From: Candidatus Micrarchaeota archaeon
GTDB taxonomy: Archaea; Micrarchaeota; Micrarchaeia; Micrarchaeales; Micrarchaeaceae
Length of the DNA: 51,098 bases
NCBI GenBank assembly: GCA_027345565.1
Contig: DAHWIF010000001.1
Span: 1-51,098 of the forward strand
Reading direction: 5' to 3'
Numbering within the stretch: the stretch's first letter is position 1; each line of letters starts with the position of its first letter. The notes under the pieces are model-generated. The model saw nothing but the letters and a program-made list of their open reading frames with translations, ran no database searches and had not been told where the DNA came from. Below, in pieces: positions 1-51,098 of this stretch. A program made the position numbers and the translations under genes.

Positions 1-177
1 CTTGATTTGGCATGCAATTCCACCTTATTATCGCATCTAAGGCGAATCAAAAGCATTTAAATACTTTCTGTTTTGAATTTTACTTTCTTTCAAAAGTTGT
101 CAACCGGCTTTTCTAAGAGGTTATTAGCACATTATTGGCAGCAAAAGGATTTTAATAAAGATACGCGAATAGCTAAT

Positions 178-681
178 ATGGACGCAGTCAAAGCATTCGA
201 AAAGATAAGGGACGTCCCCTATAGAATACCTCTAAACCTTAAAGAAAGGGACGATTCCTGTAGCGGGAAAAGCGATAGGTTATTCAAACTTCTAACCAAG
301 ACCGGCTATAAGGTAAGGTACAGGGTTTGCGAGTTTTTGTGGAGCTCGATGGACCTACCAGCTGTAGTTAGAAAAGCACCGCATGAAAACCGCTGCACCC
401 ACACTTATCTGGAGGTTTACATCAATGGCAAATGGAGAGTGCTCGATGCAACATGGGACAAAGGGCTCGGCAGTGTATTGCACGTAAACCACTGGAATGG
501 AGAATCCAGTACAGAGATAGCGGTCAAGCCTATAAAGACATTCACACCGGAAAAGAGCAGATCCGCAGTAAATGCATACGGCACGGAAAAAGAAATCAAG
601 GCCGATTTGAGGGAGAATGGAAGATTTTATAGAGCGTTCAATGAATGGGCTGACATGGTCAGGCATTCTTCCCGAAATTAG
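178..681 (+). CDS. Transglutaminase-like superfamily protein
   Basis: Cys-His-Asp triad-like motifs DSCSGK, HTYLEVY and WRVLDATWD. Start taken at ATG 178, downstream of an AT-rich TATA-like tract. Confidence 0.7.
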   Translation: MDAVKAFEKIRDVPYRIPLNLKERDDSCSGKSDRLFKLLTKTGYKVRYRVCEFLWSSMDLPAVVRKAPHENRCTHTYLEVYINGKWRVLDATWDKGLGSVLHVNHWNGESSTEIAVKPIKTFTPEKSRSAVNAYGTEKEIKADLRENGRFYRAFNEWADMVRHSSRN

Positions 682-1585
682 ATTTCCAGCCGCCTTTCCT
701 GCGCTGGAAACCGCGCCCTCCCATCCTCCTCTGGAAGCCCTTCTTCTCAAAAACCCTATCTGGCGCCTCCTTCTTCGGCTTTATCGGCTTCTCCCTTATC
801 CTCTTTATGCTCTCGTCCAGGTCCTTCTTCAGCTTCTCTGCTATGAAGTTCTTAGAGAAGTGGTCCGCCTTGAGCGCAATGCATATCTTTGTCGCGTATA
901 CTCTCGCAAACCTGCCGCGTATCTCCCGCGGCGCGTTCGTTACCTCAGGTATCTTGAACAGTATCCCGTATTTCGGCGGTTTGCTCCCGAACTTTATGTG
1001 CTTGAATAGCGCCTTTTCGGCTCCTAGCAGCTGCACTGTGCCAGCTGGCATAGTGGCCAGCCTCTCCATCGAGCCCGCCCTGCTCAGCAGCTCTGCAGCT
1101 ATCATATGGCCTGCCAGGTATGTCGTGTTGGGCATTATCCTGGTCGATGCCTTCTTTATATAGGAATCTAGTCCCTTGAGCGAATCCGACATCCCAAGCA
1201 GCATCCGCGCGAATTCCGATATCGCGCTGCCGTCTTCGCCTTCCAGCGCCCTGCCTATTGTCGAAAGCAGCTTATTGTGTATCTCACCTGCGCGTCCCTC
1301 GTCGCCAACAGCCTCCTTTATCGCGGCATCGTCCTTGCCCTTGCCTTGCACTGCCATGACAAGCTTTGCCAGGGTCTCAGGGCTGGTAATTCTGACCTCC
1401 GGAAGGTATATCCCGAACCACTCGCTTAGCCTCTCGTAAGCGAGGTTGAGCGATCTATCCGTCTCGATGTAAGCGTTGACGGCCTGCATCAGCGCGTACT
1501 CCTCGCTCTGGTATGCGCTCCTTATCCCCTCTTTGGCGCTCTCCAGCATTCGCTCCCTTACCCCCTCAAATCCTTTCTTTGGCAA
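659..1585 (-). CDS. nop5: Box C/D methylation guide RNP protein Nop5/Nop56
   Basis: Nop domain motifs PAGTVQLLGAEKALF and KPPKYGILF, plus a basic C-terminal tail. Start inferred at TTG 1585 (GGTGT + 4 nt); the ORF track extends to 1660. Confidence 0.9.
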   Translation of the reverse strand: MPKKGFEGVRERMLESAKEGIRSAYQSEEYALMQAVNAYIETDRSLNLAYERLSEWFGIYLPEVRITSPETLAKLVMAVQGKGKDDAAIKEAVGDEGRAGEIHNKLLSTIGRALEGEDGSAISEFARMLLGMSDSLKGLDSYIKKASTRIMPNTTYLAGHMIAAELLSRAGSMERLATMPAGTVQLLGAEKALFKHIKFGSKPPKYGILFKIPEVTNAPREIRGRFARVYATKICIALKADHFSKNFIAEKLKKDLDESIKRIREKPIKPKKEAPDRVFEKKGFQRRMGGRGFQRRKGGWKSNFGKNA

Positions 1586-1713
1586 ATTCACACCGCAGCA
1601 AGAGAGGTATCTCCGATAAGGTATAAAATAGCGATAGATGTGCGCTGCCCTACAGCACAAAAAGTATAAATACCTTCGAGCATGAGTCCCTTCTGTTCGC
1701 TTGAAGTGATTTT

Positions 1714-2040
1714 ATGGCGAGAAGGCTAGTAGATGAAGCATTGGGGCAAGGAAGGACACAGCGCATCGTCTCAGCGCACCAGATCAGCGCTCTGCCGGGC
1801 AGCATAGAAGGGCCAAAATCCGGGGACCTGAAGGCTCCGACGGCAAGTGAGCCTTTAATGGGGATAATGCGAAGGGATGAGACTGCGGTGCAGGTCGCAA
1901 TGCCGCTCAGGGTAGCGCCCATCAAAGGATTCGAGCGGTTCTTGGAGCTGAGGGCAGCAGAAAGGGACATAGCCAGCAAGCGCAATACCACGGGCGAGCA
2001 AGAGCCTTTATCTAATAGCATGCAGTCCGACACGCAATAA
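1714..2040 (+). CDS. Hypothetical protein
   Basis: 108-aa ORF with AGTGA + 4 nt + ATG and an upstream TATA-like AAAGTATAAAT. No recognisable domain. Confidence 0.55.
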   Translation: MARRLVDEALGQGRTQRIVSAHQISALPGSIEGPKSGDLKAPTASEPLMGIMRRDETAVQVAMPLRVAPIKGFERFLELRAAERDIASKRNTTGEQEPLSNSMQSDTQ

Positions 2041-2067
2041 TTTTAAGCTGTACCGCGAAAGAGAAGC

Positions 2068-3303
2068 ATGCAGACAAAGGTCACGACGCTCGGCAACGGC
2101 CTTACACTGATAGTATCGCCTATGCGCAGCCTGCAGACCGTCGGCATAGCTTTGGGGGTAAGGTACGGCTACGTGGACGACCTGCCAGGAAAGATAGGCG
2201 TTTCGCACTTTCTCGAACACATGCTCTTCAAGGGGACGAGGAAAAGAACCTGGAAGGGGATAGACGAGGAGACGAACCGCCTAAGCATAGACGACAACGC
2301 TTTCACCGATTCCGAGTATACGGTATACACAATGACCGCATACAAGGGCTACTTCGGCAGGGCGATGGAAATACTCTCAGACATGGTGAGGAACTCGACA
2401 ATTCCAGATAAGGAATTCGCCATGGAGAAGGGGCCGATAGTCAACGAGATACTGATGTTTCACGACAATCCGGCATCGTCGGAGATGTCAGGCGGCTACC
2501 TGCCAAGAGTGCTGTTCAAGAAGCACCCTGCAAGGAACACGTCGCTGGAGAATCCGAGGAGCACACGAGGCATGACGAGGAGGGACCTCACGCGAGTGTA
2601 CGACAGCTACTACACGCCTGGCAACATGGTCCTCTCAATATACGGCGGGGTGGGCGCTAGCACTGCCACGTCCATATCGAAAAGATACTTCGGCGGGTTC
2701 AGGAAGCACACGAAGAAACCGCTCAGGCACCCTTCAAGGGAGAAGCAGGAGAGGTCTGTCATGACGATAACGAGGAGGGGGGTGAAGCAGGCAAGAGTAG
2801 GCATAGGGTTCAAGACGCAGGAGTTCCGCAAGCAATACCTCAACGAGTACCTGTCGTCGCTTGTGGCTGGGCTGCTGCTCCAGCACAGGCTCTTCGAAGA
2901 GGTGCGGGAGAGGCGCGGGCTCTCCTACGAGCCTGCTGCCAGGGCGTACACCTACTCCACATATGGATTCATGGGAGCCGAAGCGGGCGTAGAGCAGAGG
3001 AACCTGAGAGAGGCGGAGAAAGTGATACTAAAGGAATTCTACAAGCTGCAGTGCGGCGAGATAAAGAAGAGCGAGATAGACAGGATAAAGAACGAGCTGC
3101 GCATAGGCTACACGATAGCGAGGGAGAGGCCGCTGGAGATGGCCATCAGGGCTGCAGTATCGACGATGACAGAGCAGGATCCGAGCCTTCCGGAGCGGAT
3201 GCCGGAGCTGATAGGCAGGGTGAGCCTCGACGGGGTGAGAGGGTACTGCGCAAAATACATAGACGTCGACAGGTATGGCATGTACATACTGAAGCCGAGG
3301 TAG
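2068..3303 (+). CDS. M16 family (pitrilysin-like) zinc peptidase
   Basis: Inverted zinc motif HFLEH(MLFKGT), NAFT and C-terminal RLFEEVRERRGLSY. Confidence 0.92.
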   Translation: MQTKVTTLGNGLTLIVSPMRSLQTVGIALGVRYGYVDDLPGKIGVSHFLEHMLFKGTRKRTWKGIDEETNRLSIDDNAFTDSEYTVYTMTAYKGYFGRAMEILSDMVRNSTIPDKEFAMEKGPIVNEILMFHDNPASSEMSGGYLPRVLFKKHPARNTSLENPRSTRGMTRRDLTRVYDSYYTPGNMVLSIYGGVGASTATSISKRYFGGFRKHTKKPLRHPSREKQERSVMTITRRGVKQARVGIGFKTQEFRKQYLNEYLSSLVAGLLLQHRLFEEVRERRGLSYEPAARAYTYSTYGFMGAEAGVEQRNLREAEKVILKEFYKLQCGEIKKSEIDRIKNELRIGYTIARERPLEMAIRAAVSTMTEQDPSLPERMPELIGRVSLDGVRGYCAKYIDVDRYGMYILKPR

Positions 3304-3346
3304 CGCACCTTTTTTATATTGGTTAGAGAGAGGTATACCGAGATAT

Positions 3347-4822
3347 ATGAAGATAGAAGAACTGCTTGCGTATGCGAAGAGCAAGGGCTTCTTCTGGCCT
3401 AGCGCAGAGATATACGGCGGAGCGTCGGGCATATTCGACTACGGGCACGTGGGGGCGCTCCTGAAGAGGAGGTTCGAAAGCCTCTGGCTCTCCTACTTCG
3501 TTGACCAGAATGAGGGCTATCACCTGATAGAGGGATCCGAGATGCTCCCGGAGAAGCCGCTGATAGCGTCCGGCCACGCATCAAGGTTCAATGATGTGCT
3601 GGTAGGCTGCACCAAGTGCAAGACCTTCTTCAGGGCCGATGTGATACTCGCAGAGAAGAAGGTGGCGGTGTCAGAAGGAGCGTCACCGGAAGATATGGAC
3701 AAGCTGATAGAAAAGAGCGGGATAAGGTGCCCGAGATGCGGCGGCGACCTCGGAAAGTCGAAGTCGTTCAACATGATGATCGGAATAAGCCTCGGCCCGG
3801 AGAAGGCGGAGAGGGGCTACCTCAGGCCAGAGACCGCGCAATCCGCATACCTGAACTTCTTCCAGGAATTCAACGTCCTGAGGAAGGCGCTGCCGCTCGG
3901 ACTTGCGATAATAGGCAAAGCGTACAGGAACGAGATATCGCCAAGGCAGGGCCTTTTCAGGCTCAGAGAGCTGACGCAGGCCGAATTGCAGATATTCTTC
4001 GACCCAGAGACCTGGAAGCCGGGGGACGACGGGCTCTCAGAAAGGAAATTCATTGTGGTAACGTACAGCGACAAGAAGACGCAGCTGCTCAGCGCGCATG
4101 AGCTCGCCAAAAGGTACGGCATACCTGAATTCTATGCCTATCACATGGCGCTGATAGACAGGTTCTACACTGACGTGATGGGCGTCCCTAAGGAAAGGTT
4201 CAGGTTCCTTGAGAAGGGCGGCGATGAGAAGGCGTTCTACAACAAGGTCCATATGGACATCGAGGTAGATATAGAGAGCTGGGGAGGTTTCAGGGAGGTC
4301 GGAGGCCTGCACTACAGGACGGATTACGATTTAAGCTCCCACACAAAAGGATCCGGCAAGGACCTCTCAGTAAACATCGCCGGAAAAAGGATAATGCCGC
4401 ACGTGCTCGAGCTGAGTTTCGGAGTCGATAGGAACGTCTGGATGCTCCTGGATCTCTTCTACAAGAAGGACGCAGAGAGGAGCGTGCTGATGCTGCCGAA
4501 GCGGCTCGCCCCGTACCAGGCAGCGGTGTTCCAGCTGCAAAACGACGAGAAGCTCGACCAGACCGCGCAGAAAATATACGAGAGCCTGAAGCACAGGTTC
4601 AAGGTCGTTACCGACAGCTCCGGTTCTATAGGCAGGAGGTATGCGAGGATGGATGATATAGGAACCCCATACTGCATAACTGTAGATTTCAAGAGCACAG
4701 ACAAGGCTGACAAGGAGCACGGCACCGTCACGATAAGGAACCGGGACGACAGGTCGCAATCCAGGGTCAAGATAGACTCGCTTCAGGAGTTTTTTGAAAA
4801 GGCATACACGCACGGTGATTAG
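3347..4822 (+). CDS. glyS: Glycine--tRNA ligase (archaeal/eukaryal alpha2 type)
   Basis: YLRPETAQ, YRNEISPRQGLFRLRE, ELSFGVDR and the anticodon-binding domain SIGRRYARMDDIGTP. Confidence 0.96.
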   Translation: MKIEELLAYAKSKGFFWPSAEIYGGASGIFDYGHVGALLKRRFESLWLSYFVDQNEGYHLIEGSEMLPEKPLIASGHASRFNDVLVGCTKCKTFFRADVILAEKKVAVSEGASPEDMDKLIEKSGIRCPRCGGDLGKSKSFNMMIGISLGPEKAERGYLRPETAQSAYLNFFQEFNVLRKALPLGLAIIGKAYRNEISPRQGLFRLRELTQAELQIFFDPETWKPGDDGLSERKFIVVTYSDKKTQLLSAHELAKRYGIPEFYAYHMALIDRFYTDVMGVPKERFRFLEKGGDEKAFYNKVHMDIEVDIESWGGFREVGGLHYRTDYDLSSHTKGSGKDLSVNIAGKRIMPHVLELSFGVDRNVWMLLDLFYKKDAERSVLMLPKRLAPYQAAVFQLQNDEKLDQTAQKIYESLKHRFKVVTDSSGSIGRRYARMDDIGTPYCITVDFKSTDKADKEHGTVTIRNRDDRSQSRVKIDSLQEFFEKAYTHGD

Positions 4823-5689
4823 CTGCAGAGCCAGCCCAGCATACCAGTAACCACGTTCTCGCTCAGGCACACGTTCGAGAGCGCGCAGCCGCTGACGTTC
4901 TATGCGGACTTCAATAGGGTGAGCAACACACTCATATACCCGAAAGGAAGCTTCTTTATAAACGTGGTGCAGTCAGGCAGCGACGAGAAAGGGCGCTTGC
5001 ACGTGAGCGGAGTCCGCCCTAAAGATGGAGTGCGCGAGGTGAGGAGGAGATTCAGGCTCAGAGACGACATGGGCAGGATATATGAGAAGATACGCACAGA
5101 CACGTACATCGCAAGGGCGATAGATTCATATATGGGAATGAGGCTTACCCTCAACGACCCGTGGGAGACAACGCTCGTATTCATAATATCGCAGTTCAAC
5201 AACGTGAAGCGCATACGGCTTATAACACGGAACATAATCGGTAAGTACGGAAGTGAGATAGAGGGCCATGACGGGATAAAGGCGAGGAGCTTCCCAACAA
5301 GCGCAGATATGATGAAGGCTACCGAGAAGGAGCTCAAACGGCTTGGCGCAGGGTACCGCGCAAGGTATATAATCGGGGCGGCGGATTACTGCACAAACAA
5401 CGTAGACCTAGGCGAGCTGCCGGCCCACAAGTACTTGAAGCTGAAGGAGGAGCTGATGCAGATAGACGGAGTTGGTGAAAAGGTGGCCGATTGCATAGCC
5501 CTGATGGGCTACGGCAACCTGAAGGCATTCCCGATAGACGTGCACATAAAAAGGACCATGGAGAAACTCTACTTCGGGGGAAAGGCAAAGAGGATGCACG
5601 AGATACGTGAGTTTGCGGAGAGCAGGTGGGGTAACTACATGGGATACGCACAGCAGTACCTATTCCACAATGCGAGGATGATGGCATGA
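4823..5689 (+). CDS. 8-oxoguanine DNA glycosylase / HhH-GPD glycosylase (OGG1-like), inferred CTG start
   Basis: ISQFNNVKRI, GAGYRA and HhH GVGEKVADC...FPIDVH. The in-frame region upstream of GTG 4919 encodes FSLRHTFESAQPLTF (OGG N-domain-like) and begins at CTG 4823 after GGTGA + 4 nt. Confidence 0.85.
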   Translation: MQSQPSIPVTTFSLRHTFESAQPLTFYADFNRVSNTLIYPKGSFFINVVQSGSDEKGRLHVSGVRPKDGVREVRRRFRLRDDMGRIYEKIRTDTYIARAIDSYMGMRLTLNDPWETTLVFIISQFNNVKRIRLITRNIIGKYGSEIEGHDGIKARSFPTSADMMKATEKELKRLGAGYRARYIIGAADYCTNNVDLGELPAHKYLKLKEELMQIDGVGEKVADCIALMGYGNLKAFPIDVHIKRTMEKLYFGGKAKRMHEIREFAESRWGNYMGYAQQYLFHNARMMA

Positions 5690-6258
5690 AGGCACTTGAC
5701 GCTGACATAGAAAATATAGCTGGCGGGCTTACCAGGAAACAATCGGACTTCGATGTAGTGATGCAGCTTTCGAGGGAACTTATCCGTGATGCCGGCCAGA
5801 CGATCACTTTCATGCACAACAACGAGATAAAAAAAGCTGCAGAAAAGCTGCGCGCCATGGCATCAACGGTGAAGAGGCTGCAGAAGATAGACTCCAAGTT
5901 CAGGTACCATACGATGCAGGCGTATCAGGAGTATGCAGAGGCCAGGATCTTCGCTGACATAAAGACCAAACGAACGGTCACCCCGCTAAGCGGCGTGAGA
6001 GTCGATGGCGATGCATACTTGATGGGGCTGATGGATGTGGAGGGGGAGCTGAAAAGGGAGATATTGGAGTCCCTCAGGGCCGGCAGAGTGAAGGAAGCGG
6101 AATGGTACTTCGACACAATGAAGAGGATATACGACTCAACAAGGAAGCTAAGGTTCGCCGAGGCTGTCTTGCCCGGGTTCAGGAAGAAACAGGATACCGC
6201 GAGGATCCAGATAGAGAATGCGGGCAGCGAGATACTGATGTTCAAGAGAAGGCGCTAG
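5686..6258 (+). CDS. Translin/TRAX family protein
   Basis: QEYAEA and YLMGLMDVEGELKR motifs, C-terminal FRKKQDTAR. Confidence 0.85.
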   Translation: MKALDADIENIAGGLTRKQSDFDVVMQLSRELIRDAGQTITFMHNNEIKKAAEKLRAMASTVKRLQKIDSKFRYHTMQAYQEYAEARIFADIKTKRTVTPLSGVRVDGDAYLMGLMDVEGELKREILESLRAGRVKEAEWYFDTMKRIYDSTRKLRFAEAVLPGFRKKQDTARIQIENAGSEILMFKRRR

Positions 6259-6569
6259 CGCAGCCTGAGATACACTGACGATGCAGCCAGGTCTATGCTC
6301 TTGTTGACCGTGTCGGCATGGCTGCCGGACGCGGCGAGCTTGGCTATCCTGTTGTCCAGGCCCATCTCCTTTATCCTCGCAGCAACCATGGCTATCCTTT
6401 CTGAATAATCGCCATTGATATACTTGTTGACAGACGCCTGTGTTATCCCAAGCCTGTCTGCTATCTCCTGCTGCCCCATCTTGTACTTACGCTTGAGCAG
6501 CCTTGCCACAGCAACCCTCACCGCAGGTATCGCAGTCCTTATAATGCTGTCGCACTCAGATACCATCAC
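6255..6569 (-). CDS. Predicted HTH transcriptional regulator (archaeal XRE-like)
   Basis: IPAVRVAVARLL followed by HTH QQEIADRLGITQASVNKY. Confidence 0.8.
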   Translation of the reverse strand: MMVSECDSIIRTAIPAVRVAVARLLKRKYKMGQQEIADRLGITQASVNKYINGDYSERIAMVAARIKEMGLDNRIAKLAASGSHADTVNKSIDLAASSVYLRLR

Positions 6570-7213
6570 TCTACACCGAAAGTGTCCTTTAACGATCCGA
6601 ACAGACCTTTGCCCTTTTTGTTCTGCTGCGGTGGTTCCTGCACCTTCTTAGGCTTCTGCGCCTCACGTTCGGCCCTCTTTTGCAAGACTGGCGCTGGCTT
6701 CTCCTTAGGCGCAGGCGCGCCAGCTCCGAATACATTCTTTATCGAGCCGAACATTCCGCTGCCCTGCTGCTTCTGCGGCAGCGCAGCTTGCTGCACGGTC
6801 TTCTCCCCCTTCGGTTGGACATCCGCTATCTGCCTCTGCCTGCCCATGGCGTTTCCGAACGAGTCCTCTACGCTCTTGATTATGCCCCTCGTGTCCATCC
6901 TGTAGACTTTAGACGAATCGAGTATTATCACGTTGCTCTTCGCCTGCATGGCGGAAACCGCGTCATCGACGTCCTTGCACACTGCAGCGCGCACCCCGCT
7001 GACCTTGTTCGCCTCTATTACCGCATCCATAGGCTTCTTTGAAACAAGTATTGATACGTCATACCCTGAGATCGAGTCGCGTATGTCCTTTATCAGGATC
7101 CTGTAGTCGTCCGTGTCTTCGTCGCTCATTATGCAGGTGTTCCCGCTCCTGTTTATTATGTTGGCTAAGCGTATGCTCAGACCCTTGTCATCAGATGCCA
7201 AATATACCCGCAT
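6566..7213 (-). CDS. RpiB/LacAB-fold protein with degenerate active site and low-complexity C-terminal extension
   Basis: MRVYLASDD...IEANKVSGVRAAVC resembles RpiB, but the DH and CGTG catalytic motifs are absent. Start inferred at ATG 7213. Confidence 0.7.
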   Translation of the reverse strand: MRVYLASDDKGLSIRLANIINRSGNTCIMSDEDTDDYRILIKDIRDSISGYDVSILVSKKPMDAVIEANKVSGVRAAVCKDVDDAVSAMQAKSNVIILDSSKVYRMDTRGIIKSVEDSFGNAMGRQRQIADVQPKGEKTVQQAALPQKQQGSGMFGSIKNVFGAGAPAPKEKPAPVLQKRAEREAQKPKKVQEPPQQNKKGKGLFGSLKDTFGVE

Positions 7214-7290
7214 CGGATCCCCCATGCCGATAATAAATCTTGCTGACATGGTTATTAAGCTTTGTGATGGAATAAGGATAAGGTGATGAA

Positions 7291-7521
7291 CTGAGAGGAA
7301 GAGACACCCTCGTGGTTTGCGAATCGTGCGGCAGGAAGGTACCGAGAAACAAGGCTGTGATCGACGAAAAAGCGATACGCTTCAGCACCGAGCTGAAGAA
7401 TGCCAACGATGTAAGGTTCTTCGAGCGCAGGAAGGTGGTGTACTGCATAAGCTGCGCGAAGCACAGAGGAATATTCGAGAAGAAGAAGCGCCAGGCCATA
7501 GAACGGGCGAAAAGGTTCTGA
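7291..7521 (+). CDS. rps26e: 30S ribosomal protein S26e (eS26), inferred CTG start
   Basis: RGRDTLVVCESCGRKVPRNKA...YCISCAKHRGI zinc ribbon. The RGR N-terminus starts at CTG 7291 after GGTGA + 4 nt. Confidence 0.85.
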   Translation: MRGRDTLVVCESCGRKVPRNKAVIDEKAIRFSTELKNANDVRFFERRKVVYCISCAKHRGIFEKKKRQAIERAKRF

Positions 7522-7522
7522 A

Positions 7523-8338
7523 ATGGTGGAGAAGGAGGATCTGCTAATCTTCAGTATGCGCGAGGGAAGCGCAACGCAGCCGGCCGCTCAGCCGGCTGAG
7601 GCACAGCCGGTCATTGCGCAGCCGTCCAAGCCAGTGCCGCAAAAGAAGAAGGAGGAGAAAGGGCAGGAGCTGAAGGCGCAGAGTAGGCAGGCTGCCAAAG
7701 GGCTTTACTGTGAATGGCACCCGTGGAGGCCTGCGTATGCTGTGTGCTACACCTGCCACAAGCCCTTTTGCTACGAGGACATATCTGAATACAACAACAA
7801 GTACTACTGCCTTGAGGACATAGACTCTGCGGTTGCCAGGGAGAAGCCCCAGCTGACGTTCGCTTTCAACAAGGTGAGCATGCTGCCTGCAAGCCTCTTC
7901 CTGCTGACCATGTTGGTGTATATATACTTCGTCAACGCGGTCATCGCCTATATCGCGACTAACGCAGCCAGCGTCGGCATACAGGCATTCATAGCCAGCA
8001 ATTTCATACAGAGCGTGAACCTTAGCTATGTGATGCTCTTTGTCGGGTTAGCCATACTCGCATTCCTATTCGCAGGAGGACTCCTCATATTCGCGCAATC
8101 AAGGAAAGGATACTGGCTCAGCATATTCTCCGGCTCTATAGCTTTCATATTCTTCAGCTATGTCTACATAGCAAATTTCCAGGACTACGGCTTCATAATA
8201 GGCGCGCTGACGCTAGCCGGGCTGATAACCATGAGGTTTGCGGTCAATTCGCGCACCACAGAGGAGGAGCAGGCGGCAGGCGCCCCGCCTCTTCCAAGCA
8301 GCTTCAAGTACGGCGCCCAGTCCCAGCTGCGTTTCTGA
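7523..8338 (+). CDS. Membrane protein with N-terminal B-box-like zinc finger
   Basis: CEWHP...CYTCHKPFCYED...YYCLED followed by about 4 hydrophobic segments. Confidence 0.7.
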   Translation: MVEKEDLLIFSMREGSATQPAAQPAEAQPVIAQPSKPVPQKKKEEKGQELKAQSRQAAKGLYCEWHPWRPAYAVCYTCHKPFCYEDISEYNNKYYCLEDIDSAVAREKPQLTFAFNKVSMLPASLFLLTMLVYIYFVNAVIAYIATNAASVGIQAFIASNFIQSVNLSYVMLFVGLAILAFLFAGGLLIFAQSRKGYWLSIFSGSIAFIFFSYVYIANFQDYGFIIGALTLAGLITMRFAVNSRTTEEEQAAGAPPLPSSFKYGAQSQLRF

Positions 8339-8962
8339 TCAGCCGGCCATCAGCGTGCGCGCCTGGTACCTTCCCCTCTTCTCTATCTCGGCAAGCCGCC
8401 CCATTATCTCGCCGCTGGATCCGCAGCTCTTCCTGTAACCGGCAAGGAACCTCCTGAAAAGGCCCGGGCGCACAGACCTTTTCATAAGAAGCAGGTCCAA
8501 AGCCTTCTCCTCTGTTGACTTCGTGCTCTCAGCAAGTCCGAAGTCTATTATCCAAATCCTATCTGCATTATCAAGCATGAGGTTCGCAGGAGTATAGTCA
8601 CCGTGCGCTATGCCGATGTTGTGCAGCATCCCGCAGCATACTCCCGCATCGTGCATTGCCCTGCCAAGCCTAGCGCTGCCGATCCTGGCAAGCCCCATTG
8701 TGAATTCGTGCAGGCTCCTGCCGCGTATCCTCCCCATGCATATGCTTGTGCGTTCGACCAGCAGCACGTTCGGGACGTTCATGCCGTGCGACGAGGCCGC
8801 ATAAAGCAGCCGAGCTTCGCTTTTTGTGCGTTGGCGCCTGAGCCTATCGTCAAGCTGCTTTATCCTGTAGCTCTTCGCTATCCTTTCCTTGACTATCGCA
8901 TCTATCCCAAGGAACTCCGTCTCATAAATCCTCGCTTCAGCGCCTTCAGATATGAGTCTCAG
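8339..8962 (-). CDS. bud32: KEOPS kinase Bud32, inferred CTG start
   Basis: HGDYTPAN, IDFGL, C-terminal RGRY. The in-frame upstream sequence encodes RLISEGAEARIY...KERIAKSYR...RTKSEAR starting at CTG 8962. Confidence 0.92.
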   Translation of the reverse strand: MRLISEGAEARIYETEFLGIDAIVKERIAKSYRIKQLDDRLRRQRTKSEARLLYAASSHGMNVPNVLLVERTSICMGRIRGRSLHEFTMGLARIGSARLGRAMHDAGVCCGMLHNIGIAHGDYTPANLMLDNADRIWIIDFGLAESTKSTEEKALDLLLMKRSVRPGLFRRFLAGYRKSCGSSGEIMGRLAEIEKRGRYQARTLMAG

Positions 8963-8966
8963 ACGA

Positions 8967-9944
8967 TCACCACGTCACCTTGACCGTGTCAACGCGGTAC
9001 CTCTGATTTATGCCTAGCTGCTCTGCGCTGTAGCGCTGCCCGCTTCTGTACATCTTCTCCGCCACTACGGCAATCATCGCGCCATTATCCGCATTCAGCT
9101 CATTCGGCGAGACGAAGAATCCCGCACCGTGGCATTTCGCTACAATTCCGAGCATCTCCTTCAGCCTCTTGCTCTGCGCAACGCCACCGCAAACCATCAG
9201 CTCCCTCTTCTTTGCAAGGAGGAGCGCGCGCTCGGTAGCCTCGCAGAGCATCGCAAACGATGTTTCCTGCAACGAATATGCGGTATCCTTGACCGAGTGG
9301 CTTTTCAGCGCCTTCTCGGCAAAGGTCTGCAGCCCTGTGAAGGTGAAGTCCATGCCCTTTACAGTGTACGGCATCTCAAAGTACCTGCCGCCATCTGCAA
9401 CCTTGGCAACAGTGGAGCCCCATGCAGGGACAAGGCGTGCAGCGCGCGCAAAGCTGTCTATCATGTTTCCGATTCCTATATCGAATGTTTCGCCGTAAAC
9501 GTGGTAGTGTCTGAACGGGCTGTCTACGAGGCCCAATATCTGGGAGTTGCCTCCGCTGACATAGAGAACAAGCGGATCCCTCAGCCTGAACGCCTGCTTC
9601 GTAACCTCTATGTGGCCCAGCGCGTGGTTGACCGGCATGAGCGGCAGTTTGTATCTCTTTGAGATAAGCGCCGCAACAAGCTGGCCTACCGCAAGGCATG
9701 GCCCAAGCCCTGGCCCCTTGGTATACCCTACGGCTTCCACATCGCGCGGTTTTATTCCAGCCTCGTCCAGAGCGCGCTTTACCACCAAATGGGCATTCCT
9801 CATGTGGAATCCGGCGACCTTTACGGGTATCATGCCCCTCTCTTTTATCGGGTACATGCTCTTCTGGTTGGCGAGTATCCTGCCGTTGTCGCAGATGCCG
9901 ACTCCAAATGTGTGCGCTGTACTCTCAATTCCAAGCACGGCCAT
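8967..9944 (-). CDS. kae1: tRNA t6A synthase Kae1
   Basis: VLGIESTAH, GPGLGPCL, VNHALGHIE, LYVSGGNSQ and DNGAMIA. Start at ATG 9944. Confidence 0.95.
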   Translation of the reverse strand: MAVLGIESTAHTFGVGICDNGRILANQKSMYPIKERGMIPVKVAGFHMRNAHLVVKRALDEAGIKPRDVEAVGYTKGPGLGPCLAVGQLVAALISKRYKLPLMPVNHALGHIEVTKQAFRLRDPLVLYVSGGNSQILGLVDSPFRHYHVYGETFDIGIGNMIDSFARAARLVPAWGSTVAKVADGGRYFEMPYTVKGMDFTFTGLQTFAEKALKSHSVKDTAYSLQETSFAMLCEATERALLLAKKRELMVCGGVAQSKRLKEMLGIVAKCHGAGFFVSPNELNADNGAMIAVVAEKMYRSGQRYSAEQLGINQRYRVDTVKVTW

Positions 9945-9992
9945 AAAGGATCGGTTAAAATGACTCAAAACAGGAATAAAAGGCTTTATGGC

Positions 9993-10298
9993 TCAGATGA
10001 CATCTATTATGTCCTCCTTGTAGCCCATCCCGATCAGCGCCTTCTTCGTCGTGTCCTTGTGGTCGCCCTGCAGCTCAACTACGCCGTCCCTGCTCGTCCC
10101 GCCGCAGGCTAGTATCCTCTTGAGGTTCTTCTCCGCGCTCTCGAGCTCGTCGTTGTTTATGCCCTCTATGACGGTCACTACGCGGTTGAACTTCGCCTTC
10201 TTTGTATAGACCCGTATTTTGCTCTCCGTCTCGCGGTCAAGTACGGAGCATACGCAGATGTCTTTGGGTAATCCGCATTTTGGACATACGTCTGGCAT
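9993..10298 (-). CDS. sui1: Translation initiation factor aIF1 (SUI1)
   Basis: N-terminal CPKCGLPKDICVC zinc knuckle, LACGGT and ELQGDH. Confidence 0.95.
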   Translation of the reverse strand: MPDVCPKCGLPKDICVCSVLDRETESKIRVYTKKAKFNRVVTVIEGINNDELESAEKNLKRILACGGTSRDGVVELQGDHKDTTKKALIGMGYKEDIIDVI

Positions 10299-10504
10299 TA
10301 GCTCTTTGCACCCTTCTTGTTCAGGATCGTGTTTATCCTTGCAATGGTCCTCCTTATCTCGCGCGCCTTGATCACCTTGCTGGCTACGCCGGTCGAAGCC
10401 ACCTTCCTCCTCTCTATGCTCAGCTCTAGCTCAAGCTCGCCAAGCTTGGTTCTAAGTGCGCTTTCAGACAGAGAACGTAGTTCACGCGCTTTTATTTCAG
10501 ACAC
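10298..10504 (-). CDS. rpl29: 50S ribosomal protein L29
   Basis: KARELR...REIRRTIARINT, directly upstream of sui1 as in archaeal clusters. Confidence 0.92.
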   Translation of the reverse strand: MSEIKARELRSLSESALRTKLGELELELSIERRKVASTGVASKVIKAREIRRTIARINTILNKKGAKS

Positions 10505-10694
10505 CTGTAATATTATTGCACCTTCCAGATATTAAAAGCTTTGCGTGCGTTTACGTCTTTGCTAATGACTTCTGAATGCTGCCAGCAAAATGGATTAATG
10601 AGCAGGGTTTACTAGCAAACGCGTGAGTCTCGGAAACCTTAGGCAATGAGAGGATATTAATAGTTTGTCTCGATAATACTGTTGGTAATCATCA

Positions 10695-12635
10695 ATGCAG
10701 AGCTTCAAGACGACCGCAGAAGTCAAGGTTCCAGAGAAGCTAATCGATCAGGTAATCGGGCAGGAGAAAGCCACAGATATAATCAAGAAGGCGGCAAAAC
10801 AGCGAAGGAACGTGCTGCTGGTCGGATCGCCAGGTACTGGAAAAACGATGCTAGCCCAAGCGATGGCAGAGCTGCTGCCTGCCGCAGAGCTCGAGGACAT
10901 ACTTGTCTACAAGAATGTCAACGACGAGAACATGCCGCTCATCAAGGCAGTTAAGACATACCCTAACGAGGAAGCGAGGGCTAAGGGCGGCGACGGCCAG
11001 GGCAGGCAGATACTGCAGAAAGAGCGGATGAAGAACAGGATGATGATGGGGAAGGGCGCATCGCTCGTAACTCCGATAATACTCCTCCTCGTCATAGTCC
11101 TATTCGGGCTCTCGCTGAGCGGCTACATAACGGGATACGAGATAATAGTGCTTGCCGCACTCATCCTCGGGATACTGATATTCGGGGCAATGATGATGTT
11201 CATGAGCGGGGTCACCCGCCGCGCAGGCATACTGGGCACAACAGACTACAACGAGCCTAAGCTTATAGTTGATAACACAGGATACAAGCATGCGCCTTTC
11301 ATAGACGCTACTGGCTCTAGGGCCGGCGCGCTTTTCGGCGACGTCAGGCACGACCCCCTGCAGAGCGGCGGGCTCGGCACCCCGGCGCACCTTAGGGTTG
11401 AGAGCGGTGCGGTGCATAAAGCCAACAAGGGAGTCCTTTTCATAGATGAGGTATCAAGGCTTGAACCGAGGTCGCAGCAGGACCTTCTAACGTCAATGCA
11501 GGAGAAGAAATACGCGATAACAGGGCAAAGCGAGATGAGCTCAGGCGCACTCGTCAAGACCGAACCGGTGCCTGCCGACTTCGTCCTGGTGGCTGCAGGC
11601 AACCTGCAGGACATACAGGCGATGCACCCAGCGTTGCGGTCAAGGATACGCGGATACGGCTACGAGGTTTATATGGAGTCGACCATGGAGGACAACGATG
11701 CCAATCGCACAATGCTCGTCCAGTTCATCGCGCAGGAGGTGAAGAAGGACGGCAAGATACCGCATTTCGGCAAGGATGCCGTCGGCGAGGTGCTTGAGGA
11801 GGCGCGCAGGCGCGCAGGCAGGAAGAAAAGACTTACTCTCATACTCAGGGACCTCGGCGGATTGGTGAGGGCTGCAGGGGACCTCGCCGTGGAGCGGAAG
11901 CAGAAGGTGGTGACCAAGCAGGATGTGATAGATGCTAAGAAACTTGCCAGCTCTATAGAGTCCCAGGCAGTTACCCAGGAGATAGAATATACGAAGGACT
12001 ATCAGGTCTTCACCAACCGCGGGTTCAGCGTTGGCAAGGTGAATGGCCTGGCTGTGATGGGCTCATCGTCCATAACATCAGCAGGCCTAGTGCTGCCGCT
12101 TGTCGCTGAGGTCACTCCGGCAAGCTCCAGGGCGGAAGGCAAGTTTATACCCACCGGCAAGCTCGGGAAGATAGCGAACGAGGCAGTGAAGAACGTTAGC
12201 GCGATAATAAAGAAGCATATCGGCAAGGACGTCGCCAACTACGACATGCACGTGCAGTTTCTGCAGTCGTACGCAGGCGTTGAGGGAGACAGTGCAAGCA
12301 TATCGGTAGCTATAAGCATAATCTCTGCAATGGAAAACCTGCCTGTCGACCAATCGGTCGCAATGACCGGATCCCTCTCTGTAAGGGGGGAGGTGCTGCC
12401 CGTAGGCGGAGTTACCAGCAAGATAGAGGCGGCGATAAGCGCAGGCATGCGCACGGTAATAATACCGCAGAGCAACCGTGATGACGTCTACATAGCGAAG
12501 GAGAGACTGCGTAGGATAAAGGTTGTGCCTGTGAAAACCCTGGCTGAAGTAATGAAATACTCGATAAAGCCAAGCAAACGCAAGGACGAGATAATAATGG
12601 AGCTCAGGAAGCACGAGCTGCCGAACGGAAAGTGA
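10695..12635 (+). CDS. lonB: Membrane-bound ATP-dependent protease LonB
   Basis: DQVIGQE, Walker A GSPGTGKT, two TM helices inside the AAA module, [12 protein letters not shown], and Ser-Lys dyad GDSAS...GGVTSK. Confidence 0.96.
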
Positions 12636-12639
12636 GAGA

Positions 12640-13746
12640 GTGAGCGAGCGCAAAGATGCGGATGCGAAGAAGAAGCTCGAGCTTTTCGGGAAGGAGATAC
12701 TCGAAGAGGTGGAGAATGGCAAGAGCCCGACCTTTACCACGCTCTCTAGGTCGAGGTCCAACGTGAAGTACGACGAGAAGGCCGGGGTGCTCATGCTAGG
12801 CAAGAATTCCGAGGAGCGCAACTTCGTGAACGTCGCCCAGGCAAAACGATTTATGCAGACGGTCGCGATAGCTTCCAAGTGTTATAAGTTCATCAACGAG
12901 AACCTGCACACATCAATAAGGGGGCTATTTTATCAGCTTAAGTACTCGCTTGGGGAGGACGTCGACGAGAACATATTTAACGAGCAGGCCGAATCGAACC
13001 CGCTCATAGAGGACCTTGAGGTGTCCCTCGGCGTAAAGAGGGAGGACCTCAACCTTAACGCGAACAGGAAGGGCGTGCTGGCAGGAAACCTGAAGATACA
13101 CGACACGTTCGGCGGGGAGCGCCAGCTGATAGACGCGGCAAAGCAGGGGAGGAGCGGATGGGCGATACCGAGCGATGTGGACAATGAGATAGAGTTCACC
13201 GACGTGCGGGCTAAGTACGTGCTTGTCGTTGAGAAGGACGCCATCTGGCAGAGGCTAAACGAGGACGGCTTCTGGAAGAAGGAGAACTGCATACTCATAT
13301 CGCCGCAGGGGCAGGCCGCAAGGGGCACGCGGCGCCTCATAAGAAAGCTCGCCGACATGGGCCTTCCGATCTATGTCTTCAACGACTGCGACGCCTGGGG
13401 GTGGTACATATACTGGACGATAAAGACCGGAAGCATAAACCTCGCCTACATGGGCAGGGAGATAGCGACGCCAGAGGCAAGGTTCCTCGGCGTGACTATG
13501 GAAGATATAGAGCGCTACGACTTCCTCAAGAAAATGACAATGAAGGCATCAGAGGTTGACATAAAGAGGGCGCAGGACATGCTGCAGTATCCATGGATAA
13601 ACAGGCACAAGGAGTGGGTAGAAGAGCTCAACAAGGTCATAAAGACAAAGACGAAGCTCGAGCAGGACACGCTGCAAGGGCCGAAGCTGACGTTTGTAGG
13701 GGACTACATACGCGGGAAGATAGCGGCGAAGCGTTTCCTCCCCTGA
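12640..13746 (+). CDS. top6A: DNA topoisomerase VI subunit A
   Basis: SIRGLFY catalytic Tyr, FNEQAESN, TOPRIM VVEKDA and DCDAWG. Confidence 0.93.
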   Translation: MSERKDADAKKKLELFGKEILEEVENGKSPTFTTLSRSRSNVKYDEKAGVLMLGKNSEERNFVNVAQAKRFMQTVAIASKCYKFINENLHTSIRGLFYQLKYSLGEDVDENIFNEQAESNPLIEDLEVSLGVKREDLNLNANRKGVLAGNLKIHDTFGGERQLIDAAKQGRSGWAIPSDVDNEIEFTDVRAKYVLVVEKDAIWQRLNEDGFWKKENCILISPQGQAARGTRRLIRKLADMGLPIYVFNDCDAWGWYIYWTIKTGSINLAYMGREIATPEARFLGVTMEDIERYDFLKKMTMKASEVDIKRAQDMLQYPWINRHKEWVEELNKVIKTKTKLEQDTLQGPKLTFVGDYIRGKIAAKRFLP

Positions 13747-15063
13747 TTATACCTCTATGGCTGCGTGCATGTTAGATAGGCCAAGCTTGTTCAGCGTAGT
13801 CTGCGGATCGTCATAATATGCCCTAACGGTCTCGTTTATGCTCCTTATATCCTTCACGCCCTGCTTGTTCATAGCTGCGAGTATGCTGCCCCTGACCCGC
13901 TCCTCTTCGTATATGTCCTGCGGTGCAACGCCAATGAGCCTCGCCAGCGAATCCCTGTACGTTACGCTGGGCAGTATCGGCGAAGCCTGGTGTGTCTTGT
14001 AATCGTATTTGTACAGGTCTGAGAGCAGCACCTTCGTCTCTATTCCGGATACCTCCGATACCTGAACTATCTTCCTCAGCGGCTTCTTGTTTTCTATCAC
14101 ATGGGAGACTATCACTACCGCGTCTATCGCAGGTATGAGCTCCATCGGCACGTCCATGGGCTTGCTCTGCAGCCTTGTTATTACATCCCTTGCTGTTGAC
14201 GCGTGGATCGTGCCGAGCACTATCTTGCCTATGTTCATCGCTGTCATCATATCCTTAGCTTCAGCGCCGCGCACCTCCCCTATTATTATTGTATCAGGCC
14301 TCATCCTCACAGAGTTCTTCACGAGCTCGACCATCGGCAGGTCGTCGCTGGTCTCCAGCCTTACGCAGTTCTCCTGCGTCTCGGTGTTGAGCTCGTATGT
14401 CTCCTCTATCGTCACCACCCTTGCTTCCGGCCTGAAGAACGAGAACAGCGCATTCAGCAGCGTCGTCTTCCCGGCTGCAGGCATGCCCCCTACCAGCAGG
14501 TTGGCCGGCCTCACCCTGAAGCCGTCGACATAGACCCACAGCCTGGCCGCCATCTGATAGTCGAGCTCTCCCAAGTTCACCAGGTCTATGATGCTCAGGG
14601 CGCGCTTCCTAAAGTTCCTTATAGTCACATCGTAGCCGATCGGCGATGTGACTATGTTGCATCTGCTCCCTGTGGGCAGGTGCACGTCTATTACGTTGCC
14701 GTTCGCTGACTCGTTCGTGGAGTACAGTTTTATCTTGTCTATGAAGAGATCCAGCTTCTCCCTTGTCTCGAAGCGCGCATCTATCTTCGCTAGGCCGCCG
14801 CTCGCATCGTACACATATACATTTCTGGTGTTGTTGATCATCACGTCCTCTATGCTCTCATTAGTGAGATAGTCCTCTATGGGTGATAGGTCATTTATGT
14901 CGTTTATAATCTCCTTTAGCTCATCCGCAGAGAGTTCCGGGCTTATTGTCTTCGCGTGGTATATTATCAGGTCGGTTTTCTTCTTCTGGTCGTCTATCCC
15001 GGCGAAAGCTCCGACAAGCCTCTTGAGCACCTTCCTTTCAATATCATAAGTCGAACTTTTCAT
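13747..15063 (-). CDS. Type II/IV secretion (CpaF/VirB11/FlaI-like) ATPase
   Basis: Walker A GMPAAGKTT, Asp box TIEETYEL, RMRPDTIIIGEVRG and His box GTIHA. Confidence 0.9.
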   Translation of the reverse strand: MKSSTYDIERKVLKRLVGAFAGIDDQKKKTDLIIYHAKTISPELSADELKEIINDINDLSPIEDYLTNESIEDVMINNTRNVYVYDASGGLAKIDARFETREKLDLFIDKIKLYSTNESANGNVIDVHLPTGSRCNIVTSPIGYDVTIRNFRKRALSIIDLVNLGELDYQMAARLWVYVDGFRVRPANLLVGGMPAAGKTTLLNALFSFFRPEARVVTIEETYELNTETQENCVRLETSDDLPMVELVKNSVRMRPDTIIIGEVRGAEAKDMMTAMNIGKIVLGTIHASTARDVITRLQSKPMDVPMELIPAIDAVVIVSHVIENKKPLRKIVQVSEVSGIETKVLLSDLYKYDYKTHQASPILPSVTYRDSLARLIGVAPQDIYEEERVRGSILAAMNKQGVKDIRSINETVRAYYDDPQTTLNKLGLSNMHAAIEV

Positions 15064-15106
15064 TTGCCCACTGACTTATATTGCGGGGCAAGTTATAAAT
15101 TGCTCA

Positions 15107-16144
15107 CTAATTTGGTAATATTGAGTCTACAACGAATTCCGGAGTGTATCTAACCAATGCGTCGTATGACTCGCCGATGCCGAAGAACAGTATTGGTATG
15201 CCGGTTGCGCTTGCTATGGACACCGCGTTGCCGCCCCTCGCATCGCAGTCGAGTTTCGTGAGTATTATCCCATCTATCTTCATGTACTTAGAGAACTCCC
15301 TGATCTGGCTTGTGAGCGCGTTCCCGGCGGTGCTCTCGCCCACGAATAAAGTGATATCTGGCTTCGCTACCTTGACAATCTTCACCATCTCGTTGATGAG
15401 GTTCTTGTTTGTCTCCTGCCTGCCGGCGGTGTCTATCAGCACAGTAGGGATGTTGTGCGCCTTTGCGTATGCTATCGCATCGAATGCTACACTTGCCGGG
15501 TCGGCACCATATTTGCTCTTTATCACGTGCGAGCCTATCGCCCTCGCGTGATGCTCCGTCTGCTCTATGGCAGCCGCGCGGAAGGTGTCGCTGGCTGAGA
15601 ATACACTCTCCATGCCATTCTTCTTCAGCAACGCCGCTATCTTCCCCATCGTAGTGGTCTTGCCAGTGCCATTGGGTCCGAGGAAGAGTATCTTCACAGG
15701 TATCTCGCCTGTCACCACCCTCTCCTTCACGAACTTTACCAGGTCTATGCTCTGCTCAGGGCTCTGGAGCGTCTCGAGGAGTGATGTGCGCACCACATCT
15801 GTTACCATCTGGTCTATCTCCTTTGGCTTGAACCTTGATGACTCGAGCTTCCTCCTAAGTATCGCTATGAAGCTCTCCGTAGCGCTGTACGACACATCGG
15901 ATTTCAGCAACGAATCCTCCAGCTCCCCGAGGAATGTTTCCACTTCCCTCTCGCTCAGCTTTACGCTGCCGCCGAACGCGCCCTTGATCCTTGTGCCTAC
16001 TGATGTATCCACTGATAGGGCTGGCCCTTTCGCCTCCCCGCGGCTATCGGGCATGGTTTCAGCAGGTGGCTTTGCTTCCCTCTCCTCCTTCTTTATGAAC
16101 CCTTTTACCGCGCTCGATATCCTCTTGCGCAATTCGTCGAACAT
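15107..16144 (-). CDS. ftsY: SRP receptor GTPase FtsY
   Basis: GPNGTGKTTT, DTFRAAA, DTAGR and TKLD. Confidence 0.96.
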   Translation of the reverse strand: MFDELRKRISSAVKGFIKKEEREAKPPAETMPDSRGEAKGPALSVDTSVGTRIKGAFGGSVKLSEREVETFLGELEDSLLKSDVSYSATESFIAILRRKLESSRFKPKEIDQMVTDVVRTSLLETLQSPEQSIDLVKFVKERVVTGEIPVKILFLGPNGTGKTTTMGKIAALLKKNGMESVFSASDTFRAAAIEQTEHHARAIGSHVIKSKYGADPASVAFDAIAYAKAHNIPTVLIDTAGRQETNKNLINEMVKIVKVAKPDITLFVGESTAGNALTSQIREFSKYMKIDGIILTKLDCDARGGNAVSIASATGIPILFFGIGESYDALVRYTPEFVVDSILPN

Positions 16145-16149
16145 CCGGA

Positions 16150-16575
16150 TTACCTGCGGTTCAGCGCATCAATCCTGCGCGCAACGTCAATTATCGCATC
16201 GCGCAGCTCATTCCTGTTCTTGACAAGATTGTTGAACGTCTGGGTGGATCTCTGAGTTCTATCATCCACGAAAGCCTTTGCCGCCCCTATATCCTTCTCC
16301 ACAACATAGCCAGCTCCTATGTCCACTAGCACAGATTCCAGCCTATCGGACCTTGAGTTCATGTAGGCTCCGGCTCCAAGGCTGACAAGCACGTCCTTGC
16401 CATCAAGCATACCGGAATCGTCGAGTGTCTTCTTAAGCGATGCTAGCTCGTTTAGGTACTGGACGACCCTGTTCATCTCGTTTACTACGGCATTGTGCTG
16501 GCTCTGGTAGAGCTGCTGCATGTAGCTTAGGGTGTAGAGCTCTTCCTCACGCGTGCGATTTTCAGGCTGCGCCAT
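16150..16575 (-). CDS. pfdA: Prefoldin alpha subunit
   Basis: Coiled coils flanking LVSLGAGAY and VLVDIGAGYVVEK hairpins; conserved position upstream of ftsY. Confidence 0.9.
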   Translation of the reverse strand: MAQPENRTREEELYTLSYMQQLYQSQHNAVVNEMNRVVQYLNELASLKKTLDDSGMLDGKDVLVSLGAGAYMNSRSDRLESVLVDIGAGYVVEKDIGAAKAFVDDRTQRSTQTFNNLVKNRNELRDAIIDVARRIDALNRR

Positions 16576-16581
16576 CGCGGA

Positions 16582-16767
16582 TCAACCCTTCTTTACCTCG
16601 AGTATTGAGTATGCTGTCGACCTTAGCCCGTGCCTGCTGCCGAGTATGCTTTTCGCTAACGCCGTCGCGTGCCTCTCGCTCACCGCGCTGAGCTGCAGGC
16701 TGAACTTCCTCTGCCCGCCTTTCTTTATGATACCACTCACCACGTATGTTTGCACCTTGCTGCGCAT
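16582..16767 (-). CDS. rpl18a: 50S ribosomal protein LX (eL20/L18ae)
   Basis: SILGSRHGL motif and synteny between aIF6 and prefoldin alpha. Confidence 0.82.
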   Translation of the reverse strand: MRSKVQTYVVSGIIKKGGQRKFSLQLSAVSERHATALAKSILGSRHGLRSTAYSILEVKKG

Positions 16768-17436
16768 TCAATCCCCTAAAGCCTGAAGCATACGCTCCAT
16801 CTCGAAACCTGTCGTATCGCTGCCGACCAGCAACCCGTTCGAATTCGCGAGCGACGCCATGCCTACGATGAGGGATCCCGTGTTCGCTGTCGTCCTCACA
16901 GAGTCGAATCCAGTCATCTTGTCTAGCGTCTCCTTATCGGAGTCGCTTCCCCTGTTGTTTATCACGCACCCGCCATTTGTCAGTATATTTGTTGCACCTA
17001 CGGTCTTAAAGCCCCCTATCTCCTTTTTCACCACCTCAACGCCAAGCACATCGCCTATCTGTTTCGCCTCGCTGTCATCGTATTCGACATCGATTATGGC
17101 AATGCGGTCGTTGGCGAGCACCGTATTCCCTATCGCATTTATGTTGCTCTTCAGTATCTCGACGTTGATGTCCAGGCCCGGCTCCTTTATCCTAGCAACG
17201 TCCTCTGCGCTTGCTATGTTTGACACGAGGATGCCGTTGGAGTTCGCCCTAGAGAAAAGACCGATAAGGTCGGTGCCATTTATGCCTATGCTTACGCATT
17301 CGGTCTTAAGCACATCGTGTATCATTGTTATCAGCTTCGCTGGCATGCCGAAAGGCACGAACGTATATCTGTCTGTGGTGGTTGCGAAAGCTCCTATGTA
17401 GTCGCTGCCGTTCACCTGGCATTTAGCGGCTTCCAT
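16768..17436 (-). CDS. eif6: Translation initiation factor aIF6
   Basis: Repeated IG...ANSNG.LV units and TTGFE; conserved synteny. Confidence 0.93.
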   Translation of the reverse strand: MEAAKCQVNGSDYIGAFATTTDRYTFVPFGMPAKLITMIHDVLKTECVSIGINGTDLIGLFSRANSNGILVSNIASAEDVARIKEPGLDINVEILKSNINAIGNTVLANDRIAIIDVEYDDSEAKQIGDVLGVEVVKKEIGGFKTVGATNILTNGGCVINNRGSDSDKETLDKMTGFDSVRTTANTGSLIVGMASLANSNGLLVGSDTTGFEMERMLQALGD

Positions 17437-17440
17437 AAAC

Positions 17441-17755
17441 TCATTTCTTCTGGCTCTCCTTCTGTTTCGCCTCTTTCTCCTCCTTCTTCTGCTCCTTCTC
17501 TGCGGAGAACGGCTCTGCGGTCGCCTTTCCGTTGTCTATCTTGACGGTAAGCTTCACTGGTGCCATGCTCTTCGCCACCCTCTTCAGCACCTCAGAGTTC
17601 AGCGACTGGCTGAGCAGCACGTTGTCTATGTCCGTCTTTGTGTAGTGCGATATCCTCTCGCGGAGGTACCTTATCGCCTTGTATTTCCTCTTGTTCCTGG
17701 GCTGCGTGACAAGGTACCTGCGCATGTTTATCGTCAGGAGCATGCGTGTAGCCAT
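17441..17755 (-). CDS. rpl31e: 50S ribosomal protein L31e
   Basis: TINMRR...PRNKR..KAIRYLR; lies between L39e and aIF6. Confidence 0.88.
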   Translation of the reverse strand: MATRMLLTINMRRYLVTQPRNKRKYKAIRYLRERISHYTKTDIDNVLLSQSLNSEVLKRVAKSMAPVKLTVKIDNGKATAEPFSAEKEQKKEEKEAKQKESQKK

Positions 17756-17917
17756 CTAATCATCCTCAATCCCGAGTTTTGTCCTTCGCCAGTTCCTTGC
17801 GAACATGTTCGACTGCAATCTCCGGTGGGTCCTGACTACCGTCAGGAGCGGAATCCTCCTTGATTTCTTCAGGGCCTTCCCAAGCCTCTGTTTCTTTATA
17901 TTTGATTTCTTCGACAT
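17756..17917 (-). CDS. rpl39e: 50S ribosomal protein L39e (not in ORF track)
   Basis: Manual translation gives MSKKSNIKKQRLGKALKKSRRIPLLTVVRTHRRLQSNMFARNWRRTKLGIEDD, with AGTGA + 4 nt + ATG. Confidence 0.92.
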   Translation of the reverse strand: MSKKSNIKKQRLGKALKKSRRIPLLTVVRTHRRLQSNMFARNWRRTKLGIEDD

Positions 17918-17921
17918 AGCA

Positions 17922-18230
17922 TCACTTCCTCTTGAAATTTATCGTCGGCTCTTTCCTGACCGTCACCTTCCCAAGTATGGAGAGCAGCTGGGCCTCCGTC
18001 ATCTTTCCCTGCAGCCTGTTTGTCTGCGCAAGCGATACGACAACCTTAACCATCTGTTCATAGAGCTCTGGGTTTGAGATCCTTATGTTCATGAGGCGCT
18101 CGTATGCTTTCGAGTCGAGCAGCTGCTTCATCAGCTCCTTCTTCTGCTGCTCAATCTGCATGCTCTTTATTGCAGCGGCAAGCCTCCTGTTCGCCCTTTT
18201 CTGGCCTCCCTCCTCCTCATCGTACGCCAT
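17922..18230 (-). CDS. PDCD5/TFAR19-like DNA-binding protein
   Basis: LLDSKAYERLMNIRISNPE and C-terminal INFKRK; synteny with rps19e. Confidence 0.9.
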   Translation of the reverse strand: MAYDEEEGGQKRANRRLAAAIKSMQIEQQKKELMKQLLDSKAYERLMNIRISNPELYEQMVKVVVSLAQTNRLQGKMTEAQLLSILGKVTVRKEPTINFKRK

Positions 18231-18237
18231 GCCACCA

Positions 18238-18651
18238 CTATCTCTGTGCCTCTACCTCTCTGGAGAGCTTGTCCAGGAACGACTTTCCCTTCGGTGTTAT
18301 CACCCTACCCGCCTTTGTATTCTTGACAAACTCAAGCTTCTCAAGAGACTGGCATGCATCCCTTATTATGCTGCCGCCTGCCTTGGTGTGGTGCCTCCTG
18401 TGGATTACGTGCTCCTTCCTCGAGCCGTACCGGGTCCTTAGCCGCTCAACTCCTATCGGCCCGTTCATGTAGACCTGTCTGAGTATTGACGCGCTCCTTA
18501 TGTACCAGAAATCTGGGCTATTTGGCGTCCTCTCCCTGTTCGCGCCTGATTTCACGTAGTCTATGTAAGCCGGCTTCGCCATTAGCCCCTTCAGCCTCTC
18601 GGCCGCGAGCCTGACTAGGGCAGAGCCCTTAACATCAAATGCATTTGTCAT
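18238..18651 (-). CDS. rps19e: 30S ribosomal protein S19e
   Basis: YVKSG, DFWYIRSASILR, GPIGVERLRTRYG and GRVITPKG. Confidence 0.96.
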   Translation of the reverse strand: MTNAFDVKGSALVRLAAERLKGLMAKPAYIDYVKSGANRERTPNSPDFWYIRSASILRQVYMNGPIGVERLRTRYGSRKEHVIHRRHHTKAGGSIIRDACQSLEKLEFVKNTKAGRVITPKGKSFLDKLSREVEAQR

Positions 18652-18918
18652 TCAATCTCCTTAGCTTGGCGCCATGGCGCCGCAGACAAATAGAGCCTGA
18701 TGAGTATAATTGCCATAAAACCTATTAAAATCTTTGCACACGCAAGCTGGCCAGGACGTTGGAAACAGATAATTGAAAGTTAACGGCGGCTTTGGGCAAA
18801 AAGGTCTTATTCTGAGGCGCATGAGTTGTGGTTAGAAAAATTGAAAAAGTGTAAGAATTCAACTTCCTAAAGCGACGTAACGCGTGAAAGCAATATAAAT
18901 CTTGGTATTGTTAGACCC

Positions 18919-19293
18919 ATGGCGGCCCAAATGTCAAGCGTACTTCGCGATGGCGTCGTGCAGCACGTAGCTCCTTTCTCGATCCAGGAGATCAAGACCA
19001 AGCTACTCTCCACAACAGAGGAGATGCTGAGGAAGGGCAACCCAGTTACTTGGACGACTTTGGCAAAAGCCGTAGCCGAAAAGCTTTCTCTTTCACCGGA
19101 AGATACGGACGTGGAGATGATAGCCTACCGACACATGAAGGAGGATATGGACGGCCTGCTTACAGAGGAGGTCGACAAGGACGGGTTCTTCGTGACGGTC
19201 GAGGTCGACGGATCCCGCAACCCCAAGCTGCGCATAACAGAAAAGGGCATAGCGCGGCTGTCTGAGCTGAGAAGGAACGGCGAGATCTTCTGA
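18919..19293 (+). CDS. Hypothetical protein, possibly winged-helix-like
   Basis: 124-aa ORF with a TATA-like CAATATAAAT upstream; C-terminal LRITEKG resembles a wHTH wing. Confidence 0.55.
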   Translation: MAAQMSSVLRDGVVQHVAPFSIQEIKTKLLSTTEEMLRKGNPVTWTTLAKAVAEKLSLSPEDTDVEMIAYRHMKEDMDGLLTEEVDKDGFFVTVEVDGSRNPKLRITEKGIARLSELRRNGEIF

Positions 19294-20691
19294 TTAGGCT
19301 ATCCTTTTCCTGTACCTCGAATAATTTACGAGAGCTGCCAGCGCCCTGGCCGCTGCATCAGGCGATTCGTACACCGGCACTCCGCCGTTCTCCATGAGCG
19401 ACACATGCGATTTCGTGTATGCGCTCCCGGTGCTGACCGCAACGATGGGCTTCAGCCTCTTAGCCGCGTGGTTGACTATCGCGTCTGCCACGCTCTCGTC
19501 TGCGCCAGGCGTCTGGAAAAGGGTTATCGCCATTATCGCGTCAACATTCTTGTCGTTGCTAAGCGCGTCCAGCGCCGCCGCGAACCTGCCAGCGTCGGCG
19601 TCGCCTCCTATGTCGAGCGGGAGCCTGATGTTAACTATGCCTGGCATAATCCTGCGCAGGCTCCTCTGGTTCTCCTTGCTGAGCTCGGGCATTGTCAGCC
19701 CGTTGTTGTACAGCGCATCTGTGGCTAGCACTCCGTGCCCGCCGCCGTTGGTCAGCACGGCTATGCGGTTGCCTGCAGTGAGAGGCTGCGTATCGAATAT
19801 CTTCGCGAAATAAAGGCAGTCCTCCAGGGTGCGCGCCTCGACAAAGCCAAACTGCCTGAATACGGCCTCGTAAGCCTGCGTGCTACCCGCGAGCGAAGCT
19901 GTATGCGAATGCGCAGCGCTCGCCCCTGATGGGGTCATCCCGCCCTTGAGTATCACAACCGGCTTGAGCCTAGTCGCGGTCTTCGCCACCTTGACGAACT
20001 CCCTGCCACGCTTAGCTCCCTCCATGTAGTAGATTATCACCTTGGTCTCCTTATCATGAGCTAAGTAATTGAGCAGGTCGGCCTCATCGACCACCGCTGC
20101 ATTACCGTATGATATGAACCTGGCCAGGCCGAAACCTTCGCCGCTTATGAGGTCAAGCAACGAGCTGCCGACGGACCCGCTCTGCGAGACGAAGCTCACA
20201 CCGCCAATCTTAGGCCTATCTATCTTCGAGGTAGGTAGGAAAAGCGTGTCGTTGCGCGCTCTGGTGTCCATGACGCCGAGGCAGTTCGGCCCTATGACCG
20301 GCACGCGGTACTTCTTCGATATGGAGACGATTTTATCCTGCAGGTCATCCCTGCCGACTTCGGCGAAGCCGCTGGTCACTATGACCACACCCTTTACCTT
20401 AGCCTTGCCGCACTCCTCAAGCACCTTCGGCACGACCTCTGCAGGCACGCTTATTACGGCAAGGTCTATCTCCTTCTTGACGTCAAGTATGCTCTTGTAT
20501 GCATCATAACCCATTATCCTCCCTTCAGCATTTATGTTAATTGGGTAGAGCCGCCCCTGGAATCCGACGTCTATGTAATTCTGCATTATCGCGTTGCCTA
20601 CCTTTCCAGGCTTTTCCGTTGCGCCTATTACCGCAACGCTCTTCGGGGCCATTAACGGGCCGATGTCAGCATACAGGGTTTTGCGTGCCAA
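19294..20691 (-). CDS. acdA: Acyl-CoA synthetase (ADP-forming) alpha subunit
   Basis: PKSVAVIGA, IGPNCLG, SQSG, phospho-His motif AHSHTASLAG and TNGGG. Confidence 0.92.
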   Translation of the reverse strand: MARKTLYADIGPLMAPKSVAVIGATEKPGKVGNAIMQNYIDVGFQGRLYPININAEGRIMGYDAYKSILDVKKEIDLAVISVPAEVVPKVLEECGKAKVKGVVIVTSGFAEVGRDDLQDKIVSISKKYRVPVIGPNCLGVMDTRARNDTLFLPTSKIDRPKIGGVSFVSQSGSVGSSLLDLISGEGFGLARFISYGNAAVVDEADLLNYLAHDKETKVIIYYMEGAKRGREFVKVAKTATRLKPVVILKGGMTPSGASAAHSHTASLAGSTQAYEAVFRQFGFVEARTLEDCLYFAKIFDTQPLTAGNRIAVLTNGGGHGVLATDALYNNGLTMPELSKENQRSLRRIMPGIVNIRLPLDIGGDADAGRFAAALDALSNDKNVDAIMAITLFQTPGADESVADAIVNHAAKRLKPIVAVSTGSAYTKSHVSLMENGGVPVYESPDAAARALAALVNYSRYRKRIA

Positions 20692-20695
20692 TGAA

Positions 20696-21310
20696 TCACT
20701 TCAGCATTCTGAGGTCGACTGCGTCGTATGTGCCGTCATGGAGTATCACCGGATTGAGGTCCAGCTCATTTATCTTCGTGCTTTCGAACATCCTAGACGC
20801 TTTGAGGAGCAGATCCGTTATCATACGCTTCGACTTCCCGTCTGGCGCTATCACCCCGCTAGACTTCATCTGTTCTATCATCGATTCGGCATCGTGTCTC
20901 GTTATAGGGCAGAGCCTGAGCGCGAAATCCCTGAACGTCTCTACGTAGATGCCGCCAAGCCCCAGCAGCACCATCTTGCCGAACTGCGGATCTGTGTTCC
21001 CGCCTACTATTATCTCGATGCCGTTCTTCACCATCTGCTGCGCTATTATGTTATACGGCCTGAGCCTCGCCGCCTTCCTTTGGAGCATCCCAAACGCATT
21101 TTTTATTCCGGATTCGCTGTTCAGATCAACAGCCACGAGCCCGCTCTTCGACTTGTGCAGCGCCTTCTGCGATAAGACCTTAAGCACTATCGGGTTCTTC
21201 CCGTCCCAGAAAGAGACTGCGTCATCTATGCTCTTCACATACCTGCTTCTTGCGCTCCTTATGCCGTACCTATCAAGTATGCGCTTAGCCACGTAATAAT
21301 CGACCAACAT
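20696..21310 (-). CDS. acdB: Acyl-CoA synthetase (ADP-forming) beta subunit, ATP-grasp
   Basis: PIVLK, HKS, DPQFG, GLGGIYVE and ELDLNP. Confidence 0.9.
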   Translation of the reverse strand: MLVDYYVAKRILDRYGIRSARSRYVKSIDDAVSFWDGKNPIVLKVLSQKALHKSKSGLVAVDLNSESGIKNAFGMLQRKAARLRPYNIIAQQMVKNGIEIIVGGNTDPQFGKMVLLGLGGIYVETFRDFALRLCPITRHDAESMIEQMKSSGVIAPDGKSKRMITDLLLKASRMFESTKINELDLNPVILHDGTYDAVDLRMLK

Positions 21311-21331
21311 CCGCTCACCGACCGCATATAC

Positions 21332-22054
21332 CTAGACGTGTATGAATCCTTTCAGGTAAAGCACAACGAATATGACCACTACCAGAACTATAACCACTGC
21401 AATGATTTTCATGTTCCTCGAGCGCTTTGAGACCTTTATCTGCTTTTCTATATCATCTATCGACATGCCTCCAGCAATCTGCTCCGCAGTTGGCGCCTGC
21501 TGCGCCTGGGGCTGAGCCTGCTGTTGGCTGGCCGGCTGCTGCACCTGCTGTGCGGCCGGCTGCTGCGCTTCCGCAGGCTTTTGCTGTCCAGATTGCGGCA
21601 TGCCCGCCTTCGCCTGGATCATCCCCCTTTCTGTGAGCATCACATCAAGCACGCCGTTCTTTATGTCGTATGCTGCAAACTGCTGGATGCCCATCTTGTA
21701 GAGATGCATCGCAAGGTCCTTAGGCCTAAGGTTAACTGCATTGCCTATGTCGAGATACGACCGCTTGCCGGCCTGTAGCTGCTGCAATATCGCAAGGTCT
21801 ATGCTGTCGAATGGCAACGCCGCTTTCTCGTTTGCCTCCTTAAGCAGCTGCTTGCCCTGATCCGTTACCGTTATCACGCTCTGCCCTGGGAAATTCGCAG
21901 TGAAATCGATGAGCCCCTTCAGCCTCAAGGTGCCGAGTATGTTGGATCCGTCGAAGAAGGACGAGTTTATCCTGCCCCCGAACTTCTCGACGACGAGATC
22001 GGGAGTAATCTTGCTTAACGATACAAGGTCCAGGAAATTCGGTTCGTCGGCCAT
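21332..22054 (-). CDS. Tail-anchored protein with two winged-helix-like domains and a Gln/Pro-rich linker
   Basis: Two wing-like motifs (ITVTDQG, VMLTERG), a QQP-rich linker and one C-terminal hydrophobic helix. Confidence 0.6.
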   Translation of the reverse strand: MADEPNFLDLVSLSKITPDLVVEKFGGRINSSFFDGSNILGTLRLKGLIDFTANFPGQSVITVTDQGKQLLKEANEKAALPFDSIDLAILQQLQAGKRSYLDIGNAVNLRPKDLAMHLYKMGIQQFAAYDIKNGVLDVMLTERGMIQAKAGMPQSGQQKPAEAQQPAAQQVQQPASQQQAQPQAQQAPTAEQIAGGMSIDDIEKQIKVSKRSRNMKIIAVVIVLVVVIFVVLYLKGFIHV

Positions 22055-22154
22055 GCAAAACACAATCCAATTGCTCTATATGGATGCGAATCTTTATATA
22101 CATTCACCGGACATTCTGAATAGAGAACGCGCACTTCTTGTTCTGAGGAATGCG

Positions 22155-23408
22155 ATGCAACTAAGGCTACTCGGCGGAGCTCAAGAGGTAGGTAGGTCTG
22201 CGATAATGCTGAAGGACGAGCGCAGCATAATGCTGGATTTTGGGGTAAAGATAGACCACCGCACCGAATACCCGATAGCGTTGCCGAAGGTGGATGCGCT
22301 CGTAATCAGCCATGCGCACCTGGACCACAGCGGGTTCTCTGCAGCCATATACAACGAGATGAGCATACCTGCTTTCGGGACCATGCCAACCATGGACCTA
22401 TCGGCGTTGCTGCTCGAGGACGCGCTCAATATAGCGAAGAAGCAGCACAGCAAGGTATTCTTCCACAAGAGGCAGATACGCAGCATGATCAATAAGTATG
22501 TAAGCCTCGATTACCATACCCAAGCGAGGCTCGGCGGCTTTGACATATCCCTGTACGATGCAGGGCACATAAGCGGCAGCTCCATAACGCTGGTCGAGAA
22601 GCCCCATTCCAAAGGGAACAAGAGGGTCGTCTATACCGGCGATTTCAAAATGCGCGAGCAGACGCTGCACAGGGGCGCAGAGGTCGTGAAGAGCGACGTG
22701 CTGATAATGGAGTCGACGTACGCTACCAAGGACCATCCGGATAGGGGCAAGGTGATAAAGGAGATGATAGACAAGATAAAGGAGACGCTGGACAATGGGG
22801 GCAACGCTCTGGTCCCGGTCTTTGCAGTTGGCAGGAGCCAGGAGATACTCGCGATACTGTACGAGAACGGCCTTACACCGTCCACATACATAGACGGCAT
22901 GGCGAGGAAGGCTACCTCAATAGTGATGAGCCACCCGCGGTTCATACGGAACAGGGAGGTCCTTGAGAACGCGATAAGCGAGACCACGTGGATAGAGGAG
23001 AGGGGCGCAAGGAAAGAGGCGCTAAATGGGCCGTCGATAATAGTCACCACCGCCGGCATGCTCAACGGAGGGCCTGTGCTCGACTACATAACGAGGCTCA
23101 ACAGCAACTCTCACATATTCCTGACAGGATACCAGGTAGAGGGCACGAATGGGAGAACGCTGATCGACCATAGCTACATAACGCTCGACGGGAAGAAGAC
23201 AAAGATAACGACACCGGTGAGCTTCCACGACCTTTCCGCGCACGCTGATAGGTCAGACCTGCACAGGTACGCGAAGGAGAGCTCTCCGAACACCGTAGTG
23301 TGCGTTCACGGTAGCGAAGAGAACGCAAAAGCGCTGGCGAATGACCTGAGCGACGAGGGGTTCACCGCTGTGGCTCCTAGGGTGGGAGACACGATAAACA
23401 TAGACTGA
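22155..23408 (+). CDS. beta-CASP metallo-beta-lactamase ribonuclease (no KH domains)
   Basis: LGGAQEVGRS, SHAHLDH, AGHISG, YTGD, FAVGRSQE, LSAHAD and VHG. Real start ATG 22155; the ORF-track extension overlaps the opposite-strand gene. Confidence 0.92.
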   Translation: MQLRLLGGAQEVGRSAIMLKDERSIMLDFGVKIDHRTEYPIALPKVDALVISHAHLDHSGFSAAIYNEMSIPAFGTMPTMDLSALLLEDALNIAKKQHSKVFFHKRQIRSMINKYVSLDYHTQARLGGFDISLYDAGHISGSSITLVEKPHSKGNKRVVYTGDFKMREQTLHRGAEVVKSDVLIMESTYATKDHPDRGKVIKEMIDKIKETLDNGGNALVPVFAVGRSQEILAILYENGLTPSTYIDGMARKATSIVMSHPRFIRNREVLENAISETTWIEERGARKEALNGPSIIVTTAGMLNGGPVLDYITRLNSNSHIFLTGYQVEGTNGRTLIDHSYITLDGKKTKITTPVSFHDLSAHADRSDLHRYAKESSPNTVVCVHGSEENAKALANDLSDEGFTAVAPRVGDTINID

Positions 23409-23410
23409 TA

Positions 23411-23483
23411 CGCCTTGGCCGGGATTCGAACCCGGGTTGCAACCGTGACAGGGTCGCATGCTAGACCACTACATTACCAAGGC
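23411..23483 (-). tRNA. tRNA-Asp(GTC)
   Basis: Cloverleaf: GCCTTGG/CCAAGGC acceptor stem, anticodon arm CGACC-ctGTCac-GGTTG, TTCGAAT loop, discriminator G. Confidence 0.95.
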
Positions 23484-23494
23484 ACGCAAAGATA

Positions 23495-23911
23495 TCAGTC
23501 GTTGGCTCTTTTTATTCTTTCTATAAGCCTCTTGAGATGCTCGTCGCTGGCCCTGCCTTTCGAGGGCGGTGATATATAAACCTTACCAAGCTTGAAGTGC
23601 GACACGTCTATGGGGTAGAGCTTAGCGTGCAGGTGGTTCACCTCAGCGCCCTCGAATATCATGCTAACCCTCTCCACTCCGAGCCCTCTCTCCAAAAGCC
23701 TCGCAACACGTTTCACAGCTATCATGAACTCCGCAATCTGCTTGTCGCTCATCCTGAATACGTAGCTGTCAACGTGTCTTTTCGGCATCACAAGCGTCTG
23801 GCCCTTCCTGCTAGGGTACACATCCAATATTGCTACATACTTGCTGTCCTCATATACCTTGAATGAGGGGGCCTCCCCATTTACAACCTTGCAGAAAATG
23901 CAGTCCTTCAT
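23495..23911 (-). CDS. HIT family nucleotide hydrolase
   Basis: DCIFCKVV, LVMPKRH and variant triad HLHAK. Confidence 0.88.
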   Translation of the reverse strand: MKDCIFCKVVNGEAPSFKVYEDSKYVAILDVYPSRKGQTLVMPKRHVDSYVFRMSDKQIAEFMIAVKRVARLLERGLGVERVSMIFEGAEVNHLHAKLYPIDVSHFKLGKVYISPPSKGRASDEHLKRLIERIKRAND

Positions 23912-23922
23912 GGAATCATCAA

Positions 23923-24010
23923 TCCCGTTGGAGCGAGTCGAACGCCCAACCTGCCGCTTTCTTCATTTCACATACTACAGGCGGCCGCTCTGCCATTGAG
24001 CTACAACGGG
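23923..24010 (-). tRNA. tRNA-Tyr(GTA) with 16-nt intron at 37/38 (23959-23974)
   Basis: C1:G72 acceptor CCCGTTG/CAACGGG, stem GCCGC/GCGGC, ctGTAg-[intron]-a loop, relaxed BHB, TTCGACT loop. Confidence 0.93.
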
Positions 24011-24125
24011 CAATAGGATTTAAGCTCCATAATATTAATAAATTGCCTTTGTTTATAACAGATGACCCCCGGATGTATAAAAATGAGAGGTACGTATATT
24101 ACTCTGGGCATGGTGGCCTGTTAAT

Positions 24126-26891
24126 ATGCCAGCTCAGAACAAGGCAAGGCAGAGTAGGTACCGCGATGTTGAGGCAAAGGAGGCAATCTCGCATGTGCAT
24201 AGGAAGTATATGCACAACGTGGTTTTCTATGGGATGGCAGATAGGCTTGCAGGCCTTATACGCGAACCCGGCTTCCCGGATGGGATACTTGCTGTATTGA
24301 CGCTAATAGGCGCAGCGGCCGCACTAAAATTCTATCCGCTTGTCATACTGCTTCTTCTAGCTGTAGTGGTATTCGCGACTACTGTTAAGAAACCGTTCCT
24401 CGGTCTCATAGTGCTAATAGCGCTGATCATGCCTATGCTGGTCTATCAAGCACCAGGGCTCGCATGGTTCTACCTCCTGATAGCTGCCGGCTCCCTGATA
24501 TACGGCTACATGTACCACAGGCCCCTGCTCTTCCTTTACGCAGTCATAGCGTTCTCGTTCTCTCCAGCAGGCCTCATACTGGCAATTCCGCTGATGGTAA
24601 TAGGGGTCCTGATGATAGGATACAAGAGAGCCGTGATAATGTCGGTCCTATTCATAATCGCAATCGTCTTTTTATCCGGGGTAGCTGGAGTGCAGAACAG
24701 CTCATACATTATATACAACGCTACAGCGGCGCATGCCTCAGCGGTGCCAGCCTCGCTAAGCCAATATGTGGTGCCGTCAAAGCCCGGGCTCAGCATTGCG
24801 ACGTTTACTCACGGCGCGAGCAGTGCCGTCGCAGCTTTCGGCAGCGATGCCGTGATCACCGCCACATCCGAAATAGCCGGGTCAATTGCAGCCACCCTTA
24901 AGACGATGCCGCAGTACTACCTGTCGCAAATGGTGATGCTTGCCCTAATCGTGTTCGGCATAGACAGCGTTGCGGTCGCAAGCAGGTCAAGGTACAAAGG
25001 GACACGCGCAAGCATAATAGGCGTCGGATATCCGATAATAGCGATAGCACTAGCGCACTCGGCAAAGCTGACGCTGCCGTATTACCTGCTGGCGATAAGC
25101 TTCGCAGTGGCGCTCGCATCCGTGTACCTGCTCGAGTTCAACAACGTGAAGATCGTAAAATCCCTCGAGATAAGGAAGCAGGACCTTAGGATGAGGTTCG
25201 GCGAGGCGTTCGAGGATCTGGAGTCTGGCAACGTCAACGAGACATTCGATAACATAGCTAATTACGCCGCTACAAAGCGGGAGCTGACCGAAGCGGTGCT
25301 GGCGCCGATAGAGGAGCGCGCGATATCCAAGGCGTATAACGTTAGGCCTGCGAAGGGCATACTGTTCTTCGGGCCGCCAGGCACCGGAAAGACCCTGATG
25401 ATGAGGGCCCTGGCAAACGAGATACACGCGGGGTTCTTCTACGTAAAGGCGCCGAGCCTGATATCGGCGTTTCCAGGCGAGACAGAACGCGCGATATCCA
25501 ACATATTCGCTATAGCAAAGAAGAACGCGCCGTGCGTCCTCTTCTTCGATGAGATAGACTCGATAGCGCAGAGGCGCGGCGAGGGGATGAACGAAGCGTC
25601 CAGGCAGGCGGTTTCGCAGCTTCTGGTCGAGATGGACGGCTTCCAGAAGACCAGCAATGTCATAATGGTAGGAGCTACGAATGCGCCTAACCTGATAGAC
25701 CCGGCGATGATGAGGCCGGGCAGGTTCGACAAGATAATATACCTGCCGCCGCCTGACTACAACGCGAGGAAGCAGATATTCGACCTCTATCTGAGCAAGC
25801 TGCCTGTGACGGATGATGTCAGCCTTGACAAACTGGCGGAGGAGACCGAGCGCTTTACCGGAGCAGACATAAAGGTCCTGTGCGAGACCGTAGCGCAGAG
25901 GGTATCACAGGATGCCGCAGTCAAGCACACGATACTCCAGATAACTGAGGAAGACCTTATGGAAAGGATAACCGCCACGAAACCGTCGGTGTCGCTAGCC
26001 CAGATCGAGCAGTACCAGAAGTTCAGGCTGGACTTCGAGCGTAGCGCGTACGGCCAGAAGGGCGAGGAGAGCAGGGGAGATGAGACCTCGATGAGAGAGG
26101 TGATAGGCCTGGATGATGCGAAGAAGGTGATTACCGATGCGATAGAGACCCCGCTGGTACATCCAGAGCTTGTCAAGAAATATGGCATAAAGAGCGTCAA
26201 TGGCATACTGATATTCGGGCCTCCTGGAACGGGCAAGACCATGCTGTTGCGCGCTATAAAGAGCGAGATGGCCGGGATAACCATGCTCGAGCTAAACGGC
26301 GCGGAGCTCGCAGACCAAGGTGTCGAGAGGGCCACCGCAACCATAAAAGAGGTGTTCAATAGGGCCAAGGAGAACGCCCCATCCATAATACTGCTCGATG
26401 AGATCGAGGAGATGCTGCTTAAGAGGGGAATGGCGAGCGAGTACTCGGCGCAGATAACCAGCGAAATGCTCAGGGATCTTGACGGAATAAGCGATATGGG
26501 CGACGTTGTGGTGATAGGCACGACCAACAGGCCTGATGCGATAGACTCTGCTGCATTGAGGCCCGGCAGGCTGGACAAGCTTGTGTTCGTCAAGCCTCCA
26601 TCCAAGAGCCAGAGGGCGCAGATGTTCAGGCTGTTCCTGAAAGGGGTGCCGACTGGCAGCATCGATTACGATGCGATTGCAGAAGAGACGATAGGATACA
26701 CAGGCGCCGACATCTACCACGTCTGCAGGGAGGTCAAGACCATGATGCTCGATAGGACGGTGAAGGAAGGCAAGGAGGTGAAGATAGAGGAGGCGGATCT
26801 GAGGGCTGTGATACAGAAGGTGAAGCCCTCTGCTCCAGAGGCTGTGGTCTCGCAATATCTCTCGTTCTACTCCAAGTACGGGGAGCGCTAG
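24126..26891 (+). CDS. Double-AAA (CDC48/VAT-like) ATPase with N-terminal polytopic membrane domain
   Basis: Many hydrophobic helices in the first ~340 aa, two GPPGTGKT Walker A motifs, FFDEID and LLDEIE Walker B motifs, two RPGR SRH motifs. Confidence 0.9.
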   Translation: MPAQNKARQSRYRDVEAKEAISHVHRKYMHNVVFYGMADRLAGLIREPGFPDGILAVLTLIGAAAALKFYPLVILLLLAVVVFATTVKKPFLGLIVLIALIMPMLVYQAPGLAWFYLLIAAGSLIYGYMYHRPLLFLYAVIAFSFSPAGLILAIPLMVIGVLMIGYKRAVIMSVLFIIAIVFLSGVAGVQNSSYIIYNATAAHASAVPASLSQYVVPSKPGLSIATFTHGASSAVAAFGSDAVITATSEIAGSIAATLKTMPQYYLSQMVMLALIVFGIDSVAVASRSRYKGTRASIIGVGYPIIAIALAHSAKLTLPYYLLAISFAVALASVYLLEFNNVKIVKSLEIRKQDLRMRFGEAFEDLESGNVNETFDNIANYAATKRELTEAVLAPIEERAISKAYNVRPAKGILFFGPPGTGKTLMMRALANEIHAGFFYVKAPSLISAFPGETERAISNIFAIAKKNAPCVLFFDEIDSIAQRRGEGMNEASRQAVSQLLVEMDGFQKTSNVIMVGATNAPNLIDPAMMRPGRFDKIIYLPPPDYNARKQIFDLYLSKLPVTDDVSLDKLAEETERFTGADIKVLCETVAQRVSQDAAVKHTILQITEEDLMERITATKPSVSLAQIEQYQKFRLDFERSAYGQKGEESRGDETSMREVIGLDDAKKVITDAIETPLVHPELVKKYGIKSVNGILIFGPPGTGKTMLLRAIKSEMAGITMLELNGAELADQGVERATATIKEVFNRAKENAPSIILLDEIEEMLLKRGMASEYSAQITSEMLRDLDGISDMGDVVVIGTTNRPDAIDSAALRPGRLDKLVFVKPPSKSQRAQMFRLFLKGVPTGSIDYDAIAEETIGYTGADIYHVCREVKTMMLDRTVKEGKEVKIEEADLRAVIQKVKPSAPEAVVSQYLSFYSKYGER

Positions 26892-27658
26892 CCTACGAAA
26901 TTGGCGGAGCGCTCATTGTATATCAGTACCCTGGAGAGCTCATTGGCGTTGATCTGAGGCTTTGGCTCTACGCTGCGCACGTTGCAGAACTCTATTTTCA
27001 CCAAGTCGCCGACGCGCATCCTCTTGGTGAGCATTGCGCTGGAGCCCCAAAGCGTGACTTCTGCCGATCCCTCCTGGCCGCTGATCCTGCATTCGGCTAC
27101 TGCGACATTGCCTCCCCCAAGCCTGCTTACGCTGCTGAGCTGGCCTATCTCGGTCACCTTTCCTATGATGTCTATGTTCCTATCGCCATCCTTCAGCGTC
27201 GAGAAGTCGGTAATCCCGGAGCGCGATCTGCGCATCCTTACCATCGTAGTGCTTTTGGTGCCGACGAGCCTCTCGCCAAGTATGTCGAGCGATGCACCTA
27301 TCACCGATACAAGGTCGCCGCGCTCGAAACCGCGCTCGTCGATAGCCGATGAGAGCTTGTCGGATACGACGATGTTTATCGTGCTGCCTGTGCGGCCCAG
27401 GGTCAGAGTCCTACGTGATGCATTCTCTATCTCGTTGAATATCCTGTAAACTGTATCCTCTATGTTTACCGTGTAGAGCTTCGCCGCCTCCTCGCTCCTC
27501 TTTGCGCCGCGCACAGCCTTGATGAACTCAAGGATCCCTTCAACGCTTATGTATCCGCCAGGGCTGGCGTGCAGCCCATCGCCGTTGGCTATGGCGGCAG
27601 CCTGCTCTCTGGTTATCATTCCGGAGAAACTCTCAAGCACCTCGTCAGCGCTCGGCAT
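26888..27658 (-). CDS. OB-fold single-stranded DNA-binding protein (RPA-like)
   Basis: Two OB-like repeats; IDIIGKVTEI...AEVTLWG...VGDLVKI. Confidence 0.75.
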   Translation of the reverse strand: MPSADEVLESFSGMITREQAAAIANGDGLHASPGGYISVEGILEFIKAVRGAKRSEEAAKLYTVNIEDTVYRIFNEIENASRRTLTLGRTGSTINIVVSDKLSSAIDERGFERGDLVSVIGASLDILGERLVGTKSTTMVRMRRSRSGITDFSTLKDGDRNIDIIGKVTEIGQLSSVSRLGGGNVAVAECRISGQEGSAEVTLWGSSAMLTKRMRVGDLVKIEFCNVRSVEPKPQINANELSRVLIYNERSANFVG

Positions 27659-27659
27659 C

Positions 27660-27956
27660 TCATCGCCTGAAAACTGACACGACCTTCCCTAATATCGCAT
27701 CCCTTCCAATCGTGCCGAAAGAGCGGCTATCCTCGCTCATCGCGGCGTTGTCGCCAAGGACGAAATAGCCGTATGGGGTCTCCCGGGCTATGCGCTTTAT
27801 TATGAGGCCCCCGTTCTTCGGATGCCTCAGCACCACCATGTCCCTAGCTTTTGGCTTGGAGAAAACATAGTGAAGCTGGCTGACCATCACATAATCCCCG
27901 TCGCTTAGAGAAGGCCTCATGCTGCTGTCCCTGACCTTGAATATCTTGATCGGCAT
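27660..27956 (-). CDS. sodX: Nickel superoxide dismutase maturation protease (S26 peptidase)
   Basis: Ser-Lys dyad SSMRPSL / IIKRI, GDNAAMSEDSRSFG; immediately downstream of sodN. Start at ATG 27956. Confidence 0.88.
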   Translation of the reverse strand: MPIKIFKVRDSSMRPSLSDGDYVMVSQLHYVFSKPKARDMVVLRHPKNGGLIIKRIARETPYGYFVLGDNAAMSEDSRSFGTIGRDAILGKVVSVFRR

Positions 27957-27961
27957 CAGTT

Positions 27962-28456
27962 CTACATCTTTGGCAATACTAGGTTTCTCTCCGTAGGGTA
28001 TGGCGCCTTCACAGTCACCGTTGGTATGTTCTTGGTCTTCCAGAATATCTCGGCGAAACGATTCACCTTCTCGAGCAGCGCCTCTGCATCCGCTATGTTT
28101 GTGCCCTGCTTCGCCTTCGACGCCGCCTTCATGATATCCCAGACAAGCGTGTGCAGCTCCGGGTTCGCCTGCGCGTGCTCTGGCTTGAAGTAGTCGCCCC
28201 ATATGATGCGCACCTCGTGCTTGCAGAGCTCCGCGTGCTGCTCCTTTATCATTGTATACCTGATCATCTTGTTCCTGCCATCAGGCGTCATGTCGTTGCT
28301 TTTGACAAGGTCGGCGATCAGCATATCCATCCTTATCACAGTGTGCGCCGCCACCTGCGCCAGGTGCGGATCGTATATCCCACACGGTATGTCGCAGTGC
28401 GCATCAACAGTCTCGAAATGTATCACGTTGTCTAGAGCCTCTATTATTCCGTACAT
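27962..28456 (-). CDS. sodN: Nickel-containing superoxide dismutase precursor
   Basis: 19-aa leader followed by the Ni-hook HCDIPCGIYDP, KEQHAELCKHE, IIWGDYFK and EIFWKTK. Confidence 0.95.
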   Translation of the reverse strand: MYGIIEALDNVIHFETVDAHCDIPCGIYDPHLAQVAAHTVIRMDMLIADLVKSNDMTPDGRNKMIRYTMIKEQHAELCKHEVRIIWGDYFKPEHAQANPELHTLVWDIMKAASKAKQGTNIADAEALLEKVNRFAEIFWKTKNIPTVTVKAPYPTERNLVLPKM

Positions 28457-28501
28457 CCCACCACGCTATTAAAGATGCGGCAATTCTTATAAGCCTTTTG
28501 A

Positions 28502-28576
28502 TGGTGGGCCTGTGGAGAGTCGAACTCCAGTCTCAAGCGTGTAAGGCTAGCGTCTTGACCGTTGGACGACAGGCCC
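28502..28576 (-). tRNA. tRNA-Val(TAC) with encoded CCA
   Basis: GGGCCTG/CAGGCCC acceptor, ctTACac loop, TTCGACT loop, A73 followed by CCA. Confidence 0.93.
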
Positions 28577-29251
28577 CTATTTGCCTACAAGTGCTGCATC
28601 CTCTATTATGTATCTTCCTACTGTGCCTTCTAATTCCTTTCTAGCCCTTTTAATCTCTATCCTTTTCCTGAATAGCGGAGCATCAAGCACATAGGACTCG
28701 GCCTCGCCGCCCTCGAACGACATGTTGACATGATACCTCTGGTTTATCGCCCTGAGGCGCTTTATCATGCCGCCGTCCAGCCTCGCGCCCAATAGGCTTT
28801 CATCAAAACCCTCGGCAGCGACCTGCGTTATTATCACGTTGAAGATGCCAGCGAGCTCCTCAAGCTCCTTCACGGGGTCGATGCCCCAGAGCGGAGCGTG
28901 GTGCACTATGCCAAGCCTCTCGCATATCCTGTTTATCCGGTCTCTCTGATAAGAGCTAGCTACAGCGCCAGTCACCAGTTCCGTAACTACGTTCTCCCTC
29001 AACGCATTCTCTATGTCCTCAAGCTCCTTCTCCTTCACGCCTTCCGTATCCCAAAACACCTGCCTGATGCCCATCGCCTCAGCCTGCAGCCTTGACCATT
29101 CTACATTCACCCTCTGTAACATGTAGCTGAAGCTGTTTTTTGATATCAAAGAGATTAGCAGTTCGACAGGCTTACCTGCATCGTGCATCTTGTGTATGGC
29201 TAGAGTGGAATCCTTACCTCCGCTGTAAAGTGCCGCTATCACCACCCTCAC
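28577..29251 (-). CDS. dph6: Diphthine--ammonia ligase (Dph6-like PP-loop ATPase)
   Basis: LYSGGKDS, GAVASSYQ, HAPLW and EGGEAESYVLDAPLF. Confidence 0.88.
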   Translation of the reverse strand: MRVVIAALYSGGKDSTLAIHKMHDAGKPVELLISLISKNSFSYMLQRVNVEWSRLQAEAMGIRQVFWDTEGVKEKELEDIENALRENVVTELVTGAVASSYQRDRINRICERLGIVHHAPLWGIDPVKELEELAGIFNVIITQVAAEGFDESLLGARLDGGMIKRLRAINQRYHVNMSFEGGEAESYVLDAPLFRKRIEIKRARKELEGTVGRYIIEDAALVGK

Positions 29252-29367
29252 CCAAGTTCTTTTACCAGATTCTCCACAGAATGTTTTTTCGTAAAATTCT
29301 TGAAAAACGCCTCGGCTGTCTGACTTCTTCCAGCGTTTGACCTACAAATAAATAATACCTCTGTCAT
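29248..29367 (-). pseudogene. 39-aa N-terminal fragment of an ArsC/LMW-PTP family protein
   Basis: MTEVLFICRSNAGRSQTAEAFF (CX5R P-loop) followed by a stop; the remaining ~100 aa are absent. It overlaps its neighbours by ATGA and GTGA. Confidence 0.7.
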
Positions 29368-30008
29368 TTCCTCACTGTACTCGAAGGGCAAATATCCTTC
29401 AGAACACACTCCTCGCAATACTTCTTCCTTGCGGTGCATACGTCCCTGCCAAGCGCTATAAACAGGTGCGTCAGGTTCCTCCAGTCTTTCTTTGGAACTA
29501 TCCTCATCAGGCGTTCCTCTATCTTTACCGGGTTGGTGGTGTTGTAAAGGAAGAGCCTGTTTGCTACTGTGATGCAGTGCGTGTCGATCGCCATGCCCTC
29601 GTTGACGTTGAATGCATTCGATATAACTACATTGGCGGTCTTCCTGCCTACGCCAGGTAGCATTGTGAGTTCCGCTATGGTGTTCGGTATCTTGTCATGA
29701 AAATGTTCGTGCAGCATCTTTGCGGTTCCAACCATGTGCTTGGCCTTAACTCTGTAGAAGCCCAGGGTCTTCACGTACGGATAGAGATGCTTCGGCCTCA
29801 GCTTTGCCATGCTCTTCGGGTTTGGAAACTTCTTGAAAAGCGCAGGGGTTGCCTTGTCGACCTGCGCGTCGGTTGTCTGCGCTGAAAGCATCGTCGCAAC
29901 GAGCAGCTCCCACGGGCTCGAATGGGCTAGGGATGTGCGCATCTCGCCAGGATATCTCTTCTTCAGCCTGCGCAGCACAAGCGCAATGCTTTTCTCGGCC
30001 CCGCTCAT
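29364..30008 (-). CDS. nth: Endonuclease III (Nth) paralog 1
   Basis: LSAQTTD, HhH LPGVGRKTAN, AIDTH and 4Fe-4S motif C-X6-C-X2-C-X5-C. Start inferred at ATG 30008. Confidence 0.93.
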   Translation of the reverse strand: MSGAEKSIALVLRRLKKRYPGEMRTSLAHSSPWELLVATMLSAQTTDAQVDKATPALFKKFPNPKSMAKLRPKHLYPYVKTLGFYRVKAKHMVGTAKMLHEHFHDKIPNTIAELTMLPGVGRKTANVVISNAFNVNEGMAIDTHCITVANRLFLYNTTNPVKIEERLMRIVPKKDWRNLTHLFIALGRDVCTARKKYCEECVLKDICPSSTVRK

Positions 30009-30059
30009 TCCATCGCTAGAATAAGATATTGCTAAATATTTATAGCCCTTCATAGCTTT

Positions 30060-30719
30060 ATGGCTGGGGTGAAGCTTCTTGACAAAGCGGCAGTCCAGAG
30101 AGCGATAAGCACCCTTAAGAAGGAATACCCCGATGCGAGGGAGATACTCAACTTCTCAAACCCGCTTGAGATGATGGTCGCGATAATCCTCGCTGCAAGG
30201 TCAAAGGACGAGACGGTCAACTCGTGCACCGCTGAGATATTCAAGCGCTATAGGACGGCGAAGGACTACGCCTCGGCAAAACCGGAAGACATCCTCAAGT
30301 ACCTGCACGGAATACTTTTCGCCGGCAACAAGGCAAGGAGCATAATAAACGCGTGCAAGGAGCTGGAGCGGAAGTATGACGGCAAGGTCCCAAGCGACCT
30401 CGACAAGCTCGTCGAGCTTCCTGGCATAGGCAGAAAGTCAGCAAATACGATACTGATAAACGCATTCGGCATCGCGGAAGGCATACCGGCAGACACGCAC
30501 GTTATCCGCGTTTCATACAGGCTTGGCCTCACCGCCAGCAGGAAGCCCGATGAGATAGAGGCGGATCTGATGAGGCTTGTAGACAAGAGGGACTGGGGGA
30601 AGGTTGCGTACCTGCTGAAGTTCCATGGCAGGGCGGTGTGCAAGGCTCCTGTTCCGATATGCAGCAAATGCGTGCTGAAAGATTTATGCCCCAGGAATGG
30701 CGTAGCGAAGAGCGTGTGA
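30060..30719 (+). CDS. nth: Endonuclease III (Nth) paralog 2
   Basis: LPGIGRKSAN, PADTH and CKAPVPICSKCVLKDLC. Confidence 0.92.
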   Translation: MAGVKLLDKAAVQRAISTLKKEYPDAREILNFSNPLEMMVAIILAARSKDETVNSCTAEIFKRYRTAKDYASAKPEDILKYLHGILFAGNKARSIINACKELERKYDGKVPSDLDKLVELPGIGRKSANTILINAFGIAEGIPADTHVIRVSYRLGLTASRKPDEIEADLMRLVDKRDWGKVAYLLKFHGRAVCKAPVPICSKCVLKDLCPRNGVAKSV

Positions 30720-30723
30720 TCAG

Positions 30724-31182
30724 ATGACAAGGAAATGTATAGTTGCAGGCTGCCTGGTGATAGACAAGGGTAAATTGCTCCTGCTCAACCACTCTAAGAT
30801 AGGAGGATGGCTGCCGCCAGGAGGCCACATCGAGGAGGGTGAATTCCCTGACGAAGCCGCGCTGCGCGAAACAAAGGAGGAGACGGGGCTTGACGTGGAG
30901 CTGCTCTCCGACGATGCCATCAAGTATGCAGATGGAGATTCACGCACGATCGGCACGCCATTCACCATAACATATGAGGACATCCGATACAAGACAGGGA
31001 GCCACCACGTACACTTTGACCTTATTTATATCGCAAGAGTAAAGGGAGGATCGATAAGCGCCAAAAAGGAAAGCGATGAGGCAAGGTGGTTTACCTCTAA
31101 TGAGATAAAAGATCTGGATACGCTGCCGATTGTGAGGCACATCGCCCTGGAGGTGCTTGCGAGGTACGGCAGTTCGTTATGA
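30724..31182 (+). CDS. Nudix hydrolase
   Basis: Nudix box GGHIEEGEFPDEAALRETKEETGL. Confidence 0.92.
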   Translation: MTRKCIVAGCLVIDKGKLLLLNHSKIGGWLPPGGHIEEGEFPDEAALRETKEETGLDVELLSDDAIKYADGDSRTIGTPFTITYEDIRYKTGSHHVHFDLIYIARVKGGSISAKKESDEARWFTSNEIKDLDTLPIVRHIALEVLARYGSSL

Positions 31183-31261
31183 AAGTAGCGGCAATAGAAT
31201 GATATCCGACCTTCACATATGCTCAAGTTTCGCCACAGCATGCAGCTAGCGATCAAATGCA

Positions 31262-31283
31262 AGCGTGCAAGATAGAGCACGCT
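31262..31283. terminator. Hairpin between convergent genes (possible terminator)
   Basis: AGCGTGC-N8-GCACGCT 7-bp inverted repeat near the 3' end of the minus-strand ORF. Function is inferred only. Confidence 0.25.
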
Positions 31284-31288
31284 CTAGA

Positions 31289-31624
31289 TTATACGGGGCT
31301 TGCCTCTAGCGCATTTCCCTCGGAACGTCTTTCAATGGGTCTGGGAGTGCTTGTAGCTGCATAGAGCATATCCAAAGTGCTGGCGCCCGCCCTCTCGAGC
31401 GCCTGCCTTACATGCGCAAGATCTTCCTCGCCTACCGGCCGTATGCCGTTCGTTATCGGATAATCAGGCACCGAATGGTCTATGTCCAAACTCAGGAAAT
31501 ACAGGTGAAGCGCGTTGCGCTGCTCACTGTTGTGGCTGGCTGCCATATCCTGGAATCTGTCGACAAGCTCGTCTATTTTCCTCTGCCTTCCGGTTTCCTG
31601 TGCAGCAATACCGCTTACCGCCAT
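31289..31624 (-). CDS. Hypothetical protein
   Basis: ORF with TGTGA + 4 nt + ATG at 31624; no recognisable domain. Confidence 0.55.
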   Translation of the reverse strand: MAVSGIAAQETGRQRKIDELVDRFQDMAASHNSEQRNALHLYFLSLDIDHSVPDYPITNGIRPVGEEDLAHVRQALERAGASTLDMLYAATSTPRPIERRSEGNALEASPV

Positions 31625-31682
31625 GTAATCACAGACCATGTATTGCATGCGAACAGAATAAGAACCTTCTGTGCCACCCGTT

Positions 31683-31994
31683 TTATCTTATGCCAAAAAC
31701 CGCGCTTACTTTCGTATGCCTGCCCCTGAACCTTGCCTGCTCCAGCGCCGCAATTACGTTGCTGTAGTGCTTCATCGCTACCAGCGTTACGAAAAGCAGC
31801 GCCATCACTCCCATCTCCACCATTATCAGATCGCTGCTTATTGTAAGCATGAGCGCAGAGAATGCCGCTCTCCTTATCACAAGAAAGGACGCAGCCGCGA
31901 GTATGAAATCGAATGCCACTGATATGTAAGCCAGCTTCTCGAGTAGCCTCTCCACCCTTTTTATCCTTGCATGTTCGCTGTAGTACACATCCAT
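31683..31994 (-). CDS. Hypothetical membrane protein (2 TM)
   Basis: Two hydrophobic segments and an upstream TTTTAAG TATA-like element. Confidence 0.6.
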   Translation of the reverse strand: MDVYYSEHARIKRVERLLEKLAYISVAFDFILAAASFLVIRRAAFSALMLTISSDLIMVEMGVMALLFVTLVAMKHYSNVIAALEQARFRGRHTKVSAVFGIR

Positions 31995-32137
31995 CGCCAA
32001 GTGCCGTGTAAAGACCAATACGATAACTTAAAAATGTGAGCCAAAGCGATGACTAGTGGAAGTTTTGGCTTTTCACCAAAAATGCCCGCTACATAAAGGC
32101 TTTTAAATTATATCCGTGAGATGTACCGGGTGTAAGG

Positions 32138-32521
32138 ATGGCGGAATCGAAGCCAACTGCAGCATTCATACTGCTGCTGGTAGGAGGGATAATAGTGCTT
32201 GTTGGAGGAGTATCAGTGCTATCTGTGGGTTTGGTGTCCCAGTCTCTTGGCGCGACAGCATCAAGCGGCTCTGTAGTAGCCAGCAACTTTTTCGGCGCAG
32301 CTGGAACGATCGCCATAGCGTTAGGCGCTCTCGGCATAATCAGCGGCATAATCATGATACTATCGAGCGTGATGGCGTACACCAAGACCAGGGCTATCAA
32401 GACCTGGGGCGTGATAGGGCTTGTGTTCTCAATAATCAGCCTTGGCAGCGGCGGCGGCTTCATACTCGGCTTCATACTCGGCCTGGTAGGCAGCATACTC
32501 GCATTGGTATACAAAGGCTGA
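32138..32521 (+). CDS. Small 4-TM membrane protein (DUF4064-like)
   Basis: KPTAAFILLLVGGII...GGGFILGFILGLVGSILAL, with GGTGT + 4 nt + ATG. Confidence 0.75.
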   Translation: MAESKPTAAFILLLVGGIIVLVGGVSVLSVGLVSQSLGATASSGSVVASNFFGAAGTIAIALGALGIISGIIMILSSVMAYTKTRAIKTWGVIGLVFSIISLGSGGGFILGFILGLVGSILALVYKG

Positions 32522-32675
32522 GCACCGAGTTGTGGATACGGCCGCTTCCAACGCAGTATAGCAATTCATAGGGCTTGTGGAGCATAAAAGATAGGAAGAG
32601 AGGACTTGAGAGATACCTTTAAAATACTCGTTGCAGCTATATAACCAATAAAGGCATTGCAGCAGTCGTGTTTTT

Positions 32676-33098
32676 ATGCCGAATGAGCTTGACAATAAGA
32701 TAATCGCAGCAATCAGAGTGCGTGGCCGCGTCAACGTGAGGCGCAGCATCGCCGAGACGCTATCCAGGCTCAGGCTTAGGAGGGTGAACAACTGCGTGCT
32801 GATAAAGATGGATGATTCTTACACCGGCATGATCAAGGAATGCAGCGACTACATAACCTACGGTGAGATAAATGAGCAGTCTCTCGGCAAGCTGGTCAAT
32901 AAGTACGGCATAAAGGCCGATCCGAAGGAGATACTCGAAGGCAGGTATGACATGAAGGAGCTGAGGAAGAGCATGCCTTTCAGGCTGCACCCTCCAAGAC
33001 GGGGCTACAGGAGCATAAAGAGGAATGTGAAGCAGGGCGGTGCACTCGGGTACATGGGCCCTGAGATCAACCAGCTCATACGGAGAATGGTGAAGTGA
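32676..33098 (+). CDS. rpl30p: 50S ribosomal protein L30P
   Basis: AAIRVRG, TLSRLRL, ITYGEI, FRLHPPRRGY and GALGY. Confidence 0.95.
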   Translation: MPNELDNKIIAAIRVRGRVNVRRSIAETLSRLRLRRVNNCVLIKMDDSYTGMIKECSDYITYGEINEQSLGKLVNKYGIKADPKEILEGRYDMKELRKSMPFRLHPPRRGYRSIKRNVKQGGALGYMGPEINQLIRRMVK

Positions 33099-33496
33099 TG
33101 GTAGTAAGGAAGCAGAAGCGCAACCGCAAGTACCTCGGCACAAGGCGCTGGGGGGTAGGCAACATAAAGAATGCGAGAGGCGCTGGCGACCGCGGCGGCG
33201 TCGGCAGGGCGGGAAGCAGGAAGCACAAGTTCACCTACATGACATCAAAGGGCAGGGAGCAGATGCACAAGCGCGGCTTCCACCCGTGGGGCCTGAAGAG
33301 GCTGGAGGAGATCAACCTAATGCAGATAAGCGGCATGGTCAAGGAGAAAGGCGGCGCGGAGATAGAGCTGCGCAATTGCAAGGTGCTGAGCAACGGTACG
33401 CTGAGCGCGCCAATAAAGATAAAGGCCGCTGGGTTTTCTAAGGCAGCCGTGGAGAAGATAAAGGCTGCGGGCGGGGAAGCTATAGTAATAGATTGA
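33098..33496 (+). CDS. rpl15p: 50S ribosomal protein L15
   Basis: RGAGDRGGVGRAG, KVLSNG and FSKAAVEKIKAAGG, with GGTGA + 4 nt + ATG. Confidence 0.95.
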   Translation: MVVRKQKRNRKYLGTRRWGVGNIKNARGAGDRGGVGRAGSRKHKFTYMTSKGREQMHKRGFHPWGLKRLEEINLMQISGMVKEKGGAEIELRNCKVLSNGTLSAPIKIKAAGFSKAAVEKIKAAGGEAIVID

Positions 33497-33524
33497 CCGG
33501 GCCTTTCGCGGAACAGGGTTTTAC

Positions 33525-34736
33525 ATGGATTCTTTGAAGATAGCGTTTTATACTGACACGTACCTTCCTGCGGTTGACGGCGTAGTAACTTCGATACTTA
33601 ATGCGAAGGAGGAGCTTGAGCGGAGGGGCCACAAGGTCTACGTCTTCACCAGCGGCCACAGCATCGCCAAGCCCATTACTGAGATAGGCAAGAACACCTA
33701 CGCGGTGCACGGGGTGAGGTTCAAGACATACCCGCAGTACAGGCTCGCGCTCTTTCCCTTCCTCACCTCGCAAAAGCTCAACAGCATAAAGCCAGACATA
33801 ATACACGCTCACACGCCGTTCATGATGGGCCTTTCTGCGCTGGCGATGGCGAAGATAAACAAAATACCAATAGTGGGCACCTTCCACACGTTCTTCACGC
33901 ACAAGAGCGTAGTAGAGCAGTACGCCGGATCGCAGATAGCCCAGCGGGTGATGATGAGGACCGCATGGCCGTACGCAAGATTCTTCTTCAGGAGGTGCAA
34001 CGTGGTGATAGCGCCAAGCAGGTCGACCGAGAAGATACTGAACAGATATGGGATCACCAACACCGTTACTGTGCCGAACGGCGTGGACACAATGAGGTTC
34101 AACCCGAGGAACAGCGGCGTTGCGGTCAGGAAAAGGATTACGGACGGCAGGAGGCAAAAGGTCGTTCTTTATGTTGGCAGGATGAGCCGCGAGAAGAGGG
34201 TAGACGTGATACTCAAGGCGGCGCGCATGCTGGATAGGCATGACATCAGGTTCGTATTTGTAGGCACCGGGCCGGCAGCGCACCACTACCAGCACATGGC
34301 GATAAATTACAAGCTGCAGGGGAATGTGAGGTTCACCGGCTTTGTAAGCCATGAGGAGCTGCCCAAGTATTACGCAGCCGCAGACCTGCTCTGCACAGCG
34401 TCTACGTTCGAGACGCAGGGGATAGTGCTCCTCGAGGCGCTGGCTTCTGGCAAGCCGATAATCGGGCCGAGCCACCTCGCCATAAAAGAGATAGTTCGGA
34501 AAGGGCGCAACGGGGAGACGTTCGCGCCTGGAGACGCACGCTCCCTAGCAAGAGCGATAGAGAAGGTGCTTGGCGACACGAATGCCTACAAGGAAACGGT
34601 CAAGACCGCCGAGCTCTACTCGATAAGGAACGTCACAGATACGTTATTAAATGTATACAAAGATGTAATCTCAGGCAACGGTTCCTTGTACTTGACTGAT
34701 GAAGCAGCGCAAAGGCGATTCGCTGGCAGAAAATGA
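33525..34736 (+). CDS. GT4 glycosyltransferase
   Basis: DTYLPAVDGV, HAHTPF, VGRMSREK and ETQGIVLLEA. Confidence 0.92.
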   Translation: MDSLKIAFYTDTYLPAVDGVVTSILNAKEELERRGHKVYVFTSGHSIAKPITEIGKNTYAVHGVRFKTYPQYRLALFPFLTSQKLNSIKPDIIHAHTPFMMGLSALAMAKINKIPIVGTFHTFFTHKSVVEQYAGSQIAQRVMMRTAWPYARFFFRRCNVVIAPSRSTEKILNRYGITNTVTVPNGVDTMRFNPRNSGVAVRKRITDGRRQKVVLYVGRMSREKRVDVILKAARMLDRHDIRFVFVGTGPAAHHYQHMAINYKLQGNVRFTGFVSHEELPKYYAAADLLCTASTFETQGIVLLEALASGKPIIGPSHLAIKEIVRKGRNGETFAPGDARSLARAIEKVLGDTNAYKETVKTAELYSIRNVTDTLLNVYKDVISGNGSLYLTDEAAQRRFAGRK

Positions 34737-35421
34737 AAATAATACGGCAAATGCGCAGCATGGAGGGCTAAGCCAGACGCAGCAAGGCGGCAGCACGTTA
34801 AACAACATGATCAAGAGCTCGGCAGATCCGAAAGTGCAGGAGCTCGGCATGCAGATAGAGTTGCTCAAGAAGCAGAGGGCCTCGCAGATGGCGAAGATGA
34901 GGGAGAGCCAGTACAAGCTGAACTACAAGAAGAGCGAGCAGGATGCGCTTGCAAAGCTATCGGAGATAGAGCGGCAGAGGGGTGATAGGCAGGGCATAGA
35001 GGCGCTATCCAAGCTCAAAAGGCTCAGACACTCGATGGAGTTCAAGATTGCTACGGAGTCCCTATCACTGGCGCAGGAGAAGAGCATAGCCAGAAAGATA
35101 AGCGAGGTCAACGCCCAGATAGAGATGGCGCTCAAGCACGAGAGGTTCAAGAGGAAGATGAGCCTGGTCAGCAAGGACATAGAGGTCTACCAAAGCGCGC
35201 TCAACGACATCATCAAATCGATAATGGAGACGGATGCGAAGCTTGACGAGCTGTACTCCGCAGTGAGGAAGGCGCTCGGCATACATGGACGAAGGCCGCG
35301 AACGGCGCAGCAACACGGAGAGCATAGGCCTGCGCCTAAGCAGCAGGAGGTCAACCTCGAGGACATAGTCATAATAAAGAAGAAGGACGGCAAGGCGCAA
35401 AAGCCGCCCGAAAGCGCATAG
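34699..35421 (+). CDS. Archaeal coiled-coil protein
   Basis: Long helical Lys/Glu-rich sequence with MEFKIATESLSLAQEK. Alternative start CTG 34723 after GGCGA + 4 nt. Confidence 0.7.
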   Translation: MKQRKGDSLAENENNTANAQHGGLSQTQQGGSTLNNMIKSSADPKVQELGMQIELLKKQRASQMAKMRESQYKLNYKKSEQDALAKLSEIERQRGDRQGIEALSKLKRLRHSMEFKIATESLSLAQEKSIARKISEVNAQIEMALKHERFKRKMSLVSKDIEVYQSALNDIIKSIMETDAKLDELYSAVRKALGIHGRRPRTAQQHGEHRPAPKQQEVNLEDIVIIKKKDGKAQKPPESA

Positions 35422-35429
35422 TGTTTACG

Positions 35430-36740
35430 ATGAAAATATCATTTTTCGGCGGTGCTGGCGAGGTCGGCAGGAGCTGCATAATGCTCAGCACCAATAGCAC
35501 CAACATAATACTCGATTCAGGGGTCAAGCTGGGCGAGAAGATAGAGTACCCGCAGCTCGGCGATGACCAGCTCAGGTCGATAGACGGTATATTCATCTCG
35601 CACGCACACCTTGACCATGTCGGGTTCCTGCCGCACATATACTCTGCTGGCTACAAGGGAAACTACTTCGGGACTAAGCCGACAGTAGACATATCGAACG
35701 TGATGATAAGCGATTACATAAGGCTCTCCAACCCGAAGGACGTTACGAAGAGGGGACTGCAGGAGCAGTCAAGGCGCGCGAAGATAGTCGAGTACCACGA
35801 GGAATTCAGGTTCAGGGACCTCACAGTAAAGTTCATACCCGCCGGGCACATAATAGGCAGCTCCTTGATAGAGGTGAGCGATGGCAGGAACAGGGTCGTA
35901 TACACCGGCGACATAAACCTTACGAAAACAAGGCTGCTTGACGGCGCAGATGTAAGAAATCTCAGAGGCGACACCCTGATAACAGAGAGCACCTACGGGG
36001 CAAAGAAGGATGTTTTCCCTCCAGAAAGACGCGTGACCAGGGAGATGCTTGCGAGCATAAACGATACCATAAAAAGAGGGGGCAAGGTCATAGTGCCGAG
36101 CTTCGCAGTAGGCAGGGCCCAGGAGGTCCTCTTCATGCTCGACGATTACATCAATTCTGGAGTGCTGCCCAAAGTTCCGGTATACGTGGACGGCATGATA
36201 AACAAGGTGATGAGAATCTACAGGCACAACGTGCTTTCATGCAGGAAGGAGATACAGAGCAAGATACTTATGAGCGACTACGACCCGTTCAAGAGCCCGA
36301 ACTTCAAGCCTGTAGAGGCGAAGAGCCAGAGGAACAGGATAGCGAGCGAGAAGGAAGCTGCCATAATAGTCACTACAAGCGGGATGCTCACCGGAGGACC
36401 TGTGCTCTTCTATCTCTCCAAGCTGGCGAGGGAGCAGCAGAACAAGATGCTGATTGTCGGCTACCAGGCCATAGGTACGATGGGCAGGGCGCTACAGGAC
36501 GGGGCCAAGAGCATAAACCTGAATGGCAGCGACCTCCAGGTGCGCATGGACGTCAATACCTTCCACCTATCGGCCCATGCGGACAGGCCGCAGCTCGAAA
36601 GCCTGATGGGCAAGGTGAAGGGGCTGCGCAACGTGTTCATCGTGCACGGAGAGCTCTCCAAATCGAAGGATCTCATGGAATACGCATCAAAGCGGTGGGA
36701 CGCCAAGGTGCCTCTGATAAAGGAATCGTACGACATCTGA
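35430..36740 (+). CDS. beta-CASP metallo-beta-lactamase ribonuclease (aCPSF-like, no KH domains)
   Basis: FGGAGEVGRS, SHAHLDH, AGHIIGS, ESTYG, FAVGRAQE, TSGMLTGG, LSAHAD and VHGE. Confidence 0.93.
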   Translation: MKISFFGGAGEVGRSCIMLSTNSTNIILDSGVKLGEKIEYPQLGDDQLRSIDGIFISHAHLDHVGFLPHIYSAGYKGNYFGTKPTVDISNVMISDYIRLSNPKDVTKRGLQEQSRRAKIVEYHEEFRFRDLTVKFIPAGHIIGSSLIEVSDGRNRVVYTGDINLTKTRLLDGADVRNLRGDTLITESTYGAKKDVFPPERRVTREMLASINDTIKRGGKVIVPSFAVGRAQEVLFMLDDYINSGVLPKVPVYVDGMINKVMRIYRHNVLSCRKEIQSKILMSDYDPFKSPNFKPVEAKSQRNRIASEKEAAIIVTTSGMLTGGPVLFYLSKLAREQQNKMLIVGYQAIGTMGRALQDGAKSINLNGSDLQVRMDVNTFHLSAHADRPQLESLMGKVKGLRNVFIVHGELSKSKDLMEYASKRWDAKVPLIKESYDI

Positions 36741-36830
36741 GCCCTTCTACGAGTAGCGTACGCGTAGCAAAAGCATAAATAGACAAATGAAGCAAGCGAT
36801 AGCCAAAGGTTGCGGGGGGTGCAATCGGAA

Positions 36831-37178
36831 ATGGCCAAGGCTAAGTCTGGCAAGAACTCAAAGGAGATAGAACAGATACGCATGCTCAAGTCAGTGAACC
36901 AGATGCTGAAAAGCAGCGACATGGAGAATGCGTTGATCTCGAATTCTGCGAGAGACTCGGAGACCGTGCCAGATGCTGTCGTGGATGAGATGCTCGGCAG
37001 GATAAGCGCGGACAGGGAGCGAAGCGGGGCTATCCTTAATGTAGAGAAGTTCACAGGCGGGGCTGCAAGGCGCACGGCACAGCGGCAGAAGCCTGTGCAG
37101 CGCAGGACAAAAAGGGCGAAGCCGCAGCGCAAGGCGGGCGCAAGAAGGGGGAAATCCAGTAAGAGAAGAAGGCGCTAG
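36831..37178 (+). CDS. Hypothetical protein with highly basic C-terminal tail
   Basis: ORF ending in an Arg/Lys-rich tail; upstream TATA-like CATAAATA. Confidence 0.6.
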   Translation: MAKAKSGKNSKEIEQIRMLKSVNQMLKSSDMENALISNSARDSETVPDAVVDEMLGRISADRERSGAILNVEKFTGGAARRTAQRQKPVQRRTKRAKPQRKAGARRGKSSKRRRR

Positions 37179-37185
37179 AGAAGCC

Positions 37186-37193
37186 TTTAAAAA
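37186..37193 (+). promoter_or_regulatory. TATA box of tRNA-Ala promoter
   Basis: TTTAAAAA at -30..-23 from the tRNA 5' end, preceded by a purine-rich BRE-like GAGAAG. Confidence 0.6.
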
Positions 37194-37215
37194 TGACCCT
37201 ACTAATTTACTATGT

Positions 37216-37287
37216 GGGCTCTTGGCTCAATGGTAGAGCGTCCGCTTTGCAAGCGGAAGGTTGCGGGTTCGATTCCCGCAGAGTCCA
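37216..37287 (+). tRNA. tRNA-Ala(TGC)
   Basis: G3:U70 pair, TCCGC-ttTGCaa-GCGGA anticodon arm, TTCGATT loop, A73. Confidence 0.96.
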
Positions 37288-37294
37288 TCTAACT

Positions 37295-37834
37295 TCAGGT
37301 TCTAAGAAGTGGCCTTTTGACCATCAGTACTCTAATCCTATCAGGGTTTTCTGCCGGGTGGTAAAGTTCCGGGTTGGCAACCTGATAGCCGTGGCCCTTG
37401 AAGAAAGCAATCTCATTCTCGTCATCCGCATAAAGGAGAACGTGTACAGTGCTCTTGCCTAGCAAAGAGGCCGACTGCTCGAATTTGCGTAGCAGTTCAG
37501 TGCGGAGCAGGTCCTTTTTGTAGTCCTCTCCGACAAAAAGTATGCTGCACTTTGCATCTTTCGTCTCATCCATTCTGCCTATCAGCACCCCGGCAAGCTT
37601 CCCATCCTGCATGGCTAACCATATCGGTCTGATAGGCTTGCAAAACTCGCCCCTGTGCTCTTTTATCCAGTCGCTGACTCTGGGATGCTGCACCTTCAAG
37701 GCAGACTCAACAAGAGCGAGTGCATCCTTTAGCCCAGACCTGGTGCAAGGTTCGACCTTCACATCGGGCGTTGGTCTCCGCTCCCTTAGTGGCGCAGGCG
37801 GAGCCGTCTCCATAGGAGCGTAATAGCGCAGCAT
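37295..37834 (-). CDS. GNAT-fold acetyltransferase-like protein
   Basis: WLAMQDGKLAGVLIG, LFVGEDYKK...ELL and NEIAFFKGHGY resemble GNAT motifs A and B, but the acetyl-CoA loop is divergent. Confidence 0.65.
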   Translation of the reverse strand: MLRYYAPMETAPPAPLRERRPTPDVKVEPCTRSGLKDALALVESALKVQHPRVSDWIKEHRGEFCKPIRPIWLAMQDGKLAGVLIGRMDETKDAKCSILFVGEDYKKDLLRTELLRKFEQSASLLGKSTVHVLLYADDENEIAFFKGHGYQVANPELYHPAENPDRIRVLMVKRPLLRT

Positions 37835-38054
37835 AGTACCGCAGATATGCTAATTTCAACATATTTATAAACTACTACGATGTTTTTTACGCAGAGCGCC
37901 GAAAATGAGAGCGCACGGGAAGAAGATAAGTTCATCTGATTTAGACTATCCATAAACAAAGCGGCACAGAGCTTTACCTTCAGAAAACCGAAATGAATCC
38001 GAAGCTTTTCCCCCAGTATTTAAATGTTGATTTCCAATGTGTTTGCGTGAGCTC

Positions 38055-39716
38055 ATGAGCAGGACGTGGGATACGAAACGAAAAATACTCGATTTGGTTT
38101 CTGAAAAACAGATGAATGTCAGTGAGATAAGTAGTGCGCTTGGCCTTTCTGTGTCTACTGCAAGCCAGCACCTGGCCGACCTGAAGCGCATAGGCGCGGT
38201 AAGCGAGGTGGATAACCCATTTATCAAGAAGTGGAAGTACTACAAGGCAAACAAGGCGTTTAACGTTGATAACTTTGTAAGAGGGGCGCATATGCATAAT
38301 ACGTACAAGATAGCGATAGGGGCCGCGCTGGTGCTGGTCGCCATCGGCGCGATTGCCGCGCTCGCGCTTTCAAACAGCTCCGGAAACAACATAACGTTCA
38401 GCCTGACAGACCCGCCTGTAGTGCCGAATGGCACAACCGCGCTGTTAATAACCTATTCGTCCGTACAGGCACACGTTGTGGGCAGGAGCAACGCGACAGC
38501 CTCCTCTTGGATCACGGCATCAGGCAACGGCACGTTGGACCTCATGAGCCTTGTCAATGTTACCCAGGTAATAGGCGCGGCGCATGTCAGCGCTAACACG
38601 ACAATAGACACGGTGAGGTTCAATGTCACTTCCGCGAAAATAGTTATAAACGGCACAACCTACAACGTCACCGTCCCCAGCAGCACCGTTACGGCGCGGC
38701 TCAACTCTGCAGCAAGGGCGAACGGCACTACAGACATACTGATAGACCTTTCGCCGGTAGTCGCTTCTATAATCACGAACAACTCAACAGTATTCGTGAT
38801 GGTGCCTTCGGTCAAGGCGATAGTCGTCTCAGGCGCAACATTCCAGATGCATGTGGGTGCGAGAGGCCCGTTGCAGGCGCCCCAGAGAGGCGAGCTTAAG
38901 AACGCTACTCCGATTATGCAGGTAGCCGGGGCATCGATATCGCAGGGCAACGGCACTACCCAGGTAAGCATCACTGTGCGGAACACGGCCAACCAGAGCA
39001 TAATGATAAACCATGTGTCTGTGTTTGGGAACTTCACCATAACCGTGTCGCCGTTCGCTTCCGGCGGAACTGGCATGAATGTGAATGCGATAGCGAGAAT
39101 CGGTAACGCGCCGGGCGCTGGAGCTAATGGAAGCCGTGCACAAGAGCTGAACATAAGCGACCAGGCAGAGCCTCTTGTTATTGATAGTATCGGTGGGTCG
39201 TCGGGCTTCGGCATAGGCGCGTCTGCTAGCGGCAGCGCACGCATGAATGGCGGAAATGCAGTTTCAGTACATTCGAACGTTAACGCCACTGCGAATGCTA
39301 CCGCCTCTTCAGGTGAAAGTGGACAGGGAGGTTACGAAGCGGGGCGGGGCGGGTTTAGGACAGAGGGCAGCGAGGGCATAGAGGTTGTGATTGGTAGAGG
39401 CAACTCTATGCTCAACCAGAGCTTCAATGCGACCGTGCGCAACCTCGTGGACATCGGTGCACGGATGAAGTCAATGCGGGTCGTCACTTTCCTGGTCTCA
39501 TCCAACGGTTCCCTGTTCCTGCCAGCTGCAGAGGACGACTTCTTCAATGAGGGCTTTGTACTGCCCGCAGGTGGCAGCGCGACCCTCACGTTCAATGCAC
39601 CCATTGCATTCGGGAACGGCAGGATCGGCATATCGGCCGTACCTGGCGACAACTACAGCATAGTTGTACAGGGAGAGGAGGGAGCGAGGGTCGACACCAG
39701 CGTTGCGGCTAAGTGA
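38055..39716 (+). CDS. ArsR-type HTH fused to a TM helix and a large Asn/Thr-rich extracellular domain (DUF4382-like)
   Basis: TKRKILDLV...SEISSALGLSVSTASQHLADL, TM IAIGAALVLVAIGAIAALAL, SLTDPP motif and many N-x-S/T sequons. Start CGTGA + 4 nt + ATG. Confidence 0.8.
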   Translation: MSRTWDTKRKILDLVSEKQMNVSEISSALGLSVSTASQHLADLKRIGAVSEVDNPFIKKWKYYKANKAFNVDNFVRGAHMHNTYKIAIGAALVLVAIGAIAALALSNSSGNNITFSLTDPPVVPNGTTALLITYSSVQAHVVGRSNATASSWITASGNGTLDLMSLVNVTQVIGAAHVSANTTIDTVRFNVTSAKIVINGTTYNVTVPSSTVTARLNSAARANGTTDILIDLSPVVASIITNNSTVFVMVPSVKAIVVSGATFQMHVGARGPLQAPQRGELKNATPIMQVAGASISQGNGTTQVSITVRNTANQSIMINHVSVFGNFTITVSPFASGGTGMNVNAIARIGNAPGAGANGSRAQELNISDQAEPLVIDSIGGSSGFGIGASASGSARMNGGNAVSVHSNVNATANATASSGESGQGGYEAGRGGFRTEGSEGIEVVIGRGNSMLNQSFNATVRNLVDIGARMKSMRVVTFLVSSNGSLFLPAAEDDFFNEGFVLPAGGSATLTFNAPIAFGNGRIGISAVPGDNYSIVVQGEEGARVDTSVAAK

Positions 39717-39789
39717 ACACATAACCAGCGTAGCCAAGCTCTGACAACGTGCAGGCCAGCCCCGCCTTGCCAAACCACGCAAGCCAAGC

Positions 39790-41220
39790 CTATCGCGCTT
39801 CCGGGTGGACGACCTTTGCGCCACGCTGCTCCCTGCCCCTCATGGCTGAGAGCGCAGCAGCTACTACAAGTATGAATACAGATATTATGAAAACAGCATG
39901 CATGCCATCAACGAACTCCGCAGATATGTGCCCAGTGAGGTCTGACGTGCCGAGGAATACCTGGAAGGCAACGTTCCTCGTTATGGCCAATGCCGCTATT
40001 GTTACAGTCATCACGAAGCTGCCAAGCATGCCTATGCTGGAGAGGGTCCTGAGCAGCCCGTTTAGCATTCCGTACGTGCCCTCGGTAGCGTTCGCCATCA
40101 CCGCGCTGGTATTAGCCGGGAAGAACATCGCGGTGCCGAGTCCGGTCAGCACCGTAACTATTATTATGAAGTAGTAGGGACTTGTCGCAGTTATTGTAAT
40201 ATAGGCGAGCGCGGCAATCACCATGAGCAGTATCCCCGTCGTTGCTATAACCCTGGCACCGGCCTTGTCAGACAGCCTGCCCATGTACGGCCCGGTAAGG
40301 CCGCTCGCCACATAGCCTGGTATCAGCAGCAGCGCAGCATTGAGCGGGCTTAGCCCTCTCACCCCCTGCAGGTACATTATGACTATGAAGGTCACCGCAA
40401 GGAAGCCGAGGCTCTGCAGGAACGCTGCCATTATCGAGTTGAAGATTATCCTCCTCTTGAAAACCGCCATATTTATCGTCGGGAACTTCACGCGCTTCTC
40501 TATGAGTATGAAAACCGGCAGGAGGAGGAAACCGACAGCGAGCATCACGACGTTGTAGACCGTGGCGCCGGTGAAGCCTATGCCGGTGGCGCCTAGCGCA
40601 ATCAGCAGCAGCATTGCGCTAAGCACAGCTACCCCCTTTATGTCAAGCGGCTCGTGCTTGCGCTCTGAAGACCTTATGTACTTGAAGCCGAGATAAAGTG
40701 CCACGGCCCCTATAGGCACGTTTATGTAGAATATGTACGGCCAGCCTACGAATGTGGTGAGGATCCCGCCGAGAACTATGCCAAGGACTGCACCTATGCT
40801 CCAACCGAGCGATAGGAAGCCGAACGCCTTGCCCCTGTGCTGCCTCTCAAAGGTATCGGCTATTATCGCGCCGCTGTTTGCCGATATGAAGGCGCCACCG
40901 GTGCCCTGTATGACCCTGGCTATGATTAGCATGTAGATGCTGGACGATGCGCCGCTCAGCGCAGAGCCCACGATGAAAACGAGGAAACCTATGTTGAATA
41001 TCTTGCCTCTGCCGTAAATGTCTCCGATCCTGCCGAGCTGCGTTGTCATCACCGCGAGCACCATCAGGTACGATAGTATGACCCACAGGCTGCTTGCGAG
41101 GTTGGTGTGCAGCGAGTTTGTGATGTCAGGTATGGCCAGCAGCACGATTGTCGTGTCTATCGCCGCCATCAGCGTGCCAAGCACTACGACCACAAGTATG
41201 CTCCTCTGCGCTGTTGTCAT
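39790..41220 (-). CDS. MFS transporter (DHA2/EmrB-like, 14 TM)
   Basis: AIDTTIV, GRIGDIYGR, WPYIFYINVPIG and GRLSDKAG. Confidence 0.93.
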   Translation of the reverse strand: MTTAQRSILVVVVLGTLMAAIDTTIVLLAIPDITNSLHTNLASSLWVILSYLMVLAVMTTQLGRIGDIYGRGKIFNIGFLVFIVGSALSGASSSIYMLIIARVIQGTGGAFISANSGAIIADTFERQHRGKAFGFLSLGWSIGAVLGIVLGGILTTFVGWPYIFYINVPIGAVALYLGFKYIRSSERKHEPLDIKGVAVLSAMLLLIALGATGIGFTGATVYNVVMLAVGFLLLPVFILIEKRVKFPTINMAVFKRRIIFNSIMAAFLQSLGFLAVTFIVIMYLQGVRGLSPLNAALLLIPGYVASGLTGPYMGRLSDKAGARVIATTGILLMVIAALAYITITATSPYYFIIIVTVLTGLGTAMFFPANTSAVMANATEGTYGMLNGLLRTLSSIGMLGSFVMTVTIAALAITRNVAFQVFLGTSDLTGHISAEFVDGMHAVFIISVFILVVAAALSAMRGREQRGAKVVHPEAR

Positions 41221-41280
41221 CCTGCTCTGCGTATGCTCTATGCTGCCCGGCAGATCATCACTTGTGCGATGTAATCAACA

Positions 41281-42357
41281 TCAAAGTTCTAATATTTTGC
41301 TGAGCCCGCCTGCGCTGTCGAATGAGACGCCCGAGCATGCCTTCCTTATCCTGTTCATTATCGCCAGTCCTATGCCAATCTCGTCGAACGCCTCTATTAT
41401 GCCGAAAGCCACCTTCAATGAGTCGAGCGCTATTATCCCGTCATACAGATTCTTCGCTATACTGTATGGGTCAGATCTATCACCGAGTGCTATCGTGCTG
41501 CAGCCAAGCGCCTCAGAGACCACGCCGCATGATCCTGTAGAGCCTATAAAGGCGAATGGCGGCAGGTCGGTGATCCCGCCAAGCAGGGCTGCCAGCTCCT
41601 CGGCAGAGCCGCCGAACAGCAGCAACTTAGTCATAGGAGCATAATGCGCGTACTTGACCCCCGGGCTGATGGCGACCTCGCTGTGCGCCATGCCCCTGGT
41701 CACCGCGTCTACTTTTGGCATGTGCCCAAATGCCTTTTCTATCTCCTCCAGAGTGAACGGCCCAGGCCTCAGCACCGTGAAGCTCTCGAGGTCTATCACC
41801 GTCGACTCGACTCCGAAGAAAGCCGCGCCTGAGTCTATTATGCACTCTACCTTGCCGTCGAAGTAGCTTATCGCCCGGCCGGCGTTCGTGGCGCTGGGCC
41901 TGCCTGAGGGGTTTGCGCTGGGCGCAGCTATCGGCCCGCACTCTGATATCAGCCCAAGCGCTACCGGGTGCGCCGGCATCCTCACAGCGACTGTATCCAA
42001 GCCGCCGGTTACCGCCTTCGGAAGCGTGCCGTTCGACTTTGCAATGAATGTTATCGGCGACGGCCAGACCCTCCTTATGTCGTCGCGGTGCCGTGCTGGT
42101 ATAGATGCGATACCCTCCGCCATCTCCAACGATGACACGTGCACTATCAACGGGTTGTCGGCCGGCCTGCCTTTGAGCGCGAAAATCCTCATGCAAGCGG
42201 CTCCATCGAATGCGTTCGCACCTATGCCGTAAACCGTCTCTGTCGGGAATACGACTATGCCGCCCCTTTTTACGATTCCGGACGCTTCAGCTATAGCCCC
42301 CGTGTCAGGATTGACCGGATCTATCCGAAGTTTCCTTGTAAGCAAAAGATGCACCAT
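41281..42357 (-). CDS. sua5: L-threonylcarbamoyladenylate synthase Sua5
   Basis: FPTETVYG, KGRPADNPLIVH, APSANPSG, and C-terminal SUA5 domain SPG..Y.HYAP / AIMNRIRKA. Confidence 0.95.
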   Translation of the reverse strand: MVHLLLTRKLRIDPVNPDTGAIAEASGIVKRGGIVVFPTETVYGIGANAFDGAACMRIFALKGRPADNPLIVHVSSLEMAEGIASIPARHRDDIRRVWPSPITFIAKSNGTLPKAVTGGLDTVAVRMPAHPVALGLISECGPIAAPSANPSGRPSATNAGRAISYFDGKVECIIDSGAAFFGVESTVIDLESFTVLRPGPFTLEEIEKAFGHMPKVDAVTRGMAHSEVAISPGVKYAHYAPMTKLLLFGGSAEELAALLGGITDLPPFAFIGSTGSCGVVSEALGCSTIALGDRSDPYSIAKNLYDGIIALDSLKVAFGIIEAFDEIGIGLAIMNRIRKACSGVSFDSAGGLSKILEL

Positions 42358-42388
42358 CCGCGATTGTAGCTGTTGAGCAAAACGATGC

Positions 42389-43039
42389 TCATACGATTCT
42401 CAGTATCCGGTAGCCGGATTGATTGATGGCGCCAAGCCGTATCTCCATCATCCTCTTGCGCTTCACCTCCAGCAGCATGTTGGAGCGGTAGAACGACTCC
42501 AGGCTGCCCCTATCCCAACTTCCAGGGGCCTCGGGCGCCAATATTATGCTGCTGTCATAAAAAGGGACTTTCGCAGGGCTAAGCGCTCCTGCCAGGCCAG
42601 CAAGTGAGTGGTCCCTTCTTATCCTCTCGATATCGGCCAAGCCGATCGAAAACCCAATTGACGATATTGCGCTGGCGAGCGCAGCGTCCTGCATCTCCCT
42701 ATGCGTCGATTCGTCGTGGTAGACGCCTGAACCACAAAGCAGCATGCGGCTGGTTCTACCAACCTTCTTCTTTAGAAGCTCGACGATGTCGGGGTTCCTT
42801 TCCAGGTGCTCCAAAAACGACCTTTCATATGCACCGAACAGCTCGTTATGGCCTACCAGCCCGTCTTTTTCCACAGCCCACACGATTCTCCAGTTGCCTG
42901 CGCCATAGATGCTGTCGAGCCTTTTGAAATAATCCATCCTCTCTGCAGCGTCAGCATACACAGCCCTTGTTACGACCTGCCATTCGCCATTGATGGACGA
43001 ATACCGTCTAGCAAACGCCGGCACCACCATTAAACCCAT
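42389..43039 (-). CDS. Hypothetical protein
   Basis: 216-aa ORF filling the gap between HAD and sua5; no nameable domain. Confidence 0.65.
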   Translation of the reverse strand: MGLMVVPAFARRYSSINGEWQVVTRAVYADAAERMDYFKRLDSIYGAGNWRIVWAVEKDGLVGHNELFGAYERSFLEHLERNPDIVELLKKKVGRTSRMLLCGSGVYHDESTHREMQDAALASAISSIGFSIGLADIERIRRDHSLAGLAGALSPAKVPFYDSSIILAPEAPGSWDRGSLESFYRSNMLLEVKRKRMMEIRLGAINQSGYRILRIV

Positions 43040-43082
43040 ATTGGTGCTCCATTAAGATATATTAGCATTTCGCGCGCTATCG

Positions 43083-43769
43083 TTACTGTCTTAGTACTGC
43101 CTTCATTATCCTGCCCCTGTCCTTTATGCTGTCAACGACCTCGTCCGCCCCTGCAGAAACCAGCTCGTCTCTGCCGTACCTGCCGGACGCGATGCCTATC
43201 ACGTTCGCGTTGGCGGATTTTGCGCCCCTGATCAGGCCTGGATGGCTGGCCAAGACCCAGACAGTCGCGCCGCCATCAAGGCCGAACTCAGATTTAGCCC
43301 TGGATATCGCCTTCTCGACAATCGCCTTGAAGTCCGTTTCCCTGTTGCCGTATTCGCCGAGCTTGAAGTACTCTGAAAGGTTAGCCCTTTGAAGCTTGTT
43401 CCTTACAACGTCCTCTATGTCGCCAGTGACGATGCCTACCAGCGTCCCCTCCTTAGCGAGCGCATCGAGCAGCTGCTTTGAGCCGTCCAGCACCGTTATA
43501 GGGTCGCGCCCCGTCACGTTGTAGTATGAATACCCGAGCTCTTCCGCACAGCTCTCAAGGCGCGCTCCGATCTCCTCCTTAGAGACGCCGTTCTTTTCGA
43601 GTATGTCTGCTATCATGATTTGCGCCGGGACGCCCTCATAATCCTCAAGCCTGAACTGCACCTCAAGGCCATACTTGCTCCTTATCGCCTCGAACACATA
43701 TTCTGACACGTCACGTTGGTCCTTCAGGATGGTGTTGTTTACGTCTATCAGAATCAAGCGTCCGGTCAT
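43083..43769 (-). CDS. HAD-superfamily hydrolase-like protein (degenerate motifs)
   Basis: LILIDVNNTIL, GIVTG and ELVSAGADEV; motif IV Asp is absent. Start at ATG 43769. Confidence 0.75.
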   Translation of the reverse strand: MTGRLILIDVNNTILKDQRDVSEYVFEAIRSKYGLEVQFRLEDYEGVPAQIMIADILEKNGVSKEEIGARLESCAEELGYSYYNVTGRDPITVLDGSKQLLDALAKEGTLVGIVTGDIEDVVRNKLQRANLSEYFKLGEYGNRETDFKAIVEKAISRAKSEFGLDGGATVWVLASHPGLIRGAKSANANVIGIASGRYGRDELVSAGADEVVDSIKDRGRIMKAVLRQ

Positions 43770-43840
43770 GCTATCCCTTGTTATAACCTTGGAAAACAAT
43801 TAAAATATATCGCATTTGAACCGCATACCGGTGTGGTAAA

Positions 43841-44425
43841 TTGAAAGGGCTGTACATTAAGCATGAGGAAAGGTTCGGGACCGTCCTATCCCACCTATAC
43901 TCTGCATTTTCGAACATAAAGAACATGAGGGAATTCTATGGTTTTATAATAGACGACTTGAGAGAAACCCGGTTCAGGTCAATTCTTGATGTTGGCACCG
44001 GTCCGGGCGTGGTCCCAATAGCGCTGTCGGAGCTCAAAAGCGCAAAGATATACGCAATTGACCCTTCGAAAAGCATGATAGCCATAGCGAAAAGGAAGGC
44101 AGGCAATTCCAAAAAAATAGATTTCGCGTTGGGCTCAAGCAGGCACATCCCTTTCAAGGCGGAATTTGACCTGATAGTATCTAGCTTGTCTTTCCACCAT
44201 TGGGAGAAGAAGAGGGAATCGCTGCAGTACCTGAAGAAATTCTTGACAAAAAGGGGCCAGATAAGGATATACGAGCTGCAGAGGAAAAGGAAGTTCATGC
44301 TTCCCGGGCTCGGTTCTCATACGTTGGATCCCAGCGAGGCGATTGTTGTCGCAAAATCCAGCGGATTGAGGGTCACAAGAATAAAGAGAAGGGATGGTTT
44401 TATATGCTTGACGATGAAACCTTAG
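43841..44425 (+). CDS. Class I SAM-dependent methyltransferase
   Basis: ILDVGTGPG, AIDPSKSM and FDLIVSSLSFHHW. Confidence 0.92.
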   Translation: MKGLYIKHEERFGTVLSHLYSAFSNIKNMREFYGFIIDDLRETRFRSILDVGTGPGVVPIALSELKSAKIYAIDPSKSMIAIAKRKAGNSKKIDFALGSSRHIPFKAEFDLIVSSLSFHHWEKKRESLQYLKKFLTKRGQIRIYELQRKRKFMLPGLGSHTLDPSEAIVVAKSSGLRVTRIKRRDGFICLTMKP

Positions 44426-44437
44426 TGTTGTGATTTT

Positions 44438-44782
44438 ATGATGCCGAACCTAGACCCCCGGGCATTGAAGGATATGATGGCCAAGATGGGGATAAAGACG
44501 AGCGAGATAGATGCGCAGAGCGTCACCATACACTGCACCGACAAGGACCTGGTGATAACGAACCCGCAGGTGACGAGGATAGAGGCGCAGGGCTCGGTGA
44601 GCTTCCAAGTAGTTGGAAACGTTCAGGAGAAGATGCCCCTCGCAACTACAGAGATAACCGACGATGACATAAAGTTCGTGATGGAGAAGACGGGAGTTAG
44701 CGACAAAGAGAGAGTGCGCACAGCGCTCAGGGCATCCAACGGCGACCTCGCAGCGGCGATACTGGCTCTCACAGAGAAGTGA
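44438..44782 (+). CDS. nac: Nascent polypeptide-associated complex protein
   Basis: MMAKMGI, NPQVT, FQVVG and C-terminal UBA-like NGDLAAAIL. Confidence 0.93.
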   Translation: MMPNLDPRALKDMMAKMGIKTSEIDAQSVTIHCTDKDLVITNPQVTRIEAQGSVSFQVVGNVQEKMPLATTEITDDDIKFVMEKTGVSDKERVRTALRASNGDLAAAILALTEK

Positions 44783-44786
44783 TCCA

Positions 44787-45398
44787 TTGGTCAAGCTCTT
44801 CATCTTCGACGTGGGCAGTGTGATCACCACAGGGTCGCGATACGCAGAGATCAACGCCCGCATCTCGAAGGTGTTCAAGGTCGACAAAAGCGAGATCCAC
44901 AGGTCCCTTGCGCCGCTTTACGATGCTGCGCAGAATGGAAGGATGAGCTCATCAGTATTCTGGAAAAGGTTTGCGGAAGGGCTGGGCGTAGATTCGCCGA
45001 AACGCCTCAGGGCCGAGTACACAAAGGTCTTCATGGACCGTCCGCCGAGCAGCGGCATCAACCCTGGCGTCCGCAAGGTAATAAAGCTGCTAAAGAGGAG
45101 GGGGTATAAGGTCGTGGCTCTGTCAAACACCGTGATGACCAACGAACCGCTCCACCGCGAGCTCGGCCACTACAAGCATCTCGATAGGGTATTCCTCTCG
45201 CATAGGATAAAGGCCGCAAAGCCTGACAAGCGTGCGTTCTTGCATGTGCTAAAAACAATGAAAATCACGCCCAAAGACGCGGTATTCATAGATGACCAAG
45301 CAGCGAACGTAGGTTCCGCACGTCGGCTCGGAATCCATGCAATACTTTTCAAAAATACGGGGCAGCTGAAAAAGGAGCTGCGCCGGTACCTAGCTTAA
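44787..45398 (+). CDS. HAD family phosphatase (YihX-like)
   Basis: FIFDVGSV, ALSNT, KPD and VFIDD. Confidence 0.88.
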   Translation: MVKLFIFDVGSVITTGSRYAEINARISKVFKVDKSEIHRSLAPLYDAAQNGRMSSSVFWKRFAEGLGVDSPKRLRAEYTKVFMDRPPSSGINPGVRKVIKLLKRRGYKVVALSNTVMTNEPLHRELGHYKHLDRVFLSHRIKAAKPDKRAFLHVLKTMKITPKDAVFIDDQAANVGSARRLGIHAILFKNTGQLKKELRRYLA

Positions 45399-45416
45399 AG
45401 GCCGTTCAGCACAACA

Positions 45417-45731
45417 CTATCCCCTGAGCTCTACCTTGTACGCATGGGCGTACGGCACGCCCTTTATCGTCTTAATATGCCCTTTTTCTATGATCCTGTG
45501 CTTTATCGCAACATCCACAGACTCCTCGCCAACCACGTTGGCTGATACGATCTCAGTTGCCGGTACATCCGGGAACTGCGACGGCACTATGAGCGATCCG
45601 TTATAGAAGTCTGAGTAGGTCTTCAGGTCCATCACCGCTTTGCCGTCCTCCAGCACCTTGCCGATTAGCGACTCGTCGCACATCGCTATTATCTTGCCGT
45701 TCTCGGTGTTGTGCACTTTTACGTAGATCAA
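45417..45731 (-). CDS. DUF424 family protein
   Basis: IIAMCDESLIGK, FYNG, ANVVGEESV and IKGVPYA. Confidence 0.85.
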   Translation of the reverse strand: MIYVKVHNTENGKIIAMCDESLIGKVLEDGKAVMDLKTYSDFYNGSLIVPSQFPDVPATEIVSANVVGEESVDVAIKHRIIEKGHIKTIKGVPYAHAYKVELRG

Positions 45732-45735
45732 CGAA

Positions 45736-47286
45736 TCATCCGTACATGTAGAACAGCACTGTTGAGAAGAGGTAGAGGATCCCGTAAGTGCTGAGCCACA
45801 TCCAGCTTATGATGTTGTTAGTCAGGAAAGCGATTACGCCCATTGAGAGCAGCGACGCGCTCAGCACTATCTCGGTCTTCGTATTGGAGAGCGCATAGAG
45901 CACATTTCGCCTCTGCCTGCCGCCGCCCCTGACGCTCTGCCAAAGCGGGCTTTTGCCCCATATCGCGGCGATAGCCGCCTTCGCCCTCGCTATCGCCAGC
46001 GCGAAGTTGAGCACAAACACCATCGCGCCTTTCTTCACCGACCCGAAATACACTTTGGTCAGCACGACAGGCGCTATCATCGAGAGCACGAACGCTATGC
46101 CTCCGAAGAGCTCCAGGTACCTGGTTATGTAGGTCGCCCGGAAGAACTGCGTTATCGTGAGGTGCATGAACGGCAGCGTAGAGAAGGCTATGAAGACGGA
46201 AAGCATAGTGAAAAGTATAAGGACAATCGAGAGGTAGTTCAATCCGAAGCCGTGGCTGTAGTAGTCCATGGCAGCCCAAGGCGACAGCCTTTTCGAGTCA
46301 GAGCTCCTCTTCATGAAGTAGCGTATGAACTGCGTGTCGCCGTAATTGTACCTCCACTGCTGCTTCACGAGCGAGCTGTACTTCAGCATAGGCCTTCCGA
46401 GCGCATACACCTTCGGTATGTGTATGCTCTTGTAGTTATGCAGGTCGCACTCCAAGCTGAAGAATGTATCCTCTATAACATATTCTGGGAATCCCCCTAT
46501 ATCATCAAGCACGGATTTCCGTATCACGCCGCACGAACCTGCGAATATGGCGGTGTTGTTGAGCGCCCTGTGGGGCTGTATGAACCTGAAGAAGAAGCCG
46601 TCGAAGAGGTCTACGGCTTCAGAGAAGACAGAGCCGCGCTCTGACCTCTTTTCAGTCTGCACGTAAGCCATCTTGCTGTCGCCGAAGTAGGGCAGCACCT
46701 CCCTTAGGAGGCTCCTGTCAACCAGGCGTTCGTCCGCATCCATCACCGCCACGAACTCCTCCCTGCACTCCTTCAGCATGTTGTTCATAGCGCCGGCCTT
46801 GTAGCCACGCCTGCTATCCCTATGGATGAACCTAATCCCATTCACCGAGCAGAAGCTCTCCAGCGCCTCGACTGTCGTTCGATCTGTCGAGTCATCCAGC
46901 ATGTAGAATCTCATCTTGCTTTTCGGGTAGTCCATGCCGAACAGCGCGGTCATGTTCCTCTTTACCAGCTCCGGGTCCTCGTTGAAGACAGGCATGACCA
47001 CCGCTACGCTAGGCAGCCTGCGCAGGGGCTTGAGCCCCTTCTTTATCTCCTTGAGGCGCGTATCGTAGAAATATGACCTGAAGTATGATATCGAGGCGTA
47101 GATGTTGAAGAAACCCGCGAATACGGCAAGGGAGAGGAACGCGATTGCAAGGAAGAAGGTGTACGATGAGTTCACCTCCATGAACATGTATATCGAGAAT
47201 ATGATGCTTGCCACGGAAAGCACGAAGAAGATCGACACCGTGGCTAACCTGACAGCTACGCCCCAGCTCAGATATTTCTTCCACAT
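45736..47286 (-). CDS. Multi-TM GT2 glycosyltransferase (cellulose synthase-like)
   Basis: PVFNE, LDDS, YKAGAMN, DAD, FAGS, IED and QQWRY, with flanking TM helices. Confidence 0.88.
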   Translation of the reverse strand: MWKKYLSWGVAVRLATVSIFFVLSVASIIFSIYMFMEVNSSYTFFLAIAFLSLAVFAGFFNIYASISYFRSYFYDTRLKEIKKGLKPLRRLPSVAVVMPVFNEDPELVKRNMTALFGMDYPKSKMRFYMLDDSTDRTTVEALESFCSVNGIRFIHRDSRRGYKAGAMNNMLKECREEFVAVMDADERLVDRSLLREVLPYFGDSKMAYVQTEKRSERGSVFSEAVDLFDGFFFRFIQPHRALNNTAIFAGSCGVIRKSVLDDIGGFPEYVIEDTFFSLECDLHNYKSIHIPKVYALGRPMLKYSSLVKQQWRYNYGDTQFIRYFMKRSSDSKRLSPWAAMDYYSHGFGLNYLSIVLILFTMLSVFIAFSTLPFMHLTITQFFRATYITRYLELFGGIAFVLSMIAPVVLTKVYFGSVKKGAMVFVLNFALAIARAKAAIAAIWGKSPLWQSVRGGGRQRRNVLYALSNTKTEIVLSASLLSMGVIAFLTNNIISWMWLSTYGILYLFSTVLFYMYG

Positions 47287-47369
47287 TTTGCTATCACCTA
47301 TATAAAGAGCCAGCTCAAGACTTATAACCTATTAGCTCTTAAATAGATATTGTTTATTAAGGGATTAGT

Positions 47370-47496
47370 GCCGGGGTGGCAGAATCTGGTATCGCGCCGG
47401 TCTCGAGCTTTTAATGCATTGAGAGCTGATCTGTGATGCGAAAACGGGCGAACCGGTGCCCGCAAGGGCTTTAGGGTTCAAATCCCTACCCCGGCG
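47370..47496 (+). tRNA. tRNA-Ser(CGA) with 43-nt intron at 37/38 (47408-47450)
   Basis: GCCGGGG/CCCCGGC acceptor, long variable arm GCCC-GCAA-GGGC, G73, canonical BHB (CTCG/CGGG central helix with 3-nt bulges AGC and CGA). Confidence 0.95.
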
Positions 47497-47593
47497 TACT
47501 TTTGAGTTTGTGGGGCAGCTCCAACCGCGCAGCGGAAGCCCATAGCGAATACCTATATTTTATAAATTCTCTTTGAGAGGCATATATGTTACC

Positions 47594-48115
47594 ATGGCGG
47601 TAGACGAGAGCGAGGTTAACGCGGTAAAGGATATCCTCTGGCCGGACGAAAAGGTCATAATGACGGTGAGGCAGAGGCGCGTCGGGCCTGGCGGATCCGT
47701 GACCGTGCCTACATCGGTCTTGGTGACCGACCACCGCCTTATCATAATCAATAAAGCGACCCTGGGCATAAGGAAGGACTACGAGACGATACCATACAGA
47801 CAGATATCCAGCGTAAGGCTGGAGCACGGCATTATCTCATCGTCGGTGTTCGTGAGGGTGCAGGGATACGACAAGGACCAGGGATTGCTGAAAAACGGCA
47901 AGGAGGAGGGCGAGATAGACGGGTTGAACAACACCGACGCAAAGGCGCTCGCCGACTACATAAATCAGATCCTATCCCACCCGCCTACGGATATGGGAGC
48001 AGTCGGTCATTATGACCAACCTGAAGGACCATCCGTTTTTTGCAGCAAGTGCGGGGCAAAGAATGACAAGGGGTCAAGGTTCTGCAGCAAGTGCGGGGCA
48101 AGGCTGACAGTCTGA
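47594..48115 (+). CDS. Bacterial-type PH domain protein with C-terminal zinc ribbon
   Basis: VLVTDHRLII...YETIPYRQISSV and FCSKCG...FCSKCG. Confidence 0.82.
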   Translation: MAVDESEVNAVKDILWPDEKVIMTVRQRRVGPGGSVTVPTSVLVTDHRLIIINKATLGIRKDYETIPYRQISSVRLEHGIISSSVFVRVQGYDKDQGLLKNGKEEGEIDGLNNTDAKALADYINQILSHPPTDMGAVGHYDQPEGPSVFCSKCGAKNDKGSRFCSKCGARLTV

Positions 48116-49318
48116 CTATTTCATGAATTCATCCAGCAGAACGGTTGCGTAAGAGCCGGATGGCAACGAGAAAGAGAGCACAGTATCGCTTACAGAGAAC
48201 CCTACAAAAGGAGCGAACACGACTCGGTAATTGCCCTTGCAGCTCAGCTCTGGCATGCTATTTATCCTGAACATCTCCTTTGTCAGGGACATCCCCTCAA
48301 GTATGCGCATTTCTGCCTCGCTCAGCTCAATGCTCTCATACCCAATTATGTTGCCGACAAGGAAGCCCTTTTCGGCCTGCCCTGTCGCTTTCCTCACCGT
48401 TGCCATGTCCGGAAAACCGTAGGCATCCGCATCGCAGAACAGGTCGCCGGCCCTTATCTCTGCGTCGTCAGCCCTCTCGGCGACCACCTTGTTGAATATC
48501 ATGTCCTCTACAGAGTGTACGAACATCAGCGATAGCTGCCTAGGAAGCCTCCTCAGCGCGTTTGCGTAGTCGGTAGGGTACTTCGCCAGGTACTCGAGGA
48601 GCTTGCGCTCGTACTTAAGATATGGCGGGAAGTAGCCGAGCGCAGATCCGAAGTCCAGCTCCTTTGCCAGCCTCTCTCTCGCCTCTATCGAGTCTAGGTT
48701 TCTCTCGTCGGTGGTGTCGGTCAGGAACGCGATCGCCGCCCTCTCGAAATCCCCCTTTATGATATAAACGCCTATCTCCGCGTTGTTGCCGCGGTAGCCG
48801 AAGCGCTGCTTGCCGAAATAGTTCGGGAACAGGCCGCCCAGGCCTTTTGCGATCCCATTTATCCTCTCTGCTGATGCATCCGTGTCCCTAATCGTCACCG
48901 TGAACCTATTGCCGAGCAGCTCGCCTATCCCGATGCCTGTGTCGCTCTGCCACGCGCCGTTTATCGTTATGCCCTTCACGTGCGTTGAGGATATCCTATC
49001 CGCAGTTGTTCCGAATATGCTGCATAGCTGCGTGGACACAGATGAGCGGTCCTTTGTGCCTGCGAAAGAAACAGATCTGATGCCCCTGCCGGCCTTTTTC
49101 GCAAGCGCCTCCAGCGCCTGTATCGTGTTCCAGTCCTGCTTCTGCAGCACGAACACTGCAAACTTGCCCGACTCGGATTCCTGCATATTGACGTCGCTGC
49201 AGCCGACTCTCGCATCTCTCTTCAGGACAAAGCCGTTCTTAGCTATCTCTTCGACTATGAAGTCCTCTGGGCGTTGCTTTATCTTCCCCTTGAACCTGTT
49301 CGCGCTAGAGAGCATCAT
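48116..49318 (-). CDS. truD: tRNA pseudouridine(13) synthase TruD
   Basis: EDFIVEE, FAGTKD, GNRFTV, PNYFGKQRFG and LPSGSYAT. Confidence 0.95.
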   Translation of the reverse strand: MMLSSANRFKGKIKQRPEDFIVEEIAKNGFVLKRDARVGCSDVNMQESESGKFAVFVLQKQDWNTIQALEALAKKAGRGIRSVSFAGTKDRSSVSTQLCSIFGTTADRISSTHVKGITINGAWQSDTGIGIGELLGNRFTVTIRDTDASAERINGIAKGLGGLFPNYFGKQRFGYRGNNAEIGVYIIKGDFERAAIAFLTDTTDERNLDSIEARERLAKELDFGSALGYFPPYLKYERKLLEYLAKYPTDYANALRRLPRQLSLMFVHSVEDMIFNKVVAERADDAEIRAGDLFCDADAYGFPDMATVRKATGQAEKGFLVGNIIGYESIELSEAEMRILEGMSLTKEMFRINSMPELSCKGNYRVVFAPFVGFSVSDTVLSFSLPSGSYATVLLDEFMK

Positions 49319-49324
49319 TGGAGA

Positions 49325-49882
49325 TCAACGCCTTTTACCGCTCACGGCCGCTTTCTCGGCCTTCACGAAGTCCTCTTCTATGGTATAGACCGCCTTCTCC
49401 AGGAAGTACCTGACAAGGAGCATGATCGCAACTCCGAGTATCACGACAAATATGCCTGCGAGCCCGACCCTGTAGAGGAGGAAGGCGAAGGCTATCCCCG
49501 CGCCTGGAGGGTGCACCGCATCTAGGAGAACGAGCAGCAGCGCAAGCGCAAACATGATTACCATGATGGAAATATACATTCCAGCGATTGTAGAGAGCAA
49601 GAAGCCGGAATAGCCAAGCGCCGCGCCGATCACATAGCTTTTCACGAACTTGCCTGGCTTTGCCGCATTGCTGTGCGGCACCATGAAGAGTATGAACGCG
49701 CTTGCGGCGAACGATGCAAATATGACGGCCGAGGAGCCAAGGCCTGTCTCAAGGCCTATGCTTGACACGTGAAGTATGTACACAAGCACGACGAGGCTTA
49801 AAGCTGTCATGATAGCAGGTATAAGCTTGCGCCGTACGATGCGCTCTGATCTTAAGCCATTCCCTCTCTTGCTGCTGTGCAT
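49325..49882 (-). CDS. HPP family membrane protein
   Basis: ASFAASAFILF, PHSNAAKP and HPPGAG. Confidence 0.88.
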   Translation of the reverse strand: MHSSKRGNGLRSERIVRRKLIPAIMTALSLVVLVYILHVSSIGLETGLGSSAVIFASFAASAFILFMVPHSNAAKPGKFVKSYVIGAALGYSGFLLSTIAGMYISIMVIMFALALLLVLLDAVHPPGAGIAFAFLLYRVGLAGIFVVILGVAIMLLVRYFLEKAVYTIEEDFVKAEKAAVSGKRR

Positions 49883-50189
49883 TAGGTCATATAACTATAA
49901 CCAGGAAAATTATAAATCTGAGTGGAAAAACAGGACAAGGGCCATACCTAATAATTCTCATCAATCTGGCGCCAGGTAAGTATGCCATGGCGTCATCGCA
50001 ATTCATAGCAAGCTATTTATACCTTATTCAGCATAACTTTAGACGGTGCTATTATGGCGACCGAGCTCTTATAGGCTCCTTTCTGTATTTGAAAGCTTTT
50101 TCTGCTTGATGAAAATACGTTTTTAGAGTCTGTAATCTTTGTTGCGCATCGTGAGATCGTCTGCTTGACGATTGATTTGAGGAGAAGAA

Positions 50190-51098
50190 GTTTGCAATAA
50201 AAAACAAACCACCTAGGGGATGGCTTGGCTGCAGCAGCGACGAAGGACGTGGCAAGCTGCGATAAGCCCAGGGTAGCCGCAGGTCAGGCGTTGAACCTGG
50301 GATTTCCGAATGTGCCAGCAATGGCAAGCATACCCGGGGAACTGAAATATCTTAGTACCCGGAGGAGAAGAAAGCATTAGCGATGCGGTAAGTAAAGCGA
50401 TTGAAAGCCGCACAGGGCGTACCGAATCCCTCTTTGGCAACAGAGGGGGAGATGTGGCGCGGCGCTTCATCCTTGCAAGGAGTCGAACGTTCTGGAAAGA
50501 ACGGCCATAGAGAGTGACAGCCTCGTAGATTAAATTGCAGGGAGATTGCCGCAAAAGAGTAATACTGCCTGAATACGCAGTATGAATACGGGGGCATTAA
50601 ACTCCAACCCTAAATATTGGCTGCAGACCGATAGCGAACAAGTAGCGTGAGCGAAAGCTGAAAAGAACCCACGCGTGTGGGATTGAAAAGATCTGAAACT
50701 AGGTGGTGACACGAAGGTAAGGCGTGAAAGGAATGAAAGGTGCCGAAGAGAAGATGCGAAAGCATCAATCGAGGCGCACGGACCAATGTCTTATCATTCT
50801 TCTTGAAGCAAGAGCCAGGGAGTGTATGGTAGTGGCGAGCCGAAAGGCACAGCGAAAGCGAGAGCTCGCAGATACCGAGGAGCATGGTATGAAAATGCCA
50901 GAGTCACTATCATACGACCCGAAGCCGCTGCGAACTACTCGTGACCAGGGCGAAGCTAGGCTAACGCCTGGTGGAGGCCCGCTACCTGTCATGGCATGTC
51001 CTGTTGGGTGAGTTACGAGTAGCGGCGATATACCACTCGAGCGCGGCAATAGCGGGTCCCCTCTGAAGTATCTTTAGGATAGCTCCGGCAGAGCTTGC
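50190..51098 (+). rRNA. rrl: 23S rRNA, 5' part (5' end approximate, continues beyond the window)
   Basis: Conserved LSU motifs GGATGGCTTGGCT, GAAGGACGTGGCAAGCTGCGATAAGC, GAACTGAAATATCTTAGTA, ACCGATAGCGAACAAGTA, CGACCCGAAGCCG and GGTGGAGGCCCG. Confidence 0.95.

Follow-up and report, generated by a model that had tools for sequence, protein, structure and literature searches.

Probable CTG translation starts behind a full Shine-Dalgarno sequence in conserved genes of a micrarchaeon

Three conserved genes of Candidatus Micrarchaeota archaeon (GCA_027345565.1, referred to as G000) are probably translated from CTG codons. They encode a protein of the 8-oxoguanine DNA glycosylase family (ogg), an S26e-like ribosomal protein (rps26e) and the KEOPS kinase Bud32 (bud32), and they lie in a stretch of 51,098 nucleotides that was analyzed as a whole (the window). 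Comparison with orthologs suggests that these CTGs are near-cognate start codons, whose weakness would be offset by the strongest Shine-Dalgarno (SD) sequence. We call ATG, GTG and TTG canonical starts and other codons with one mismatch near-cognate. The genome is 600 kb in size, 84% complete, and contains ~600 genes.

Anatomy of the three CTG sites

Each of the three genes carries the sequence GGTGAT, three further nucleotides and then CTG. This equals the arrangement of GGTGA, four nucleotides and CTG that a first-pass annotation had described at 4823, 7291 and, on the minus strand, 8962. The 3' end of the 16S rRNA, GATCACCTCGT, holds AUCACC, which is complementary to GGTGAT. The spacing matches the one used by ATG starts; genome-wide, ATG follows GGTGA 17 times at a spacing of 4 versus 5, 4 and 5 times at spacings of 5, 6 and 7. 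An in-frame stop is located zero to four codons 5' of each CTG and bounds the open reading frame, and the conserved protein sequence has no canonical start ahead of it, as the annotation had stated and as both the sequence and the translations confirm.

The ogg gene (4823..5689, plus strand) has 288 codons from the CTG and is assigned by TIGR00588 and OGG_N. It follows a class II aminoacyl-tRNA synthetase gene (3347..4822, plus strand; Pfam tRNA-synt_2b and HGTP_anticodon), whose stop TAG at 4820–4822 is in frame with ogg and directly abuts the CTG. The SD sequence is situated at 4814..4819, and the first canonical codon is GTG 4919, 32 codons downstream of the CTG. A readthrough fusion of the synthetase and Ogg was rejected, since the stop codon ahead of ogg is TAG, TAA or TGA, depending on the species. 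For rps26e (7291..7521, plus strand, 76 codons), whose profile matches fall short of the curated cut-offs, the order is TAA (7279–7281), GGTGAT (7282..7287), GAA and CTG 7291, with the first canonical codon, GTG 7312, 7 codons further on. Its neighbor (6566–7249) is on the minus strand, so that there is no same-strand gene upstream, and a conserved AT-rich box is found ~30 nucleotides 5' of the gene.

The bud32 gene (8339..8962, minus strand) has 207 codons from the CTG and reaches a canonical codon only after 60 codons, at ATG 8782. The site reads TGA (8977–8975), CGT, GGT, GAT, CGT and CTG (8962–8960), and the SD sequence (8966..8971) encloses, in another frame, the stop TGA (8969–8967) of the preceding kae1/TsaD gene (8967..9968, minus strand; Pfam TsaD, 198 bits). 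The CTG is 4 nucleotides past that stop. A bifunctional Kae1-Bud32 fusion of the PRK09605 type was rejected, as the two genes do not share a frame and kae1 is closed by a stop of its own. Upstream of kae1 and on the same strand is the aIF1/SUI1 gene (9993..10298; Pfam SUI1, 50.8 bits; PDB aIF1 4mo0, 1.7e-27), which agrees with its earlier placement in one row of genes with bud32. The alignment of aIF1 with the solved aIF1 runs over the full length, and changes between five genus and three full outgroup sequences are conservative (Y/F, R/K). The initiator tRNA is canonical, with A1-U72, three G-C pairs and the anticodon CAU. With an aIF1 and an initiator tRNA of ordinary appearance, there is no indication that the nearby aIF1 gene is tied to the near-cognate starts.

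The same motif had also been said to precede many canonical starts in the window. RGTGA with a spacing of 4 is exact at seven of them (1714, 12640 and 33098 on the plus strand; 33226, 21310, 20691 and 17917 on the minus strand); translin (5686) and the gene at 44787 carry only the RGTGA-like motifs GATGA and TGTGA.

Orthologs and start codon turnover

Ortholog loci were aligned for bud32 (20), ogg (25) and rps26e (25), as the annotation had proposed. In sister genomes, the position opposite each CTG is occupied by a start codon, either TTG, ATG, GTG or CTG again. For bud32 it is TTG in G003, ATG in G004, G001, G007, G011 and others, and ATT in G002. For ogg it is CTG in G003, G007 and G002 and TTG in G011, and in all four the codon directly follows the upstream stop, as it does here. 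The rps26e codon is TTG in 19 of the 25 genomes, CTG in four, and GTG and ATG in one each; in L059, L061 and L062 the TTG is immediately 3' of an in-frame stop.

Judged by their substitutions, the leaders before the first canonical start evolve as coding sequence does. Between G000 and G003, codon positions 1, 2 and 3 carry 6, 3 and 20 substitutions in the bud32 leader and 2, 1 and 11 in that of ogg. Family profiles reach into the same region, beginning 25–54 positions ahead of the first canonical codon in ogg and bud32. TIGR00588 spans Ogg residues 7–285, and its position 10 falls on residue 7; OGG_N spans residues 8–116. TIGR03724 (arch_bud32) scores 179 bits on Bud32 against a cut-off of 125, and residues 7–200 correspond to profile positions 1–193.

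The alignments show that the predicted start codon switches repeatedly within the genus. On a tree of 24 genomes, the distribution of CTG takes three changes for rps26e and three for ogg, which suggests a minimum of three gains or losses of CTG in each gene within the genus. Near-cognate starts occur in genus genomes at rps26e (4 of 13), ogg (4 of 13) and bud32 (2 of 10), versus none in other genera (0 of 12, 0 of 12 and 0 of 10, respectively). Further start codon switches were found in genes of G001 and G010.

Near-cognate starts are linked to the full Shine-Dalgarno sequence

Four more near-cognate starts were found in the genome outside the window: ATT for grpE, ATC for an RNHCP gene that follows a tRNA gene, ACG for a CAP-domain membrane protein and ATA for a type 2 IPP isomerase. 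Other species share the ATT, ATC and ACG starts, in some cases with the near-cognate codon right after an in-frame stop, as in GGTGAT-TAG-ATC of G001 and GGTGGT-TGA-ACG of G003. In the IPP isomerase counted from ATA, residue 9 corresponds to position 1 of the family profile. Near-cognate starts (CTG, ATT, ATC, ACG and ATA) thus make up a minor group, with about 7 of ~600 genes (~1%).

When codons three nucleotides after GGTGAT near the 5' ends of open reading frames were counted (n = 17), there were three ATG, three CTG, one each of ATT, ATC and ACG, and eight others. Control spacings in the same frame (n = 59) gave three near-cognate codons, one of them CTG, one canonical and 55 others. The near-cognate enrichment has a Fisher p of 0.0012 for GGTGAT, 0.0004 for GGTGA with a spacing of 4, and 0.003 in G001; G003 and G010, taken alone, gave no significant enrichment (p = 0.11 and 0.16), and since the genomes compared are relatives, these tests overstate independence. 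With the loose SD sequence GGTG, near-cognate codons were not enriched (p = 0.33).

A screen that makes no use of the SD sequence flagged 85 open reading frames whose conservation extends 6 or more codons 5' of the first canonical start. Six of the 85 were judged credible by hand, a choice that may be colored by sight of the SD sequence. All six have NGTGA at a spacing of 4, and five have the full GGTGAT, compared with 8 and 1, respectively, of 34 conserved canonical starts (p = 0.0008 and 5e-5). This comparison shows that near-cognate starts go together with the full SD sequence.

Where the start column could be fixed strictly from two divergent sister genomes, the 45 G000 genes had 34 canonical and 11 other codons, with no CTG and no other near-cognate codon; the 11 are probably misprojections. 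No further convincing CTG start was found in the 600-kb genome beyond ogg, rps26e and bud32. The first-pass annotation was right that these CTGs are the best start candidates, placed by the SD sequence, but it went too far in calling CUG a routine start: genome-wide, CTG starts do not reach a frequency comparable to that of GTG or TTG, and the only three found are all in the window. They lie within 4.2 kb of one another, a clustering for which SD compensation of near-cognate codons does not account.

Competing explanations and known systems

These sites are best described as near-cognate starts compensated by the strongest SD sequence, and not as a special CUG system. The small ribosomal subunit would be docked by the full 6-bp duplex between GGUGAU of the mRNA and AUCACC of the 16S 3' end, which would bring the codon 3 nucleotides downstream into the P site. 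On this codon, the ordinary initiator Met-tRNA (anticodon CAU) would be accepted despite one mismatch, and the same layout could serve grpE, the RNHCP gene, the CAP-domain protein and the IPP isomerase. Met-tRNAi would thus read the near-cognate codons, and methionine would be the first residue of the proteins; the strong SD sequence presumably offsets the weak codon kinetically, and expression is expected to be lower than from ATG. A bolder form, in which the whole genus has a loosened gate that, given the full GGUGAU duplex, accepts CUG, AUU, AUC, AUA and ACG about as well as UUG, with near-neutral drift of the start codon in SD-led genes, is put forward tentatively. If true, it would be a lineage-specific change of fidelity in the eukaryote-like initiation machinery of an archaeon with a reduced genome.

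Among the alternatives, termination-reinitiation coupling is unlikely, though the least so: the ogg CTG directly follows the synthetase stop, a layout shared with G003, G007, G002 and G011, and the bud32 CTG is close behind the kae1 stop, as if ribosomes restarted beside a stop on a codon of minor importance. Yet rps26e, with its AT-rich box, has no same-strand gene before it, the RNHCP gene comes after a tRNA gene, and the sites hold only one-mismatch codons and not arbitrary ones. For ogg and bud32, coupling may act in addition to SD-led initiation and not in its place. Still less probable is translation from GTG 4919, GTG 7312 and ATG 8782, with the conserved upstream stretch as an untranslated leader. 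This is what gene callers themselves deliver: as the annotation predicted, they truncate such genes, and four of five truncated forms looked up are exact entries in a public protein collection (the 147-residue Bud32 from ATG 8782 and three genes from outside the window). For rps26e the GTG is so near that it could serve in G000 and G003. However, no SD-like motif precedes any of the three downstream codons; the leaders show the third-position bias and the profile coverage described above, and in truncated Bud32, 54 of the 193 profile positions, the GAEA loop among them, would be missing. The downstream GTG is also missing from rps26e of G001, which has CTG, and no canonical codon is near in ogg of G007 and G002.

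Loss of start codons by drift, in genes that are dying or silent, is very unlikely, even though the genome is small, the lineage is probably host-dependent and the G010 ogg has an in-frame TGA. bud32 and a ribosomal protein gene are core genes, the reading frames are intact and under purifying selection, the SD sequence is perfectly kept, and CTG persists across species at 58–97% protein identity. A wrong letter in the assembly or consensus, or a UUG restored in the mRNA by C-to-U editing, would involve only one transition in a metagenome-assembled genome, but has next to no probability. CTG stands at these sites in independent genomes of other species as well, the letters at 4823, 7291 and 8960–8962 are unchanged in a second assembly of the likely source run, and editing leaves ATT, ATC, ACG and ATA unexplained. 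The single RNA run listed had no coverage of the stretch.

Compensated near-cognate initiation would have practical consequences. Callers limited to ATG, GTG and TTG shorten core proteins of these small-genome archaea by 25–60 residues. The lost parts include the nucleotide-binding loop of Bud32, the N-domain of Ogg, the N terminus of IPP isomerase, a membrane anchor and, in the RNHCP protein, the first zinc-knuckle cysteine, and such losses can mislead function and pathway calls as well as pseudogene counts. The sites would provide a comparative case in which archaeal initiation tolerates CUG, AUU, AUC, ACG and AUA as main starts given a perfect SD sequence. With this case and the repeated codon turnover, the trade-off between SD and start codon strength in archaea can be tested with a few reporters.

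The sites are a new instance of known near-cognate initiation. In bacteria, the AUU starts of E. coli infC and pcnB likewise consist of a one-mismatch codon behind an SD sequence that is read by the initiator tRNA, and CTG, ATT, ATC and ATA starts are rare in annotation. AUA, AUC, AUU and CUG are reported to initiate at 1–2% of AUG in E. coli (bioRxiv 10.1101/063800). In contrast to E. coli, the organism studied here is an archaeon with the eukaryote-type factors aIF1 and aIF2, about 7 of ~600 genes are concerned compared with two confirmed in E. coli, ACG is used too, and the start codon has changed repeatedly between species of the same genus. As in archaeal SD-led initiation at AUG, GUG and UUG, the SD sequence complements the 16S 3' end, and aIF1, tRNAi and spacing look ordinary, but codons outside this set appear to be the main starts of conserved genes. 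aIF1 is reported to disfavor non-AUG complexes (PMC6237735). According to a ribosome profiling report on Haloferax volcanii, ~30% of putative alternative sites are at near-cognate codons; these are alternative or internal sites, set aside by its authors as possible false positives (PMC7261190), whereas those described here are the sole plausible starts of conserved genes and are backed by comparative genomics instead of profiling. Eukaryotic CUG initiation, in which CUG is reported to be read by Met-tRNAi (PMC4705826), uses related machinery, but positioning there depends on scanning and Kozak context, and here on SD pairing.

Three probable CTG start sites and their leaders

The genome that contains the window as contig C10 (G000) consists of 600,410 bases in 16 contigs and is rated 84% complete. 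Relatives' genomes carry G numbers, and G003 is the closest. The sequence and translations at the three sites agree with the first-pass annotation, which had described ogg, rps26e and bud32 as starting at CTG behind a Shine-Dalgarno (SD) motif. For ogg (plus strand), GGTGAT (4814–4819) is followed by TAG, at which an upstream class II aminoacyl-tRNA synthetase gene ends in frame, and by CTG at 4823; the first ATG, GTG or TTG is the GTG at 4919, 32 codons downstream. For rps26e (plus strand), the order is TAA, GGTGAT (7282–7287), GAA and CTG at 7291, with a GTG 7 codons downstream. For bud32 (minus strand), it is TGA, CGT, GGTGAT (8971–8966), CGT and CTG at 8962; the first canonical codon (ATG, GTG or TTG) is the ATG at 8782, 60 codons downstream, and the kae1 stop lies inside the bud32 GGTGAT in another frame. 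For ogg and bud32, coupling with termination of the upstream gene may contribute as well. Only these three putative CTG starts were found in the 600-kb genome, and they fall inside 4.2 kb (4823, 7291, 8962), a clustering that may partly be an effect of the choice of window.

The ogg product matches HhH-GPD with OGG_N (Pfam) and TIGR00588 (NCBIfam), and the bud32 product scores 179 bits with arch_bud32 (NCBIfam; cut-off 125). Neighboring genes were identified as TsaD and SUI1 by Pfam/NCBIfam profile matches. The rps26e product matches S26e below the curated cut-offs (Pfam, 25.5 versus 27; NCBIfam, 31.9 versus 118). An S26e-like protein is present in 41 of the 41 genomes of the order, although PMC11698992 describes eS26 as a TACK/Asgard protein. 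Most members of the genus (loci L046–L058) keep an AT-rich box, ggttattaagctttgtgat (7250–7281), some 30 nt upstream of the rps26e start codon. The box is probably a promoter, which would leave a very short leader with the SD alone.

The stretches before the first canonical codon look like coding sequence in bud32 and ogg. Between G000 and G003, substitutions at the three codon positions number 6/3/20 in the bud32 leader and 2/1/11 in that of ogg, so that most fall on the third. This whole-leader codon-position test missed genes with promoter DNA in the leader. The family profiles also enter the leaders and reach residue 7 in both proteins, which in Bud32 is position 1 of arch_bud32. Initiation at the canonical codons would cost 54 (bud32) and about 25 (ogg) profile positions. 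A further assembly made from the likely source run, which is recorded as a mine drainage metagenome, shows no difference at the three CTG sites; for the main contigs, the sole reported difference is at 8379. That assembly is not independent data, whereas the same CTGs in the genomes of other species are. The one RNA run listed for the same study gave no coverage of the window, a result that carries no information on expression. Truncation by gene callers, which the first-pass annotation had predicted, did occur, since four of the five truncated forms looked up are present as exact, ATG-cut entries in public protein collections (bud32, 147 aa; type 2 IPP isomerase, 320 aa; grpE, 143 aa; RNHCP, 89 aa).

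Start codons of the orthologues

Each protein was searched against 40 relatives, and the DNA was inspected at the aligned N termini. The codons opposite the three CTGs are TTG, ATG or GTG, the near-cognate ATT, or again CTG. Among 20 bud32 loci, the corresponding position of G003 (82% identity) reads GGTGAT-CGG-TTG, the aligned codon is ATG in G004, G001, G007, G011 and most others, and G002 has GGTGAT-TGT-ATT. Among 25 ogg loci, a CTG directly after the upstream stop (TAG or TGA) is also found in G003, G007 and G002, G011 has GGTGAT-TAA-TTG, and an ATG or TTG lies nearby in the remaining loci. In G010, the orthologue of ogg (G010:C1:304014-304790, locus L036) contains an in-frame TGA that splits the match in two, and it may be a broken gene. 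At 25 rps26e loci the aligned codon is almost order-wide TTG (19 loci), with CTG in 4 (G000, G003, G001 and G005), GTG in 1 and ATG in 1. The TTG directly follows an in-frame stop in three genomes, which identifies this column as the start, and in G001 the CTG has no GTG downstream. The sister genomes G000 and G003 thus share CTG in ogg and rps26e and differ in bud32, where G003 has TTG.

For 24 genomes, a tree was computed from the Ogg, Bud32 and S26e proteins after removal of their N-terminal columns. On it, G000 and G003 are sisters (100/100), and the clade around them also includes G004 and G008, each with TTG. Scored as CTG or not CTG, the start requires three changes on this tree for rps26e and three for ogg. 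Outside the genus, only canonical starts were seen in ogg, rps26e and bud32 (12/12, 12/12 and 10/10 loci, respectively). Further switches involve G001, which has CTG opposite TTG or GTG of other genomes, ATA opposite GTG or TTG, and CTG opposite ACG of G000 and G003.

Near-cognate codons across the genome

Because a tally of codons behind GGTGA over the whole genome is swamped by motifs within genes, counts were confined to the 5' ends of open reading frames (ORFs). The codon at GGTGAT+3 was recorded where the ORF was open for 60 codons or more and had a stop no further than 8 codons upstream. In G000 (n = 17), it is ATG in 3 cases, CTG in 3, ATT, ATC and ACG in 1 each, and another codon in 8; control spacings in the same frame (n = 59) give 3 near-cognate (one mismatch from ATG), 1 canonical and 55 other codons (Fisher p = 0.0012). 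The equivalent count at GGTGA+4 gives p = 0.0004. G001 (n = 12) has no ATG, 4 GTG/TTG and 6 near-cognate codons (p = 0.003), and the values for G003 (p = 0.11) and G010 (p = 0.16) complete a set of tests that are not independent, since the genomes are relatives. The enrichment is seen behind the full GGTGAT; with a loose SD (GGTG, spacing 5), the ORF 5' ends of G000 show no excess of near-cognate codons (p = 0.33).

The proposal that CUG initiation is systematic in the lineage does not hold. CTG is preceded by GTGA or GGTG at background frequency (13/1656 versus 0.85% overall). In a strict column test, which requires the first canonical starts of two divergent sister genomes to share one column, the 45 informative genes of G000 gave 34 canonical and 11 other codons, with no CTG and no near-cognate codon; this test is insensitive, because bud32, ogg and rps26e themselves fail its criteria.

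A screen blind to the SD searched for ORFs in which conservation against G001 or G010 extends upstream past the first canonical codon by 6 codons or more. A tblastn comparison with G003 was dropped, as this relative is so close that non-coding flanks also align. With G001 and G010, where the alignment start served as the N-terminal boundary, many false flags arose from upstream genes in other frames, genes on the opposite strand, tRNA/rRNA genes and conserved AT-rich promoter boxes. The list was cut to 85 ORFs, which were read by eye; most were still artefacts (neighboring genes in other frames, rRNA/tRNA genes, promoter boxes), and six were judged credible by manual choice. Besides bud32 and ogg, these are grpE (ATT behind GGTGAT; contig C14, locus L209, 11235–11744, minus), a CAP-domain membrane protein (ACG behind GGTGAT; L209, 275–1345, minus), type 2 IPP isomerase (ATA behind AGTGAG; L209, 12952–14001, minus) and an RNHCP zinc-ribbon protein (ATC behind GGTGAT; contig C16, locus L210, 1652–1993, plus). 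Their near-cognate codons are kept across species, sometimes directly after a stop (GGTGAT-TAG-ATC in G001; GGTGGT-TGA-ACG in G003). In the ATA-started isomerase, which scores 330 bits with TIGR02151, residue 9 corresponds to position 1 of the profile. The GrpE profile (positions 5–165) starts at residue 3 of the ATT-started protein, and the RNHCP profile starts at residue 20, the first ATG falling within the first CxxC. With rps26e, the total is about 7 of roughly 600 genes. NGTGA at spacing 4 precedes 6/6 screen genes versus 8/34 conserved canonical starts (p = 0.0008), and GGTGAT precedes 5/6 versus 1/34 (p = 5e-5).

Other candidates were set aside. At 41253 of the window (minus strand), AGTGAT-GAT-CTG precedes an MFS transporter gene, but the start in G001 lines up with an ATG 11 codons further on, and the 11 codons before this ATG show non-synonymous differences between G000 and G003. 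At 7888 of contig C1 (GGTGAT-AGG-CTG-ATG), the adjoining ATG is the likelier start. A carbamoyltransferase gene has ACG in G000 and G003, where a GTG follows after two codons, and CTG in G001; here a near-cognate start is no more than possible. A separate observation concerns the minus strand of contig C15, where an ORF at reverse-strand offset 29983 starts with GGTGAT-AAG-ATG. The stretch of about 40 codons upstream of this start is 87% conserved with G001, though G001 has a stop there, and it could represent a regulatory element or a conserved RNA.

Initiation machinery and known systems

The 16S rRNA gene ends in GATCACCTCGT rather than in a CCTCC-like sequence, so GGUGAU pairs with AUCACC. 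In the G000 tally, GGAGG gave no ATG peak at any spacing. The 16S gene (C15:4894-7251, locus L208) is 2358 nt long, whereas the model has 1478 positions, which implies an insertion or insertions of about 880 nt, possibly an intron. The initiator tRNA combines an A1-U72 pair with the anticodon CAU and an anticodon stem containing three G-C pairs; its gene (C4:73011-73098) contains a 12-nt intron that ARAGORN places at 39/40 versus the usual 37/38. An elongator tRNA-Met was not found in the 84%-complete genome. aIF1 aligns over its full length with a solved archaeal aIF1, and its differences from three outgroup genera (three full sequences) are conservative, with none that is telling. Nothing in the 16S 3' end, the initiator tRNA or aIF1 points to an unusual initiation machinery.

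The first-pass interpretation is thus kept for the three genes as putative CTG starts and for the role of the SD, and given up for CUG as a systematic start. Quite probably, near-cognate initiation compensated by a strong SD occurs at about 1% of genes, together with a lively turnover of start codons in the genus. NCBI translation table 11 includes CTG, ATT, ATC and ATA as starts. A literature search found no report in which DPANN or other archaea with small genomes use CUG or another near-cognate codon as a main start. aIF1 is reported to disfavor non-AUG complexes (PMC6237735), and in Haloferax near-cognate codons made up about 30% of putative alternative sites and were set aside (PMC7261190). 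For E. coli, a preprint gives two confirmed non-canonical starts and an activity of 1–2% for AUA, AUC, AUU and CUG (bioRxiv 10.1101/063800).
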